Shown: piece by piece, positions 1-64,000 of the stretch
Position numbering within the stretch: position 1 is the first letter of the stretch
Layout of the letters: each line of letters starts with the position of its first letter
Origin: Haliotis rufescens
Lineage: Eukaryota
Length of the DNA: 64,000 nucleotides
Direction of reading: 5' to 3'
NCBI RefSeq assembly: GCF_023055435.1
Contig: NW_025963779.1
Coordinates: forward strand, 13,888,001 to 13,952,000
The notes under the pieces: model-generated
What the model was told of the DNA's origin: nothing
Databases searched by the model: none
Seen by the model: only the letters and a program-made list of their open reading frames with translations
Position numbers and translations under genes: made by a program

Positions 1-1137
1 AGGGCGATTCCTGACTTTGCGGCCGAGAATGTCCCACATGTGTTCGATTGGGTTCATGTCCGGTGAACATGCCGGCCATGGTAAAACGTGAATGTTGGCG
101 TTTGCTAGGAAGTTATGGGTCAGCCTTGCCGTGTGAGGCCTCGCATTATCGTGCTGGAAAATGATACCATTAGGCTGTTGTAGGATTAATGGCACCACAA
201 CTGGTTGTAAGATGTCATAACGATAACGCTGCGCATTCAGGTTTCCTCGAATAACGACGAGTCTCGTTTTGACGTCACCGCAGATTCCACCCCAAACCAT
301 TAAACCTCCGCCTCCATATGGCCTGACTTGATGGATGCAGTTCGGTGACAAACGTTCACCTACTCTTCGGTACACACGATGCCGGGCGTCGTTCCTGAAG
401 ATGCAAAATCTGCTTTCGTCAGAAAACATGACACGTGCCCAGTTCCACCGTTGCCACCGTCGAAGTCGCCTGGCCCATATTCGTCTGTTGAGTCGGTGTT
501 TAGGTGTCAGGAACGCTCCGCGGTAGGGGCGACGTGCTCGGATACCATGTGCCCGCAGTCTCCTGTACAAGGTTTGTCGACTTATCACGTGTCCCAGTGC
601 CGTCCGTGCCGTTAACGTCGCCGTTACGAAGCGGTCCCGAAGGTGACGTACCCGGATGTGGCGGTCTTCAATAGGCGTGGTCACCCGTGGTCTCCCGGTT
701 CTCGGCCTGTCTGCTGTCCGACCTGTTTGACGCAACCACTGCATTAACCTGGTGACGGTTATGCGCGCGCATCCTAACCTTCTGGCGACGTCGCGGTGCG
801 TAGCTCCCTGTTGGAGCAATCCCTACGGCTCTCTCGCTCTCAGTCGCTGTCAAACGTGGCATTTCTTTTGTGTGCTTTTTGTTGCTGTGATCCCAACGTG
901 TCGGGTCAGCAGTTTTATACAGAAGATATGCACGTGCATTTCGTGTTACGGGACGGAACGTCATTTGGGCAAATTGCACGCTTTTTTCTCAATTGATCAA
1001 ATGTTCCCGGTTTTATCGACCGAATACGTTTGGTTTGGAACGTAGGATACGCAAAAGTACCTTTTCAGACGAAAATTAACTCTTCATAATAAAATATTTA
1101 GAAAAATGTGTGGTATCGTTTCTTTTGGACATTAGTT
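1..1137 (-). mobile_element. Tc1/mariner DNA transposon with frameshifted transposase, truncated by the window start
   Basis: Minus strand from ATG at 862 reads MPRLTATE..., then with frameshifts GRPRVTT, VMFSDESRF, GGGGLMVWGGI, IFQHDNARPH and WPACSPDMNPIEHMWDIL (Tc1 DD34E motifs). The element end at ~1137 is followed by TA (1138-1139). Confidence 0.9.
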
Positions 1138-3020
1138 TACATTCTTTTAAAAATGAGTCTTTCAAATAATTTCCCAAGACAGGATAACAGTGAAATAGGC
1201 CTGTAGTTGGAAGGGTTGGATTCATCTCCCTTTTCGTACAAAGGCATTACATTAGCAAGTTTCCACTGTGATGGGAATGTGCTTTGTTCAAGAGAAAAAT
1301 TAAATAACAAGCGTAAAGGTTTGGCTATGGATAGTGATATATATTTAAGTAATCTGTGATTCAGGTTGTCGGGACCGCTTGCTTTATTTACCGGTAGGGA
1401 CTTTATGAGATCTGTTATTTCTTGACTCTTAATAATGGTATAATCCAATTCATGTTCACATAGTTTAACAAATGGTGGTAGTGAGGCGCCTTCATCAACT
1501 TTGGAAACTGACGTAAAATAATCGTTGAGAGCTTCAGCTTTATCAAAATCAGAAAACGCTTCAGGTACAGTATTGTTGTTACTGACCAGAGGTGGGATCT
1601 CGGTACTGGCTCCAGACTCTTGGATCAAGTGACGTAAAAGTTTCCAATAATTAGAACTGTTTTCCTTGATTTGTGTAGATAATAATTCATCTAAGTTAAG
1701 ATAAAAATTTTCCTTGGCAGCTTTCTTCAAATTGTTTACTTTATTTCTTTGTTTTCTATATTTAGATAAATCGCGTTCATTGCATGTTCGTCTACCTTTT
1801 TTTCTCAGTCGATCTCTTATTCTTATTTCTCTACGTAGTTCACTATCAAACCATGGTTTATCTTTTGGCCTTATTGTGACAGCACGGCTTGGTATGCATA
1901 AGCTTATATAGTTTTTAAATGTGGACAGAAAAATATCACATATTTCACCAATAGACTCGCAGCTATTAAACATGCACATCCAATCAGTTGATTCAATCAA
2001 TTCATTTAACTTCGCATAGTCACCATCTTTATAAATTAGAACCTCTCTCATATAGGATTTTTTCATGTCAATGCAGGTCGTTAGCGAAACAAAAACTCCC
2101 TTGTGGTCACTTATATCCGTGCTGAAGTCGACAACACTCGACTCTATACAATTGCAATCGTCACTGATAACAATAGGGTCAAGCAGAGTTTGTGAATGCT
2201 GAGTGACGCGTGTCGGCTCTTTAATTACATTACGTAAACTCATCCTCACTAAAATATCGTGCAGATGGTGAAGGTTGCTGTTGAGTAAATCTTCGTTAAA
2301 ACCACCGAGTAGAACAACGTAAGGCGTATAATCTAGAGCAGTTTCAAGTGAGTGTTCTAGTTGATCCCAATACAACACAGGGGTGTTAGGTGGTCTGTAC
2401 CACGCACATAATAATATTCTCTTCTGAGGCAAGAAAACCTCGAAACACATATTTTCATAATTATATGATTCTAAATCTTCCCTACGTTTAACGTACAACA
2501 ATGCCGAGAAATATACAATAATACCACCACCAAAACAATTCCTATCCCTCCTATAAGGAGAATGATAAAGGTCTATTTTCAGGTCTTTTGTGTTTTCAGA
2601 ATCATCAAGGTATGTCTCTGTAAAACATACAATGTCATATTCAGAGATTTGCTCAGAGATACGAGGTAGTTTATATCGGAGACTTCTTACATTAAAGTGG
2701 AATATGGATATTTCCTTATTGTGCGAGTTTACTGAAACAGGGCCAGGATGTTTCTCGACATCTCCAGCAATGATGAGAAGTAAGATGAGGATTGGTATAA
2801 TATTGGAGTTAGTGAAAGCCTGTCACGAACAGAGGTATATGTGAACAAGGCTACAGCTGATGGATAAATAAAAGTGTTCAAAACATCCATGGAATAACCA
2901 ACTAAAGTAGGCAGTGGATGATTGATTTGTAATGCGGGATTTTCCCTTTTTTAGGTGAGTTGAATAACAGTTGTTGTAATGCAAACCTATCGATGCTCTG
3001 TACGCACTCAAATCAGTCAC
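1138..3020 (-). mobile_element. Non-LTR retrotransposon (CR1/L2/Crack-type) ORF: 2A-like peptide, APE endonuclease and N-terminal RT; interrupted by Tc1
   Basis: One frame from 3020 to 1137 with a single internal TGA (2823-2825). Motifs: FNVRSL, CFTETYL, GGGIIVY, WYRPP, LLGGFN (degenerate GDFN), PTR, SDH, KASGPD, WKLANVMPLYEKGD, NYRPISLLSCLGKLFE. Confidence 0.9.
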
Positions 3021-3402
3021 TGGTTAACGCTACCACTTGTACAACTTTTAATTCCCACCACCTAGGGATGCTTCCAACCAAATATGGTTGATATCTATTT
3101 CTTAGTTCCAGAGAAGAAGTCGTTTAAAGCAATATTGCCAAATTACCTCTATTTGGCCCCGACTCTGAGTCCCCTGGGGGGTCAGCGCCACCATTTGTAC
3201 AATTTTTAATCCCCACCACTTAGGGATGCTTCCAGTCAAATTTCGTTAATTTCCAATTAATGGTTCAGAAAAAAAGTCGTATGAAAAAAATGTTGACGTG
3301 CGGACGACGTGTCTCGTGATCGGATCCACGACAGTCAAAACTGTAAATGTTAAATGCAGAATGTATAATATCCTTTCAAGAAGCTTACACTCTTCATAGA
3401 AA

Positions 3403-3710
3403 GCCGGGAGAGCGGAAGGTCGGGGTTCGATCCCACATCGCGTCATACCAAAATGGGGGCGGTCGGGTAGCCCTGTTATTAAAGCGTTCGCTCGTCACGC
3501 CGGCATTAAGGAGGTAAAACAAGGACTGGTGGGCTTGGCGTCAGTATGCTCTGTCTGAGTTGGGGATTGGTATCTCAGTGGGATAGCACTATAAATCGGC
3601 ATCAGTCCAGACTAGTACAAGCACCCCCCCCACCCCCCCCACCCCCCCCACACACACGTGCATGCAAGTGCAGTAATCTTGGACGCTATGTTAAACCGTT
3701 TCACCTCACC
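3403..3710 (+). mobile_element. Chimeric SINE: family B with a family A tRNA-head fragment inside
   Basis: B head/box B (ggttcgatccc, gcgtcataccaaaa), then A head (ggggcggtcgggtagcc...gttcgctcgtcacgcc, ~3455-3500), then B body and cacctcacc tail. Confidence 0.75.
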
Positions 3711-3893
3711 TACACTCTTCATAGTTATGTTTTGCTGGGTCATCATGCGTTTGCAAACATCTTATAACTTCTCTAGGTGAACTGAGATAGTTAACTGTGG
3801 CGAACAAGTCTGAGATAGCCAAGGGAACAACCAGGTGCCACGTTATACTTCACCTTCAAGTCTTTTACAAATCTCAGTACATCAGTGTTGGTC

Positions 3894-6800
3894 ATGATGG
3901 CGTGTCGAGGCATTGCAGCGTTATTAGTTTGTGTCGTGGGCGTCACTGCTGCTGATCTTTGTTTGGTGAGTAAATCCTACATTCAGTAGAAGGTTGGAAA
4001 CTAGTCACCACATGGAGAGTCCTATTTACCAGCAATGTCTTCCGCCGTATTTGGCACGACCCGTTCAGGGACCGACCATTTAATTTTCTAGGTTGAGGCT
4101 GGGATTGTGTATAGATTTTGTTTCTTAGCAACAAAACCAGATATTTTGTATTTAAAACTATGAGCCTGAATGTTCTTGTTTTTTTTTAGAAAAAAACCCT
4201 TGCAATAATTTAATTTTTGTGACAGGCAATTTCTTTTTTTCAACAGTCTGAAGGATAATTAATTTTTTTAAAGTATTTTCGTGGACAGTTCATTATTTTG
4301 ATAGAATCCTAGCCCGAACCCCTAGAATATCAAATTGTCGATCCTATAAATGAGACCATTTCAACGAAACCTATAAACTTGGACTCCATTAAAGATAGTC
4401 ATCAACTCATATTAAAAGACTGGAAGACCAGAAGTAACCTGACATAAATGTTTCAATGCAATTCCCTTTCTGCACACGTAAGCAGAACTACATCTTGTTA
4501 AAAAAGTATCTCGCAAAACAAACAATTAATTGAGCTTACATTTTACTACCCTGTGTTTTGTAACATATCTCTTATTAAATGGCCGATCTAGGGCTATCAT
4601 TAACTTAAAATATCGCAAGTAAAACTTAGTGCTTGCGATGAAATCCTTATCAACACTTTATATATGGTCAGTTATCAGCACTGTGGTTGTCGTGAAATAC
4701 AGAACTTGAGTTCACGAGATTTCACTGCATATTGCACGGTTCTTATATGGGCACGAGCTTGATACCAAGGTAGCATTAATTATCCAAATTCTGTATTGAA
4801 ATAGGCATCCGAGTTAGTGGCTGTTTCTATTTTTGGCGTTTGTTTAGCGATAACAGTACATGAACCCTCTGTTTCAGGATTGTCAAGAGGACACTACCAC
4901 TGCTGAGCCAGTAGACCTTGTTCTGTATTATGAGTCTATGTGCCCCTACTGTCGCACGTTCATCACCACCCAACTCTACCCTACCTTCACCGCTCTGCCT
5001 TCTGGTGTCCTCAATGTCACAATTGTGCCCTACGGTAACGCTAGGGTAGGTACTGTGTCTTGTGTTCTAAGTGTCACAATTGCGCCCTACGGTAACGCTA
5101 GGGTAGGTACTGTGTCTTGTGTTCTCAATGTCACAATAGTGCCCTACGGTAACGCTAGGGTAGGTACTGTGTCTTGTGTTCTCAATGTCACAATAGTGCC
5201 CTACGGTAACGCTAGGGTAGGTACTGTGTCTTGTGTTCTCAATGTCACAATAGTGCCCTACGGTAACGCTAGGGTAGGTACTGTGTCTTGTGTTCTCAAT
5301 GTCACAATAGTGCCCTACGGTAACGCTAGGGTAGGCACTGTGTCTTGTGTTCTAAGTGTCACAATAGTGCCCTACGGTAACGCTAGGGTAGGTACTGCGT
5401 CTTGTGTTCTAAGTGTCACAATAGTGCCCTACGGTAACGCTAGGGTAGGTACTGCGTCTTGTGTTCTAAGTGTCACAATAGTGCCCTACGGTAAAGCTAG
5501 GGTAGGTACTGCGTCTTGTGTTCTAAGTGTCACAATAGAGCCCTACGGTAACGCTAGGGTAGGTACTGTGTCTTGTGTTCTCAATGTCACAATAGTGCCC
5601 TACGGTAACGCTAGGGTAGGTACTGCGTCTTGTGTTCTAAGTGTCACAATAGTGCCCTACGGTAACGCTAGGGTAGGTACTGCGTCTTGTGTTCTAAGTG
5701 TCACAATAGTGCCCTACGGTAAAACTAGGGTAGGTACTGTGTCTTGTGTTCTAAGTGTCACAATAGTGCCCTACGGTAACGCTAGGGTAGGTACTGTGTC
5801 TTGTGTTCTAAGTGTCACAATAGTGCCCTACGGTAACGCTAGGGTAGGTACTGTGTCTTGTGTTCTCAATGTCACAATAGTGCCCTAGGGTAACGCTAGG
5901 GTAGGTACTGTGTCTTGTGTTCTAAGTGTCACAATAGTGCCCTACGGTAACGTTAGGCTTAGTATTCTGTCTTTCACAATCAATGTCAACTTTAAAGCCT
6001 TACGGTTACGCCAAGGTAGTTATTCTCTCTTCTTGCGTTCTCAATGACACCATAGAGCCCAATGTAGGTATTTTGTTTTTTCAAGGTCACGATAGTAAAG
6101 GACAATAAGATACTAAAATCGTAATGACACTAAGAGACAATATTTTACAAATGAAACTGTTTCAGGAAAGGCAGCGGAACGGCACCTGGGAATTCGCCTG
6201 TCAGCACGGTTCTGTGGAGTGTCTTGGTAACCTTATCGCCGTGAGTTCGAGAGTGTCTTCATTGCAGATTTTGTAATTTCAAAATACATATTCAGCGTCA
6301 CTCCTAATTTCTATTCCATAACTGTGACGTGTAACAGATAAAACCTGAATATGAACTCAGACTGCATCTAGTCATCAGTGATAGTTAAGAGAAGAATGTA
6401 CAGATTTCTATGAACAGTTGGTCATTTTGTATTTTATCTTCAGACATGCGCCCTCAACTATACCTCCTATACACCCAGTGACTACATGCCGTTTATCAAC
6501 TGTATGGAGACCAGTACGGTTCATGGTCACGAGTTGACCGCCTTACACAAGGTACCCGTCGTTACCCTTTGTGTCAGAAGGCTTCAACATATTTTCACCT
6601 TGGATAGGTCAAGACCAGCCTGATCTTCTAGTGCTGTTAGATCGGTCGCTGCGCCCCTTCTCCAGTGGTAGTAGAATATGCTAAGTGATTGCTGCATCCG
6701 TGGTTGCCGTGAGGGGCAGTCGTTCACATGCATGTGACTATGCAATGGCCTGCGTCCGTTGTTAATGTCTTGCCGTATATACGCGTGCATGGAACTCCGT

Positions 6801-9586
6801 CAAAGTAGCGGTGAGGGTTGCTCGTAAGAGTGCACGTGACTACGTGAAGGTTGCAATCGTACGTATAAGGGACCACCGTGTATGGTAGCTGCGTCCGTGG
6901 TTGCAATTAGGGGAACGGGGTGGATGGTGGTGGCTGCGTCTGTTGTCTGTGGCTGCAAGGGGGATGGGATGAGATGTGGTGATTGCAAGGAGGGGGATGG
7001 GTTGTGGTGGTTGCAATGGGGGAATAGGGTGGGTTGTGGTGGTTGCAATGGGGGTATGGGAAGTGGTGGTTGCAATGGGGAAGAGGGTAGGTTGTGGTGG
7101 TTGTAATGAAGGTATGGGTTGGGTGGTGGTTGCAATGAGGGTTATGGGGTGGGTGGTGGTTGCAATGAGGGTTATGGGGTGGGTGGTGGTTGCAATGAGG
7201 GGTATGGGGTGGGTGGTGTTTGCAATGAGGGTTATGGGGTGGGTGGTGGTTGCAATGAGTGGTATGGGGTGGGTGGTGTTTGCAATGAGGGGTATGGGGT
7301 GGGTGGTGTTTGCAATGAGGGGTATTGGGTGGGTGGTTGCAATGAGTGGTATGGGGTGGGTGGTGGTTGCAATGAGTGGTATGGGGTGGGTGGTGTTTGC
7401 AATGAGGGGTATTGGGTGGGTGGTTGCAATGAGGGGTATGGGGTGGGTGGTGGTTGCAATGAGTGGTATGGGGTGGGTGGTGTTTGCAATGAGGGGTATT
7501 GGGTGGGTGGTTGCAATGAGGGAAATGGGGTGGGTGGTGGTTGCAATGAGGGGTATGGGGTGGGTGGTGTTTGCAATGAGGGGAATGGGGTGGGTGGTGT
7601 TTGCAATGAGGGGAATGGGGGTGGATGGTGGTTGCAATGAGGGAAATGGGGTGGGTGGTGGTTGCAATGAGGGAAATGGGGTGGGTGGTGGTTGCAATGA
7701 GGGGTATGGGGTGGGTGGTGGTTGCAATGAGGGGTATGGGGTGGGTGGTGTTTGCAATGAGGGGAATGGGGTGGGTGGTGTTTGCAATGAGGGGAATGGG
7801 GGTGGATGGTGGTTGCAATGAGGGAAATGGGGTGGGTGGTGGTTGCAATGAGGGAAATGGGGTGGGTGGTGGTTGCAATGAGTGGTATGGGGTGGGTGGT
7901 TGCAATGAGGGGTATGGGGGTGGTGGCTGCAAGGAGGGGTATGGGGTGGGTGGTGGTTGCAATGAGGGGTATGGGGGTGGATGGTGGTTGCAATGAGGGA
8001 AATGGGGTGGGTGGTGGTTGCAATGAGTGGTATGGGGTGGGTGGTTGCAATGAGGGGTATGGGGTGGGTGGTGGTTGCAATGAGGGGAATGGGGTGGGTG
8101 GCTGCAAGGAGGGGTATGGGGTGGGTGGTGGTTGCAATGAGGGGTATTGGATGGGTGGTTGCAAGGAGGGGTATGGGGTGGGTGATGGTTGCAATGAGGG
8201 GTATGGGGGTGGATGGTGGTTGCAATGAGGGGTATGGGGTGGGTTGTGGTTGCAATGAGGGGAATGGGGTGGGTGGTGGTTGCAATGAGGGAAATGGGGA
8301 GGGTGGTGGTTGCAATGAGGGGAATGGGGTGGATGGTGGTTGCAATGAGGGGTATGGGGTGGGTGGTGGTTGCAATGAGGGGTATGGGGGTGGATGGTGG
8401 TTGCAATGAGGGAAATGGGGTGGGTGGTGGTTGCAATGAGGGAAATGGGGTGGGTGGTGGTTGCAATGAGGGAAATGGGGTGGGTGGTGGTTGCAATGAG
8501 GGGTATGGGGGTGGATGGTGGTTGCAATGAGGGGTATGGGGTGGGTTCTGGTTGCAATGAGGGGAATTTGGTGGGTGGTGGTTGCAATGAGGGGAATTTG
8601 GTGGGTGGTGGTTGCAATGAGAGGAATGGGGTGGGTGGCTGCAATGAGGGGTAACGGGTGGGTGGCTGCAATGAGGGGTAACGGGTGGGTGGCTGCAATG
8701 AGGGGTAACGGGTGGGTGGCTGCAATGAGGGGTAACGGGTGGGTGGCTGCAATGAGGGGTAACGGGTGGGTGGCTGCAATGAGGGGTATTGGGTGGGTTA
8801 TGGTTGCAATGAGGGGTATGGGGAGGGTGGTGGTCCCAATGTGGGGGATGGGGTGGGTGGTGGTTGCAATGAGGGGTATGGGGAGGGTGGTGGTCCCAAT
8901 GTGGGGGATGGGGTGGGTGGTGGTTGCAATGAGGGGTATGGGGAGGGTGGTGGTCCCAATGTGGGGGATGGGGTGGGTGGTGGTTGCAATGAGGGGTATG
9001 GGGAGGGTGGTGGTCCCAATGTGGGGGATGGGGTGGGTGGTGGTTGCAATGAGGGGTATGGGGTGGGTGGATGTTGCAATGAGGGGGATCGGGTGGGTGG
9101 CTGCAAGGAGGGGAATGGGGTGGGTTGTGGTGGCCGATCTTTGGTTGTTGGTTGCAATTTCGTGTCGTTTTATAGTTCAATCTTTCTCGCTGTCACAATA
9201 TGGCTGAACATTACATTAAACTCACTAACTTACTCACTTACTTACTCACTAACGTACTAACTTACTCACTCGCTGCTGGACACAATGGCCCTCAATACAG
9301 ATTCTCCTTGTCGTCGTTTCAGTGTGCGGCTGCAAACAACATGTCCGAGGCCGACCTATTGACTTGTGTAAAGAACGAAGATTCCGGGGTGCTGATGCAC
9401 CAGATGGCGCTGACCACGGAGAATGCCAAAATCAACTTCGTTCCTTGGATTGTCGTGAACGGCCAACACACCACCAGCATACAGAACAGCGCCTACAGGG
9501 GGTTGATGAGTTTTGTCTGCAAGACGTACTCTGGGCCAAAGCCGACTGCCTGTAAAGACGTCACAGATGCACCAGTCATAGGGTGA
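3894..9586 (+). CDS. IFI30: Gamma-interferon-inducible lysosomal thiol reductase (GILT) paralog 1; 5 exons, 228 aa
   Basis: Exons 3894-3965, 4878-5045, 6166-6240, 6444-6551, 9323-9586; all GT-AG and phase 0. Signal peptide, YYESMCPYC active-site CxxC, VPYGNA, signature CQHGSVECLGN, VPWIVVNG. ATTAAA at 9662. Confidence 0.93.
4067..4345. mobile_element. MITE (PIF/Harbinger-like termini) in GILT-1 intron 1
   Basis: Imperfect TIRs agggaccgaccatttaattttctagg / cctagaatatcaaattgtcgatcct; absent from the homologous intron of GILT-2. Confidence 0.55.
5001..5960 (+). repeat. 57-bp tandem repeat (~17 units) made of the last 45 nt of GILT-1 exon 2 plus 12 nt of donor/intron
   Basis: Unit tcttgtgttctcaatgtcacaatagtgccctacggtaacgctagg|gtaggtactgtg; degenerate copies continue to ~6070. 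Confidence 0.97.
6895..9160 (+). repeat. G-rich minisatellite (27-31-bp units) in GILT-1 intron 4
   Basis: Unit gggtgggtggtggttgcaatgaggggtatg, with a 27-bp sub-array (~8635-8790) and a 60-bp dimer sub-array (~8800-9060). Confidence 0.97.
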
Positions 9587-9781
9587 CGTCCTCGACAACT
9601 GGACACGTGGGATGTGGCTGTAATATCGTCCATGCTTTCGCAAGGGACACTGACATTTCCCATTAAAACATCCGTCTTTCTTTGACGTTAGTTTTTCTTA
9701 AATGGATACTGATTTTGTGGTATCATATTACTGCGCCTGCTAAACATACTGATATTTTCAAACAAGTATTACATTCATGGA

Positions 9782-9949
9782 GGGGCGGTCGGGTAGCCTA
9801 GTGGTTAAAGCGTTCGCTCGTCACGCCGAAGACCCGGGTTCGATTCCCGACATGGGTACAATGTGTGAAGCCAATTTCTGGTGTCCCCCGCCGTGATATT
9901 GATGGAATATTGCTAAAAGCGGCGTAAAACCATACTCACTCACTCACTC
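9782..9949 (+). mobile_element. tRNA-derived SINE family A (~170 bp, (ACTC)n tail)
   Basis: Box A tagcctagtgg, box B ggttcgattcc, TSD acattcatgg. Confidence 0.9.
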
Positions 9950-10112
9950 ACATTCATGGTGTATAGGAGCTGGATATGAATATTTATTCTTCCTTTAAAA
10001 CAATTTCTGTTATAATAATGGTGTAAAATGTATTTGACATTTCCGAAACTGAACAAGATAAATAGTTCTGAGTGTTTTTTTGAATTACTACAATATCACT
10101 AACTACAATGAG

Positions 10113-10234
10113 TGAGTGAGTGAGTTTGGTTTTACGCCGCTTTTAGCAATATTCCAGCAATATCACGGCGGGGGACACCAGGGTCTTCGGCGTGACGAGC
10201 GAACGCTTTAACCACTAGGCTACCCGACCGCCCC
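10113..10234 (-). mobile_element. SINE family A, internally deleted
   Basis: 13-bp TSD taactacaatgag (10100-10112 / 10236-10248); lacks the box B-to-mid segment. Confidence 0.85.
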
Positions 10235-10939
10235 GTAACTACAATGAGCTGAAATACTAGGTACGTTGGCTAAATGACTGAACAACCTCCGGTGATCACC
10301 AGGGTGAGAACAAAATGTCACGTCAAGGTCTTCCCTTTTTACTTTTTTCCTATTTCGTTCCTTCAGTATATGATGAGCTTTGGAGCTTCATATGTCTGTC
10401 TCAGAGAAAAATATTTGTATTCTCTACAGAGAACATGTATACACGATTATCACACTATTCTCCAATTTATTTCAAGATTCTGATACACGACCTCGCTGGA
10501 TGCAATTGTAAAACTGTATTAGACGAGTCTCGATTTGTCGAAAGGTTTTGTGAATTTCCTGTAAATTAACAGACATGGCTTGACAAAATTAGTACATAGA
10601 TATCTGAAAACGTTTCACCAAAAATAACTTTCCAGTCTATCGTGCTTGGAAATGAAATTACTGTGCTTTAGAACATCATGTCATCGTTTGCCTAAAGAAA
10701 CGCGAAGCTGAACTCAAACTCTGTAATGAATGAGTGAAGTTTGGTTTAACGCCGCTTTGAACAGTTTTTCATTTGCTTCACAGCGTACGTATTATCTTGG
10801 TGTGGGAGGAAATAATGCAGGTTTTAGTGAAACCCACGGGCATAGGAACAGTGCAGACAAACATATTCAGGGTGAACCACAATCATAGGTTTCCAGCATG
10901 CCCAAGGGACGCAACTCTGCCCTATGTAATGAGCGATTG

Positions 10940-13932
10940 TCATGTGCCATCCCCACTCTGATGGATTCACATTGAACCCTTTCCACTCCATTATCTGGTA
11001 GTTGACATGGGGACTGTGGTATCTTGCGGCTGCAGAGGTTGTTGGCAGAGTTTATGGCTCTGCGTGTGATCAATTGTTCGTCACCTTCTCCCCAAAATCG
11101 CTCGTATCATAAGCTATACAGTCCTTCCACCTTACATCCGCCATATAAAGACATATGTTCACCTGCTTCGGTGATGACTTTTTCATCCCCAGCTTCTTCT
11201 GTTTGGCTGAGACCGCCTCCGTGGTCTAATGGTAGAGCGTCCGCCCGGAGAGAGGAAGGTCCGGGGTTCGATCCCCAGCCGCGTCATACCAAAAGACGTT
11301 AACAGATGGTACTTGTTGTTACCCTGTCTGGCGCTCGGCATTAAGGGGCTAAAACAAGGACTGGTCGGCTCGGAGTCAGTATACTGTGTCTGAGTGGGGT
11401 ATTCATGTTAAACTGCGGCATGGTATCTCAGTGAGCTAGCACTATAAATCGGCATCAGTCCGGACTAGTACAAGCAGCCACACACACACATACACGTGCA
11501 TGCACGTCGCTATATAAGTGCAATAATCTTGGACGCGACGTTTAACCCCATTTCACCTCACCTCTGTTTGGCTGAAATGTTTAGCCTGATGGCAGAAGAC
11601 GGCATCATTCATGATCTTCTTCAGCGCAAGACCCATTCCCAAGCCAAACAGGTGATAAGTGTGCCACAGCCAAGAATTGCATGTAAAAAGAGCACATGCT
11701 CACATACATCACTGCCCAGCAGCTGCTTTGATTGATCATGCACCAAATCCTGATCCTTCTTGGAGCTTGCTTGGGTTCTGGTGCCAGGAACAAGTCATGT
11801 GCTTCCTTTTCAACATGAGGAAGGAAGATAAGCAAATCTGTGTCATCTCCCACCAGGACAGTGTCTGTTTTTCTTGCAGATGTGACAGCATCTTGTTTTG
11901 CCAGCTCTCTCCAGTTTGTCACCCAGATAGGCAATAAAGCCTATTGCTTTGTTCAAGAATTCTTCCTTCTACAATTGAATGACCATTTCCCCCGTGCATC
12001 ATCATTTTGGCCATTAAAGACAATGTTAGCAGCAGCATGTTTCTGCATAACATATAGATGGTACATAGTTCAAATACGTGATATAACGTAGAACCTCTTG
12101 GTCGGGTACCCGGTGAAGTACTATCCAGAATGTACTGGACATTTCCAGGTTCTTGTTGTTTCACTTGGAGGGTGTTCCAGATAGCATCAGCAAGGGTTGC
12201 CTTCCTGACCTGAAGATAATTCAAACAATGCTGGTGGGTACCTACAGAGTTCATACTTGAACACTGCTGGTAGATAGATCTTGCAGTCTACTTGTGTGAC
12301 AGTTTATTTCACAGGGAAATGATCATTCGATCGAAGAAGGAAGCATTCTTGAACACCGCAAAAAACAAACAACCCTTTGTTGCCCGCCTGGGTGATAAAC
12401 TGGAGAGATCTGGGCGCAGTTCGGTACATACAAAACAGGCGATCATTAACTTGTGTCTTAATGGTGGATGTAAGGAGTAAAGACTGGACAGCTTAAGGCT
12501 AAAGTGGTTTTGTGAGAAGGTGACGAAGAACCCACCACATGTAAGCCACCTACTCTGCCGCCATTGCAACCTCTGTAGCCGGTATACCACAGCCTTCATG
12601 TCAACTACCAGATAATGGAGTGGAAAGGGTTCAATATGAATCCATTAGTGGGGGTGGCACAGGATAGATGGACGTTGCTTACCAATACAGTCAGATCAGC
12701 CTGCAGCACCTTCAGCACTCCTTAATATCTACTGTAATTTTTTTTTTTTTTAAAAGACTATAACACTCAAAGATGCACTTGGCGGAAATATGGCCTAACT
12801 TGCAGTGCTGTGTGCAGGAAATACCAAGCTGTACCAATAAACAGTTATCAGACTTCTCAGGGGATGACATACCTGTTGAGACTTTGAGATGCATGTATAT
12901 ATAATGACCCGGCAACGTCAAGCTACAGCATTCGCCGTGTCATTTGTTTCACTGTTCATGGATCACACAATCATGTAACGGAATGAGCAGTGGATAAATA
13001 GTTTCAGATTTATATCGAAATAATGGTATTTGGTGTAGATATTGAATTTCCGCAAATTACTACAAGGGAGATAACTCATCGACTTCTTGTGTAACAACAG
13101 TTTTGGGTTAATTCTGATAGGACCTCATACAGGTCATACTTGTTTCAAACAAGTATTTACATGAATGAAAACGAAACTTGTTATAGCATTTATTGTCATG
13201 TTAATAAGTAGATTCAGACAATAACAATCAACATTGATATCTAAACTCGCCAAAACATGTCATTTAAGAGATACATTTTGCTATTTGGGGGTTGTTTTGG
13301 ATTTATGCAAATGACTGAGTATTCTACATGCATCCTTGGGTCTGTTTACCCCAATGTAGAAGTTCAAATCACTCAAAAAGTTCATCAGAGACCAACAGTG
13401 TATTAATATTCTACGTCTAGCCATCAAACTCTTGGCGGCCATCTTGGAACATTGGGCCACCAGGGGCTCTGGTGACGGAGATTCTATCTAAAAGTGTTAA
13501 CTATATTTCAGTGAGTTAGTGTGCCAAGTTATATGCATATAAGTCCTAGCACACTGTTTTAGAGTTAAAAGATTCAACAGTGTAAACACACATTTAGGAA
13601 ACTTGTCGGCAATCTTGAAATTGGCGGCCATTTTTATTTTTTGCAGATTTGTCAATAGTCGAAAACGATCAGTAGTTGTGAATATCTTTTTAGAATTATA
13701 ATATGGCTATTTCGCAATACAACACATGCTTTTTTTTTCATCAAAACATTGAACCTCATCTGAAATATGGAAGTTTTATTGATAATTGGATTATGCAAAT
13801 TAGACATATTTCCCAAACTAGGATTGCTTGGGACTTTTAGTATGTTGTTTTTAGGACCTTGTAGAAATGCATTGTGGTGAAATAAATTCTGTTGCAATTT
13901 GTTCCAAGTGAAACCTTATTTTGCCTGGACTA
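10940..13932. mobile_element. Academ-like DNA transposon relic (XPG-like nuclease region); two fragments in opposite orientation
   Basis: Minus-strand fragments VLVGDDTDLLI, FLHAILGC, PTSAAARYHS...QIMEWKG...EWGW. Plus-strand KKEAFLNTAKNKQPF and a second QIMEWKG copy at ~12565-12660. Subterminal ggcggccatcttg motifs; terminus ...tttgcctggacta (13932). Confidence 0.6.
11211..11562 (+). mobile_element. tRNA-derived SINE family B (~350 bp, Meta/MESC-like central domain)
   Basis: Box A tggtctaatgg, box B ggttcgatccc, central gtcataccaaaagacgtt...ggcgctcggcattaagg, (CA)n, 13-bp TSD tctgtttggctga. Confidence 0.9.
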
Positions 13933-14448
13933 GATGAGGTTCATCACATCTTCAAAGGAAGCTACGTTAACCAAGAAGGGCGTTTGCCTAAAGAAACGCG
14001 AAGGCGAACCCAATCCCAGTCTCTGATATGTAATGAGTGAGTGAGCTTTGGTTTAACGCCAGTTTTTTATTTGTAACACAGCATATTAGCTTGCTGTGTG
14101 AAGAATGCCCGAATTGTACAGGTTTTGGTGAAACCCACGAGCTGACAAACTGAATAGTGCTGACAAACTCTGCCCTATGTTATGAGAGTTGGCGATGGGG
14201 TCGTTCCATCTTCAAATGTAGCAACGTGAACCAAGAAGAACATGTGTATATCCCAAAGCGCTACACAAAAAAAAACGGTTCAAAAACGGTTTTTATCCAA
14301 CACTTATCCTTTAAACTACTCCCTAGGATATTCATGAACTGCTAGATTAATATACACGATAAGATTTGAGCAGACATTTTAAGTTAGTTTTTGAACTATA
14401 CTATTGAAAAGAAGTTTCTTTCATATTGCTATAATAAATCTGTCACGG

Positions 14449-14801
14449 AGGTGAGGTGAAATGGGGTTTAACGTCGCGTCCAAGATTATTGAACCTTTAT
14501 AGCGACGTGCATGTACGTGTGTGTGTTTGTGTGGCTGCTTGTACTAGTCCGGACTGATGCCGATTTATAGTGCCAGCTCACTGAGATACCATGCCGCAGT
14601 TTAACATGAATACCCCACTCAGACACAGTATACTGACTCCGAGCCGACCAGTCCTTGTTTTAGCCCCTTAATGCCGAGCGCCAGACAGGGTAACAACAAG
14701 TACCATCTTTTAACGTCTTTTGGTATGACGCGGCCGGGGATCGAACCCGGGACCTTCCGCTCTCCGGGCGGACGCTCTACCACTAGACCACGGATACGGT
14801 C
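14449..14801 (-). mobile_element. SINE family B
   Basis: Full-length reverse copy; TSD gtcacgg. Confidence 0.9.
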
Positions 14802-15540
14802 GTCACGGCATGTGAAAGAATCGGGTGCTCTGTCTTCTTTTGAGTAGTATATTTAATTCAAAAGTTAATTGGGCTGCCAATAAACCGAGCAGGTAAGCAT
14901 CTTTAACATTTTAGCAAACAAATAAATGATTAAATAGATAGTGCCTCATGCTCGCAACCACGAGAGTGATTTTTTATGTTAAATGCAAAATGTACATTAT
15001 CATTTTGGAAAACGTAAACTCTGCATAGTTGTCTTATAATGTCATCATGTCTCATCTTATGACTTGTCAAGACGAACTAAGATAGTCGAAGGTAACTGTG
15101 GCGCCCAAGTCTGAGATAGCCAAGGGAACAACCAGGTGCCACGTTATACTTCACCTTCAAGTCTTTTACAAATCTCAGTACATCAGTGTTGGTCATGAAG
15201 GTGTGTCGAGGCATTGCAGCGTTATTGGTTTGTGTCGTGGGCGTCACTGCTGCTGATCTTTGTTTGGTGAGTGATCCTACAAACATTACATTCAGTAGAA
15301 GGTTGGAAACTAGTCACCGCATGGAGAGTCCTATTTACCAGCAATGTCTTCCGCCGTATTCGGCAAGACCCGTGTATACCTATGCCTATCTAAAAATGAG
15401 ACAATTACAGTGAAACCGTTTAACTTGAACATCTTTAAAGGTATTCATCGAGTCGTATTAAAAGCCTGGAAGACCTGAAGTAACACGTTGCCTGAATATG
15501 TCACAGTGGAATCACCCTTTCCCCTTTCTGCACTAAAGGA

Positions 15541-15930
15541 ACCTGTTAAGATCTGGGGTGGAATAGGTCTTCAGCAACCCATGCTTACCGAAAAAAGGCC
15601 ACTATGCTTGTCGTAGAAGGCGACTGATCAGATGGTCAGACTCGACGACTTAGTAGATGCATGTCATCGTATCCCAATTGCGTGTGGGTACAATGTGTGA
15701 AGCAACGCCGTGATATAGCTGGAATATTGCTAAAAGGGGCGTAAACCGCATTCACTCACTCACTCCCAAAAGCGTGGATCGATGCTCATGATGTCAATCA
15801 CTGGACTGTCTGGTCCAGACTTGATTATTCACAGACCGCCGTCATATAGTTTTGTACCCATGTCGGGAATCGAACCCGAGTTTTCGGCGTGAATAGCACA
15901 CGCTTTAACCACTAGGCTACCCGACCGCCC
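15541..15930. mobile_element. Family C retroposon with nested or adjacent SINE A fragments, in GILT-2 intron 1
   Basis: C 15541-15850 interrupted by an A 3' half (+, ~15685-15765); an A 5' half on - at ~15853-15930. Confidence 0.75.
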
Positions 15931-17429
15931 TTATTTAGAAGGAATAAGGAGAAGTACCCAATTTGAAGAGAATTACCTATGTTCTCTGTAAACACAAAAA
16001 TAACTTCTTAAGTGTCTGAATATTAACGTGATACCAAGGTGGCATTAATTATTCACACTCTGTATTGAATTGTGCATCCGTCAGTGGCTATTTGCATTTT
16101 CTGTAAGAGACGTTTGTCTAGCGATAACAGTACATGAACTCTCTGTTTCAGGATTGACAAGAGGACACTACCACTGCTGAGCCAGTAGACCTTGTTCTGT
16201 ATTATGAGTCTATGTGCCCCTACTGTCGCGCGTTCATCACCACCCAACTCTACCCTACCTTCACGGCTCTGCCTTCTCGTGTCCTCAATGTCACAATTGT
16301 GCCCTACGGCTTTGCCAGGGTAGGTATTCTGTCTTCTTGTGTTCTTGGGGTCACAATAGTTCCGAGCGGTAACGCCAAGGTAGGTATTATGTGACAATTA
16401 ATAGTATGTGGCAATAAGTTACTAGACTAGTGATGACACTTACAGACAGAAAAATAGCCGAATATCTGCTATTTTACATATTAAACTGTTTCAGGGAAGG
16501 CAGCGAAACGGCATCTGGGAGTTCACCTGTCAGCACGGCTCCGAGGAGTGTCTTGGTAACATAATCGCCGTGAGTTGAGAATCTTAACTTTTGATGTTGA
16601 ATTTCCAAACACGCACGTTCAGTGTAACTCTTCAATTTTCGATGACATCCTGTGACATTGTGAAAGAGTAAACCTTGAGATCAGAATGCATCTTGTCATC
16701 AGTGTTAGTTAAGAGAACAATTTATAGATCTCTTTGGACAAACGGTAACTTTGTATTTTCTTTTCAGTCGTGTGCCCTGAAGCATACCTCATATAAAGCC
16801 AGAGACTACATGCCGTTCATCAACTGTATGGAGGCCAGCACGGTTCATGGTCACGAGTTGACCGCCTTACACAAGGTACCCGTCTTTACCCTTTGTGTCA
16901 GAAGGCGTCACCATATTTTCACCTTGGATAGGTCAAGACCAGCCTGATCTTCTAGTGCTGTTGGATCTACTACGCGATGGCTGAATCTGGCAAACGTTAA
17001 CGTGCATGTGACTATGCAATGGCTGCGTCCGTAATGTCTTGCCGTATATACACGTGCATGGAACTCCGTCAAAGTAGCGGTGAGGGTTGCTCGTAAGAGT
17101 GCACGTGACTACGTGAAGGTTGTATCGTACGTCTAAGGGACCACCGTGTATGGTAGCTGCGTCCGTGGTTGCAATAAGGGGAACGGGGTGGATGTTGGGG
17201 TTGTACAGATCTACCGTCTTTCTATGGATCGTACATGACGTTATGACGGACATGTTGAAATATGTCCTCTTTAAGTAGCACATGACGTTATCAGATGGGG
17301 GTCAGTTGCAATTTCGTCAAATGGAGGTTTTTCATAAAACTTGGATAGACCAGCCTTATCTTCTAGTTCTGTTAAATCGGTTGTTCCCCTCCTCCAGTAG
17401 TGGGCTTTAGCATCTAGTATGGCATGCCT

Positions 17430-17614
17430 GGACAGACAATCCAGAGATTAATATCATGAGCATCGATCCACGCAATTGGGATCAATGACATGCATCAACC
17501 TAGTCAGCGAGCCTGACCACCCGATCCCCCCAGTCGCCTTTTACGACAAGCATAGTCGCCTTAAGGCAAGCATGGTTTGCTGAAGACCTATTCTACCCCG
17601 TATCTTCACGGGTC
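17430..17614 (-). mobile_element. Family C short retroposon
   Basis: Reverse copy starting gacccgtgaagatacggggtagaataggtcttcagc. Confidence 0.8.
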
Positions 17615-17721
17615 CTATGCAATCACTGTCGTTGAGTCAATAGTTGCAACACGGTTGCAATGAGGAACGAGGTGGGTGGTAGTGGTGGTTGCAATGAAGG
17701 GTGAGTGGTGGTGGCTGCAAT

Positions 17722-18034
17722 GAGGTGAGATTAAATGGGTTTAGCCTCCCGTTCAAAATTATTGCATCGTGCATGCAGTATGTGTTTGTGTGGCTGCTTG
17801 TACTAGTCTGGACTGATGCCGATTTTAAAGTGCTAGCCCACTGAGATACCATGTCGCAGGTTAACATGAATACCCCACTCAGACACAGTATACTGACTCC
17901 GAGCCGACCAGTCCTTGTTTTACCCACTAATGAGGATCACCAAACAGGGTAACAACAAGTACCTTTTAACATTCGATCAACCCGGGCCTTCTGCTCTCCA
18001 GGCGGACGCTCTACCACTAGACCATTGAGGCGGT
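17722..18034 (-). mobile_element. SINE family B (degenerate)
   Basis: Similarity to 11211-11562. Confidence 0.8.
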
Positions 18035-18674
18035 CGATGAAGGGAATGAGGTTGGGGGTGCATCCATGGTTGCAATAAGGGGAAAGGGCTGGGTGGTGAC
18101 AACCTAGCTGGGGTACCTTGATTAATCCCAATGGTCACTTGTAAGTTAAGCTGAACTATCGTTGTTAGCGATCTATAGCCTGAATGCTATTTTGTGTCAT
18201 TTTATAGTTGCATCTTTTTCACTCTGGCACAACAAGGCTTAACTTCCCACTAGACGCACTCACTCACTCACTAGCTATTGGACATAGTGACCCTCCTCAT
18301 CGCCATTTCAGTGTGCAGCTGCAAACAAGATTTCAGAGGCCGACATATCGACTTGTTTGAAGAATAAAGATGGCAAAGACTTGTTGCACCAGATGGCGCT
18401 GACCACACAGAGAGCGAAAATCCACTACGTCCCTTGGATTGTCGTGAATGGCCAACACACCACAAGCATACAGAACAGCGCCCAAGCAGGGTTAATGAGT
18501 TTTATTTGCAAGAAGTACACTGGGCTACAGCCAACAGCCTGTAAAGGCGGTTCACATGCATCAGTCATAGGGTGATGTCCTCCACAACAATATCTTTCAA
18601 TCTTTGGCATCCAGCATTGACATTGGGGATATTAAAATATCTTTTGCGTCAGTTTTTTTTTACAAAGATACTTT

Positions 18675-18935
18675 TGTTTGTTTGATGTTTAATGCCGCAC
18701 TCAGCAATATTCCAGCTGTATGACTGCTGTCTGTAAATAATTGAGTCTGGACCAGACAATCCAGTGATTGAACCCATGAGCATTGATTTACGCAATTGGG
18801 ATACGATGACATGCATCAACCAAGTCAGCGAGACTGACAACCCGATCCTGTTAGTCGCCTCTTATGACAAGTATAGGCGCCTTTAATGGCAAGATTGGGT
18901 TGCTGAAGACCTATTCTACCCTGGATCTTCACGGG
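18675..18935 (-). mobile_element. Family C short retroposon
   Basis: Full-length reverse copy with (AAAC)n tail. Confidence 0.8.
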
Positions 18936-19009
18936 TATTGATTTTGCAGTATCAAATTACAGTGCCTGCAAAACATACTGACATTCTCAAACAACTATTA
19001 CCTTCATGG

Positions 19010-19341
19010 TGAGGTGAAATGTGGTTTGACGACCACGGTCAAGATAATGGCACTCATCTTGCTACCTGCATACACGTATGTGTGGCTGTTTGTACTAGTC
19101 TAGACTAATGCCGATTTTTTAGGGCTAGCCCACTGACATACCATGCCGCAGTTCAACATGAGTTCCCCACTCAGACACAGTATACTGACTCCAAGCTGTC
19201 CTTGTATTAGCCCCTTAATGCTGAGCGCCATGCAGGCAAACAACAAGTACTAAGGTCTTTTAGTATGAAGCGGCTGGGGATCAAACCCTTGACCTTCCGC
19301 TCTCTTGGCAGATGCTCTACCTAAATACCATGGAGGCGGTC
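19010..19341 (-). mobile_element. SINE family B
   Basis: Similarity to 11211-11562. Confidence 0.8.
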
Positions 19342-19862
19342 TCATTCGACTGAGACCATGCCGAAATTGTTTCCATAAAAACATAAAAAAATAAAATTTT
19401 GAAATCGCAAAAGGCACCAGTTAAGCTGATGGGAAGTGCATATGCCAAGTTTCATTAAAAAAATATTGAAAGGTTTTCAAGTTATGGCGTACCTTCGTTT
19501 GTGACTAAGTTGAAACTGTTTCCATGGAAACAACAAAGAAGAACGAATTTGAAAAAAGCAAACAGCGCCAGTTAATATAATGAGCAATGCATATTCCAAG
19601 TTTCGTTGAACAATATTGTACAGACACAATTAACCAGCAGTCATGATGTAAATGCACACTGAAGTTCTGAACATCACAAAATTACACAATAAAGATATGG
19701 TTATTGATACGGAAGGTATTCAATTTCATAGCTGTATAATCAGTCATATCAGATTTCAGGCACTTACACAATGATCAAGGTAAAAAGGGATCCTAAATTA
19801 TACATTTATCACTCTAAAGTGTGTTTTTCATTTCTGAATTTGTTAAGTTTGGGAAACATTTC

Positions 19863-20785
19863 AAACAAGTGTCATCCGAAGATGTCAAATCCACCCCGGT
19901 CTCCACAAATTTGACAGAACAATTCATCTGACTGTTACTTTAGGTCCAACTTTCTGAGAGAATTTCTATCATATCTGTCAGTCTGTATACAAGAGTAGTT
20001 ATTGAGCTATCAAAACAATACCATGTAATTGGGCTTCGGAACTTTGTATTTCTATGTCAGGTACACACCACTATGAACAGAGTCAAAATCAAACTTGTTG
20101 CTATGGAAAAATAAAAATAAAAATGCTAAAAATCACCAAATAGCAAAAGGCACCATTTGATAACCTGGTCCTTGTGTGCACAGTTTCAAGCAAGAGTACC
20201 TATTAGTTTTAGAGATATGTTCCACCCCAATCAACAGAGTCAAAGTCAAACTTGTTGCCATGGAAACCGGAAAAAAATATTTTTTTAAAATAGCGAAATA
20301 GTGAGGGAACCACTTCAGACCTTAGTTATATACAAGTACCAAGTTTGGATGAAAATTGTTTAAAAGTTTTTTAGTTCTGCTCCAGAAACGACACCAACCA
20401 CCATTTCAGCTAAGTCTTACTTGTTTCCATGGAAACAGGGAAAGATCAAATTTTGAAAAATACTAAATAGCAAAAGGCACCACTTCAGCCCTTGGTTAAT
20501 ACATGAACCAGGTTTGAATGAAAAGTCTTTCACACTTTTCAAGTTGTGCTCCGAAAAGTCTAAATTGTTTTAAGAATAAAACATAAAAATGCCAAAAGTC
20601 TGCAAATAGCTTAAGGCAGCACTTCAGGATCAACTTGATATATCTGCCAATCTTAGTTTAAAAATATTGAACGGTTTTCAAGTTACGATCCAGAAACGAA
20701 AAGATTACAGATGGACAGACAGACGGACGGACGGACAAGGCGTCATCTGTATCCCCCCCGCATTACATGCCTAGGGGATAATAAA
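19863..20785 (+). mobile_element. Non-autonomous Helentron-associated (pearl/HINE-like) element with internal diverged tandem units
   Basis: Starts aacaag; repeated units aaacttgttgccatggaaac...aaatagcaaaaggcaccacttcag; (GACA/GACG)n; terminal GC hairpin cccc...ggggataataa. Related units at ~19345-19620. Confidence 0.6.
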
Positions 20786-21305
20786 CATAAAAGCTTATTT
20801 GTGCAAAAAGTTGTTCTTTTGATGGGCAAACACAATCCCCTCACTTGCAGAAATTCTGATAGAATACCCAAAATCACTTGGAAGAAATTTGCAAATTCTG
20901 CCAACTATTCAAATTAGTTTGAAATGGGATTACTGAAGGACTTGGAAAAGAAATATGTATAATAATTTTTTATGCACTACTGAAGAAACTGAAAACAGGT
21001 GTAATGAGAACTGCAGTGACTTCATCAGTGATGTTCTGTCACACCAGGTGAGCTAAATGGCTATATCCATTTTGCAGATTATAGAAATTGTTTGAAAAGT
21101 CTCTACATAGATGTACATCCTATCTATTAAACAAATTAAAGAAATGCTACTTACTGAATGGAACACAAGAAGTATTTTTCAGTAAATCATGTTTTGCCCA
21201 CCTGTATTTTTTGGCTTTGAACAAAACTAACCTGGACAAACCATTAGCTTGTGTCATACAGTATGAACCAGCATCACTATATTCGACATCCTAACGTCAA
21301 AGGAG

Positions 21306-21580
21306 AGAGTGAGTTGGGTTTAACACCGCTTTTAACAATATTCCAGTTATATCACGGCGTGTCAGTTTAATGTGAGAGGAAAGCCCGAAGTGATGCAGGT
21401 CTCAGACGTTTACCACTTCGGTGAAACCCACGAGCACAGGTATGTTGCTGACAAACCTAGAAACATAATCGGGGCGAACCGGGATTCAAACCCATAATCA
21501 TAGGTTTCTGGCGTGCCCAAGGGACGCAACTCTGCACAGCGAATCGCGGCGCCTTAGACAACTGGGCCACCCGTGCCCCC
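21306..21580 (-). mobile_element. tRNA-derived SINE family D (V-domain-like body)
   Basis: Head ggggcacgggtggcccagttgtctaaggcgcc, box B-like ggtttgaatcc, body gtttgtcagc...tttcctctcacattaaactgac, 14-bp TSD taacgtcaaaggag. Confidence 0.85.
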
Positions 21581-21894
21581 TAACGTCAAAGGAGCTGCTG
21601 CATATGACATTATCATACTCCATACTTCACTGTCTTCATCATCTCATCATAGTCATGATAGGAAGGACATTTCTTCACTTATATGTTTGAGAGACAATTT
21701 GCAAACATACATATACAGTAAAATAAAGCTATTTGCATCCTGAAGAATCCCAGTTTATTTTTTATAAAAATAATGAAGCAAACAAGTCTTTGATGCCTTT
21801 CCCAGGGAGGAATAATCCTGAGCGCCACAGGAAGATACAATGATCTATCCTCAACCGTTCTTACAACATATGCTTATATATCTCATTCTGACAG

Positions 21895-22335
21895 CAGAGC
21901 TACAGATAAGCAGCGTATTTGCATAAAATACCCCCAATAATATTAATTCAAAACCCAATTACTTTCAATTAACTTGCGTACAGAAATCCATGCATTATAT
22001 GAAAAACTCAAACGTACAAAAACAGAATGCGTAAATACCCAATGAAGTTTTTTCAGCATGTACATGGAGCTAATTTCCGAAGCACAAATACGAGCTAATT
22101 TACATTCTGTGTCAAGCCTATATATTTAGAACAGTTATCATGGTTATGTACATCTAAAACATTCTTTCTTTTTTTTAAAATCCTAAAGTGTTCACTCTTT
22201 TGGGGGAAACCCCAATAGAGTGATGAACAGATGAGTGGAAAAATATTGGTTACCCGATGAAAAATGTAATAACCCAATCAAAATAGAAACCCAAGAGTAA
22301 AAATTCAATTGCTCAAAAAGTCATCTGGAGCTCTA
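21895..22335. mobile_element. MITE with CAGAGCT TIRs and 6-bp TSD
   Basis: cagagctacagata...catctggagctcta; TSD tgacag. Confidence 0.8.
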
Positions 22336-22428
22336 TGACAGTTAAATACATTGAATCTTGATGCAAGCAACAAATATCTCTGAGATTGTAATGTTACATT
22401 ATCTTGTAACTTGAAGGAATATTAAGCA

Positions 22429-24395
22429 CTATTTGAACAGTTTGAATTTCTTGAAATATTTCTGCACCTCCTGTTTTGTGTAGGGCTTAGCTGCCACACA
22501 TGTTGCAATGTCCTCTGGTTGCTCCATCCACAGTTTGTGCTGGATTCCATCTTGTGTCAAACTCTCCGATAATTCTCGGAGACTCTCTTCATTTTTAGCC
22601 TGAAAAAGAATTTTCCACTGTATGTTTAGGAGCATTACAATAGAAGATGGCAACTGTCACATACATGAGCTAGATGCATCACAGTTCAGGCTGGCTTCAG
22701 AGCATCTTTCAATGTTCAGTGGAAAACATGTAGCTGTAACTGGAGTTATCTCCCATGTATCACACGTCATTTGTTAAACACCATCGAGCTTGACCTACTG
22801 CAACAAATAATATAACAAACCTTGCTGGTGTAGCGGCCATAGAATTTCTGAGTCCCGTGATGGGGATCGAACCACTGACCTTCTGATGAGGTCGGACGCC
22901 TTGTCCACACGACCAAAGAGGTTAACCCCCCTTCAGCAAGCTGACAAGGTAAGGATGTCATCTGTGGGATGACTCCACGCCCTGCTACATACTCCCCCGT
23001 CAACAGAAGGCACGTCCCTAGCCGCATAGTAGGGTACTGAGACTTAGTTTGCTTAAATTTAATATGAACGTGCTCAGCCCCGCGTTGGGCGCCAATGTAG
23101 CAGCCATAAAATTTCTGAGTCCTGTGAAGGGATTCAAACCATGGATCTTCTGATCAGAGGTCAGACGCCTTGTCCACATGACCAAAGAGGTTAACCCCGT
23201 CAGCAGGCTGACAAGGTAAGGCATGTCATCTGTGGGATGACTCCATGCTCTGCTAGACTGGGTTAGACAGGCAAGATTGAGTAGCTTATTATGCTTATAA
23301 AGGGAGCTGCCACAAAGCTGGAATATTGCTGAGTGCAGTGTTATACAACAAATGAACAAAACAAATATAAATAGGAGCTAAGCTTAGTCCCAGCAAATTT
23401 GTCATTCAAAACTCACTTTATTTGTAAACATTTTTTATTGCAGATCAGTATTGCAGTTAATGATCACCCAGTTTGACAAAAGACACTAAATACAATGGTT
23501 AGGCCTTGACTGGAGGGGGCGCCAAACCATAAGGTTCCTCGATAACCAAGTTTATTATTTATCGTACTAATATTATCCATACTTATTCGAAAAAATTTGA
23601 GAAAATTTGGCAACGATGCAGTTTACCGGGTGCAGCTTACATAGCGCTAATTGGTTTAGGCTGCCATCTTGGGCTCAGCTGTGGCTCCAGCTTTACAGAT
23701 CTTGCGTGCCTCTTGGATGCTTAGGGTTAGTTGAGTGAGTGAGTGAGTATGGTTTTACACCGCTTTTAGCAATGTTTCAGCAATATCACGATGGGGGACG
23801 CCAAAAATGGGCTTCAAATATTGTACCCATATCGGGAATCGAACTCGGGTCTTTGGTGTGGCGAGCGAACGCTTTAAGCACTAGGCTATCCGACCGCCCC
23901 AGGGTTAGTTGAGTACAGTCAAGTCTCGTTAATCTGACATCGTTGGTTGCACATGATTGTGTCGGATTAACGAGTATGTCGGATTAACGGGACTAAATAG
24001 CACTGATTCAATCGGTTCCCATCATTTGTGTCGGATAAAGCCGAGTGTCGGATTAACGAGTGTCGGATTAACGAGACTTGACTGTAGTTGGTTACTCCCA
24101 ACTCCTTAGCCCTTGGTTCCCTTATCCAATCAAGCACCCCATTACGATCATCATTGTTAATGATTACATACTAGACTTGTTTGATGTTACATGAAATGTA
24201 ATTTACCTCCAGAATGACTTTATGCATGCTATCAAGATCGGATAAATACTGTTGAGTCACTTCATCTTGGTAAAACGTGTGTATTGCTGCAGTGCAAGCA
24301 TGACATGCTTGTGCGATTAGGGCACCAGTTGGCCATTTTAATGCACTAATCAAGTCACCCCTTACAACAACATACTGCACGATAGTCGAAGACAT
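22429..24395 (-). CDS. PTRHD1: Putative peptidyl-tRNA hydrolase PTRHD1; 2 exons, 119 aa
   Basis: Exons 24395-24207 and 22599-22429 (GT-AG, phase 0). Motifs VQYVVVRGDL, WPTGALIAQACHA, MHKVILE, HKLWMEQPE, C-terminal FKKFKLFK. Confidence 0.95.
22829..23257 (-). mobile_element. Complete TRIM (miniature LTR retrotransposon) with tRNA-containing LTRs, Helenus-like
   Basis: LTRs 23257-23096 and 22989-22829; PBS TGGCGCCCAACGCGGGGC (23094-23077); PPT GGGGGAGTA (22998-22990); 4-bp TSD CTGG. Confidence 0.9.
23737..23900 (-). mobile_element. SINE family A
   Basis: 14-bp TSD agggttagttgagt. Confidence 0.9.
23916..24084. mobile_element. Tc1/mariner-pogo type MITE
   Basis: TIR cagtcaagtctcgttaatc, TA TSD, internal gtcggattaacg repeats. 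Confidence 0.9.
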
Positions 24396-24800
24396 TTTTT
24401 AGTCTCTATGTACATCAATGTGACCGACCAAGTTTGATTAGCGTACAATGATCCACGTTTCTTGTGGAAGCTGCCATTATCATTCCGCAGAAATTGCCGG
24501 TCTTTAATTTGATTGGTTCAAACCGTATACTGTACTTGACAACATAAAGTGGTGACGTTCTTCGCAGAAGTGTATATGAAAATAAGCAGGTTGTGTTAAG
24601 GTAGGTCACATCTGGAACTTTACGATGCCGTAAGAGCCGTGTGCGCATCCAATCGTAGACGAAGGCATGTCTATACACCTTTGTCTCAGACTGGCCGGTG
24701 TTGTTTGAATTCTTTCCTATTGATAAATATTTGACACGCAGTGGAAAACACCGTGGTATCAGTCCATAAACACCCAACAGTCAACCTCAGCAGGTTATGG
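24396..24800. promoter_or_regulatory. Probable promoter region of PTRHD1, possibly shared with the + strand gene
   Basis: Repeat-free, relatively CpG-containing segment directly upstream of the PTRHD1 ATG; candidate + strand donors near 24601 and 24794. Positional inference only. Confidence 0.35.
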
Positions 24801-26743
24801 TAACATTGGTTTATTAGTAATCAGTATGAGTGTATTGTTTACAGTAGCATAGCACCATTGCAGCGTATTTTTTATATGACAGTTCTCTTAAGAGGTGTGC
24901 CACGGACTCTCTTTTTAGGCATTTTACTTATTTGTGTCTATTATTTTGAGATATACCCTTTTAGCCTAATTTGAAAGGAGACCTCAGTAACATATGGTCA
25001 TTAGATATTTAGACCCCAAGTAATGTTTACAATGTGTAATGATGTACCTGGTTTGACTTGATGCACACCCTGTGTTCATAGTATCAGTTGTTATCAATTT
25101 AGTATTATCAGTGATCATTGAACTTACATCTACTGTTGATAAGGTGATTTTAGATAGGCCTATATGTATGATATAGCAACAATAACGACATGTTTGCACA
25201 TTCACAAAAATGATTTCCTGGTATTTACTTTTTTTGTATCAATGTGTTTTTAAATGTTGAAAGTAATAATTGGAATGTTTTTGTCTTTTACATGTTTTTG
25301 GCTTGTTCAGCATGTCAACATGTTCCCATTGATAAATTTACTTGAAGCCCAGTGTCAGGTATTACTTACAGCCCCAGCTGTGGTATATACCATGCATACT
25401 CATTACTGACATGATTGCTGAATAAAGATCAGCTTATGCATCTTTTATTGCAACAGCTATTGTTGTGTGTGTTTCTTGCAAAGGAGACATGTCCTTTGAT
25501 ACCAGCTTTACAGATAAGCTGTGTATTTGCGTAAAAATATCGAGTGAAATACCATGTTTCTCTCATCGAGTGATGGTGGAAAGGAGATATTTTCATGAGT
25601 GGTGTAACCACAAGTGAATCTATCGCCATTTTCCCCATCACGAAATGAGAGAAACATGTTGTTTCACAAGACACACGGAATATCCTGTTTATTATATACT
25701 TTTTGTGTGGTTGTCTGCCAGAAAATTAGATTATTTCATTACAAATGTAGAACCTTTAAACCTAAATCTCCCAACCTTACACACAGACATTTCACCACTC
25801 CTTGTGTTAATTTGTGACTTAAAAAGTAGTTCCGTGTTTGCAAAATCTTAAAACATATAAACAAAAGTAACAAATAATATTTAGGGTCACAAAAAATCTT
25901 TATCATACTATTTTCATATGATCTTATACAAAATCAACTTCAACAAAATATATTCTTGAAATCTATGAGATCGCTATTAGAAGCGAAAGAATACACACTG
26001 GTCAAGCTACAAAAATGGCAATTTGTGAAAAGACCAGTCTCGACTGAGTTAAATGAGAAATTTACATCTTTTTACGAAACATTTTTAAGAGAATAACAAA
26101 TGTCAGGAAGTGATATTTACTGAAATTATTTTGCCTTAATGTGGAACTAATGTGAAAATGAAGTCAAGAGTTTGTGTACAGGCAAGACACTTACAAGCTC
26201 CTCACAGCAATATCACGGAGCTCTCTATACTATCGCTGCCAGCAGTGAGAGCTCCCCACTGTGAAAAATGGCTAAAATCATGCTTGGAGTTGAACTTGCA
26301 ACTGACTGACCGTTATGTTTACAAACAAGTGACCCAGAATACTTTTACCCCTGCTAATTTATTTTCTTAGTTTGACAAATTGAATTACTGTTTCATTACA
26401 ACTATCATGTAATTGGTATAGTAAGAATGTAAGGGGGAAGTTGGTTGATTTTCCTTTCGTGTGCAATCTCGAACCAATCTGATCAAACAAGCAAAAAGGT
26501 AATTCAAATGGGAAATATTGTCAGTCGTAAACCTTTGCAAAATAAACCGTGATGGCTTCCCAAAGACATAAACAAAAGTATAAACATTACTATATATTGG
26601 GTCAGAGGGCAAATTTCAAGATTCTTGTTATGGCCACACCCACACTGGTGGCAGCAATTTCACAGAGAGTGTAATGAATGTGTCACACGCTGGGAAGGAG
26701 CTAGAGACACTTACAATAAAGGGAGACAATTTGCAGGGAGGTA

Positions 26744-27072
26744 CCGTATTCAACGTAATAAGCGCCCCGCTCTAATAAGCGCCCAAGGTGATATTTGCTA
26801 ATATATTGGCATGTGAACAATCCCAATTAGCACCCCTTCTGATTGATCAATGTAAACAAGACTTATTCATTCGCGTTTAATACGGACTCCTGTGATATAT
26901 GCACCATTAATTATGGGCAATTAAATTCTGGAAAAAATATATCTGCCGTACATACTAGTATACATTTCAGGCTGTAAGCATAAACCACGAATTTATCTTT
27001 CAACTCTGTTTTTTTTCCACCAAAATAATATTTTAATAAGAGCGCCCTGGGCGCTGATTACGTCGAATACGG
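26744..27072. mobile_element. Pogo/Tc2-type MITE (CCGTA termini), copy 1
   Basis: TIR ccgtattcaacgtaataagcgccc, TA TSD. Confidence 0.85.
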
Positions 27073-27104
27073 TAACTCTTGTATGACAAAAGTTCTGTCA
27101 AATT

Positions 27105-27208
27105 GTTATGTTCACAACAGTGAAATATCAAGTGTTATGTTCACTGCAGTTAAATACCAAGTGTTAAGTTCACTGCAGTGAAATGTCAAGTGTTATGTTC
27201 ACTGCAGT
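27105..27208 (+). repeat. Short ~30-bp tandem repeat, ~3 units
   Basis: caagtgttatgttcactgcagtgaaat repeated. Confidence 0.8.
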
Positions 27209-27222
27209 AATTGATATACATT

Positions 27223-27636
27223 CAGAGCTCCAGATAACTTTTTGAGCAATTGAGTTTTTACTCTAGGGTTTCTATTTTAATTGGGTTACATTTTTCATTA
27301 ATATTTTTTCACTCATCTATTCATCACTCTGTCGGGTATTTCCCCAAAAGAGTGAACACTATAAGTTTTTAAAAAATGAAATGATATTTTAGATGTATAT
27401 AACTGTTCTAAATATATAGGCTTGACTCGGAAAGTAAATTATCTCGTAACTGTGTTTCGGAAATTAGCTCCTTTGTAGGCATGCTGACAAAGCTTCATTG
27501 GGTATTTATGCGAGCTGTTTTTATACATTTGAGTTTTTCATTTAATGCATGTGTTTCTGTACACAAATTCATATTTTTTTATTTTTTTTGCGGGGGGGGG
27601 GTATTTTAGGCAAATCTGCTGCTATCTGTAGCTCTG
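27223..27636. mobile_element. MITE with CAGAGCT TIRs; second copy, inverted relative to 21895-22335
   Basis: cagagctccagata...tatctgtagctctg; 6-bp TSD tacatt. Confidence 0.85.
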
Positions 27637-28484
27637 TACATTTTCATGTGTTGTACTTGGTTTGACCCAGACACTGATAAAAAATGTAGGGTGATGATCA
27701 TGATGCACTGTGTTTCATTATATAAAATATGTCTGATATAAAATAACATACCCTTCTGTCAACAATGGTCGTCTTTGAAATTAAGAATGAAAGTCTTAGG
27801 GTCATTTTTTACATAATTCTAATGGTTTGAATTAATTTTGTGGAGTCAATAAGTATTTTGACAGGACATCACAACTATATATGATTATGTGCCTCCAAAT
27901 CATGACTACAATAATTGGATCATGTTAATATTGTTAGTAAAAAGACATTGTGTGTTGTATGTCAATCTTAATTGTAGAGTGTTGTTCATTTCGTCCAAAT
28001 AGTAAACTCACAATTTATTTCCTGATAACTCAATATGATATAAATTTATGGGTCACATCTAGAATTATGGGTGATATTGTTTCAGTTTGGGGTCATACAA
28101 TGAACATGAGGTACTATATTGTTTATCATTTGGTTAGTCTTTATTAGTCCACAGTAGTTCTAGTTGTATTGGCAGCCTCATGTCAAGCTATTGTCACGGC
28201 ACTTGATGAAGTCAAAAATAACTACCTAGCATGAAGATCACAAATCTCTTTACAGTCCCTGAAACAAATATATAAATATAGCCCATACAAGTCTATAATA
28301 TTTGGCAAGTCTAGATTACTGCAGTATCTGAAAATGAAGATAGTCTCTGGGCTCCTTTTTATTATATTTTATAACTCTAATTTAACAACTGTAATAAATG
28401 TTCATATCAGAGACTAGATGTTAGTCAAGAAGATCACCTAAGTCTGTGAGAACCCAAAGTGTGTACATATTTATATCATATGTA

Positions 28485-28857
28485 CCGTATTCGACGTAAT
28501 AAGTGCCCGGGGCGCTCTCAAAATTAGAAATAGGGGGCTCTTATTAGAATATAATTTTGGTGAGAAAAAAAACAGAGCTGAAAGATTGTACATTTCGTAG
28601 TTTATGCTGACAGCCTGAAATGATACAAAAGAAAAGTATGTGCGTATCCTACACGACAGATATATATATTCCAGAATTTAATTGCCCATAATTAAGGGTG
28701 CATATAACACACGAGTGCGTATTATACAAAATCCAATAGGTCTTGTGTACATTGATAAATCGGAAGGGTGCTAATTGGGATTGTTCACTAGCCAATATAT
28801 AAGCAAATATCGCCGTGAGCGCTTATTAGAGCGGGGCGCTTATTACGTCGAATACGG
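28485..28857. mobile_element. Pogo/Tc2-type MITE, copy 2 (inverted)
   Basis: Same TIRs and body as 26744-27072; TA TSD. Confidence 0.85.
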
Positions 28858-29419
28858 TATATGCATTGTTATAGATTACCCTTCAAGGTATCAAAATGAA
28901 TGAATTAGAGTTAGTTTTAATTAACTCTAGGAATTTTCTGACATGGACCCTCTATCGTCTATGTGAACATTTGAAATATTCCAGAGGTATGCCCATACAA
29001 CACAATGTTAAAATGCCCCATTGTATTTGAAAATGTGGGAGCTAAAAGCACCCCACCCCACATGAAGTGTTACATGTCTAATAGAAATAACAATGCAATA
29101 GTGCACCGCTAGACATGCTAGAGAAACTGCCATGTGAACACATGTCTTGTAAGTGCATCAAATCCTGATAATGTCATTACGAGGAAGGAGATCCCATGGG
29201 GGCCCAGACATGCAACACATGCAGCTAATGAAACAGTCGTTATTCTCATTGACTCGGTGAAGATGGGTCTTCTATCACTTTGTGGAAGGTTTTGCTGTAA
29301 TTTATTGGACGAAACAGAGAATTGGTTTATTTTCAATGTTTTTAATGGTGTGATACTTTCACGATTGATGCAACTTGGTAGAAAAAAACTGACAATAGCA
29401 TATGTATCAAACAGGTATA

Positions 29420-29740
29420 CTGTATTCAACGTAATTAGCGCCAACGGTGATATTTGCTAATATATTGCCTTGTGAACAATCCCAATTAGCACCCCTTCCG
29501 ATTGATCAATGTACATAAGACTTATTCATTCGCGTATAATATGCACTCGTGTGTTCTAACCAACCTTAATTATGGGCAATTCTGGAAAGATATATTTGTC
29601 GGATATAAACATTTCAAGCTGTCAGCACAAAGCATGAAATGTATCTTTCTACTCTTTTTTTCCCACCAAAATAATATTCTAATAAGAGCCCCCTAATTCT
29701 AATTTTGAGAGCGCCCTGGGCGCTTATTACGCGAATATGG
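29420..29740. mobile_element. Pogo/Tc2-type MITE, copy 3
   Basis: Same family; TA TSD. Confidence 0.8.
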
Positions 29741-30179
29741 TATATGAAATATATATTTGTCATTTTATATGCCCCATTAGAATACTGGTTCTTGCTGCAT
29801 AATGTTTGGTAATTTGAGCCAGACATTTGCATGAATATAATCAGCTGATAATCATGATGATAAGAATGCACCTCAGCATTACCATGATTGCTCAACATGC
29901 TCAACGTATGTGATGTATTGAAATACAATTCATTCTACTGAATACATGAAAATGTAGTGTCCTATTGTCCCTGGTTTCAAGAATTTGTTGTCCATCTCTT
30001 CAAATTACTATCTGTGGTGCTGATCAGTCGTAGCCCTTGGCAGCTGCTATAGGCAGTGATTGAGTCCAGGGGTCCTTGACAGCTTAAGGATGCTCCTGTT
30101 ATAAGCTGAATCTAAGACTCTTTCAATCTGTAACATTCAGTGTTTGAGTTATGACAAGCACCCTTTGACTCTCTTCCTA

Positions 30180-30445
30180 TCCAGTAGTCTAAGGCGCCGC
30201 AGATTGCTGTGCAGAGTTGTCTTCCTTGGCCACGCCAGAAGCCTATCATTGTGATTTCGAATCCCGATTTGCCTCAATAATGTGATAATGTGCTTGGTTT
30301 GTCAGCACCATACTCATGTTTGTGGGTTCACCAAAGTGTTAAATGTCTCAGACCTGAATCACTTCTGGCTTTCTTCCCACATTAAGCTGACATGCTGTGG
30401 TATAACTGGAATACTGTTCAAAGCAGCGTTAAACCCAACTCAGTC
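30180..30445 (+). mobile_element. SINE family D (5'-degenerate)
   Basis: Similarity to 21306-21580. Confidence 0.75.
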
Positions 30446-30912
30446 ACACATCCTTAATTTTAAACGCTTATGACCCCAAGGTTTATTATGTTTAAAGCAG
30501 CTTGCTTGATGAATTTTTGAAAGTTCGATGCATTGAAGCTGATATCCCTCAAGTGATATGTCTCATTTATTCAGATTTGTGGTATTAAGGACATAAGAAA
30601 ACAGGGAAAATGTTTCTGTAGGTTTATTGTTTAGATTGTCTTAAGCATTCAGATGGAGCTGGATAAGTTGATATTCAAAAGGATAGGAATAATAAGTGGT
30701 GTAATGTTGATGGGCTATATATTGGAGTTGTCCATACCGCGATGGCAATACATGAATGGCATGTGAATGTGTTTGAGATAGCAACAGTTAAAATCTCAGC
30801 CATGTTACACTATTGATAGTAATGACTATCAATTGACGTAATGAAATGAGAAATAAATAGTGTTAATTCAATAATTGTTTACTTTCCCATTGAGTTTGAT
30901 TCAAAATACACT

Positions 30913-31457
30913 CATCTTCCTGAGGCAAGGAAGTTAACTGACCTTAAAAGTCCAGTTTCCACCCTTGCCGAACTAGGCTGGAATTTCTGGACTTGATCGT
31001 AGCACCAATAGTGGCTATTGCGAGATATGTCCCTTCTATGGCCCTCCTACTAACCAATCGGAGTCCACCTCTCATATCACTTGCATTTGCTACAAACAAA
31101 ATGGCTGCACACAGTGAAGAAGGTCTGATCGATAATCAAGATCTATATTGTAATGAAACGGGTCTTACTTCTCAAAGTGCGTCAAATCACGTGAGCAACT
31201 TGATTAAAAACATGAAAAGATTTGGAATATATCTGTTTATGCTAATTTGACAGAACACATGCTTTGCAAATCCTTCTGTCAACCGAAATCTACACTGCAG
31301 TTTACGAACCGGATGCCTATTAAGGTACCCGATTTTGATTGGATTATGCATGGACTCGTTAGTCCAGCCAAAATATAACTCCATAATTCCAGCCAAGATT
31401 GGCAAGGATGGAAGTTGGACTTTTATAGTCAGTTAAGTCCCTTGCCTTGGGAAGATG
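30913..31457. mobile_element. Non-autonomous DNA transposon with long TIRs and 9-bp TSD (MULE- or AcademH-like)
   Basis: TIR catcttcctgaggcaagg... / ...ccttgccttgggaagatg; TSD aaatacact. Confidence 0.8.
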
Positions 31458-31998
31458 AAATACACTTGGCTTGAACACAGTTGAAGAGTATTTAAATACT
31501 TTCAGAAAACATAACTTTGCAGCAGACAATGATCAGGTATCTCTATTAACTCCAAAGCAACTGGATACATTCATGATTTTGGTGACGTGTTAGGCTTCGT
31601 CATCATGTTGAATAATGCATCAACACTGGCAAGATAGTCTACTTCTCAAGCTATCTCATACATGATATAAGTACAACTTTTGCAAAAGTATCACAATAAT
31701 ACCCAAAAAAATAAGGCTGGATTTTTATTGGTGAGCCTCTGAGATATGTGAAAGCAGAGATGAACACTGTATAGTTATATAGTCTAATCATAATAATTAT
31801 TGATGTGTATTATGAAACTGAAGTAAAACCAGCCCTCATTAAAACATGGATTTGTCTCCATGGGCATGCTAGCCATTAATCAAGATATATATTCATGATC
31901 AGTAGTGGCTGACTAAAATAGACCAAAAGATCTTTAATCTTTCATCTTAATCCTAATACTTATGCTATCATTTAATAACCACTTAACCATGTTAAATA

Positions 31999-33330
31999 CC
32001 GTATATGACCGCGGATAAGCCGACCCCGTAGATAAGCCGAGGTGTTAACTTGACCATTGAAATACGAAAGAAAATGATATGACCCGCAGATAAGCCGAAT
32101 CAGGAATTGAAAGACAAAAAACACTGCGAAGTCGGACTGCAAGACATGTGCCGGTACTCGCAGATATTCAAAAATATAAGATGAAAAACGTTGTAATTAT
32201 ATTGAAAAAGTCATTATTATTTCTAATAAAGATTTAACAAACCAGTCATCCACTTTCAAAATGTGGGAAGCTGTTTCTCGTGTTTTTTTTAAATCTCATA
32301 ATGATCGTTATATGTTGCCATCAACAACCAAGCGCCATTTTGTGAATCGGTGTATATAGAATTATGAACCCGTGAGAAAATATATCAGCTGGAGCAAAGA
32401 CTCGCAGTTTGAATTCAGCATCGTAAGCATGGCGTTTTCGTCTAAAACTCATGATGAAAATGTCGTCAGTAAAAATATACCAACTTTTATAATCCCCTTT
32501 ACACCACTATTGTATGTTTATGCAATTGAATTAAATAAACTATCATACTATGAACACATTGAATGACCATCACTTACTCACAGGGTTCTCCAGTTTATTA
32601 AACTAATCTCTCGAAAACAAAGGAATTAAGCCCCTACTCCCAACACGATCGCTAAGCACCCACAACTTGAAAATGTTTGTGTAAACAACATGACATTATC
32701 AATCGGCCCGTAATTATCAGTGCTCATTTCCTTGTGTACCGTGTTGCTTTAAACAACAGGAAGCAATCACAGTGGTCACCGTTTGTGACGTCACAGGAAA
32801 CAGCTGATCACATGTTTTTGCAAATGGCGAACGAAATAACTCGCCGATACAGTTGTTTATTTGCCTCTTTCAATAAAGGTAGACACTTGTTCACTATCAC
32901 TTTATGAACAATGCAAAACGTACGTAATAGCTATTGGCGATTTTATCTGGGGATTATATATTATAGCTGTGAATTACATATATTGTTACATGTAAAGATT
33001 GTGGAGTTTACGAAGAACGATAAACTTTGAACATTCAATTGAAAACTTATTATCGGAAGTAGTAACATGCTTAACATTTTTTTAATAATGACAACATTGG
33101 TGTATAATAATAACTTTATTGATAATTTATAACAATAGTGGCTCTAGTCGTGGCAACTTCCAAACTTTCGGGAAGTTGTAATCTATCGGACCGTCATTCA
33201 GGCGATATTTCTGACAGATCACGATCTGAAAAATACTATCATGAAAGTGTATCCTGTGGATAAGCCGACCCCTTTCTACAGAATCTTTTTTCTGGTCCTC
33301 AAAATTCGGCTTATACGCGGCCATATACGG
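31999..33330. mobile_element. 1.3-kb non-autonomous pogo/Tc2-type transposon inserted in a tandem array
   Basis: TIR ccgtatatgaccgcggataagccga / tcggcttatacgcggccatatacgg; TA TSD. Confidence 0.85.
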
Positions 33331-33332
33331 TA

Positions 33333-33850
33333 CATGTTATGCTCTAGAGGACATCTTTCATCTTAATCCTAATACTTATGCTATCATTTAGTAACCACTT
33401 AACCATGTTAAATACGTGTTATACTCTAGAGGACATCTTTCATCTTAATCCTAATACTTATGCTATCATTTAGTAACCACTTAACCATGTTAAATACATG
33501 TTATGCTCTAGAGGACATCTTTCATCTTAATCCTAATACTTATGCTATCATTTAGTAACCACTTAACCATGTTAAATACATGTTATGCTCTAGAGGACAT
33601 CTTTCATCTTAAACCTAATACTTATGCTATCATTTAATAACCACTTAACCATGTTAAATACATGTTATGCTCTAGAGGACATCTTTCATCTTAATCCTAA
33701 TACTTATGCTATCATTTAGTAACCACTTAACCATGTTAAATACATGTTATGCTCTAGAGGACATCTTTCATCTTAATCCTAATACTTATGCTATCATTTA
33801 ATAACCACTTAACCATGTTAAATACATGTTATGCTCTAGAGGGCATCTTC
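33333..33850 (+). repeat. 82-bp tandem repeat (6+ units; one more partial unit at ~31938-31998)
   Basis: Unit catgttatgctctagaggacatctttcatcttaatcc...aaccatgttaaata. Confidence 0.95.
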
Positions 33851-34155
33851 CTTCATCTACAGTACATCTTTGTAATAACATCAAACAAGAGATAAAGGGA
33901 ACAGCCTATGTAACATATACTGGTAAGCTTCATAAACTGCTACTCCAAACCATGTATTTCAAAATAATAACAGTCATCTCTGCCACAATTTCAACTAATC
34001 TCTGTGCTTCAATGCTCTCATTCCTCAAACAAAGTTATCTTAGCGCTACAACTATCTGAAGCTTAGGTGATCTTAACACTACAAATATCTTGGGGTATGT
34101 AGGTGATAACGATAAGATCACTTTTGGGGACCTTGGACTGATCTCTTCTAAGTCG

Positions 34156-34405
34156 ACCCATGAAAATCCGTGTTACAATAGCTCTTCAGCAACCCATGCT
34201 TTCTATAAAAGATGACGATGCTTGTCATAAGGGGCGACTAAAGGGATCGGGAGGTCAAGCTTGCTGACTTGGTTGGCATGCCATCATATCCCAATTGCGT
34301 GGATGCTCATGATGTTAATCACTGGATTGTCTGACCCGGACTCGATTATTTACAGATCGCTGTCATTTAGCTAGAATATTGCTGAGTTTGGCCTTAAACA
34401 ACAAA
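34156..34405 (+). mobile_element. Family C short retroposon
   Basis: Similarity to 36441-36720. Confidence 0.75.
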
Positions 34406-34558
34406 CACTCATTCTATACCAGTAATTGCTGGTAAATGGAAACAAGGGCATTAAAGAGAGACTTTGGTAGGGGAATAGGCAGCCCCAGCCAGTTCTATTC
34501 AGCTTGTTTCAAGTTGTTCATGCTCCTATGTTTTGTCTGCCTAGTCACTTTTGGACAC

Positions 34559-34725
34559 GGGCGGTTGGGTAGCCTAGTGGTTAAAGCGTTTGCTCGTCAC
34601 GCCGAAGACCCGGGTTCGATTTCCGACATGGGTACAATGTGTGAAGCCCATTTCTGCTGTCCCCCGCCTTGATATTGCTGGAATATTGCTATAAAACGGC
34701 ATAAAACCATATTCACCCACTCACT
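34559..34725 (+). mobile_element. SINE family A
   Basis: Boxes A and B; TSD cttttggacac. Confidence 0.85.
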
Positions 34726-35305
34726 TTTGGACACACATATCATCATCACAGACAAAACCTTTGTGTCTAGCCCGAACTTGGTGCAAAGCACCATTATCAG
34801 TGGATTTTATATGGATTATTTTTATCTCAGCTTACCATGCTTACTAGACTGAACCCAGTTTGCTGGACTTGGGCTAGACTAGTTGCTGTCCTAGAGTGTT
34901 ATCAGTTAATGTCTGTCCCAATCATTGCTAACTACAGTAATATTTACACTGAGACAATGTCTGAACCTAGACCATGATGACATGGTAGACTGAAAATGGA
35001 CCAAATGGAAAAAAGGAGTGTGGGACATGTTTAGATGACATAAAAATCAACAAATGAACTCTGAAATGTTTTATGTGACGTGCAAATAACGACCCCTTCC
35101 ATGCTTACAGGCTCAGTGAAGTAGTGGTAATTATTGAGTATTGTTCAAAAGCCTTGAAATTTTTATTTGAATGTGTTATTTTCTTGCAGCATGTTTTGTT
35201 CGGCGATGTTGGGATTGTGACAATGTAAAGAAATGCAAGAGGATGAAACAGCATGCATAATGACTAGTACGAAACAGTGACTTCATCAGCGGTAGTAGCC
35301 TCAGT

Positions 35306-35396
35306 ATGTTCAGGTGCTGGTCGGGAAATGGGAAGCGATGTTTCAATAAGCACCAACAGAAGATAACTCTCCTTCTCATCGGTGCTTTCATCTATG
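35306..35396 (+). CDS. First coding exon (signal peptide) of MANSC-domain / KIAA0319-like gene
   Basis: Acceptor ttcttgcag ends at 35189; ATG 35306; ...ITLLLIGAFIY G|gtgagt, phase 1, joins in frame to 36007 to give LLLIGAFIYGVSA-D. Confidence 0.7.
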
Positions 35397-36006
35397 GTGA
35401 GTGGCAGCAAGAGGTTTCCATACTATCTAAACAATACTGTAAAATCGAACTTAGTTTTGAGTTTTTCATAGGTATGCATTTTGGAGAAAAATTGTGAAGT
35501 TTGTTTGACAATTTACTGGTACAGAAGATACATGTTTAGATTGTCAGTGTCAGTGCTGTAGAGAATAGGATTACATGGATTACAGCAATGCTGTACCGTA
35601 GTAGAATAAGTGAATTAAAGTGGTTTAGATTTGTGTATTAGGTGAAGCTCAGTGGTGTACAGAAGTGGATTAGCTGAATTATGACATGTGATGTACAGTG
35701 TGTGTAGATGAATTAATGTAATGTTGTACCATACTGAAATTGGATATATAGTGGTGGTTTGTTATTGTGAATTAGATGGATTTTGATGTGTCTTCTAGTG
35801 GATGACATGAATTAGAATGGTGTACCATAGTAAATTCTGAAGCGGATAGCAGGAATTATGATGGTGGAGAAGAGATGAATGACAATTGTTCATTAGATGT
35901 ATTTGTATGTCTGAAATACAGTTTCTTAATAAGTAAATGCAAAATATGGTTGATTTCTGTATGTATTGTGACCAGGACATTGACTGAAGTTCCTTTTCAC
36001 TTTCAG

Positions 36007-36309
36007 GAGTGTCTGCAGATATCTGCAGTTCCACCATCAATGAGAGTGAAGCTCGAGATGCGATTCACAGGGGATTCAAGCCCAGGTTAGGATCCAACGC
36101 TGGACGCTACACCAAGGACATCAACGCTGCTGCTGTGTTGGACTGTGTAGTGAGCTGCTGTAATGAAGGGTCCTGTGACTCTGTCTTCTTCCATCAGAAT
36201 ACATGCTATCAGCTAGAATGCAATCGCTCCATTCCCGGTGCTTGCGACCCTCTCAAGGCAGACGACCCCAAGTTTAACAATACTTTCTACATCAGCGTTC
36301 GAACTGTGG
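36007..36309 (+). CDS. MANSC/MANEC-domain exon (KIAA0319-like protein)
   Basis: tttcag acceptor, G|gtgagt donor; DCVVSCCNEGSCDSVFFHQNTCYQLEC...ACDP fits MANSC/MANEC cysteine spacing. Confidence 0.85.
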
Positions 36310-36440
36310 GTGAGTAGCGATCTGTGTTTTTAGCAGCCTGCAGATAATGTGTTTCAAGGAGTTAGAGCTCGGTGAAGAGTGTATTTCATGGCAAGATGTT
36401 AGGCCAATTAGTTCTTTTGGCAGTCTCTTTGCACAGTTGA

Positions 36441-36720
36441 GACCCGTGAAGATCTGGGATAGAGTAGGTCTTCAGCAACCCATGCTTGTCGTAAGAGGCG
36501 ACTAACGAGATCGGGTGGTCAGACTCGCTGACCTGGTGGATGCATGTCATTGAACCCGATTGCGTGGATCGATGCTCATGATGTGAATGACTGGATTGTC
36601 TGGTCCAGACTCGATAATTTACAGACCACTGTCATATAGCTGGAATACTGCTGAGTGCAACCTTTAACAACAAACAAACAAAAAACAAACTAACAAACAA
36701 ACTAACAAACAAACAAACAA
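36441..36720 (+). mobile_element. Family C short retroposon, full length
   Basis: gacccgtgaagatc...cttgtcgtaagaggcgactaa...gctggaatactgctgagtgc + (AAAC)n; TSD-like cacagt.ga. Confidence 0.85.
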
Positions 36721-37509
36721 ACACAGTGGACAGCTGGTGATCATTTATTCATCCTTAGGTCATTATTTAACATGCTTAGGCGGTAAAAGCTTTCATAGTC
36801 AGAAGTTGTAGCTCTTTAGGCGGTGACTGGTATCCTTTACACAGAAGTGAGAGAGTTGGGTTTCAACAGTACTTAAGATATATCGAGGCCTGTAAGGTAT
36901 ATACCACTTAGGTAAAGCCAGTGAGCATAGACAATTATGGCTTTAAAACTAGGCAGAAATGTGAGTCCAGTACGCACAAATATATAAAATGGATGCCGAA
37001 AAATGAATATGTTGTGTCCTAAGGGGCCGACAATAATATTCATGGCACCGAATTCTTGTCAAGGAATATTAAGTTCTTGTAATTGAAGTAATTATCAAAC
37101 TCACTGTAGTGTGCACAACACCATTACTTTACCATGTTTACAGGACCCTCGTATTTCCTGTAAGCACCCTTGAAATTAATCATTAGGCGTCCTGTGGACC
37201 CCCCGTTTTTAAGTCGAGGTAAAACCCTGGGTATGTTGTTGACATTAAGAAGGAATCTGTGCCTCTACTACTTGCCCATGTCCAATATCTACTGTATCAC
37301 TGTTTGTCTGTAATTGTAAGTTCAGTTGAGTATAAGAGGGGGTCAAGACTTTGATCCCAGAGATATACTTCATTCGGGACCAAAACTGTGAGTTAGATTA
37401 TGCTGAAAAAAAAAGAAAAATGTGATCATGAATATTTTTGGTGTATATTATAATTCATCATAATTTGTCTCATTGTAATATTATGTTGGATGCTTAAATA
37501 TTGCTGTAA

Positions 37510-37924
37510 GACCGCCTCCGTGGTCTAGTGGCAGAGCGTCAGCCCGGAGAGCGGAAGGTCCGCCACTAGACCGCCTCCGTGGTCTAGTGGCAGAGCGTCC
37601 GCCCCGAGAGCCGAAGGTCCGGTGTTTGATCCCCGACCGCGTCATACCAAAAGATGTTAAAAGATGGTACTTGTTGTTACCCTGTCTGGCGCTCGGCATT
37701 AAGGGGCTAAAACAAGGACTGGTCGGCTTGGATTCAGTATACTGTGTCTGAGTGGGGTATTCATTACTGTTAAACTGCGGCATGGTATCTCAGTGAGCTA
37801 GCACTATAAATCGGCATCAGTCCGGACTAGTACAAGCAGCCACACAAACACACACACGTACATGCACGTGGCTATATAAGTGCGATAATCTTGGACGTGA
37901 TGTTAAACCCCATTTCACCTCACC
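37510..37924 (+). mobile_element. SINE family B with duplicated 5' head
   Basis: Head present twice (37510, 37569); 14-bp TSD taaatattgctgta. Confidence 0.9.
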
Positions 37925-38588
37925 TAAATATTGCTGTAGGCAAGCTAGAGGAGAGACAGAGTGCTCCCTTGAGAAACATACTTTATTATGTCAGCACGTT
38001 CCCCTCATTGTAACAAAGCAAGTTTAATGTATTGCATGCATATCTGATAAAAACAACAAATAGAATACATATATGACTTGTGCCCCTGTGAGCAAATGGC
38101 TATGGGCTATATACGGACATGCTTCAGTGCACACCAGCTGGTACCGTAGCTGATTGTTGTGAGTCAGACCACATAACTGTATATTACATTGCATCAGCAT
38201 GTTATATTGGATCGATTAAAGTGTCTTTGATAGGTATACAGTTAAGTTTGTGTTACACATGTAGCTTGTTTGGAAATTGCACTGCTTTAATGGATGGGTT
38301 CTTTTCTTATTTAATGATTGAGAGAACAGTATGGGCATATTTATGGTGAAAATAAGATATTTTCTTCAGGGTCACAGTAGTGAAGATATAAATGATATTT
38401 GCAGTGATCCACCTTCCAAGTTTTCAATGTTTACTGGAACTTCTTTTGAAGTGTCCAAGTCAACTATTTTTCTCAAACACACACTTTCAAGGCCTTTCTT
38501 TGACATGACTATACTACTCAATATTTACTAAGGATCACAATAGTCACCTTTAGTCAAAGGTGTGTTCCTTAGCAAATGTTGAGTAGTA

Positions 38589-38749
38589 TGTAGCGGCCAT
38601 AAATTTTTCGAGTCACGTGATGGGAGTCGAACCACGGACCTTCTGATCCGAGGTCGGACGCCTTGTCCACATGACCAAAGAGGTTAACCCCTTCAGCAAG
38701 CTGACAAGGTAAGGATGTCATCTGTGGGATGACTCCACGCCCTGCTACA
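38589..38749 (-). mobile_element. Solo LTR of the tRNA-containing TRIM
   Basis: TGTAGC...GCTACA, 161 bp, highly similar to 22829-22989; flanks agta/agaa. Confidence 0.88.
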
Positions 38750-39624
38750 AGAAAATTACAGTAGTTTCTTAGCAAATGTTGAGTAGTATATTACAGTAGT
38801 TATGGAATCATGCTCAAGAATGCAACCTATGACCCTTTGTTTCAGTGAGTGATTCAGCACAACAGTTGCACATGCATTTTGTTACAGTCGCTTGTATGCA
38901 CATGCCAACCACAAGGTTGTCTCGTGCAACTTTTGGAATAGTTTGACAATCTTTTTGTAGAGGTGTTTGGTTGTTCAGGATGTATTTTACCTGGAACAAA
39001 TACAGACTTATAACAATAGGATGACACAATAATTATTATGATAGTTAAAAGTAACATTGAAAATGTTGCAGTGGATGAACATCTTGTCATTTTCATTATT
39101 TTTCTCATTTCATTTGACGATTAGTGGCTACTTAAACATACTACATATCTCATTCAATTATGTTTTTGATTAAATTTTTATTTCTGGAGTCAAGTTACAG
39201 ATTGGAGCTCCTGCCCAGGAAAGCCTGAAGCTTGCTGGAAGGAAATTTGAGAGATGAAATACATTCATTTATTTTACCAGATGAGCACTTTTGAGATTAG
39301 GATTCAGCATGACAAGTTAACCTGAAACATATTTTAACCTGTATAGTGATCATATACATGGACATCCTCTTAAACCTCTATAATTCTACTTGCCTTTGGA
39401 TACCTTTAACATTAGACAAATTGACTTGAATGTACAGGCTAGTCCCATTCTACATCCCTGAGGATGATCCATCAGTAGCATATTCGATACAAGGGACGTT
39501 AGTTGTCTTGGGGTGTAGTGTCTTGTGAATGTTCATATGAGCAAAAGTTGTAGTTGTGAAAGAAAGATTGTGAAAAATGTATCCATGTTAGTTATTGTGT
39601 AAACATACAACAATGTACAATATT

Positions 39625-39684
39625 GAGGTGAAATTGGGTTTAACGTTGCGTCCAAGATTATTGCACTTATATAGCGATGTGCAT

Positions 39685-39729
<45 letters not shown>

Positions 39730-40009
39730 TGTGTGTGTATGGCTGCTTGTACTAGTCCGGACTGATGCCGATTTATAGTGTTAGCCCACTGAGATATCAT
39801 GTCGCAGTTTAACATGAATACCCCACTCAGACACAGTATACTGACTCCGAGCCGACCAGTCCTTGTTTTAGCCCCTTAATGCCGAGCGCAAGACAGGGTA
39901 ACAACAAGTACCATCTTTTAACGTATTTTGGTATGACGCACCCGGGGGTCGAACCCCGGACCTTCCTCTCTCCGGGCGGACGCTCTACCACTAGACCACG
40001 GAGGCGGTC
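39625..40009 (-). mobile_element. SINE family B with expanded (TG)n
   Basis: TSD tacaat(a/t)ttgag. Confidence 0.9.
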
Positions 40010-40379
40010 CTACAATTTTGAGTCTTATATGTGACTGATATGACTGAATTAAGACTTACTGTCTCCGATTTAAATTTTACATTGCCTGGGGTTGGAAATT
40101 CTGCCATGGTGAGACTTAATGCATGATGTGCAAATTGGGATATCTTTGTGTAGAAATATGTAGCTGCAAGTTACAAGAAATATGTGCAAGCAATGTTCAA
40201 AATAAGTGCCTGCCTGTAAGCCCGTGGCAGGTTGATCTCGTGTCGGGCCCGTAGTTTCGGATTTGTATGGGTCCTTAGGGCCCGCTGTAAATGTGGGTGT
40301 TAATCTATTTGTCACATAAGCTGCGGGGCTTTTTCTTAAATGAGGGCCTGAGTTTAGTCGGGGCCTGCAGCTTCTAAAT

Positions 40380-40570
40380 GTTGGCAGCCTGGAATGTTGG
40401 CGGTGTAAGTAATTGAGTCTGAACCAGACAATCAAGTGATCTACGCATTTGGGATACGATGACATGCATCAACCAAATCAGCGAGTCTGACCACCCAATC
40501 CCGCTAGTTGCCCCTTCCCACAAGCAGTTGCCTTTTCGGCAAGCATGGGTTGCTGAAGACCCATTCTAAC
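40380..40570 (-). mobile_element. Family C short retroposon (degenerate)
   Basis: Similarity to the family consensus. Confidence 0.7.
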
Positions 40571-40884
40571 CTACTGTAAAGTAATAAGATGGTTTAGTGT
40601 ACTGTACTCTAAGACTTGGTTATTACTTTAGTTACAGGACCTTCATATTTCTTGTGACAAAGTAAGTACAATAAATATTTCGGAGGGACTCACAATATTT
40701 ATTTTTCTGCATCCATTCTGCACATGTGTTCATACATGACGCACATTTCTGTGTCTTGCAAAACCTGAATTGTTGATGTCTTCTTGACACTGGTCCTTCA
40801 ACACAATTCCTTACATAGAGACACTACTTCATCAATACAGCAAATTAAACATGGTAAAGATATATGTTATGAAGACATTAGAAC

Positions 40885-41130
40885 TCTGTGGTGTAGTGGA
40901 TAGAGTGTCTGTATTCTCTGAGAACTGATGGTTGTCAGTTCGATCCCCTCTCCATGTTAAACCAGTTTAAAAGATGGTTCCTACCCTGCCTGGCTCCCAG
41001 TGTTACAGGGATAAAACAATGGCTGGTAGTCACAACCAGAAGTCCTGTCTAGTACAAGCAGCCACACACACACATGCATACATGTAAGTGAAATAATCTG
41101 GAACACGATGTTAACCCCATTTCACCTCAC
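40885..41130 (+). mobile_element. SINE family B-related (old)
   Basis: Box A/B remnants and tail ctagtacaagcagccacac...ccatttcacctcac. Confidence 0.65.
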
Positions 41131-42714
41131 ATAATTGCTGGAGTTACAAAATTCTGTTCAAACATTCTACACTTGTGTGTAACCGTTTTTACACACATGA
41201 AATCTCTGTATCCCTGGTCCCTTACCATACAGCATGTACATGGTCTTATTGATCTTTTACTGTTTACTGACACAAAAGGATGTTTAAAATATTAAAGTGC
41301 TGAATAAGACATCAACCTTGATCTATCATCAGCGCTATACATTTAAACTGTTATAAGTGGTCCCCTTGAGGACCAGTAATCTTGAATGCAATATTTCCTG
41401 ATAAAGGTTTTCTAGCCCTCCAAGAAAGAACGTTATCAAGAGTCTCAAGACATCCATCTACTTGACCCTGCTTCGTCTGATACAAAGTCGCAATTGCCTT
41501 TTTGATAGCATCTTAGAGCCTCCAGTGACACCTCTTGTTTTCCAAAAGGGATATATCTCAAAACAGATACCCCTAGCACAAAATCTCAGGGAGAGTATTT
41601 TAAATCCTGAAGATGTTATGATATCTCAAGGATGTTATCTTCACATTAAGTGTTCTTAAAATATTTCCTGTTACATGGATTTGAATCTTTTTGCTTTGCA
41701 TGACATCTTGTAGATGGTTCTCAATTTGCTACCAGCTTCAAGGGCCATAATAAGTAACAGTAGGGATTTTTTGTTGTTGAAGTCATACTTTGGTGTGCTA
41801 TTAATTATTGTTTGTAGTATGTACCAGATATATGATATGTGGTTTGTTCTCAATAATTCAAACAGATATACATTGCCATCAAAATATTTTTATGCAATAT
41901 CTGGGAACTCGTCCAAGAGAGTTATGTTGCACATGCAAAATGGACATGGCGCAGGTCGGGGCTACATGCTTGGAACAAACATCTCATGCAACTCAACTCT
42001 CTTTGCATTTTCACCATTTTGGACTTCAGGCCACTTTTCGTATACATACATATCATTCACAGTTTAGTTATGCAAAACCTGGAGCGAATAGATGATTATG
42101 CCATTTATTTGATCACTGAAGGAACTATGAATAATGGCTCAAGTTCAACATGTATTTGACATGCGAGAGCTTGTGGACATGTTTGGTATTTTTTATCATT
42201 AGTTACTATACAGAATTACTTTGGAAAGCTAAGAAAATTTTGCATCACTAAAATTCTGCAGAAATAGTGTTAGCTATGTTTTCCTCAATAACATGGAAAA
42301 AGGTTATGTGTGGGTTGCTAACGGTAAGCTGTGACAATGTGGATGTGGCACCAGTCCAGCTGGTGTGAGTGTTGATTTCCAACTGATAACTAATTACACT
42401 AAGCAAGGTTCAATAATCTATAAGCGTCCTGTCTTAACAATGAGATTATCACATGTAAGTTGTCTGATTCAACTTCGATGAGGACTGACACTGATTGAGT
42501 TTGAACATTTCATTTTTTTCGCATAAGGAAATATTTTTTTAGGTCTGTTTTGGGTGAAAAATCAATTTGCTGTAACCGTAAATTTGTTCTAAAATATATT
42601 ATACAGTTGTCGGGACTTTGGAAATAGTTTATTATAACTATGTTCTACTGTACATTGCACATTACTACACTAGTTCTAACTGATCGTGGGCATGCAGTAT
42701 CTTATGCTTGTCAT

Positions 42715-43100
42715 TGTTTGTTTGTTTGTTTGTTGTTTAAGCCGCACTCAGCAATATTCCAGCTATATGACAGCGTTCTGTAAATAATCAAGTCTGTACT
42801 AGACATTCCAGTGATTGACATCATGAGCATTGATCCACGCACTTGGGATACGATGACATGCATCAACCAAGTTAGTGAGCCTGACCACCCAATCTTGTTA
42901 TTTGCCTCTTATGACAAGCATAGTCGTCCTAAGAGGCGATGTAATGGATTGGGTGATTGCTTGCGTGTCATTTCTTCTTGACTGCATGGATTGTTGCTCG
43001 TAATATCAATCACTGGATTGTCTTGCCCAGACTTGATTATTTACAGGCCACCATCATATAGTTGAAATATTGGCAGTGTGGCCTTGAAAAAAACCCCAAA
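42715..43100. mobile_element. Two family C fragments joined back to back (- then +)
   Basis: Minus copy ~42715-42930, plus fragment ~42930-43100. Confidence 0.65.
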
Positions 43101-44861
43101 ACATAACAATGCTAGATCACTTGTGGATTAAATCTCTGGCCAAATGTCCCCACATTTTAACAGTCCCCACATTTTAACAGTCCCCACATTTTAACGGTCC
43201 CTATTCATGTGTTCATAAAACTATGCTGTGCAGTGTGCACGAACACATTGAATTCTTATCCAGATTTATGTCTCTGATCGTGTAGGGCAGTCATTAGATA
43301 CATGAAACGCTGACTTTTCACTTGGGTCGGATATTGCATGTTCATTTTGGTTTATGATTCTGGAGATAATGTCTTGGTTTTGGTAACCTGACCTGCCTTG
43401 ATTTCCCAGTACCAGTCCCTAAAAACTTTATCTTCCTTTTAATCAAACAAATAAGTAATGAACGAAGATTCTGTTCATAATTAGAAATCTACATAATTTA
43501 ATCAGACCTTAAAAGTTTTTGATAAATTTTCAGTTTTTTTTAACATGTTATCGATACGAGGAAAAAGTATGATTTTTTAAGTTTGTTTTTTACCTTAAGT
43601 GTATTTGATTTTGAGAAACAAATTCCAAAATATGGCATTTAGACACCACCCAGTGAAAGAGATATGAGGTGTTAATTAAACGAAAGGGCAGGCCTGACAT
43701 GCATATTGTTTAAAAATACATTCATCTGACTACAGACCTGTCATTTAGGTCTGTGATGGGACTAAATGCTGGTACTAATACACACTTAATACATGCAAAT
43801 TCAGCCTGCAGGCACTCTGTGTGAGGGGAGTCAAGGCAATGCATGCAAGACATTCATTGTGGTATCGATAGGGAAATATTTGACATACTGATGAATGGAG
43901 TTCACAAGCTAATTGGTATCATGTCAGTGAATGAGGACGGGTATGTTTAAGGTGAATTAAAAATTTAAATATATTCGTTTTTTTGGCATCATGAAATTAT
44001 TGAAGTGTAGATGATATATTTCTCTATCAGAATTAGCAAAAGATGCAGAAGGCATCGAATACTTATACCAGTACTCACACAAGGCTAGCTAATACCAGCT
44101 CCTATGCAAGGCTAGTTTTTCAGGTGAGATCCCATGCCATATCAATTATCACTGACAGAAACTTGCCATAACATATCAGCTGTCACTCTTTGTAATTATT
44201 CCTAATGCATTCATTGAATTAAAAAATGTGTACAAAACAATTCTCCCTCTCCCATATCATGCATATATTTAAATTTCTTACACAACAGGAAGCGTCTATT
44301 GCATCAACACATCCACTAAAGTAAGAATTGATACATCAGAAATGTGGACGCCAGACATATTTGTACGAAGGTGTGGAGGGGAACTCCCATGTAGATAGCG
44401 TGACGTGTACTATCATTCCTGTTGGTGCATGCCGTGCTTGTTCTCTGGAGGATGCTAGACTCACAGATACAGAAGCTGAGCGTTGTTTGTCTAATGTGAT
44501 TAACAGTCATATCCTTCAAATGGTGGTATGGGGTTTGAGATTCCTTTTAACTCTGAAATCCCATATGAGTGTCAGATCTGTTGTTCTCTTGCCTAATTGA
44601 TTACTTAAGAAATGTCTGCAAGATTTTGTTACAGGTGCATAATTGTTTACCATGCTTGTCTTGAACAATAATATATATGACTATGATTTGTTGGTGAATG
44701 GTGGGTCCCTGGGAAGAGTTATTCATAAGATTATTCATTATTCTTTGAATGATGACAAATGCTCAAGCATTATTATGCATCTATATCATCTTTCAGCAAC
44801 CCAAATTATTTTTTGGTTTCTTAGGTTAGTGGCTAACATTGCTAATGGATGAGATAACAGG

Positions 44862-46467
44862 CTGTACTGACAGGTCAAACTAATGTTACATGCAGTACTT
44901 ACAGGTCATACTAATGTTACATGAAGTACTGACAGGTCAAACTAATGTTACATGTAATTCTGACAGGTCAAACTTATGTTACATGTAATTCTGACAGGTC
45001 AAACTGATGTTACATGCAGTACTTACAGGTCAAACTGATGTTACATGCAGTACTGACAGGTCAAACTAATGTTACATGCAGTACTGACAGGTCAAACTGA
45101 TGTTACATGTAGTACTGACAGGTCAGACTGATGTTACATGCAGTACTGACAGGTCAAACTGATGTTACATGCAGTACTTACAGGTCAAACTGATGTTACA
45201 TGCAGTACTGACAGGTCAAACTAATGTTACATGCAGTACTGACAGGTCAAACTAATGTTACATGCAGTACTGATAGGTCAAATTTATGTTACATGTACTA
45301 TTGACAGGTGAAACTAATGTTACATGCAGTACTGACAGGACAAACTAATGTTACATGCAGTACTGATAGGTCAAATTTATGTTACATGTACTATTGACAG
45401 GTGAAACTAATGTTACATGCAGTACTGACAGGACAAACTAATGTTACATGCAGTACTGATAGGTCAAATTTATGTTACATGTACTATTGACAGGTGAAAC
45501 TAATGTTACATGCAGTACTGACAGGTCAAACTAATGTTACATGCAGTACTGACAGGTCAAACTAATGTTACATGCAGTACTGATAGGTCAAATTTATGTT
45601 ACATGTACTATTGACAGGTGAAACTAATGTTACATGCAGTACTGACAGGTCAAACTGATGTTACATGCAGTACTTACAGGTGAAACTAATGTTACATGCA
45701 GTACTTACAGGTCAAACTGATGTTACATGCAGTACTGACAGGTCAAACTAATGTTACATGCAGTACTTACAGGTCAAACTGATGTTACATGCAGTACTGA
45801 CAGGTCAAACTGATGTTACATGCAGTACTAACAAGTCAAACTAATGTTACATGCTGTACTTACAGGTCAAACTGATGTTACATGTAGTACTGATAGGTCC
45901 ATCTAATGTTACATGCTGTACTTACAGGTCAAACTGATGTTACATGTAGTACTGACAGGTCAAACTAATGTTACATGCTGTACTTACAGGTCAAACTGAT
46001 GTTACATGTAGTACTGACAGGTCAAACTAATGTTACATGCTGTACTTACAGGTCAAACTGATGTTACATGTAGTACTGATAGGTCCATCTAATGTTACAT
46101 GCTGTACTTACAGGTCAAACTGATGTTACATGTAGTACTGACAGGTCAAACTAATGTTACATGCTGTACTTACAGGTCAAACTGATGTTACATGCAGTAC
46201 TGACAGGTCAAACTAATGTTACATGTAGTACTGATAGGTCCATCTAATGTTACATGCAGTACTGACAGGTCAAACTGATGTTACATGTTGTACTGACAGG
46301 TCAAACTAATGTTACATGCTGTACTTACAGGTCAAACTGATGTTACATGCAGTACAGACAGGTCAAACTAATGTTACAAGCAGTACTGACAGGTCAAACT
46401 AATGTTACAAGCAGTACTGACAGGTCAAACTAATGTTACATGCAGTACTGAGAGAAGGTCAAACTAT
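44862..46467 (+). repeat. 31-bp minisatellite, ~51 units
   Basis: Unit gtactgacaggtcaaactaatgttacatgca. Confidence 0.97.
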
Positions 46468-47271
46468 AACATACCATAATCCTTGACAGATGCATTTGTT
46501 GTTTTGCAAGTCTTTGAAAGAAATAACTAGTATGATGATTATGGAAAGCTGTTATAAATACCATGACCATGTAAGGTTTAAAAGACCTGCAGTTATTGCT
46601 AGAAAAGTGATCTAGGCAAAGACATTTTTCAGGAAAAATTGACGTCCTGATGTTGAATGTTGAAGAAAGTGACACATGAGAGAGTTTAGGAATAACCTCT
46701 GACGCGTCTGTTGGTGAGATAGTTTGTGTGAATGGCTAGCTAATATCCAGCATAGTTAATGTGTTAATGTGTAAACTGTGTAAACACTGCAGGCTAGTGG
46801 AGCTTACACAAGGCTGGTTCTCATAATAACTCTGTTAAATTCCCAGCTTCTAAAGGGTTACACAAATATAGAGAGTATTGATTCATAACATATTAACAGT
46901 TGTCAAACATGTGGGCCTGGCGCACTGCTGTTTTATGTGTCTCACGTGCATCCAGTGCCTGCTGATGTCCAGGGTGTATGCTGGATGCTTACACTGACAT
47001 ATTTGAAAATAGGTCACTGTTATTGTGGATTGATGATGGAGAGTAGGGAGGAAGAATATTGTATTTGAGAGAGTTAATGGGCTCTTATGCCACGGTCACC
47101 TGTATTTTGCTTAAACTGTATCTATGTTACACCTATATTACATTTATATATATTAAGATCGATATTACTTTGGTAATGGGTTGTGATGGAATGAATTGAA
47201 GAAGCATGTGTTTGAATGAGATGATCTGCAATGATCACCTGTAAATGGCAAAATAAAAAATAAAACCAATT

Positions 47272-47959
47272 CAGTCAATCTCGTTAATAAGACACTTGTT
47301 TATCTGACTATCAGCCTTATCCAACCCTAATGATGGGAACTGATAAAATAAGTGCTATTTAGACCTGTTAATCTGACTGTCTTTCACTCCGAAACTGACA
47401 CACGTAATTTGCAACGAATTGCTCAAATCACTCATTATTCAGTCTCGTTAATCCGACAGAGTGATCAGGGTACTTCCTGGTCTTCTTTTCCCCCTCGAGT
47501 ACACCGCGAGTACACATGCAAAATAAGTCGGCGTGTAGCTGCATATTACAATGGCTGCATAGAAATTTGCTTAACAACAAATAACTCCTATAGATAAACA
47601 AGACAGGATTATAATCACATGACGATGTCTAGATCACCTAAATCTCATTGAATTAGATCTAAGTTCTTGCTACCACTTAGGACATCCTATTACAGGTCAA
47701 GTCAGAGAGACCTTTCAGTCAGAATGACCGACCAATGAACTAGAACTGGAAGTTGATATTAGCCAATCCGAAAGCAGCTAACAATATAACATACCATTTT
47801 TATATATCCTTTTTGATTATTTTTTTACAACATGCATGTTTCTTTATCTATCTTGTAGTTGTCCGATTTTTTATCTACTTAATTGCGTTTATTCAACATA
47901 CTCGCTTATCTGATATGATCATATGCAACCAACCATGTCAAATTATTGGGACTTGACTG
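47272..47959. mobile_element. Degenerate Tc1/pogo-type non-autonomous element
   Basis: Ends cagtcaatctcgttaataa... / ...ttattgggacttgactg-ta, related to 23916-24084. Confidence 0.55.
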
Positions 47960-48081
47960 TACCTATGCATTGTCACATAACCAGAGTTCGTTCAAAGTAA
48001 ATCGCCCAATCAAGTTAAGTCATCAAAGTGAGTTAGCTTTCATTTATTGAATGTTATATATTGCAGTAAGACTTCCAATTA

Positions 48082-48515
48082 GGGGGCGGTGGGGTAGCCT
48101 AGTGGTTAAAGCGTTCGCTCGTCATGCCGAAGACCCGCGTTCGATTCCCCACATTGGTACAATGTATGAAGCCCATTTCTGGTGTCCCCCGACGAGATCT
48201 TGCTGGAATGTTGATTAAAATAAAGCGGCTTAAAAGCATACTCACTCACTCACTCCCAATAGGACAGGGGCACGGATGGCCCAGTTTCTAAGGCAATGTG
48301 GCCATGCATTTCGCCATGCAGAGTTGTATCCCATGGCACATCAGAAATGTATGATTGTCGATCGAATCCAAGTCAGCCCCGTTATCTTTCAAGGTTTGTC
48401 AGCGCAATACCTGTGCTCATGGGTTTCAAGTCGGACTTTCCTCCCACATTAAGCTGACATGCCGTGATATAACTCCATTACTGTTCAAAGCAGCATTAAA
48501 CCCAACTCCCTCCCT
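48082..48515 (+). mobile_element. SINE A (48082-48255) followed by SINE D (~48266-48515)
   Basis: Both heads and tails recognisable. Confidence 0.85.
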
Positions 48516-50217
48516 CAATCCAAACAACTCATTTCACGAATCTGAATTACAAGCATCGTTTATGTTCACACACATCTTTCATATGAGTCAAGTTGATTTA
48601 TGTCACATCCATACAGAAAATAAGCTCATAAATATCCTTCAGGGCTTAATGTGAAATAAGTCATTCTGGTTTGGACAGGTGTACCTGCACTGCAGATGTT
48701 TTGAATATTTTGATGCAATGAAAATTGTTAATGGGATACGAAACAGCTTCAGTAAGACAAGTAACCGGTTAAAGATAAATTTCAAACCGCGACCCTACTG
48801 AAGTTTTTGTCAATGAGTAAATAGAATATAGTTTTCAATGAGATTTACTTGGCTAGCAGGGTATCTTTCTACATCCCACTAGCTGTTTGAAACTGTTACC
48901 GTTACATACAAACCATGCTAACAGAATAATGTTCATTTGTGATGCTGAAATACGTTCATACTGAGGTGCCATTTTGGCTACCGGATCTCATCTTAATAAT
49001 AGGTTCTTGCACAAGACATGTGGTGCAAGGGATATTGTCTGCCCTGGACTCCCCAAGGAGTAATTGATTTGAGCACGGATATTGATTAGAATCTAGTCAA
49101 GGTCCATGCCCGTGCATGTATTATTTCAGGTCTTTTCAGGGAACCTGTATTCTGGTATTAGCAGGGATATGAAGCATCTCGATCTTCAAACAAATCTAAA
49201 TGCTGAAAATTTTACTCAATTTGACTGAAATATCAGCAGAGCAATTCCAAGAATTTGAAAGTTGTGGACACAATTGTATTCAAGGGAAGAATAGGTCCCC
49301 AGTATCCCATATATGCTCACTGATGATAGAAACGCGAATACCATACATGTTGGTTAATATATGGAGAATTACTCATATTCAAGAGATATTAGATTGGTTT
49401 GATGCACAAACAAACATACTGGTATGTTGTGTGAATCGACGCACTTGAACGCATCACATGTGACGTCAAAGACACAAGACTTGAGATGCCCCCTTTTGTC
49501 TTGTGCAGGAATAGCGTGTAAAGTTTGGAAATCATGTACTGCATACCGTGATAAGAATATAGACACTCTGTGGTAACACTTGACTGATTGTTAGTTTTGT
49601 CATTGATTGGTACACATTGGAAACATCTCTTCTTAACGTACATGCTTCTCTATATGTTTCTGTGGTTCGCGTATCTTTTGGCAGTGAGTATTTATCCTTG
49701 TAAAGGCATCAGGTGGTCGGCTGATGGTGTTATCATGCCTAAATGACATTATCAGTGCTCATGCTTTCAATCACTGGTTTGTCTGGACCAGACGTGATCA
49801 TTCATACACCGCTAGAATATGGCCAATGGCACATAAATGTGTGCATATCAAAATATCTAGCACAACAGGAAATACAATTAAAATTGTAAATCATGTCTAG
49901 TAATGTTTTTCGCAAAAATTCACATTTTGACCAAGTGTCTTATTTCCTGTTCATTTACCTGAACTATGACGTAGTGTTGCTCATCGTGTACTCAATAACA
50001 GTTTTGTATTTTAACTGAAAGTCTGATAGCACTAACTATACGACAGACTGCTTCAACACTAATGCAGTGGATCTTTTCACCATGTATTTACATGCTTTCC
50101 ACTGCTAAAGTATTCGCTAGTCACGCCAAAGATATTGCACAAGGAATGAAAGTGGTCAAGGTAGCTGCAGAACTAGACCCATTTTGTTCATCAGTTTATT
50201 AACTTCCAACCATGACT

Positions 50218-50908
50218 GGGGGTGGTGTGCCAGCCTGGTGGTTAAAGCATTCGCTCGTCACGCCAAAGACCCGGGTTCGATTCCCCAAAGGGGTACGGAG
50301 TGTAAGATGTGTACAGCCCATTTCTGGTGTTCCACGCTGTGATATTGCTGGAATATTGCTAAAAACAGCATAGAACCATACTCACTGAAAGTTTGATAGT
50401 ACTAACTATACGACAGATTGCTTAAACACTGATGCAGTTGATGGTTTGACCATGTATTTACATGCTTTCCACTGCTAAAGTATTCACTCGTCACGTTGAA
50501 CACCAAGGTTCTGTTCCCCACATGGGTAAGATGTGTACAGCCAATTTCTGGTGTCCCCCGCCATGATATTCCTGGAGTGATAGAGTGTGTCAGTTTGTTT
50601 AAACGCCGCTTTTAACAGTATTCCAGTTATATCACGGCATGTCAGCTTGATGTGGGAGGAAAGCCTGAAGTGATGCAGGTCTCAGACTTTTATCACTTTG
50701 GTGAAACCCACGAGCACGGGTATGGTGCTGACAAACCTAGAAACATAATCGGGGTGAACCGGGATTCGAACTCACAACCATAGGATTCTGGCGGGCCAAG
50801 GGACGCAACTCTGCACAGCGAATCGTGATGCCTTAGATGACTGGGCCACCCGTGCCCCCTCATATACCTGGAATATTGCTAAAAGCGACATAAAACCATA
50901 CTCACTCA
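50218..50908. mobile_element. SINE cluster: A (+, 50218-50386) and A (+, ~50475-50908) interrupted by D (-, ~50585-50858)
   Basis: Family similarity; D sits inside the gatattcctgga tail motif of A. Confidence 0.8.
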
Positions 50909-51135
50909 CCAACTTCCCCACTGTGTCAAATACGCAGGATGTTGCCTCACCATGTTAATCATTATAACCACTGCTAGTTTCAAACCACAGATTTCGTCCA
51001 GAATAAATTACAATTGAATGACTGCACTTGGGCAAGCCTTGGTAAATTCCATAGGTAATCAAGACATTCAAGCTTGTATACCTCACGTTAACTCAAGCAA
51101 GTTAAAATTAGAAATCCGAAATGGAAATTCGCCTA

Positions 51136-51430
51136 CTGTATTCGACCCAATAAGCGCCCATGTCCCAATAAGCGCCCCCCCCGGTCCGGATATGTATATA
51201 GTAATTATTTTGTTTTAAATGAAAATCGTCCGGGAACTGAAGTTTCCGGATATTTGAAGTCTGTACAAGCGGGGCATGACTGTATTCTGTTTATTTTAGA
51301 TATTTGTGACTTACCCGGGTAAGGCTTACTGATGAATTTACGCCAATTTGACTCTGAATTGGTCCCAATAAGCGCCCACCCCTTCTGTCTTTATTTTAAG
51401 CGCCCTGGGCGCTTATTGGGTCGAATACGG
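51136..51430. mobile_element. Pogo/Tc2-type MITE
   Basis: TIR ctgtattcgacccaataagcgccc / gggcgcttattgggtcgaatacgg; TA TSD. Confidence 0.85.
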
Positions 51431-53014
51431 TAATTTGTTTTAAATATTCTTTCAAATTGTGTAAACATAGACTGAGACACATTGATTTTGCAGTTTCTAT
51501 TACCAAGTTGCTTAGAAATACCTCATCGATTTTATGCTACAATATTGATATTTATATGCAGTGTTTAGTTGCAAGGGCTGTGATGCTGAGTGTTCCCTAT
51601 GGGACCCAGCAAGTGTCAGATTGCATCAAACAGCCATTAGGTTAGTGCTTCATGGTAATACTGCTCTCTTGACAATGACACAGTTTGTCAATCAGAACTA
51701 CTGGTAATTGTAAAATAAATTGAAGTATGTTTCATATCTGATTGTTTGAGAAATGTTAAAATGAAATTGGTTCTTTGTTTGTTGTTTAATGTCGCACTCA
51801 GTAATATTCAAGCTATGAAACCGACAAACAAATAATCAAGCCTGGACTGGTTGATCCAGTGATTGATATTATGAGCAATGGTCCATGCAGTTGGAGTAAG
51901 ATGACACTTTATGACCCTGTTGAGCCTGAATAGCTAATCACAGACTAACGCTTTGTATATAATATTGATAGAAACAGTCACTTTTAGTTATTTCATTTGA
52001 GAAGGTGCATCAACGAGATTTCGGAACCTGTGGCAAATCTAGACTTGCTTCATTTAGGGCTAAAGCATTACAGTCCGGGCTTGGCGAGATGGACAATAAT
52101 ATGGTTCAGACTGACCGGAACCATAACGTTGCCTCTTACAAAGCTGGGGCCAATTCTAACCTGGAATCTCCGAGGGTCCTGACACCATCCAGATTTTTAA
52201 CTTTATTTGTGAATACTTTTTTGTAGATACTTTTCTTTTAGATATTAAATAATAATGTCCCAAATGTGAAAAAGGTGTAATCATTACACTTTTTGTATTT
52301 TGAGTTTGCTAATATTCATGAGAAAACCTTTCATTATTGGATCTTCTAAACATGGCTGAGGCGAGTCATGGCAGAATGTGATGCCACCTATTGTGTCGTG
52401 TTGTCACAGCATTCAAGTTACACCATGTTTCAAGCTGTTTGAGTGTATATTGATAGAGTTCTGTGGAAAAAATTACTAGTAACTTTTATGTTCCATATGA
52501 AATTTCCAGGCTGTGGAAGCTAAAAAAACCACCCCAAATCTGAAAACAGTTTCCCTTAATGAATGGATTTGCTGTTAAGTTTTCTTCATATTCCAATAAT
52601 CTAACAAGTTGCACCCATAGTTTGAAACAACTTTTTTATTGTGACAGCTGATGTGACATAGAAATATGACTATTGATAATAAGTGCTCTTGTAGTGAATG
52701 AATGATGATAAATTGCAATTCATTGTCCATGGGCAGCCCCTGTGTCTACATTGCCTCAGTGGAGTTAGATGTGTTATTCACTCCCCTTGAGATGGCCATG
52801 CTGATAGCCAGCCACATCTGTAGTAGTTGAGATCAACTTTGATTGTAGTGCTGCCTACACCAGAAAGTGCATTGACCCTTCTGAGTAATGGTGTGTTTTG
52901 CCATGTCCAAGGATTATCTAGATGTGTTCAGGGGCTGATATTCTGAAGCAATCTGAGCCTTTTTGTGTCTACTAGCAGGAACTTGTCACTTGACATCACT
53001 TTTGGTAGATTTAA

Positions 53015-53170
53015 CAGCATTAGAAATTGGCACTAGTCCTATAGTCCTTGCCAAACTGCCCAATGGTAAAGGTATCATAGGGACTAGTAGAAATTTGCCC
53101 TTTTTAAGGGTTTTGCTATATGTTATCATTATGAGGACTAGTGGACGAAAGCTGTTAGTTTCTAACCCTG
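53015..53170. mobile_element. 156-bp MITE with CAG termini and 5-bp TSD
   Basis: cagcattagaaa...tttctaaccctg; TSD tttaa. Confidence 0.8.
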
Positions 53171-55737
53171 TTTAAGTGTTAATGTTTCCACTATTTTCAG
53201 ATGATCTTACTAGACTGGTGGACAGTTTACCAGACAATTTGGGCTGTGTGTATTGCCTAATATCACAATGTGCTCAAGTCTGCAGCAAATGTTGGTCAAA
53301 TTCCCAGTCGGAAATTGGGATTAGAAATTGGAATTAGAAATTGTCATGATAATCAACTTTTGTTATGGGTTCTAAGACTATTATTAGTATTAACATGATC
53401 AAGAAGAAAAGGCTACTTTACTTACTTCTGTATGACTAGATTGAATGCAATGTTAGGACAAAATAAAGCATTTTCCCATTTTGCCTGCCACAGACACTTA
53501 GTTTTGTATCTGAGCTAAATCCCCGGTTATTGAAAGTGCTGGTGGCGTGGAGCATGGTGATGGAGGAGAATCCGAGGAGGCTGCGTCGACTGCATGCCTG
53601 CCATGTCCCAGTGGCTTACGTGAGCCGTGTTCCGTGCATTCCAAATGTCAAGTGTCCACCCTAACTTCAGTTGTAAGATTTCCCTTGATCAGACATTCCA
53701 GTCATGTGGCCACTTCTGCTCACGTAAAGTCTCCTTGGCCCCTGCACCTCTCATACACTGCTGTCAGGAGACTTGCAGACGCAAGAAAGTCTCACAATAT
53801 TGAATAGAATCAAGGGTTAACCAGACCAGTTTCATTCATTGATTTACAACAGCAGAGACAATAAAACTTTTTTTCAATGTTTATGTAATTTCTTAAAATC
53901 CTCTTGAAATATAATAAACTATAAACACTGATGCTGATACTAACATGTTTATTAAACATATTTTCTGTCAAACATATATTCATTTCCTTTTCCAAAACTT
54001 AGGGTAGTCTCATATATAAAAAGTGTAAGGGAATTTTTCTGACTTAAGATTGATATTTAGGCACAAAATTTGTTATTTTCTTACTCCAGCCCTTGCTATA
54101 TTTTTAAGTCTTGCACATCTAGTGCTTATTTCAGGGTTTGAAGAAAAGGCATATTGTCCAGTTTTTGTTTAATTTACCCTTTGAACACTTAAAATTCACA
54201 ACAATAGTTTTATAGTTTTCTCAGAAACCTCTTGAAATATAATAAACTAAGAACATTTATTGTTTATGGGAGTATTTCTTGTCATTTATGACGTCTTGAG
54301 TGCTAGCAGACAATGTGTAGTGCCTGTGACAGGGATTAGTACCAGCCATGCTGTTTGCCTCATGTCAAGATGCTCAAGGTATCCTCAGGCCAAAAGATAA
54401 AGACTTATGTTTCTGACTTTTTGGTTTTATCTAAATTGATGAGATGGTGCAAATTCAAGTATTTTTACATTTTATTTTTCAACAAAGCATACTAACATGG
54501 TTTAAATCGTGTAAACAGGTTTAGAGATTGTTAACATTGTGCTTTCCGGTTGGCAGATTAGAGTTATCTGCCCTTTGGTTAAAAGCCCAGGCAACGATGC
54601 ATGCACGGTTTGACATGAACACAAGACTATTTTGTTTGGTCTATGGGCTAGTAAACATTCAAACTAATGAAAATGAAGATGTTACAATTAAAGTCATACA
54701 TGTGAATTCATTCATCTGATGATATCAACGAATCTGAAGTTTCACCTCTGACATTGTATCACATTTATCAGGTTGTCGGGTTGAAGAAACATAATAATAA
54801 CATCGAACGGTTGGGGGGTATATGAGAAACAAGACTCAATCTAATTACCAGGACATGAGGAGTATGGTTTGATTTTCTTCAGTGGGTCAACATGGTCTTA
54901 TGAGCAATGTCAAGTCTCTCCTAATTAGGGATTCCCACAAATCCATTTATACGTCTCATATTTCAGAAGTTTATTGATTTTCATTAATTCTGAAATCATA
55001 TGGAAATAACAATGTTTCCAATGACAACAAATATGTTTATGTTGACCCAGTTGTTCTGTGAAGGAAAACAAGACGAAATCCCAGATGTGGCCAAGGGGAT
55101 TGTTCCATAACCACCTGACGTCTCCGCTAGTCAATGAGGCTCTGGTACACTCGAGATCTCATCTCATAATCAATAAGACCTGTTGTCCAACCCTGCACCA
55201 CTGTTACAGCATCCTTTGGGCTGAATGGGAACATGTAGAACCGAGCTGATTTATGACCAGCGGCCCCATCTGTCAGTGTAACTGTGTTATGACTGTTTTC
55301 AATTTTGGTGATATGCTTGGCTTTTGAAGTCTTTTTGTTCGATCTCATGCTAATGGAGTTTTCAGATGGGCAGTGTGCATAGCTGCTTTAAAGGCGCAAG
55401 GTCTTACATTTCAAGTAAATTATTTGCTACTGGAATTTGAAAATCAAATTTTGATATATGGTAGTTTTACTTGTCAGAAGTAACAGAGTATTCCCTTTAC
55501 AGGTATCAGCTAAAATTAGATTGGCATTGAATTACAGGTAATTCTGTTATGACAACAAGAAGAGCTTCAGTGGGTACCAAAATATTTCTTTTGGAAACTT
55601 TCTTTAAACCTGATATTGCATCTTTAATATTTTCTTGAACTGATTTATCAAAAGATTCTATCGTCAAAAACAATTTGTTTTGAATTTCAGTGATATTTAC
55701 ATATTTAATTGTCACAACATTTGGACCCAGTACCAGT

Positions 55738-55980
55738 ACCCATGAAGATCTGGGTTAGAATAGGTCTTCAGCAACTCTTGCTTGTCGTAAGGGGCAACTA
55801 ACGGGATCGGGTGGTCAGGCTTGCTGACTTAGTTGATGCATGTCATCGTATCCCAATTGCATGGATTGATGCACATAATAATCACTGGATTGTCTGGTCC
55901 AGAGTCAATTATATACAGACTGCCATCATATAGCTGGAATATTCTGAGTGCTGAATTAAACAGCAAACATACAAACAACA
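55738..55980 (+). mobile_element. Family C short retroposon
   Basis: Full-length copy. Confidence 0.85.
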
Positions 55981-57384
55981 TTACAAAAAGTGTGTATTGT
56001 ATTTAAGCTTTCATGCTTTCCTATTCGGTCCAGAGTGGGAATGTCAGTGAGAAATGATCTGTTACATTGCCTCATTAGGTTTTTTTCTAGGCCATTGACA
56101 CTGGCCAGTGGCTTCACTGCCGAGTTTGAGATAACCTCAATTTTCAGAGCACATGTGTTACATGAGTTCTTAGTCTACAAGATATTGATATGAAAATAAC
56201 TTCAACTAAAATGTTTCTATTTCAGCCTTGAAGAGATTAGAAATGCACTTTATTGTCAACATCGTGAACATTCTGTTCGTTGAAACCAAGGTTGCCAGTC
56301 CTTTGGGGGATTTTGTAGGCACTACAAGTGACAGAAAAAATATCCTTAGGCGTAATATGTATAAAAAGTGTGTCAATTAAACAGGACCTCTATGTTATGT
56401 GAATCCTTGGTCCATCCATCTTTCAATTATTATTTTTTGTGGTCATATAATTGCATCATTTCTTATGAGTTATGACAAAATATAAGAGAATGTTGTTTCA
56501 TTATTGATATTTCTGCCATAACAGTTTGGAAGCTCGTGAATAAAACACAACACAGACATGATAGATGTATATTGCTGGAATCCTTATTGAATTACGCAAC
56601 ATCAACAGAATTGCAATGGCCTACATTCAAGTGATGCAGAGTTATGCCCCTTATATATATTTACGCTTACTGGGCATCTGCAGTGTTTTGACATGAGAGA
56701 GGAAATTCAGATTTTGTGTTAGCGTGATTTACAGGATCAGCATGACATAAGTAATGTAATACATCATACAAATGAGTTATACCATGTATAATACAGGTCA
56801 GATATGAACCAGTGTTTTGTTTGCTCATGAACATGTTTATTGAGGTCTGTTTAAAATAATTAAAATGGTTCTTTTCCTACCATGTCTATGCAAAACCAAA
56901 CCTTCAACAACATTCAGCACTGTCTGCTTTTTATGTACCGGGTAGTCAAATCTTCACAATCAGTTTCAACCCTTGAGGTAGGGAGTTCTTTATTCTACCA
57001 CTGTGTAATTCTCTAGATTAGGGGTAGACCCAGTGTAGCGTAACCACAATTCTCACATATTGTTCACTTTGCTCTTTTTAACTTTGAGCATAAAAATAAC
57101 TGGGGAGTATGGAGGTTTATTGTCTTTACGATAACAGATAAGATTTATGAGATTGGAGATTTTTTATTACAGTGTCATGTATTATACAACTTAAAAATAT
57201 AACATGTTATTTATGCAATAAAATGTACACTATCCAAACTGGTAAAGTCTTTCAAGAGACCTCTTAAACCTGAATGTTGTTTTTTCGGGTTATTTTCTTG
57301 TATTAATAATATTGCACAAGGAATGAATGTGGTCAATGAAGTTGCACATCCAAACCCCCTTTGTTCATTAGCCAGTTTCTTATT

Positions 57385-57540
57385 AGTGAGTGAGTGAGTG
57401 AGGTTTTACGCCGCTTTTAGCAATATTCCAGCAATATCACGGCGGGGGACACCAGAAATGGTCTTCACATATTGTACCCATGTCAGGAATCAAACCCGGG
57501 TCTTCCTCGTAACAAGCGAACGCTTTAACCATTAGGCCTA
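57385..57540 (-). mobile_element. SINE family A
   Basis: (GAGT)n tail; TSD agtttctt. Confidence 0.85.
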
Positions 57541-57707
57541 AGTTTCTTTTTAACTTTCAACCCATGACTCTACTCTACGATTAAGAATGTCTGTGTACGC
57601 TTTACTGGGTATCAACAGCAGAGTCATGCCTCTGTGTCTCAGTGGGTCAAAAGAGTCGGATGAGTCTGTCACTCCTTTTCCTTGGCAATACAGTGTTATT
57701 AAGATGG

Positions 57708-58150
57708 TAGGGCTGGGACGGGAAACTTGGGTACTCGGGTCGGGTGGGTCATGAGTAGGACCTGGGTACCCACAGTACTACCCGGACCCGTGGTTGTCAC
57801 GTGACATATTGTTTAATGACAAAAACTCACTAGAGCTCAGTGGTTACACTACAAGTCACTTATGTTAGCATTTTTTTATGATGATGCAAACATTCCTTTT
57901 GACTTGTATATGTTTGAAAAAAGATAAAGCTTCAGTCAACTTCAGTGTACGCATGATTTGATCATTTCATAAAAGACCATATATCTTTTATATAGTCTCT
58001 GGTTTCATACATGTATCTAAGCAACTTTTGCCAGGGCTACAGTTAAACTATTCCCAATTAGACATTGTGTTCTCAACTCTTGAGACCTACAGTGGGTACC
58101 TGTGTAGGGTCGGGTAGCCGGGTAGTAAATTTGGATTCGTCCCAGCCCTA
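57708..58150. mobile_element. hAT-type MITE
   Basis: TIR tagggctgggacg / cgtcccagcccta; 8-bp TSD taagatgg/taggatgg. Confidence 0.88.
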
Positions 58151-59596
58151 TAGGATGGTATGCTTTGATCTGGTGCAACAGGTGTATACTGTTTTTTTTG
58201 CAGTAGTCAGGGGAAATGTTATCAATACCTGTAGCAATAGCTTTGTTCCTTCGTTGTTGCAAAACAGCTGTCTCCACTTCTGTGAATGGTATCGGATTAC
58301 ATGTATTCAGTTTAGAAACATGAGAAATGTTTACATCTCACTCCAGCTCTTTCTGTCATGGTAGCTGATCAATAACATCTTGGTGGAAATCGTCATCAAA
58401 CGTTGAGTGTGGAGTATCAGATGTGTAGGAGTTTTCTAATGCTGTAAAATTTGTTCGTTGTCAGTGACTATATTGCCTTTTTCATTTTCAGTAGAATTTC
58501 CTCTTTTCTGTCGTTGGCTAATCCCATTTTTCCACATGTCCCTGAAGAATCTTTACTTTTTTTCCGCTGACGTATGTATAAGCTGTTTTGCTTGATACGT
58601 TCTCCTTGTTTGACGATTTGTTTTCTTGATTTTAGAAAGTTTTTTTCATGCATATCTTTTCAATTCAGTTTTTATTCCTTTTCTTCTGTAAACAGGATTG
58701 TGATGGATCTAGAACAGAACAGAATTTGTATTCAGTAATTTTGGTTTCAAAGTCCATCAGTGCCACACGTTGCAGATACAGGCAGATGAATCTGATGCTG
58801 TTGATCCCCACGTTAACCCCCTAGTATTGCATGCTGGGACAGAAGCTGAGAGTTTCGCTGCTGCATTATTGGTCTCCTTCAGTTATTGCACCTGTGACTA
58901 GTGTTAGGTATTAATAGAGAAAATAGAGGATCACATTAAAATGGATGGTCTGTTGATGTGAAACCTTGTCTTGTATAATCTTTTATTGCCGTTTGATTTC
59001 TTTTGGTAAACACACGTTCATTAAAACGAACTGGATTGATGAAAACATATTTCATCTGCGATAATGAAAGACAGCAAATTATTCTTGGGGACCCATGTGT
59101 TGTTGTCCACCAGCTTTGGAAGAGAAGAGAGATGCCACCTGTTGACACAGAAACTAGGTGATTTACTGTAGTGAATGGTTAGTTCTCCGGGGGATACCGG
59201 GTTAGGATTGGTGCTCAGGAACCTATGCTGGTCATAAACAGCGACTGAATGGATCAGGTGGTCGGACTTGGTGACTTTGGTGATAACATGTCACGGTCTC
59301 CTGATGGCGTGGATTGTTGCTCAACAAATGGAGTGTCTGATCCTGACTTGATTTTTACAGGCCGCATAATATATATAACATGGCCGATTTCAGCGAGGTC
59401 CAGATATTGGTTTTTGTGATTCAGTCAAGTAAACCAACTTGAACAAGGCATTGCTTTTGGTTGGTTCTTCTTTGTTTTTGAGATAAACAGAGTTGTGTAA
59501 ATGGAAAATACTGCTGTGGTGTATAAGGCCAACAATTAATAGGTACTTGGGCTGGAGAGAATGTAGAGGATAGCCAATAGGGGATGAGGGATTATC

Positions 59597-59752
59597 CAGC
59601 GTTAGAAATTGGTACTAGTCCTGTAGTCCTGGCCAAACTGCCCAATAGTTAAGGTATCATAAGGACTAGTAGAAATTTCCCATTTTTAAGGGTTTTGCTC
59701 TATGTTATCATTATGGGGACTAGTAGACTAAACATGTTAGTTTCTACTGCTG
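59597..59752. mobile_element. Second copy of the 156-bp MITE
   Basis: Near-identical to 53015-53170; TSD ttatc. Confidence 0.8.
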
Positions 59753-60019
59753 TTATCTGTTATGCGTGAATGAAATGTTTGTCTCAAGATATAAGCAAGT
59801 TAAAGAGACAGCACATATATAATGATGATTTCCATCATTGAACCAAGTTTCTTTGTTAACCAAACTCCTTATTGGCAGTACAGACGTCATTGTTACAATG
59901 TAGAGATGATGTCATCATAGTAATAATCTCATAGCATGTCTCTGTTGACATACTAACCCCGTTACCTACTGGACATGGTGTTCAAATGGACAGGATGGGC
60001 ATACAGTTTGGCCCTCACC

Positions 60020-61997
60020 CTTCACTCCTGGGTCACTCCTGGCTCACTCCTGGCTCACTCCTTGTTCACTCTTGGCTCACTCCTGGCTCACTCCTGGCTC
60101 AATCTTTGTTCACTCTTGGTCCACTCCTGGCTCACTCTTTGTTCACTCTTGGTCCACTCCTGGCTCACTCCTGGCTCACTCTTTGTTCACTCTTGATCCG
60201 CTCCTGGCTCACTCTTTGTTCACTCTTGATCCGCTCCTGGCTCACTCTTTGTTCACTCTTGGTCCATTCCTGGCTCACTCCTGGCTCACTCTTGGTCCAC
60301 TCTTGGCTCACTCCTGGCTCACTCCTGGCTCAATCTTTGTTCACTCTTGGTCCACTCCTGGCTCACTCTTTGTTCACTCTTGGTCCACTCCTGGCTCACT
60401 CCTGGCTCACTCCTGGCTCACTCTTTGTTCACTCTTGATCCGCTCCTGGCTCACTCTTTGTTCACTCTTGATCCGCTCCTGGCTCACTCTTTGTTCACTC
60501 TTGGTCCATTCCTGGCTCACTCCTGGCTCACTCTTTGTTCACTCCTGACTCACTCATGGCTCACTCTTTGTTCACTCTTTGTCCACTCTTGGCTCACTCC
60601 TGGCTCACTCCTGGCTCACTCCTGGCTCACTCTTTGTTCACTCTTGATCCGCTCCTGGCTCACTCTTTGTTCACTCTTTGTCCACTCTTGGCTCACTCCT
60701 GGCTCACTCCTGGCTCACTCCTGGCTCACTCTTTGTTCACTCTTGATCCACTCCTGGCTCACTCTTTGTTCACTCTTTGTCCACTCTTGGCTCACTCTTT
60801 GTTCACCCTTGGTCCACTCTTTGTCCACTCTTGGCTCACTCTTTGTTCACTCTTGGTCCACTCTTTGAACACTCTTGGTCCACTCTTTGTCCACTCTTGG
60901 CTCACTCTTTGTTCACTCCTGGCTCACTCCTGGCTCACTCTTTGTTCACTCTTGGTCCACTCTTTGAACACTCTTGGTCCACTCTTTGTCCACTCTTGGC
61001 TCACTCTTTGTCCACTCCTGGCTCACTCTTTGTTCACTCTTGGTCCACTCTTGGCTCACTCCTGGCTCACTCCTGGCTCACTCTTTGTTCACTCTTGGTC
61101 CACTCTTGGCTCACTCCTGGCTCACTCCTGGCTCACTCTTTGTTCACTCTTTGTCCACTCTTGGTCCACTCTTTGTCCACTCTTGGCTCACTCTTTGTCC
61201 ACTCTTGGCTCACTCTTTGAACGCTCTTGGTCCACTCTTTGTCCACTCTTGGCTCACTCTTTGTCCACTCTTTGTTCACTCTTTGTCCACTCTTTGTCCA
61301 CTCTTGGTCCACTCTTTGTCCACTCTTGGCTCACTCTTTGTCCACTCTTTGTTCACTCTTTGTCCACTCTTGGCTCACCCTTTGTCCACTCTTTGTTCAC
61401 TCTTTGTCCACTCTTTGTCCACTCTTGGTCCACTCTTGGTCCACTCTTTGTCCACTCTTTGTCCACTCTTGGTCCACTCGTTGTCCACTCTTGGCTCACT
61501 CTTTGTCCACTCTTGGCTCACTCTTTGAACACTCTTGGTCCACTCTTTGTCCACTCTTGGTCCACTCTTTGTCCACTCTTGGTCCACTCTTTGTTCACTC
61601 TTTGTCCACTCTTTGTCCACTCTTGGCTCACTCTTTGTCCACTCTTGGCTCACTCTTTGTCCACTCTTTGTTCACTCTTGGCTCACTCTTTGTCCACTCT
61701 TTGTTCACTCTTTGTCCACTCTTTGAACACTCTTTGTCCACTCTTTGTCCACTCTTTGAACACTCTTTGTCCACTCTTGGTCCACTCTTTGTCCACTCTT
61801 GGCTCACTCTTTGTCCACTCTTGGCTCACTCTTTGAACACTCTTTGTCCACTCTTTGTCCACTCTTGGTCCACTCTTTGTCCACTCTTGGCTCACTCTTT
61901 GTTCACTCCTGGCTCACTCCTGGCTCACTCCTGGTCCACTCTTGGCTCACTCCTGGTTCACTCTTTGTCCACTCTTGGCTCACTCCTGGTTCACTCC
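60020..61997 (+). repeat. 11-bp pyrimidine-rich minisatellite, ~180 units
   Basis: Variants cactcctggct / cactcttggtc / cactctttgtc / cactctttgtt. Confidence 0.97.
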
Positions 61998-62818
61998 AAT
62001 AAACTCACACAAATTGAAAGTTATTTATTTAGTAATTAAGTTTACTTCTAACCAAGTATCAACTTGTACCAAAGATTTCATCCTGCCTTTTAGAAGAATG
62101 TTGTGGCAACAAAATATCATATGTTGTAGCAGGATCACGAGGGGTACATGGGGTTTTATGCCTCCCACGTTAGGTTTTATACCCCTCGTGATCCTGCTAC
62201 AACAATTTTTTCTTACCAACATGTTTTACAGTGACAATGTAAAAGAATTCAAACAAATTCGAAATTGATAGAAAACAGCTGTTCGCTTGAGCTGAGGTTA
62301 GCTTGTGCTATGTGACGTGACTTCCATTGACTTGAAAAAAGCATGTGACTTTTTACTTTGAAGCGGGGCATAAGAGATTTAGTCTGCCTCTCAGAAATCC
62401 ATGTGCAGCCTAACTTGCTCAGGGCGGGGTATAAGAGATTTGTTCCCCGGCTGAGAAATTTATTCCCCTCCAAGGCGGGGTACATAGTACTTTATCACGA
62501 TCACGTGGACCAATCAGATCTCAGCATTTTGACATGGATGTATGATAAGGACTATTATTAGGTGTGCCTCTGACATTGTATAAGCCCAAAAGAAGTCTTT
62601 TCGGATTTTGGCTTTCAGAACTTGTAGACTGAAGAATGGGAATTTAGGTAGCCCAGTTTTTAAGGTGTTTGCTCATCACACCGAAAACCGAAATGTATTC
62701 ATGAATGTATCATGAATTTTTTTGTTTCCTCAGCTGTGATATTGCTCAAATATTGTTAAGGCGTAAAAAGTTCCCTCATTGTAGACTGAGGTATTAACTA
62801 TTAACTCCTTTTTTTCAG

Positions 62819-63070
62819 AGTACACCAGCAGCAGCAGCACCACCACCACCAGCAGCAGCAGCAGCAGCAGCAGCACAACGCCACCACCAGTGCATCAGCA
62901 AACATGTGAGTTCGGGATCGTGGGCGAATGTAAGCATGAACACGAGGAGTGTGTACTGCGGGAGGGCTCCAAGTCTCGCATGGGGCTTTGTAAGTGTGAG
63001 CAGGACTACCATCGGGACGACAGCTTCAATTGTGTGCCGGCTGACCTGGTCCCAGGAAACAAGCCTAAAG
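62819..63070 (+). CDS. Ser/Thr-rich linker plus six-Cys module exon of the KIAA0319-like gene
   Basis: tttttcag acceptor, AAAG|gtaacc donor, phase 1-1 compatible with 36309. Reads EYTSSSSTTTT...CEFGIVGECKHEHEECVLREGSKSRMGLCKCEQDYHRDDSFNC. Confidence 0.8.
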
Positions 63071-63189
63071 GTAACCATGTTTCTTTGCCATACTTACAAG
63101 TATTGTTTAGCTAGTCTTAATTGTGCAATATTTGCAGTATTTATAAACAAAATATGTTGTGTTGTGTGACATGTACTCATGAACTCAAT

Positions 63190-63415
63190 GGAGATTTCGG
63201 GTTAGAATTGGTCTCTCGCAGCCTATGCTGGTCAGAAGAGGCGACCAAATTAAACATGTGGTCAGACTCGGTGACTTGGTTGATTGTGTGTCATCGTATG
63301 GTGTGGATCAATGCTCACAATTTCAGTCACTGGATTGTCTGGTCCAGATTTGATTATTTACAGGCTGCCTTCATATAGCTGGAATATTGCTGTGTTGTGT
63401 TAAACAACAAAGAAA
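63190..63415 (+). mobile_element. Family C short retroposon (diverged)
   Basis: gggttagaattggtc...gctggaatattgctg...aaacaacaaa. Confidence 0.7.
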
Positions 63416-64000
63416 CAATTTACTCGAGAGTGGTACCCTAATATGCTATCATTTAGTGCTGAAGGAACCTAAAACTTACGTCACCTATAACTTGCAAAAT
63501 ATAATGTAAAACATATTGTAATGGAAATCAATACAGTATTCATAGTATATCTGACTATTGGTTTAGTCGAATCCTTGGAGGCACCAGGGACTTCCTGTCA
63601 ATTCTCAAGGAAGTGCTTAATGAGGATGCTGATGGATTTTACTGATATTTTAAAATAACTCGAGGACATTATTGTAAAGATTGGTCTGAATTTGATCGTG
63701 AAAGTGTAATATAACCATGAAGTTCTGAATAACGTGAAATCAAATACTGCTTCAAGTAAAAGTGAAACAACAAATTAGTGACTGAAAATAGAATCTGTCT
63801 TATAATTGGTCTCACTTGCAATTTGCCCTACAATGTTATTGATAGCTTTGATAAACAGAAAATGAAAGCACAGTAAAGAATAGAGGCTTCCGCCAATGGG
63901 TCATTTGTGTTTATTTGACTGGTCAAGCTAAATTATTTACTGCTCATAAATATCAATCTCTGATTTACAGGATGCCATCATATAGCTGGAATATTCATAA

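What the first reader, a model, noticed from the sequence alone, without database searches (positions are those of the whole stretch)
22829..23257. Complete 429-bp LTR retrotransposon whose LTRs carry a tRNA-Arg-like Pol III promoter (SINE/LTR hybrid)
Seen on -: 162-bp LTR, 1 nt, 18-nt PBS TGGCGCCCAACGCGGGGC (one mismatch to the tRNA-Lys1,2 PBS), 106-bp non-coding interior ending in PPT GGGGGAGTA, 161-bp LTR TGTAGC...GCTACA, and a perfect 4-bp TSD CTGG. Each LTR contains box A (TGGTCGTGTGG) and box B (GGTTCGATCCC); the solo copy reads GGACAAGGCGTCCGACCTCGGATCAGAAGGT, resembling tRNA-Arg(TCG). Established: Cassandra TRIMs embed 5S rRNA, and tRNA-bearing TRIMs named Helenus have been reported with 4-bp TSDs in animals. 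Inference: Pol III-driven, mobilised in trans by a Gypsy-type partner using tRNA-Lys; this family may be undescribed. It sits sense-oriented in the PTRHD1 intron.
Basis: partly seen in the sequence, partly recalled or inferred. Interest (0 to 1): 0.82.

Follow-up and report, generated by a model that had tools for sequence, protein, structure and literature searches.

The report
tRNA-bearing miniature LTR retrotransposon in abalone
This is an old, decayed copy of a tiny non-coding LTR retrotransposon whose repeats carry a tRNA-Arg-derived promoter module, a kind first described in 2024 as "Helenus"; here it is in an abalone genome, it was active recently, and a 9.2-kb Gypsy element that very probably copies it can be identified.

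Summary
Window 22829-23257 (- strand) is LTR (162) – T – 18-nt PBS – short interior – PPT – LTR (161), flanked by a 4-bp duplication. It lies in sense orientation between two PTH2-domain exons.

This copy is a fossil: its LTRs are 87% alike. The family is young. Ten other independent 428-bp copies all have perfect, different 4-bp duplications, LTR pairs 98-100% identical, and a PBS that perfectly matches the host tRNA-Lys(CTT) 3' end. Tandem (LTR-interior)n arrays also exist.

LTR positions 65-139 align without gaps to the host tRNA-Arg(TCG) gene, with good A and B boxes and one T4 run just downstream. The module is not a tRNA: Rfam and ARAGORN find nothing significant and it does not fold as a cloverleaf.

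A 9.2-kb Ty3/Gypsy element shares the PBS, the LTR termini and the 4-bp duplication. Natural chimeras of the two, themselves flanked by duplications, argue for co-packaging and shared integration.

The host is very probably Haliotis rufescens. Helenus (Kojima 2024) is reported in molluscs only from bivalves, and no published family matched. So this is a new member of a known kind.

Pol III transcription remains unproven. Other first-stage notes of this scan flag the same family elsewhere in this genome.

The parts
23258..23261 (-). Upstream copy of the 4-bp target-site duplication (CCAG on -, CTGG on +)
   Evidence: Sequence
23096..23257 (-). 5' LTR, 162 nt. It is decayed: it starts TCTAGC and ends GCTACA.
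23118..23192 (-). tRNA-Arg(TCG)-derived module of the 5' LTR. A box 23174-23184 (TGGTCATGTGG), mutated B box 23130-23140 (GGTTTGAATCC), anticodon arm 23147-23168.
   Evidence: Rfam tRNA scores only 15 bits here.
23108..23111 (-). T4 run in the 5' LTR, about 7 nt after the tRNA-like module. It is a candidate Pol III terminator and R/U5 boundary. In young copies it is the only run of four or more T on the sense strand of each LTR-interior unit.
23077..23094 (-). Primer-binding site, 18 nt. It has one mismatch to the 3' end (plus CCA) of host tRNA-Lys(CTT); young copies match perfectly.
22990..23095 (-). Non-coding interior, 106 nt: T spacer, PBS, about 78 nt, then the PPT GGGGGAGTA at 22990-22998.
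22829..22989 (-). 3' LTR, 161 nt, TGTAGC...GCTACA. tRNA-like module 22851-22923, A box 22905-22915, B box 22863-22873. The anticodon loop lacks 2 nt and the T4 run is lost (ATTCTA).
22825..22828 (-). Downstream copy of the 4-bp target-site duplication (CCAG on -)
38589..38749 (-). Solo LTR of the same family, 96% identical to young LTRs. Its anticodon arm is intact with TCG. Its flanks TTCT/TACT match at only 3 of 4 bases.
24201..24380 (-). Upstream PTH2-domain exon of the PTRHD1-like host gene (context, not part of the element)
22435..22698 (-). Stretch holding the downstream (last) PTH2-domain exon of the same gene. The element therefore lies in the intron between the two exons, in sense orientation.

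Best explanation
The stretch is a fossil insertion of a non-autonomous miniature LTR retrotransposon (a TRIM). Its subtype carries a small-RNA-gene module in the LTRs and has been named Helenus/TRIMp3.

Shown here:
- The family is 428 bp: LTR 161, interior 106, LTR 161. It has no coding capacity.
- Its PBS perfectly matches host tRNA-Lys(CTT), and a G-rich PPT precedes the 3' LTR.
- LTR termini are TGTAGCAGGG...GCTACA, and integration makes 4-bp duplications.
- It has been active very recently in this genome.
- Each LTR contains a full-length, colinear but structurally dead derivative of the host tRNA-Arg(TCG) gene. It keeps a good A box and a perfect B box and is followed by a T4 run.

Strongly inferred: the element is copied and integrated by the proteins of a 9.2-kb Ty3/Gypsy element of the same genome. 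That element shares the 18-nt PBS, the first 10 and last 6 LTR bases and the 4-bp duplication length. The two form recombinant elements joined at the shared PBS, and these recombinants were integrated as single units.

Inferred only: the genomic RNA is made by RNA polymerase III. It would start just upstream of the A box, near LTR position 59-63, and end at the T4 run of the 3' LTR. That gives U3 of about 1-58, R of about 59-149 and U5 of about 150-161, and it requires leaky read-through of the same T4 in the 5' LTR.

My odds: Helenus-type TRIM 0.95; mobilised by this Gypsy family 0.8; genomic RNA made by Pol III 0.4-0.45.
For: Structure and transposition:
- Layout.
- Ten independent 428-bp copies have ten perfect, different 4-bp duplications, LTR pairs 98-100% identical, and are 98.4-99.8% alike to each other.
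- One chimera sits inside a 50-bp satellite whose unit runs on across the insertion, with TCAA duplicated. This amounts to an empty-site reconstruction.

Copy number: 1717 first-look candidates. Motif counts at up to 2 mismatches are 1474 for the tRNA arm, 4725 for the U3 motif (satellites included) and 643 for the interior. 143 LTRs have both ends exact and are followed by a base other than T, so they are terminal 3' LTRs or solo LTRs.

PBS: 219 host sites end in the exact complement of the PBS, and ARAGORN calls one tRNA-Lys(CTT).

tRNA origin: the LTR aligns without gaps to host tRNA-Arg(TCG). The A box TGGTCATGTGG sits at the tRNA's positions 8-18 and the B box is GGTTCGAATCC. Among 28 distinct LTR copies in hand, both boxes are kept in 23 and the T4 run in 25.

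Partner:
- L082:620-9785 has 871-bp LTRs that are 100% identical and the duplication TAAC.
- It has a 533-aa gag frame with a PNMA domain and a 1391-aa pol frame with RT, RNase H and integrase.
- BLAST between TRIM and partner finds only the LTR-end plus PBS stretch.

Chimeras:
- L084:1342-3457 has TRIM LTRs around the partner's PBS and leader, with duplication TCAA.
- L079 has a partner LTR, then the PBS, then TRIM interior-LTR-interior-LTR, with duplication CGCG.
- L076 is a mosaic of both elements.

Pol III model:
- The TRIM has no TATA box and no AATAAA, and T4 occurs only at LTR 146-149.
- The partner LTR has TATAAA, AATAAA and 11 T4+ runs.
- In L076 the TRIM part begins at LTR 59-63, by GGGGT microhomology. 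This is what a forced template switch at the 5' end of the TRIM RNA would leave.

Literature: class description and the animal 4-bp rule (PMC10886601). [quoted passage not shown]
Against: - There is no transcript evidence. Three small-RNA runs gave 0, 5 and 3 reads on the element. The 'RNA?' contigs cannot show starts, ends or strand, and the species of the small-RNA runs is coded.
- The T4 run also lies in the 5' LTR, about 87 nt after the proposed start. Most Pol III transcripts would stop there before reaching the PBS.
- The tRNA module fails covariance and cloverleaf tests. A host tRNA-Thr also aligns well (z=12.5), and only four isotypes were compared.
- The start-site clue rests on one mosaic locus.
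- Partner assignment is by shared cis-sequences and chimeras, not by experiment. A third LTR type with the same PBS exists (L058, L065, L071).
- Repbase and Dfam could not be searched.
Confidence: 0.8

Rival explanations
1. Same TRIM, but the replicating RNA is made by RNA polymerase II, either from a weak promoter in U3 or by read-through from host genes and tandem arrays. On this reading the tRNA-like module is a passenger from an old SINE or tRNA insertion. At most it gives short transcripts of about 90 nt that stop at the T4 run, like the 'independently transcribed 5S RNA' of Cassandra.
For: - The T4 run lies about 87 nt downstream of the presumed Pol III start in the 5' LTR, ahead of the PBS.
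- No abundant small RNAs map to the element.
- Many copies sit in genes in sense orientation, as this one does.
- Tandem arrays could supply multi-unit transcripts, as reported for Cassandra (PMC7215508).
Against: - The TRIM LTR has no TATA box and no AATAAA, whereas the partner's LTR has both.
- The A box, B box and T4 run are kept in the young copies.
- No run of four or more T occurs in the interior or U3.
- The L076 mosaic junction falls at LTR 59-63, where a Pol III start is expected.
Confidence: 0.35
2. The tRNA resemblance is chance or convergent. On this reading the LTR is an ordinary TRIM LTR with no descent from a tRNA or SINE.
For: Rfam tRNA scores 15 bits (E=5.9) at best, ARAGORN finds nothing, and the fold is no better than shuffled sequence (z=-0.26).
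Against: - The alignment to host tRNA-Arg(TCG) is ungapped and full-length: 46/75 identical, 39/50 locally, z=17.
- The anticodon arm matches at 20 of 22 bases, with TCG in place.
- The A and B boxes sit at the tRNA's own positions.
Confidence: 0.03
3. The 267-bp unit is a satellite, or the element is a LINE-mobilised SINE, rather than an LTR retrotransposon.
For: Arrays with a 267-bp period exist, for example 16 or more units at C112:51.216 Mb. A 211-bp variant forms an array, and 49-bp arrays of the U3 motif occur.
Against: - Dispersed single copies have exactly two LTRs, a PBS, a PPT and fixed 4-bp duplications.
- There is no A-rich or simple-repeat tail.
- Such arrays are a known by-product of TRIMs, reported for LTR-11_DR (PMC10886601) and Cassandra.
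Confidence: 0.02

Closest known systems
Helenus / TRIMp3 (Kojima 2024, Biology 13:119, PMC10886601)
   Same: - It is a short non-coding LTR element with a PBS and PPT.
- It has a tRNA-derived stretch with A and B boxes inside each LTR, in sense orientation.
- Animal members make 4-bp duplications.
- PBS-level similarity points to Gypsy elements.
- Tandem arrays occur.
- The tRNA-like part is not a functional tRNA.
   Different: - The host is a gastropod (abalone). The paper lists molluscan Helenus only from five orders of pteriomorph bivalves.
- The module is closest to tRNA-Arg(TCG).
- Twelve short motifs from this LTR and interior were looked up in the paper's sequence file. Eight found nothing, and the four that hit (PBS core, B box, two LTR-end strings) are generic and lie in unrelated families.
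- Here a specific autonomous element and natural chimeras with it are identified.
Bivalve Helenus families with tRNA-Lys PBS (e.g. Helenus-3_CGi, Helenus-3_CVi, Helenus-4_SaGl)
   Same: The PBS begins TGGCGCCCAACG. The LTRs are of TG...CA type and 130-160 bp long, the interior is about 100-120 bp ending in a GGGGGA-type PPT, and duplications are 4 bp.
   Different: The LTR and interior sequences are unrelated at the motif level. Their tRNA modules were aligned by the author to tRNA-Lys-TTT, or predicted as tRNA-Thr, not tRNA-Arg.
LTR-11_DR (zebrafish and other Ostariophysi Helenus)
   Same: The total length is also 429 bp, duplications are 4 bp, there are thousands of copies, and tandem arrays occur.
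   Different: It is made of a 193-bp LTR and a 43-bp interior and has a tRNA-His PBS. Its interior is absent from this genome. The equal length is coincidence.
Cassandra (plant TRIM with 5S rRNA module; Kalendar et al.)
   Same: Its LTRs hold a Pol III promoter and a terminator, and it forms arrays of LTR plus interior units (PMC7215508).
   Different: It carries a 5S module rather than a tRNA module, lives in plants and makes 5-bp duplications. No partner is known for Cassandra.
tRNA-derived SINEs of molluscs (e.g. MESC superfamily, with a tRNA-Arg-derived head in Littorina; family also in Haliotis; PMC4758252)
   Same: They have a tRNA-Arg-derived head with A and B boxes. They are a possible donor of the module, following the SINE-into-LTR origin proposed by Kojima.
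   Different: SINEs have a LINE-type tail and variable duplications and no LTR, PBS or PPT. The one tRNA-headed SINE in this window (about 11210-11290) has a different head. Donor status was not tested.
Ty3/Gypsy (Metaviridae) LTR retrotransposons
   Same: The proposed partner has a gag frame (PNMA-type capsid domain), a pol frame in the order RT, RNase H, integrase, TG...CA LTRs and 4-bp duplications.
   Different: The finding itself encodes nothing. It shares only the PBS and the LTR tips with the partner.

Membership tests
TRIM (terminal-repeat retrotransposon in miniature) | Two direct LTRs, total length well under 1.5 kb, no coding capacity | tested here: met
   162 + 106 + 161 nt in the window copy and 161 + 106 + 161 in young copies. 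The interior is too short to encode a protein.
TRIM (terminal-repeat retrotransposon in miniature) | PBS next to the 5' LTR that is complementary to a host tRNA 3' end, and a PPT next to the 3' LTR | tested here: met
   The 18-nt PBS equals the complement of host tRNA-Lys(CTT) plus CCA. GGGGGAGTA directly precedes the 3' LTR.
TRIM (terminal-repeat retrotransposon in miniature) | Target-site duplications of fixed length at independent insertions | tested here: met
   11 of 11 full copies have perfect 4-bp duplications, and all but one pair differ. Chimeras carry TCAA and CGCG.
Helenus / TRIMp3 | tRNA-derived sequence inside the LTR, in sense orientation, with conserved A box (TRGCY...YGG) and B box (GGTTC) | tested here: met
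   LTR 65-139 is colinear with host tRNA-Arg(TCG): 46/75 identical, z=17. The A box is TGGTCATGTGG and the B box is GGTTCGAATCC.
   Rfam tRNA gives 15 bits (E=5.9) on one LTR and nothing on a young copy. ARAGORN gives 0. There is no cloverleaf.
Helenus / TRIMp3 | 4-bp duplications in animal members | tested here: met
   the rule is stated in PMC10886601.
Helenus / TRIMp3 | Transcription of the element from the LTR's Pol III promoter | tested here: inconclusive
   Small-RNA reads gave 0, 5 and 3 hits, and contigs are uninformative. Sequence features are compatible. This is unproven for published Helenus as well.
Any published Helenus family (Kojima 2024 DataS1) | Sequence identity of the LTR or interior to a listed consensus | tested here: not met
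   Eight of 12 motif look-ups found nothing. The four that hit were generic: the PBS core, the B box and two LTR-end strings (tgtagcag, ggccgctaca), all in unrelated families. The test is crude: exact 8-12-mers in a line-wrapped file.
Repbase / Dfam entry for Haliotis | An existing library entry that matches the LTR | not testable with these tools
   Neither library is on hand. Paper searches found no gastropod or abalone Helenus or TRIM report.
SINE (LINE-mobilised) | A single tRNA-type head, a LINE-derived or simple-repeat tail, and duplications of variable length | tested here: not met
   The element has two LTRs, a PBS, a PPT, no tail and fixed 4-bp duplications.
Ty3/Gypsy (for the proposed partner, L082:620-9785) | LTRs, gag, and pol in the order RT, RNase H, integrase | tested here: met
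   Pfam finds PNMA in the 533-aa frame. In the 1391-aa frame it finds RVT_1, RT_RNaseH_2, Integrase_H2C2 and rve, in that order. Atlas neighbours are named Gypsy integrase-like.

The most novel reading that the evidence does not exclude
The abalone element may be a working example of a retrovirus-like replication cycle that runs on an RNA polymerase III transcript. The dead tRNA-Arg module plus its T4 run would form the R region (start near LTR 59-63, end at 146-149). Leaky termination at the 5' copy would let a fraction of transcripts reach the PBS. The RNA would then be co-packaged with, and integrated by, one identifiable Gypsy family that has itself been active very recently. With LTR pairs that are 100% identical on both sides and natural chimeras, this would be the first animal TRIMp3-partner pair on which the Pol III hypothesis can be tested directly. 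That hypothesis has been open since Cassandra (2008) and Helenus (2024).
Probability: 0.35. Interest if true: 0.6.

Novelty: new member of a known kind. Interest (0 to 1): 0.4.

Why it matters
TRIMs with small-RNA-gene promoters (Cassandra, Helenus, Ajax) are a recently recognised bridge between SINEs and LTR elements. Two things about them remain unknown: whether Pol III really makes their replicating RNA, and which autonomous element moves them.

This abalone family adds three things:
- It extends Helenus to gastropods.
- It shows very recent activity, with identical LTR pairs.
- It supplies a concrete partner. The evidence is a shared PBS, shared LTR tips and chimeric elements that were integrated as units. 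For animal Helenus the 2024 paper could offer only PBS-region similarity.

There are practical consequences too:
- At least 1,400 to several thousand LTRs carry A and B boxes, so tRNA and SINE predictors and Pol III/TFIIIC site maps in abalone genomes will be affected.
- Young polymorphic insertions could serve as markers in an aquaculture and conservation species.

The window copy itself is an inert intronic fossil.

Tried and rejected
1. tRNA detectors. Rfam cmscan gave 15 bits on the window element and nothing on a young copy, and ARAGORN found none in the window or ten loci. I therefore rejected 'encodes a tRNA', but not 'derived from a tRNA'.

2. The zebrafish hypothesis. The equal length (429 bp), the tandem arrays and the tRNA gene arrays suggested LTR-11_DR. 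Its sequence and PBS differ, and its interior has no match in this genome.

3. Vertebrate host. I assumed this at first from the PBS and CpG decay. I dropped it when the partner's gag proved 100% identical to an annotated Haliotis rufescens protein.

4. Reads. One read-laying run used three raw small-RNA runs and one contig run. It gave 0, 5 and 3 reads with no clustered starts or ends, so it neither supports nor contradicts Pol III transcription. The species of those runs is coded and may not be the host.

5. A genome-wide hunt for copies that begin at the putative RNA 5' end. The pattern mostly caught variants with an extra G, so it was uninformative.

6. A census of solo versus full copies and of solo-LTR duplications. 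Only motif counts are given.

7. A SINE donor. The one tRNA-headed SINE in the window has a different head. MESC SINEs from the literature were not compared.

8. The PTRHD1-like exons were looked at one by one.

9. No consensus of the element or its partner was built. All comparisons are between natural copies.
Full report
**What is there**

On the - strand, window 22829-23257 reads as follows. A 162-nt LTR occupies 23096-23257. It is followed by one T and an 18-nt primer-binding site at 23077-23094. After about 78 further non-coding bases comes the purine tract GGGGGAGTA at 22990-22998, and then a 161-nt LTR at 22829-22989. CCAG lies directly on both sides.

- The 106 nt is the whole stretch between the LTRs.
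- The 5' LTR now begins TCTAGC.
- Its B box has a C-to-T change.
- The 3' LTR has lost two bases of the anticodon loop and its T4 run.
- The two LTRs are only 86.6% identical.

This copy is therefore old and inert. A solo LTR of the same family lies at 38589-38749 (-), with imperfect flanks (TTCT/TACT).

**It is a real transposon family, and a young one**

A search of the window's own genome (1.33 Gb, 615 contigs) gave 1717 first-look candidates. Every one of the 58 scored matches spans the whole element.

Ten independent single copies were examined. All are 428 bp (161 + 106 + 161) and all start TGTAGCAGGG and end in ACA (nine GCTACA, one GCCACA). All have a perfect 4-bp duplication that differs from copy to copy. 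Their LTR pairs are 98.1-100% identical, with six pairs identical, and the copies are 98.4-99.8% alike to each other. The window copy is about 93% identical to them.

Arrays of (LTR-interior)n with a 267-bp period also occur, for example 16 or more units on contig C112.

Whole-genome motif counts at up to 2 mismatches are 1474 for the anticodon-arm motif, 4725 for a U3 motif and 643 for an interior motif. The U3 count is inflated by 49-bp satellites built from that motif. 143 LTRs have both ends exact and are followed by a base other than T, so they are terminal 3' LTRs or solo LTRs.

**Primer**

Young copies carry TGGCGCCCAACGTGGGGC. Its complement, preceded by a T-arm, occurs at 219 host sites in arrays with a 297-bp period, and ARAGORN calls one of them tRNA-Lys(CTT). 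The window copy differs from this PBS by one base.

**The tRNA-like module**

- *Detectors find no tRNA.* Rfam's tRNA model gives 15 bits (E=5.9, gathering score 29) on the window's 5' LTR and nothing on a young copy. ARAGORN finds no tRNA in the window or in ten loci.
- *It does not fold as one.* The segment does not fold as a cloverleaf (z=-0.26), whereas the host tRNA-Arg does. It is not a tRNA gene.
- *It descends from tRNA-Arg.* I retrieved the host's own tRNA-Arg(TCG) genes. LTR positions 65-139 align to them without a single gap over the full tRNA length. Identity is 46/75 overall and 39/50 over the anticodon and T arms, with z=17 against shuffles. The anticodon arm matches at 20 of 22 bases, with TCG in place. 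Host tRNA-Thr scores z=12.5 and tRNA-Asp z=1.9, but only four isotypes were in hand.
- *The promoter boxes are intact.* The A box (TGGTCATGTGG) sits at tRNA positions 8-18. The B box (GGTTCGAATCC) fits the consensus perfectly.
- *T runs are scarce.* Seven bases after the module comes TTTT (LTR 146-149). This is the only run of four or more T on the sense strand of the whole element, apart from its twin in the other LTR. There is no TATA box and no AATAAA.
- *The features persist across copies.* Among 28 distinct LTR sequences in hand, both boxes are kept in 23 and the T4 run in 25.

**The partner**

I searched for the same PBS followed by a base other than the TRIM's own. This gave 41 sites. 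About twenty belong to a second element whose LTR ends GGCTACA and is followed by AATT and the identical 18-nt PBS.

- *Structure.* Two copies were read in full (L082:620-9785 and a second in L083). They are about 9.2 kb, with 871-bp LTRs that are 100% and 99.3% identical. The L082 copy is flanked by the 4-bp duplication TAAC.
- *Coding content.* A 533-aa frame holds a PNMA-type capsid domain. A 1391-aa frame holds RT, RNase H and integrase in Ty3/Gypsy order. Atlas neighbours are named Gypsy integrase-like.
- *What it shares with the TRIM.* The LTR starts with TGTAGCAGGG, the same ten bases as the TRIM, and ends with GCTACA. BLAST between the two elements finds only the LTR-end plus PBS stretch.
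- *Promoter signals.* The partner LTR has TATAAA, AATAAA and eleven T4+ runs, the opposite of the TRIM LTR.

**Chimeras**

- *L084:1342-3457.* It has TRIM LTRs (100% identical to each other) around the partner's PBS, 1.07 kb of its leader, part of its LTR, a second PBS and the TRIM interior. It is flanked by TCAA. It sits inside a 50-bp satellite whose unit continues across the insertion, with TCAA present once per unit. This serves as an empty-site control.
- *L079.* It carries a complete partner LTR, the PBS, then TRIM interior-LTR-interior-LTR, flanked by CGCG. One integration event therefore used a partner LTR tip at one end and a TRIM LTR tip at the other.
- *L076.* This is a mosaic with several switches. 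The TRIM segment begins at LTR 59-63, joined to the partner leader by GGGGT microhomology.

Joints at the shared PBS, in both directions, are what strand transfer between two co-packaged RNAs would give. I take this as strong, though indirect, evidence that this Gypsy family mobilises the TRIM.

**How it most likely works**

Shown: the element integrates like an LTR retrotransposon and uses a tRNA-Lys primer. Strongly inferred: it shares machinery with the Gypsy element.

Inferred only: the replicating RNA is a Pol III transcript.
- The internal A and B boxes would place the start 10-15 bp upstream of the A box, at the G run at LTR 59-62.
- The T4 run at 146-149 would be the 3' end. That gives U3 of about 58 nt, R of about 90 nt and U5 of about 12 nt.
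- The L076 junction falls exactly at this presumed 5' end. That is what a forced template switch at the end of the RNA would leave, but it is a single case.

The main difficulty is that the same T4 run in the 5' LTR must be read through. The model therefore needs leaky termination. The alternative is that Pol II or read-through transcripts replicate while Pol III only makes short RNAs.

The one read experiment allowed was uninformative. Three small-RNA runs gave 0, 5 and 3 reads. The contigs of a run of another coded organism show the LTR with many different flanks, but they cannot show starts or strand.

**Host and context**

The partner's gag frame is 100% identical over 300 aa to an NCBI protein named 'uncharacterized protein LOC125371765 [Haliotis rufescens]'. 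Together with the genome size and contig number, this makes red abalone, or a very close relative, the likely source.

Near-identical 31-mers of the element occur in runs under five coded organism labels.

Pfam PTH2 matches lie at window 24201-24380 and 22435-22698 on the - strand.

**Comparison with what is known**

Kojima (2024, PMC10886601) defined Helenus as TRIMs with a tRNA-derived sequence in the LTRs. Animal members make 4-bp duplications, show PBS-level similarity to Gypsy elements, are mostly not predicted to encode a functional tRNA, and form tandem arrays in zebrafish. He proposed the collective name TRIMp3 and an origin by SINE insertion into a TRIM LTR. He noted that Pol III use is unproven.

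All defining features that could be tested are met here. The family is not one of the published ones:
- Molluscan Helenus is listed only from pteriomorph bivalves.
- The vertebrate families differ in LTR length and sequence, and two of the three use a different primer tRNA.
- Of twelve motif look-ups in the paper's sequence file, eight found nothing. The four that hit were the generic PBS core, the B box and two LTR-end strings, in unrelated families.

Literature searches found no report of Helenus or of a TRIM in gastropods or abalone.

Cassandra shares the promoter-plus-terminator LTR and the tandem arrays. Gastropod and bivalve MESC SINEs, whose head was traced to tRNA-Arg in Littorina and which also occur in Haliotis, are a plausible but untested donor of the module.

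Repbase and Dfam could not be consulted.

**Verdict**

Pol III transcription remains an inference. The thing is a new member, in a new host class, of a kind described in 2024. The window copy is a fossil.

The added value is the recent activity and the identified partner with its chimeras. Several other first-stage notes of this scan flag copies of the same family elsewhere in this genome. They are the same idea repeated, not independent support.

Noticed in passing
G000:C1:30534153-30567236 (loci L042-L047) and G000:C79:12773898-12803911 (L050, L051): There are very long head-to-tail arrays of tRNA genes. About 300 tRNA-Arg(TCG) units repeat every 309 bp, and their anticodon loop reads TTCGAAT rather than the TTCGGAT of a dispersed copy at C556:30.59 Mb. 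About 219 tRNA-Lys(CTT) units repeat every 297 bp.
   Followed up: partly
L058, L065, L071 (G000:C24:24988798, C57:30788052, C112:24421737): These are fold-back junctions centred on the PBS. A third LTR type ends GGCTACA and is followed by AAA and the 18-nt tRNA-Lys PBS. Directly after that comes an inverted LTR end: an inverted TRIM LTR in two cases and its own inverted end in one. They may be snap-back products of reverse transcription. This matches another first-stage note on a 'fold-back end'.
   Followed up: partly
G000:C1:93310433-93311136 and G000:C2:43949903-43950905 (coordinates): Arrays with a 49-bp period contain the TRIM's U3 motif (GGAGTCATCCCACAGATGACATCCTT). So a minisatellite has grown out of part of the LTR, and it inflates LTR motif counts.
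   Followed up: no
L068/L069 (G000:C101:5889800-5890029): This is a shortened derivative. The LTR lacks its last 12 nt (a deletion between two TGGC repeats) and the interior is about 60 nt. It repeats in tandem every 211 bp.
   Followed up: no
L084:3458-5944: A 2.5-kb satellite with a 50-bp unit (49 copies, 90% matches) is the target of the chimeric TRIM/partner insertion. A second array with a 20-bp unit lies at 6144-6610.
   Followed up: partly
window 11210-11290 (+): A tRNA-headed SINE-like repeat has its own A and B boxes (B box GGTTCGATCCC). Its head differs from the TRIM module. The genome-wide tRNA model search returned about 330,000 rough first-look candidates, which suggests very abundant tRNA-derived repeats.
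   Followed up: partly
L005:1440-1498 against run X1 (record 1): A 176-nt contig from another coded organism matches the 5' flank of a young insertion, with one difference, and stops matching exactly at the LTR boundary. This may be an empty orthologous or allelic site, which would mean an insertion polymorphism.
   Followed up: no
window 4860-5888 (+): An open frame has a GILT (PF03227) domain at its start, followed by repetitive sequence. Another first-stage note covers this region.
   Followed up: no
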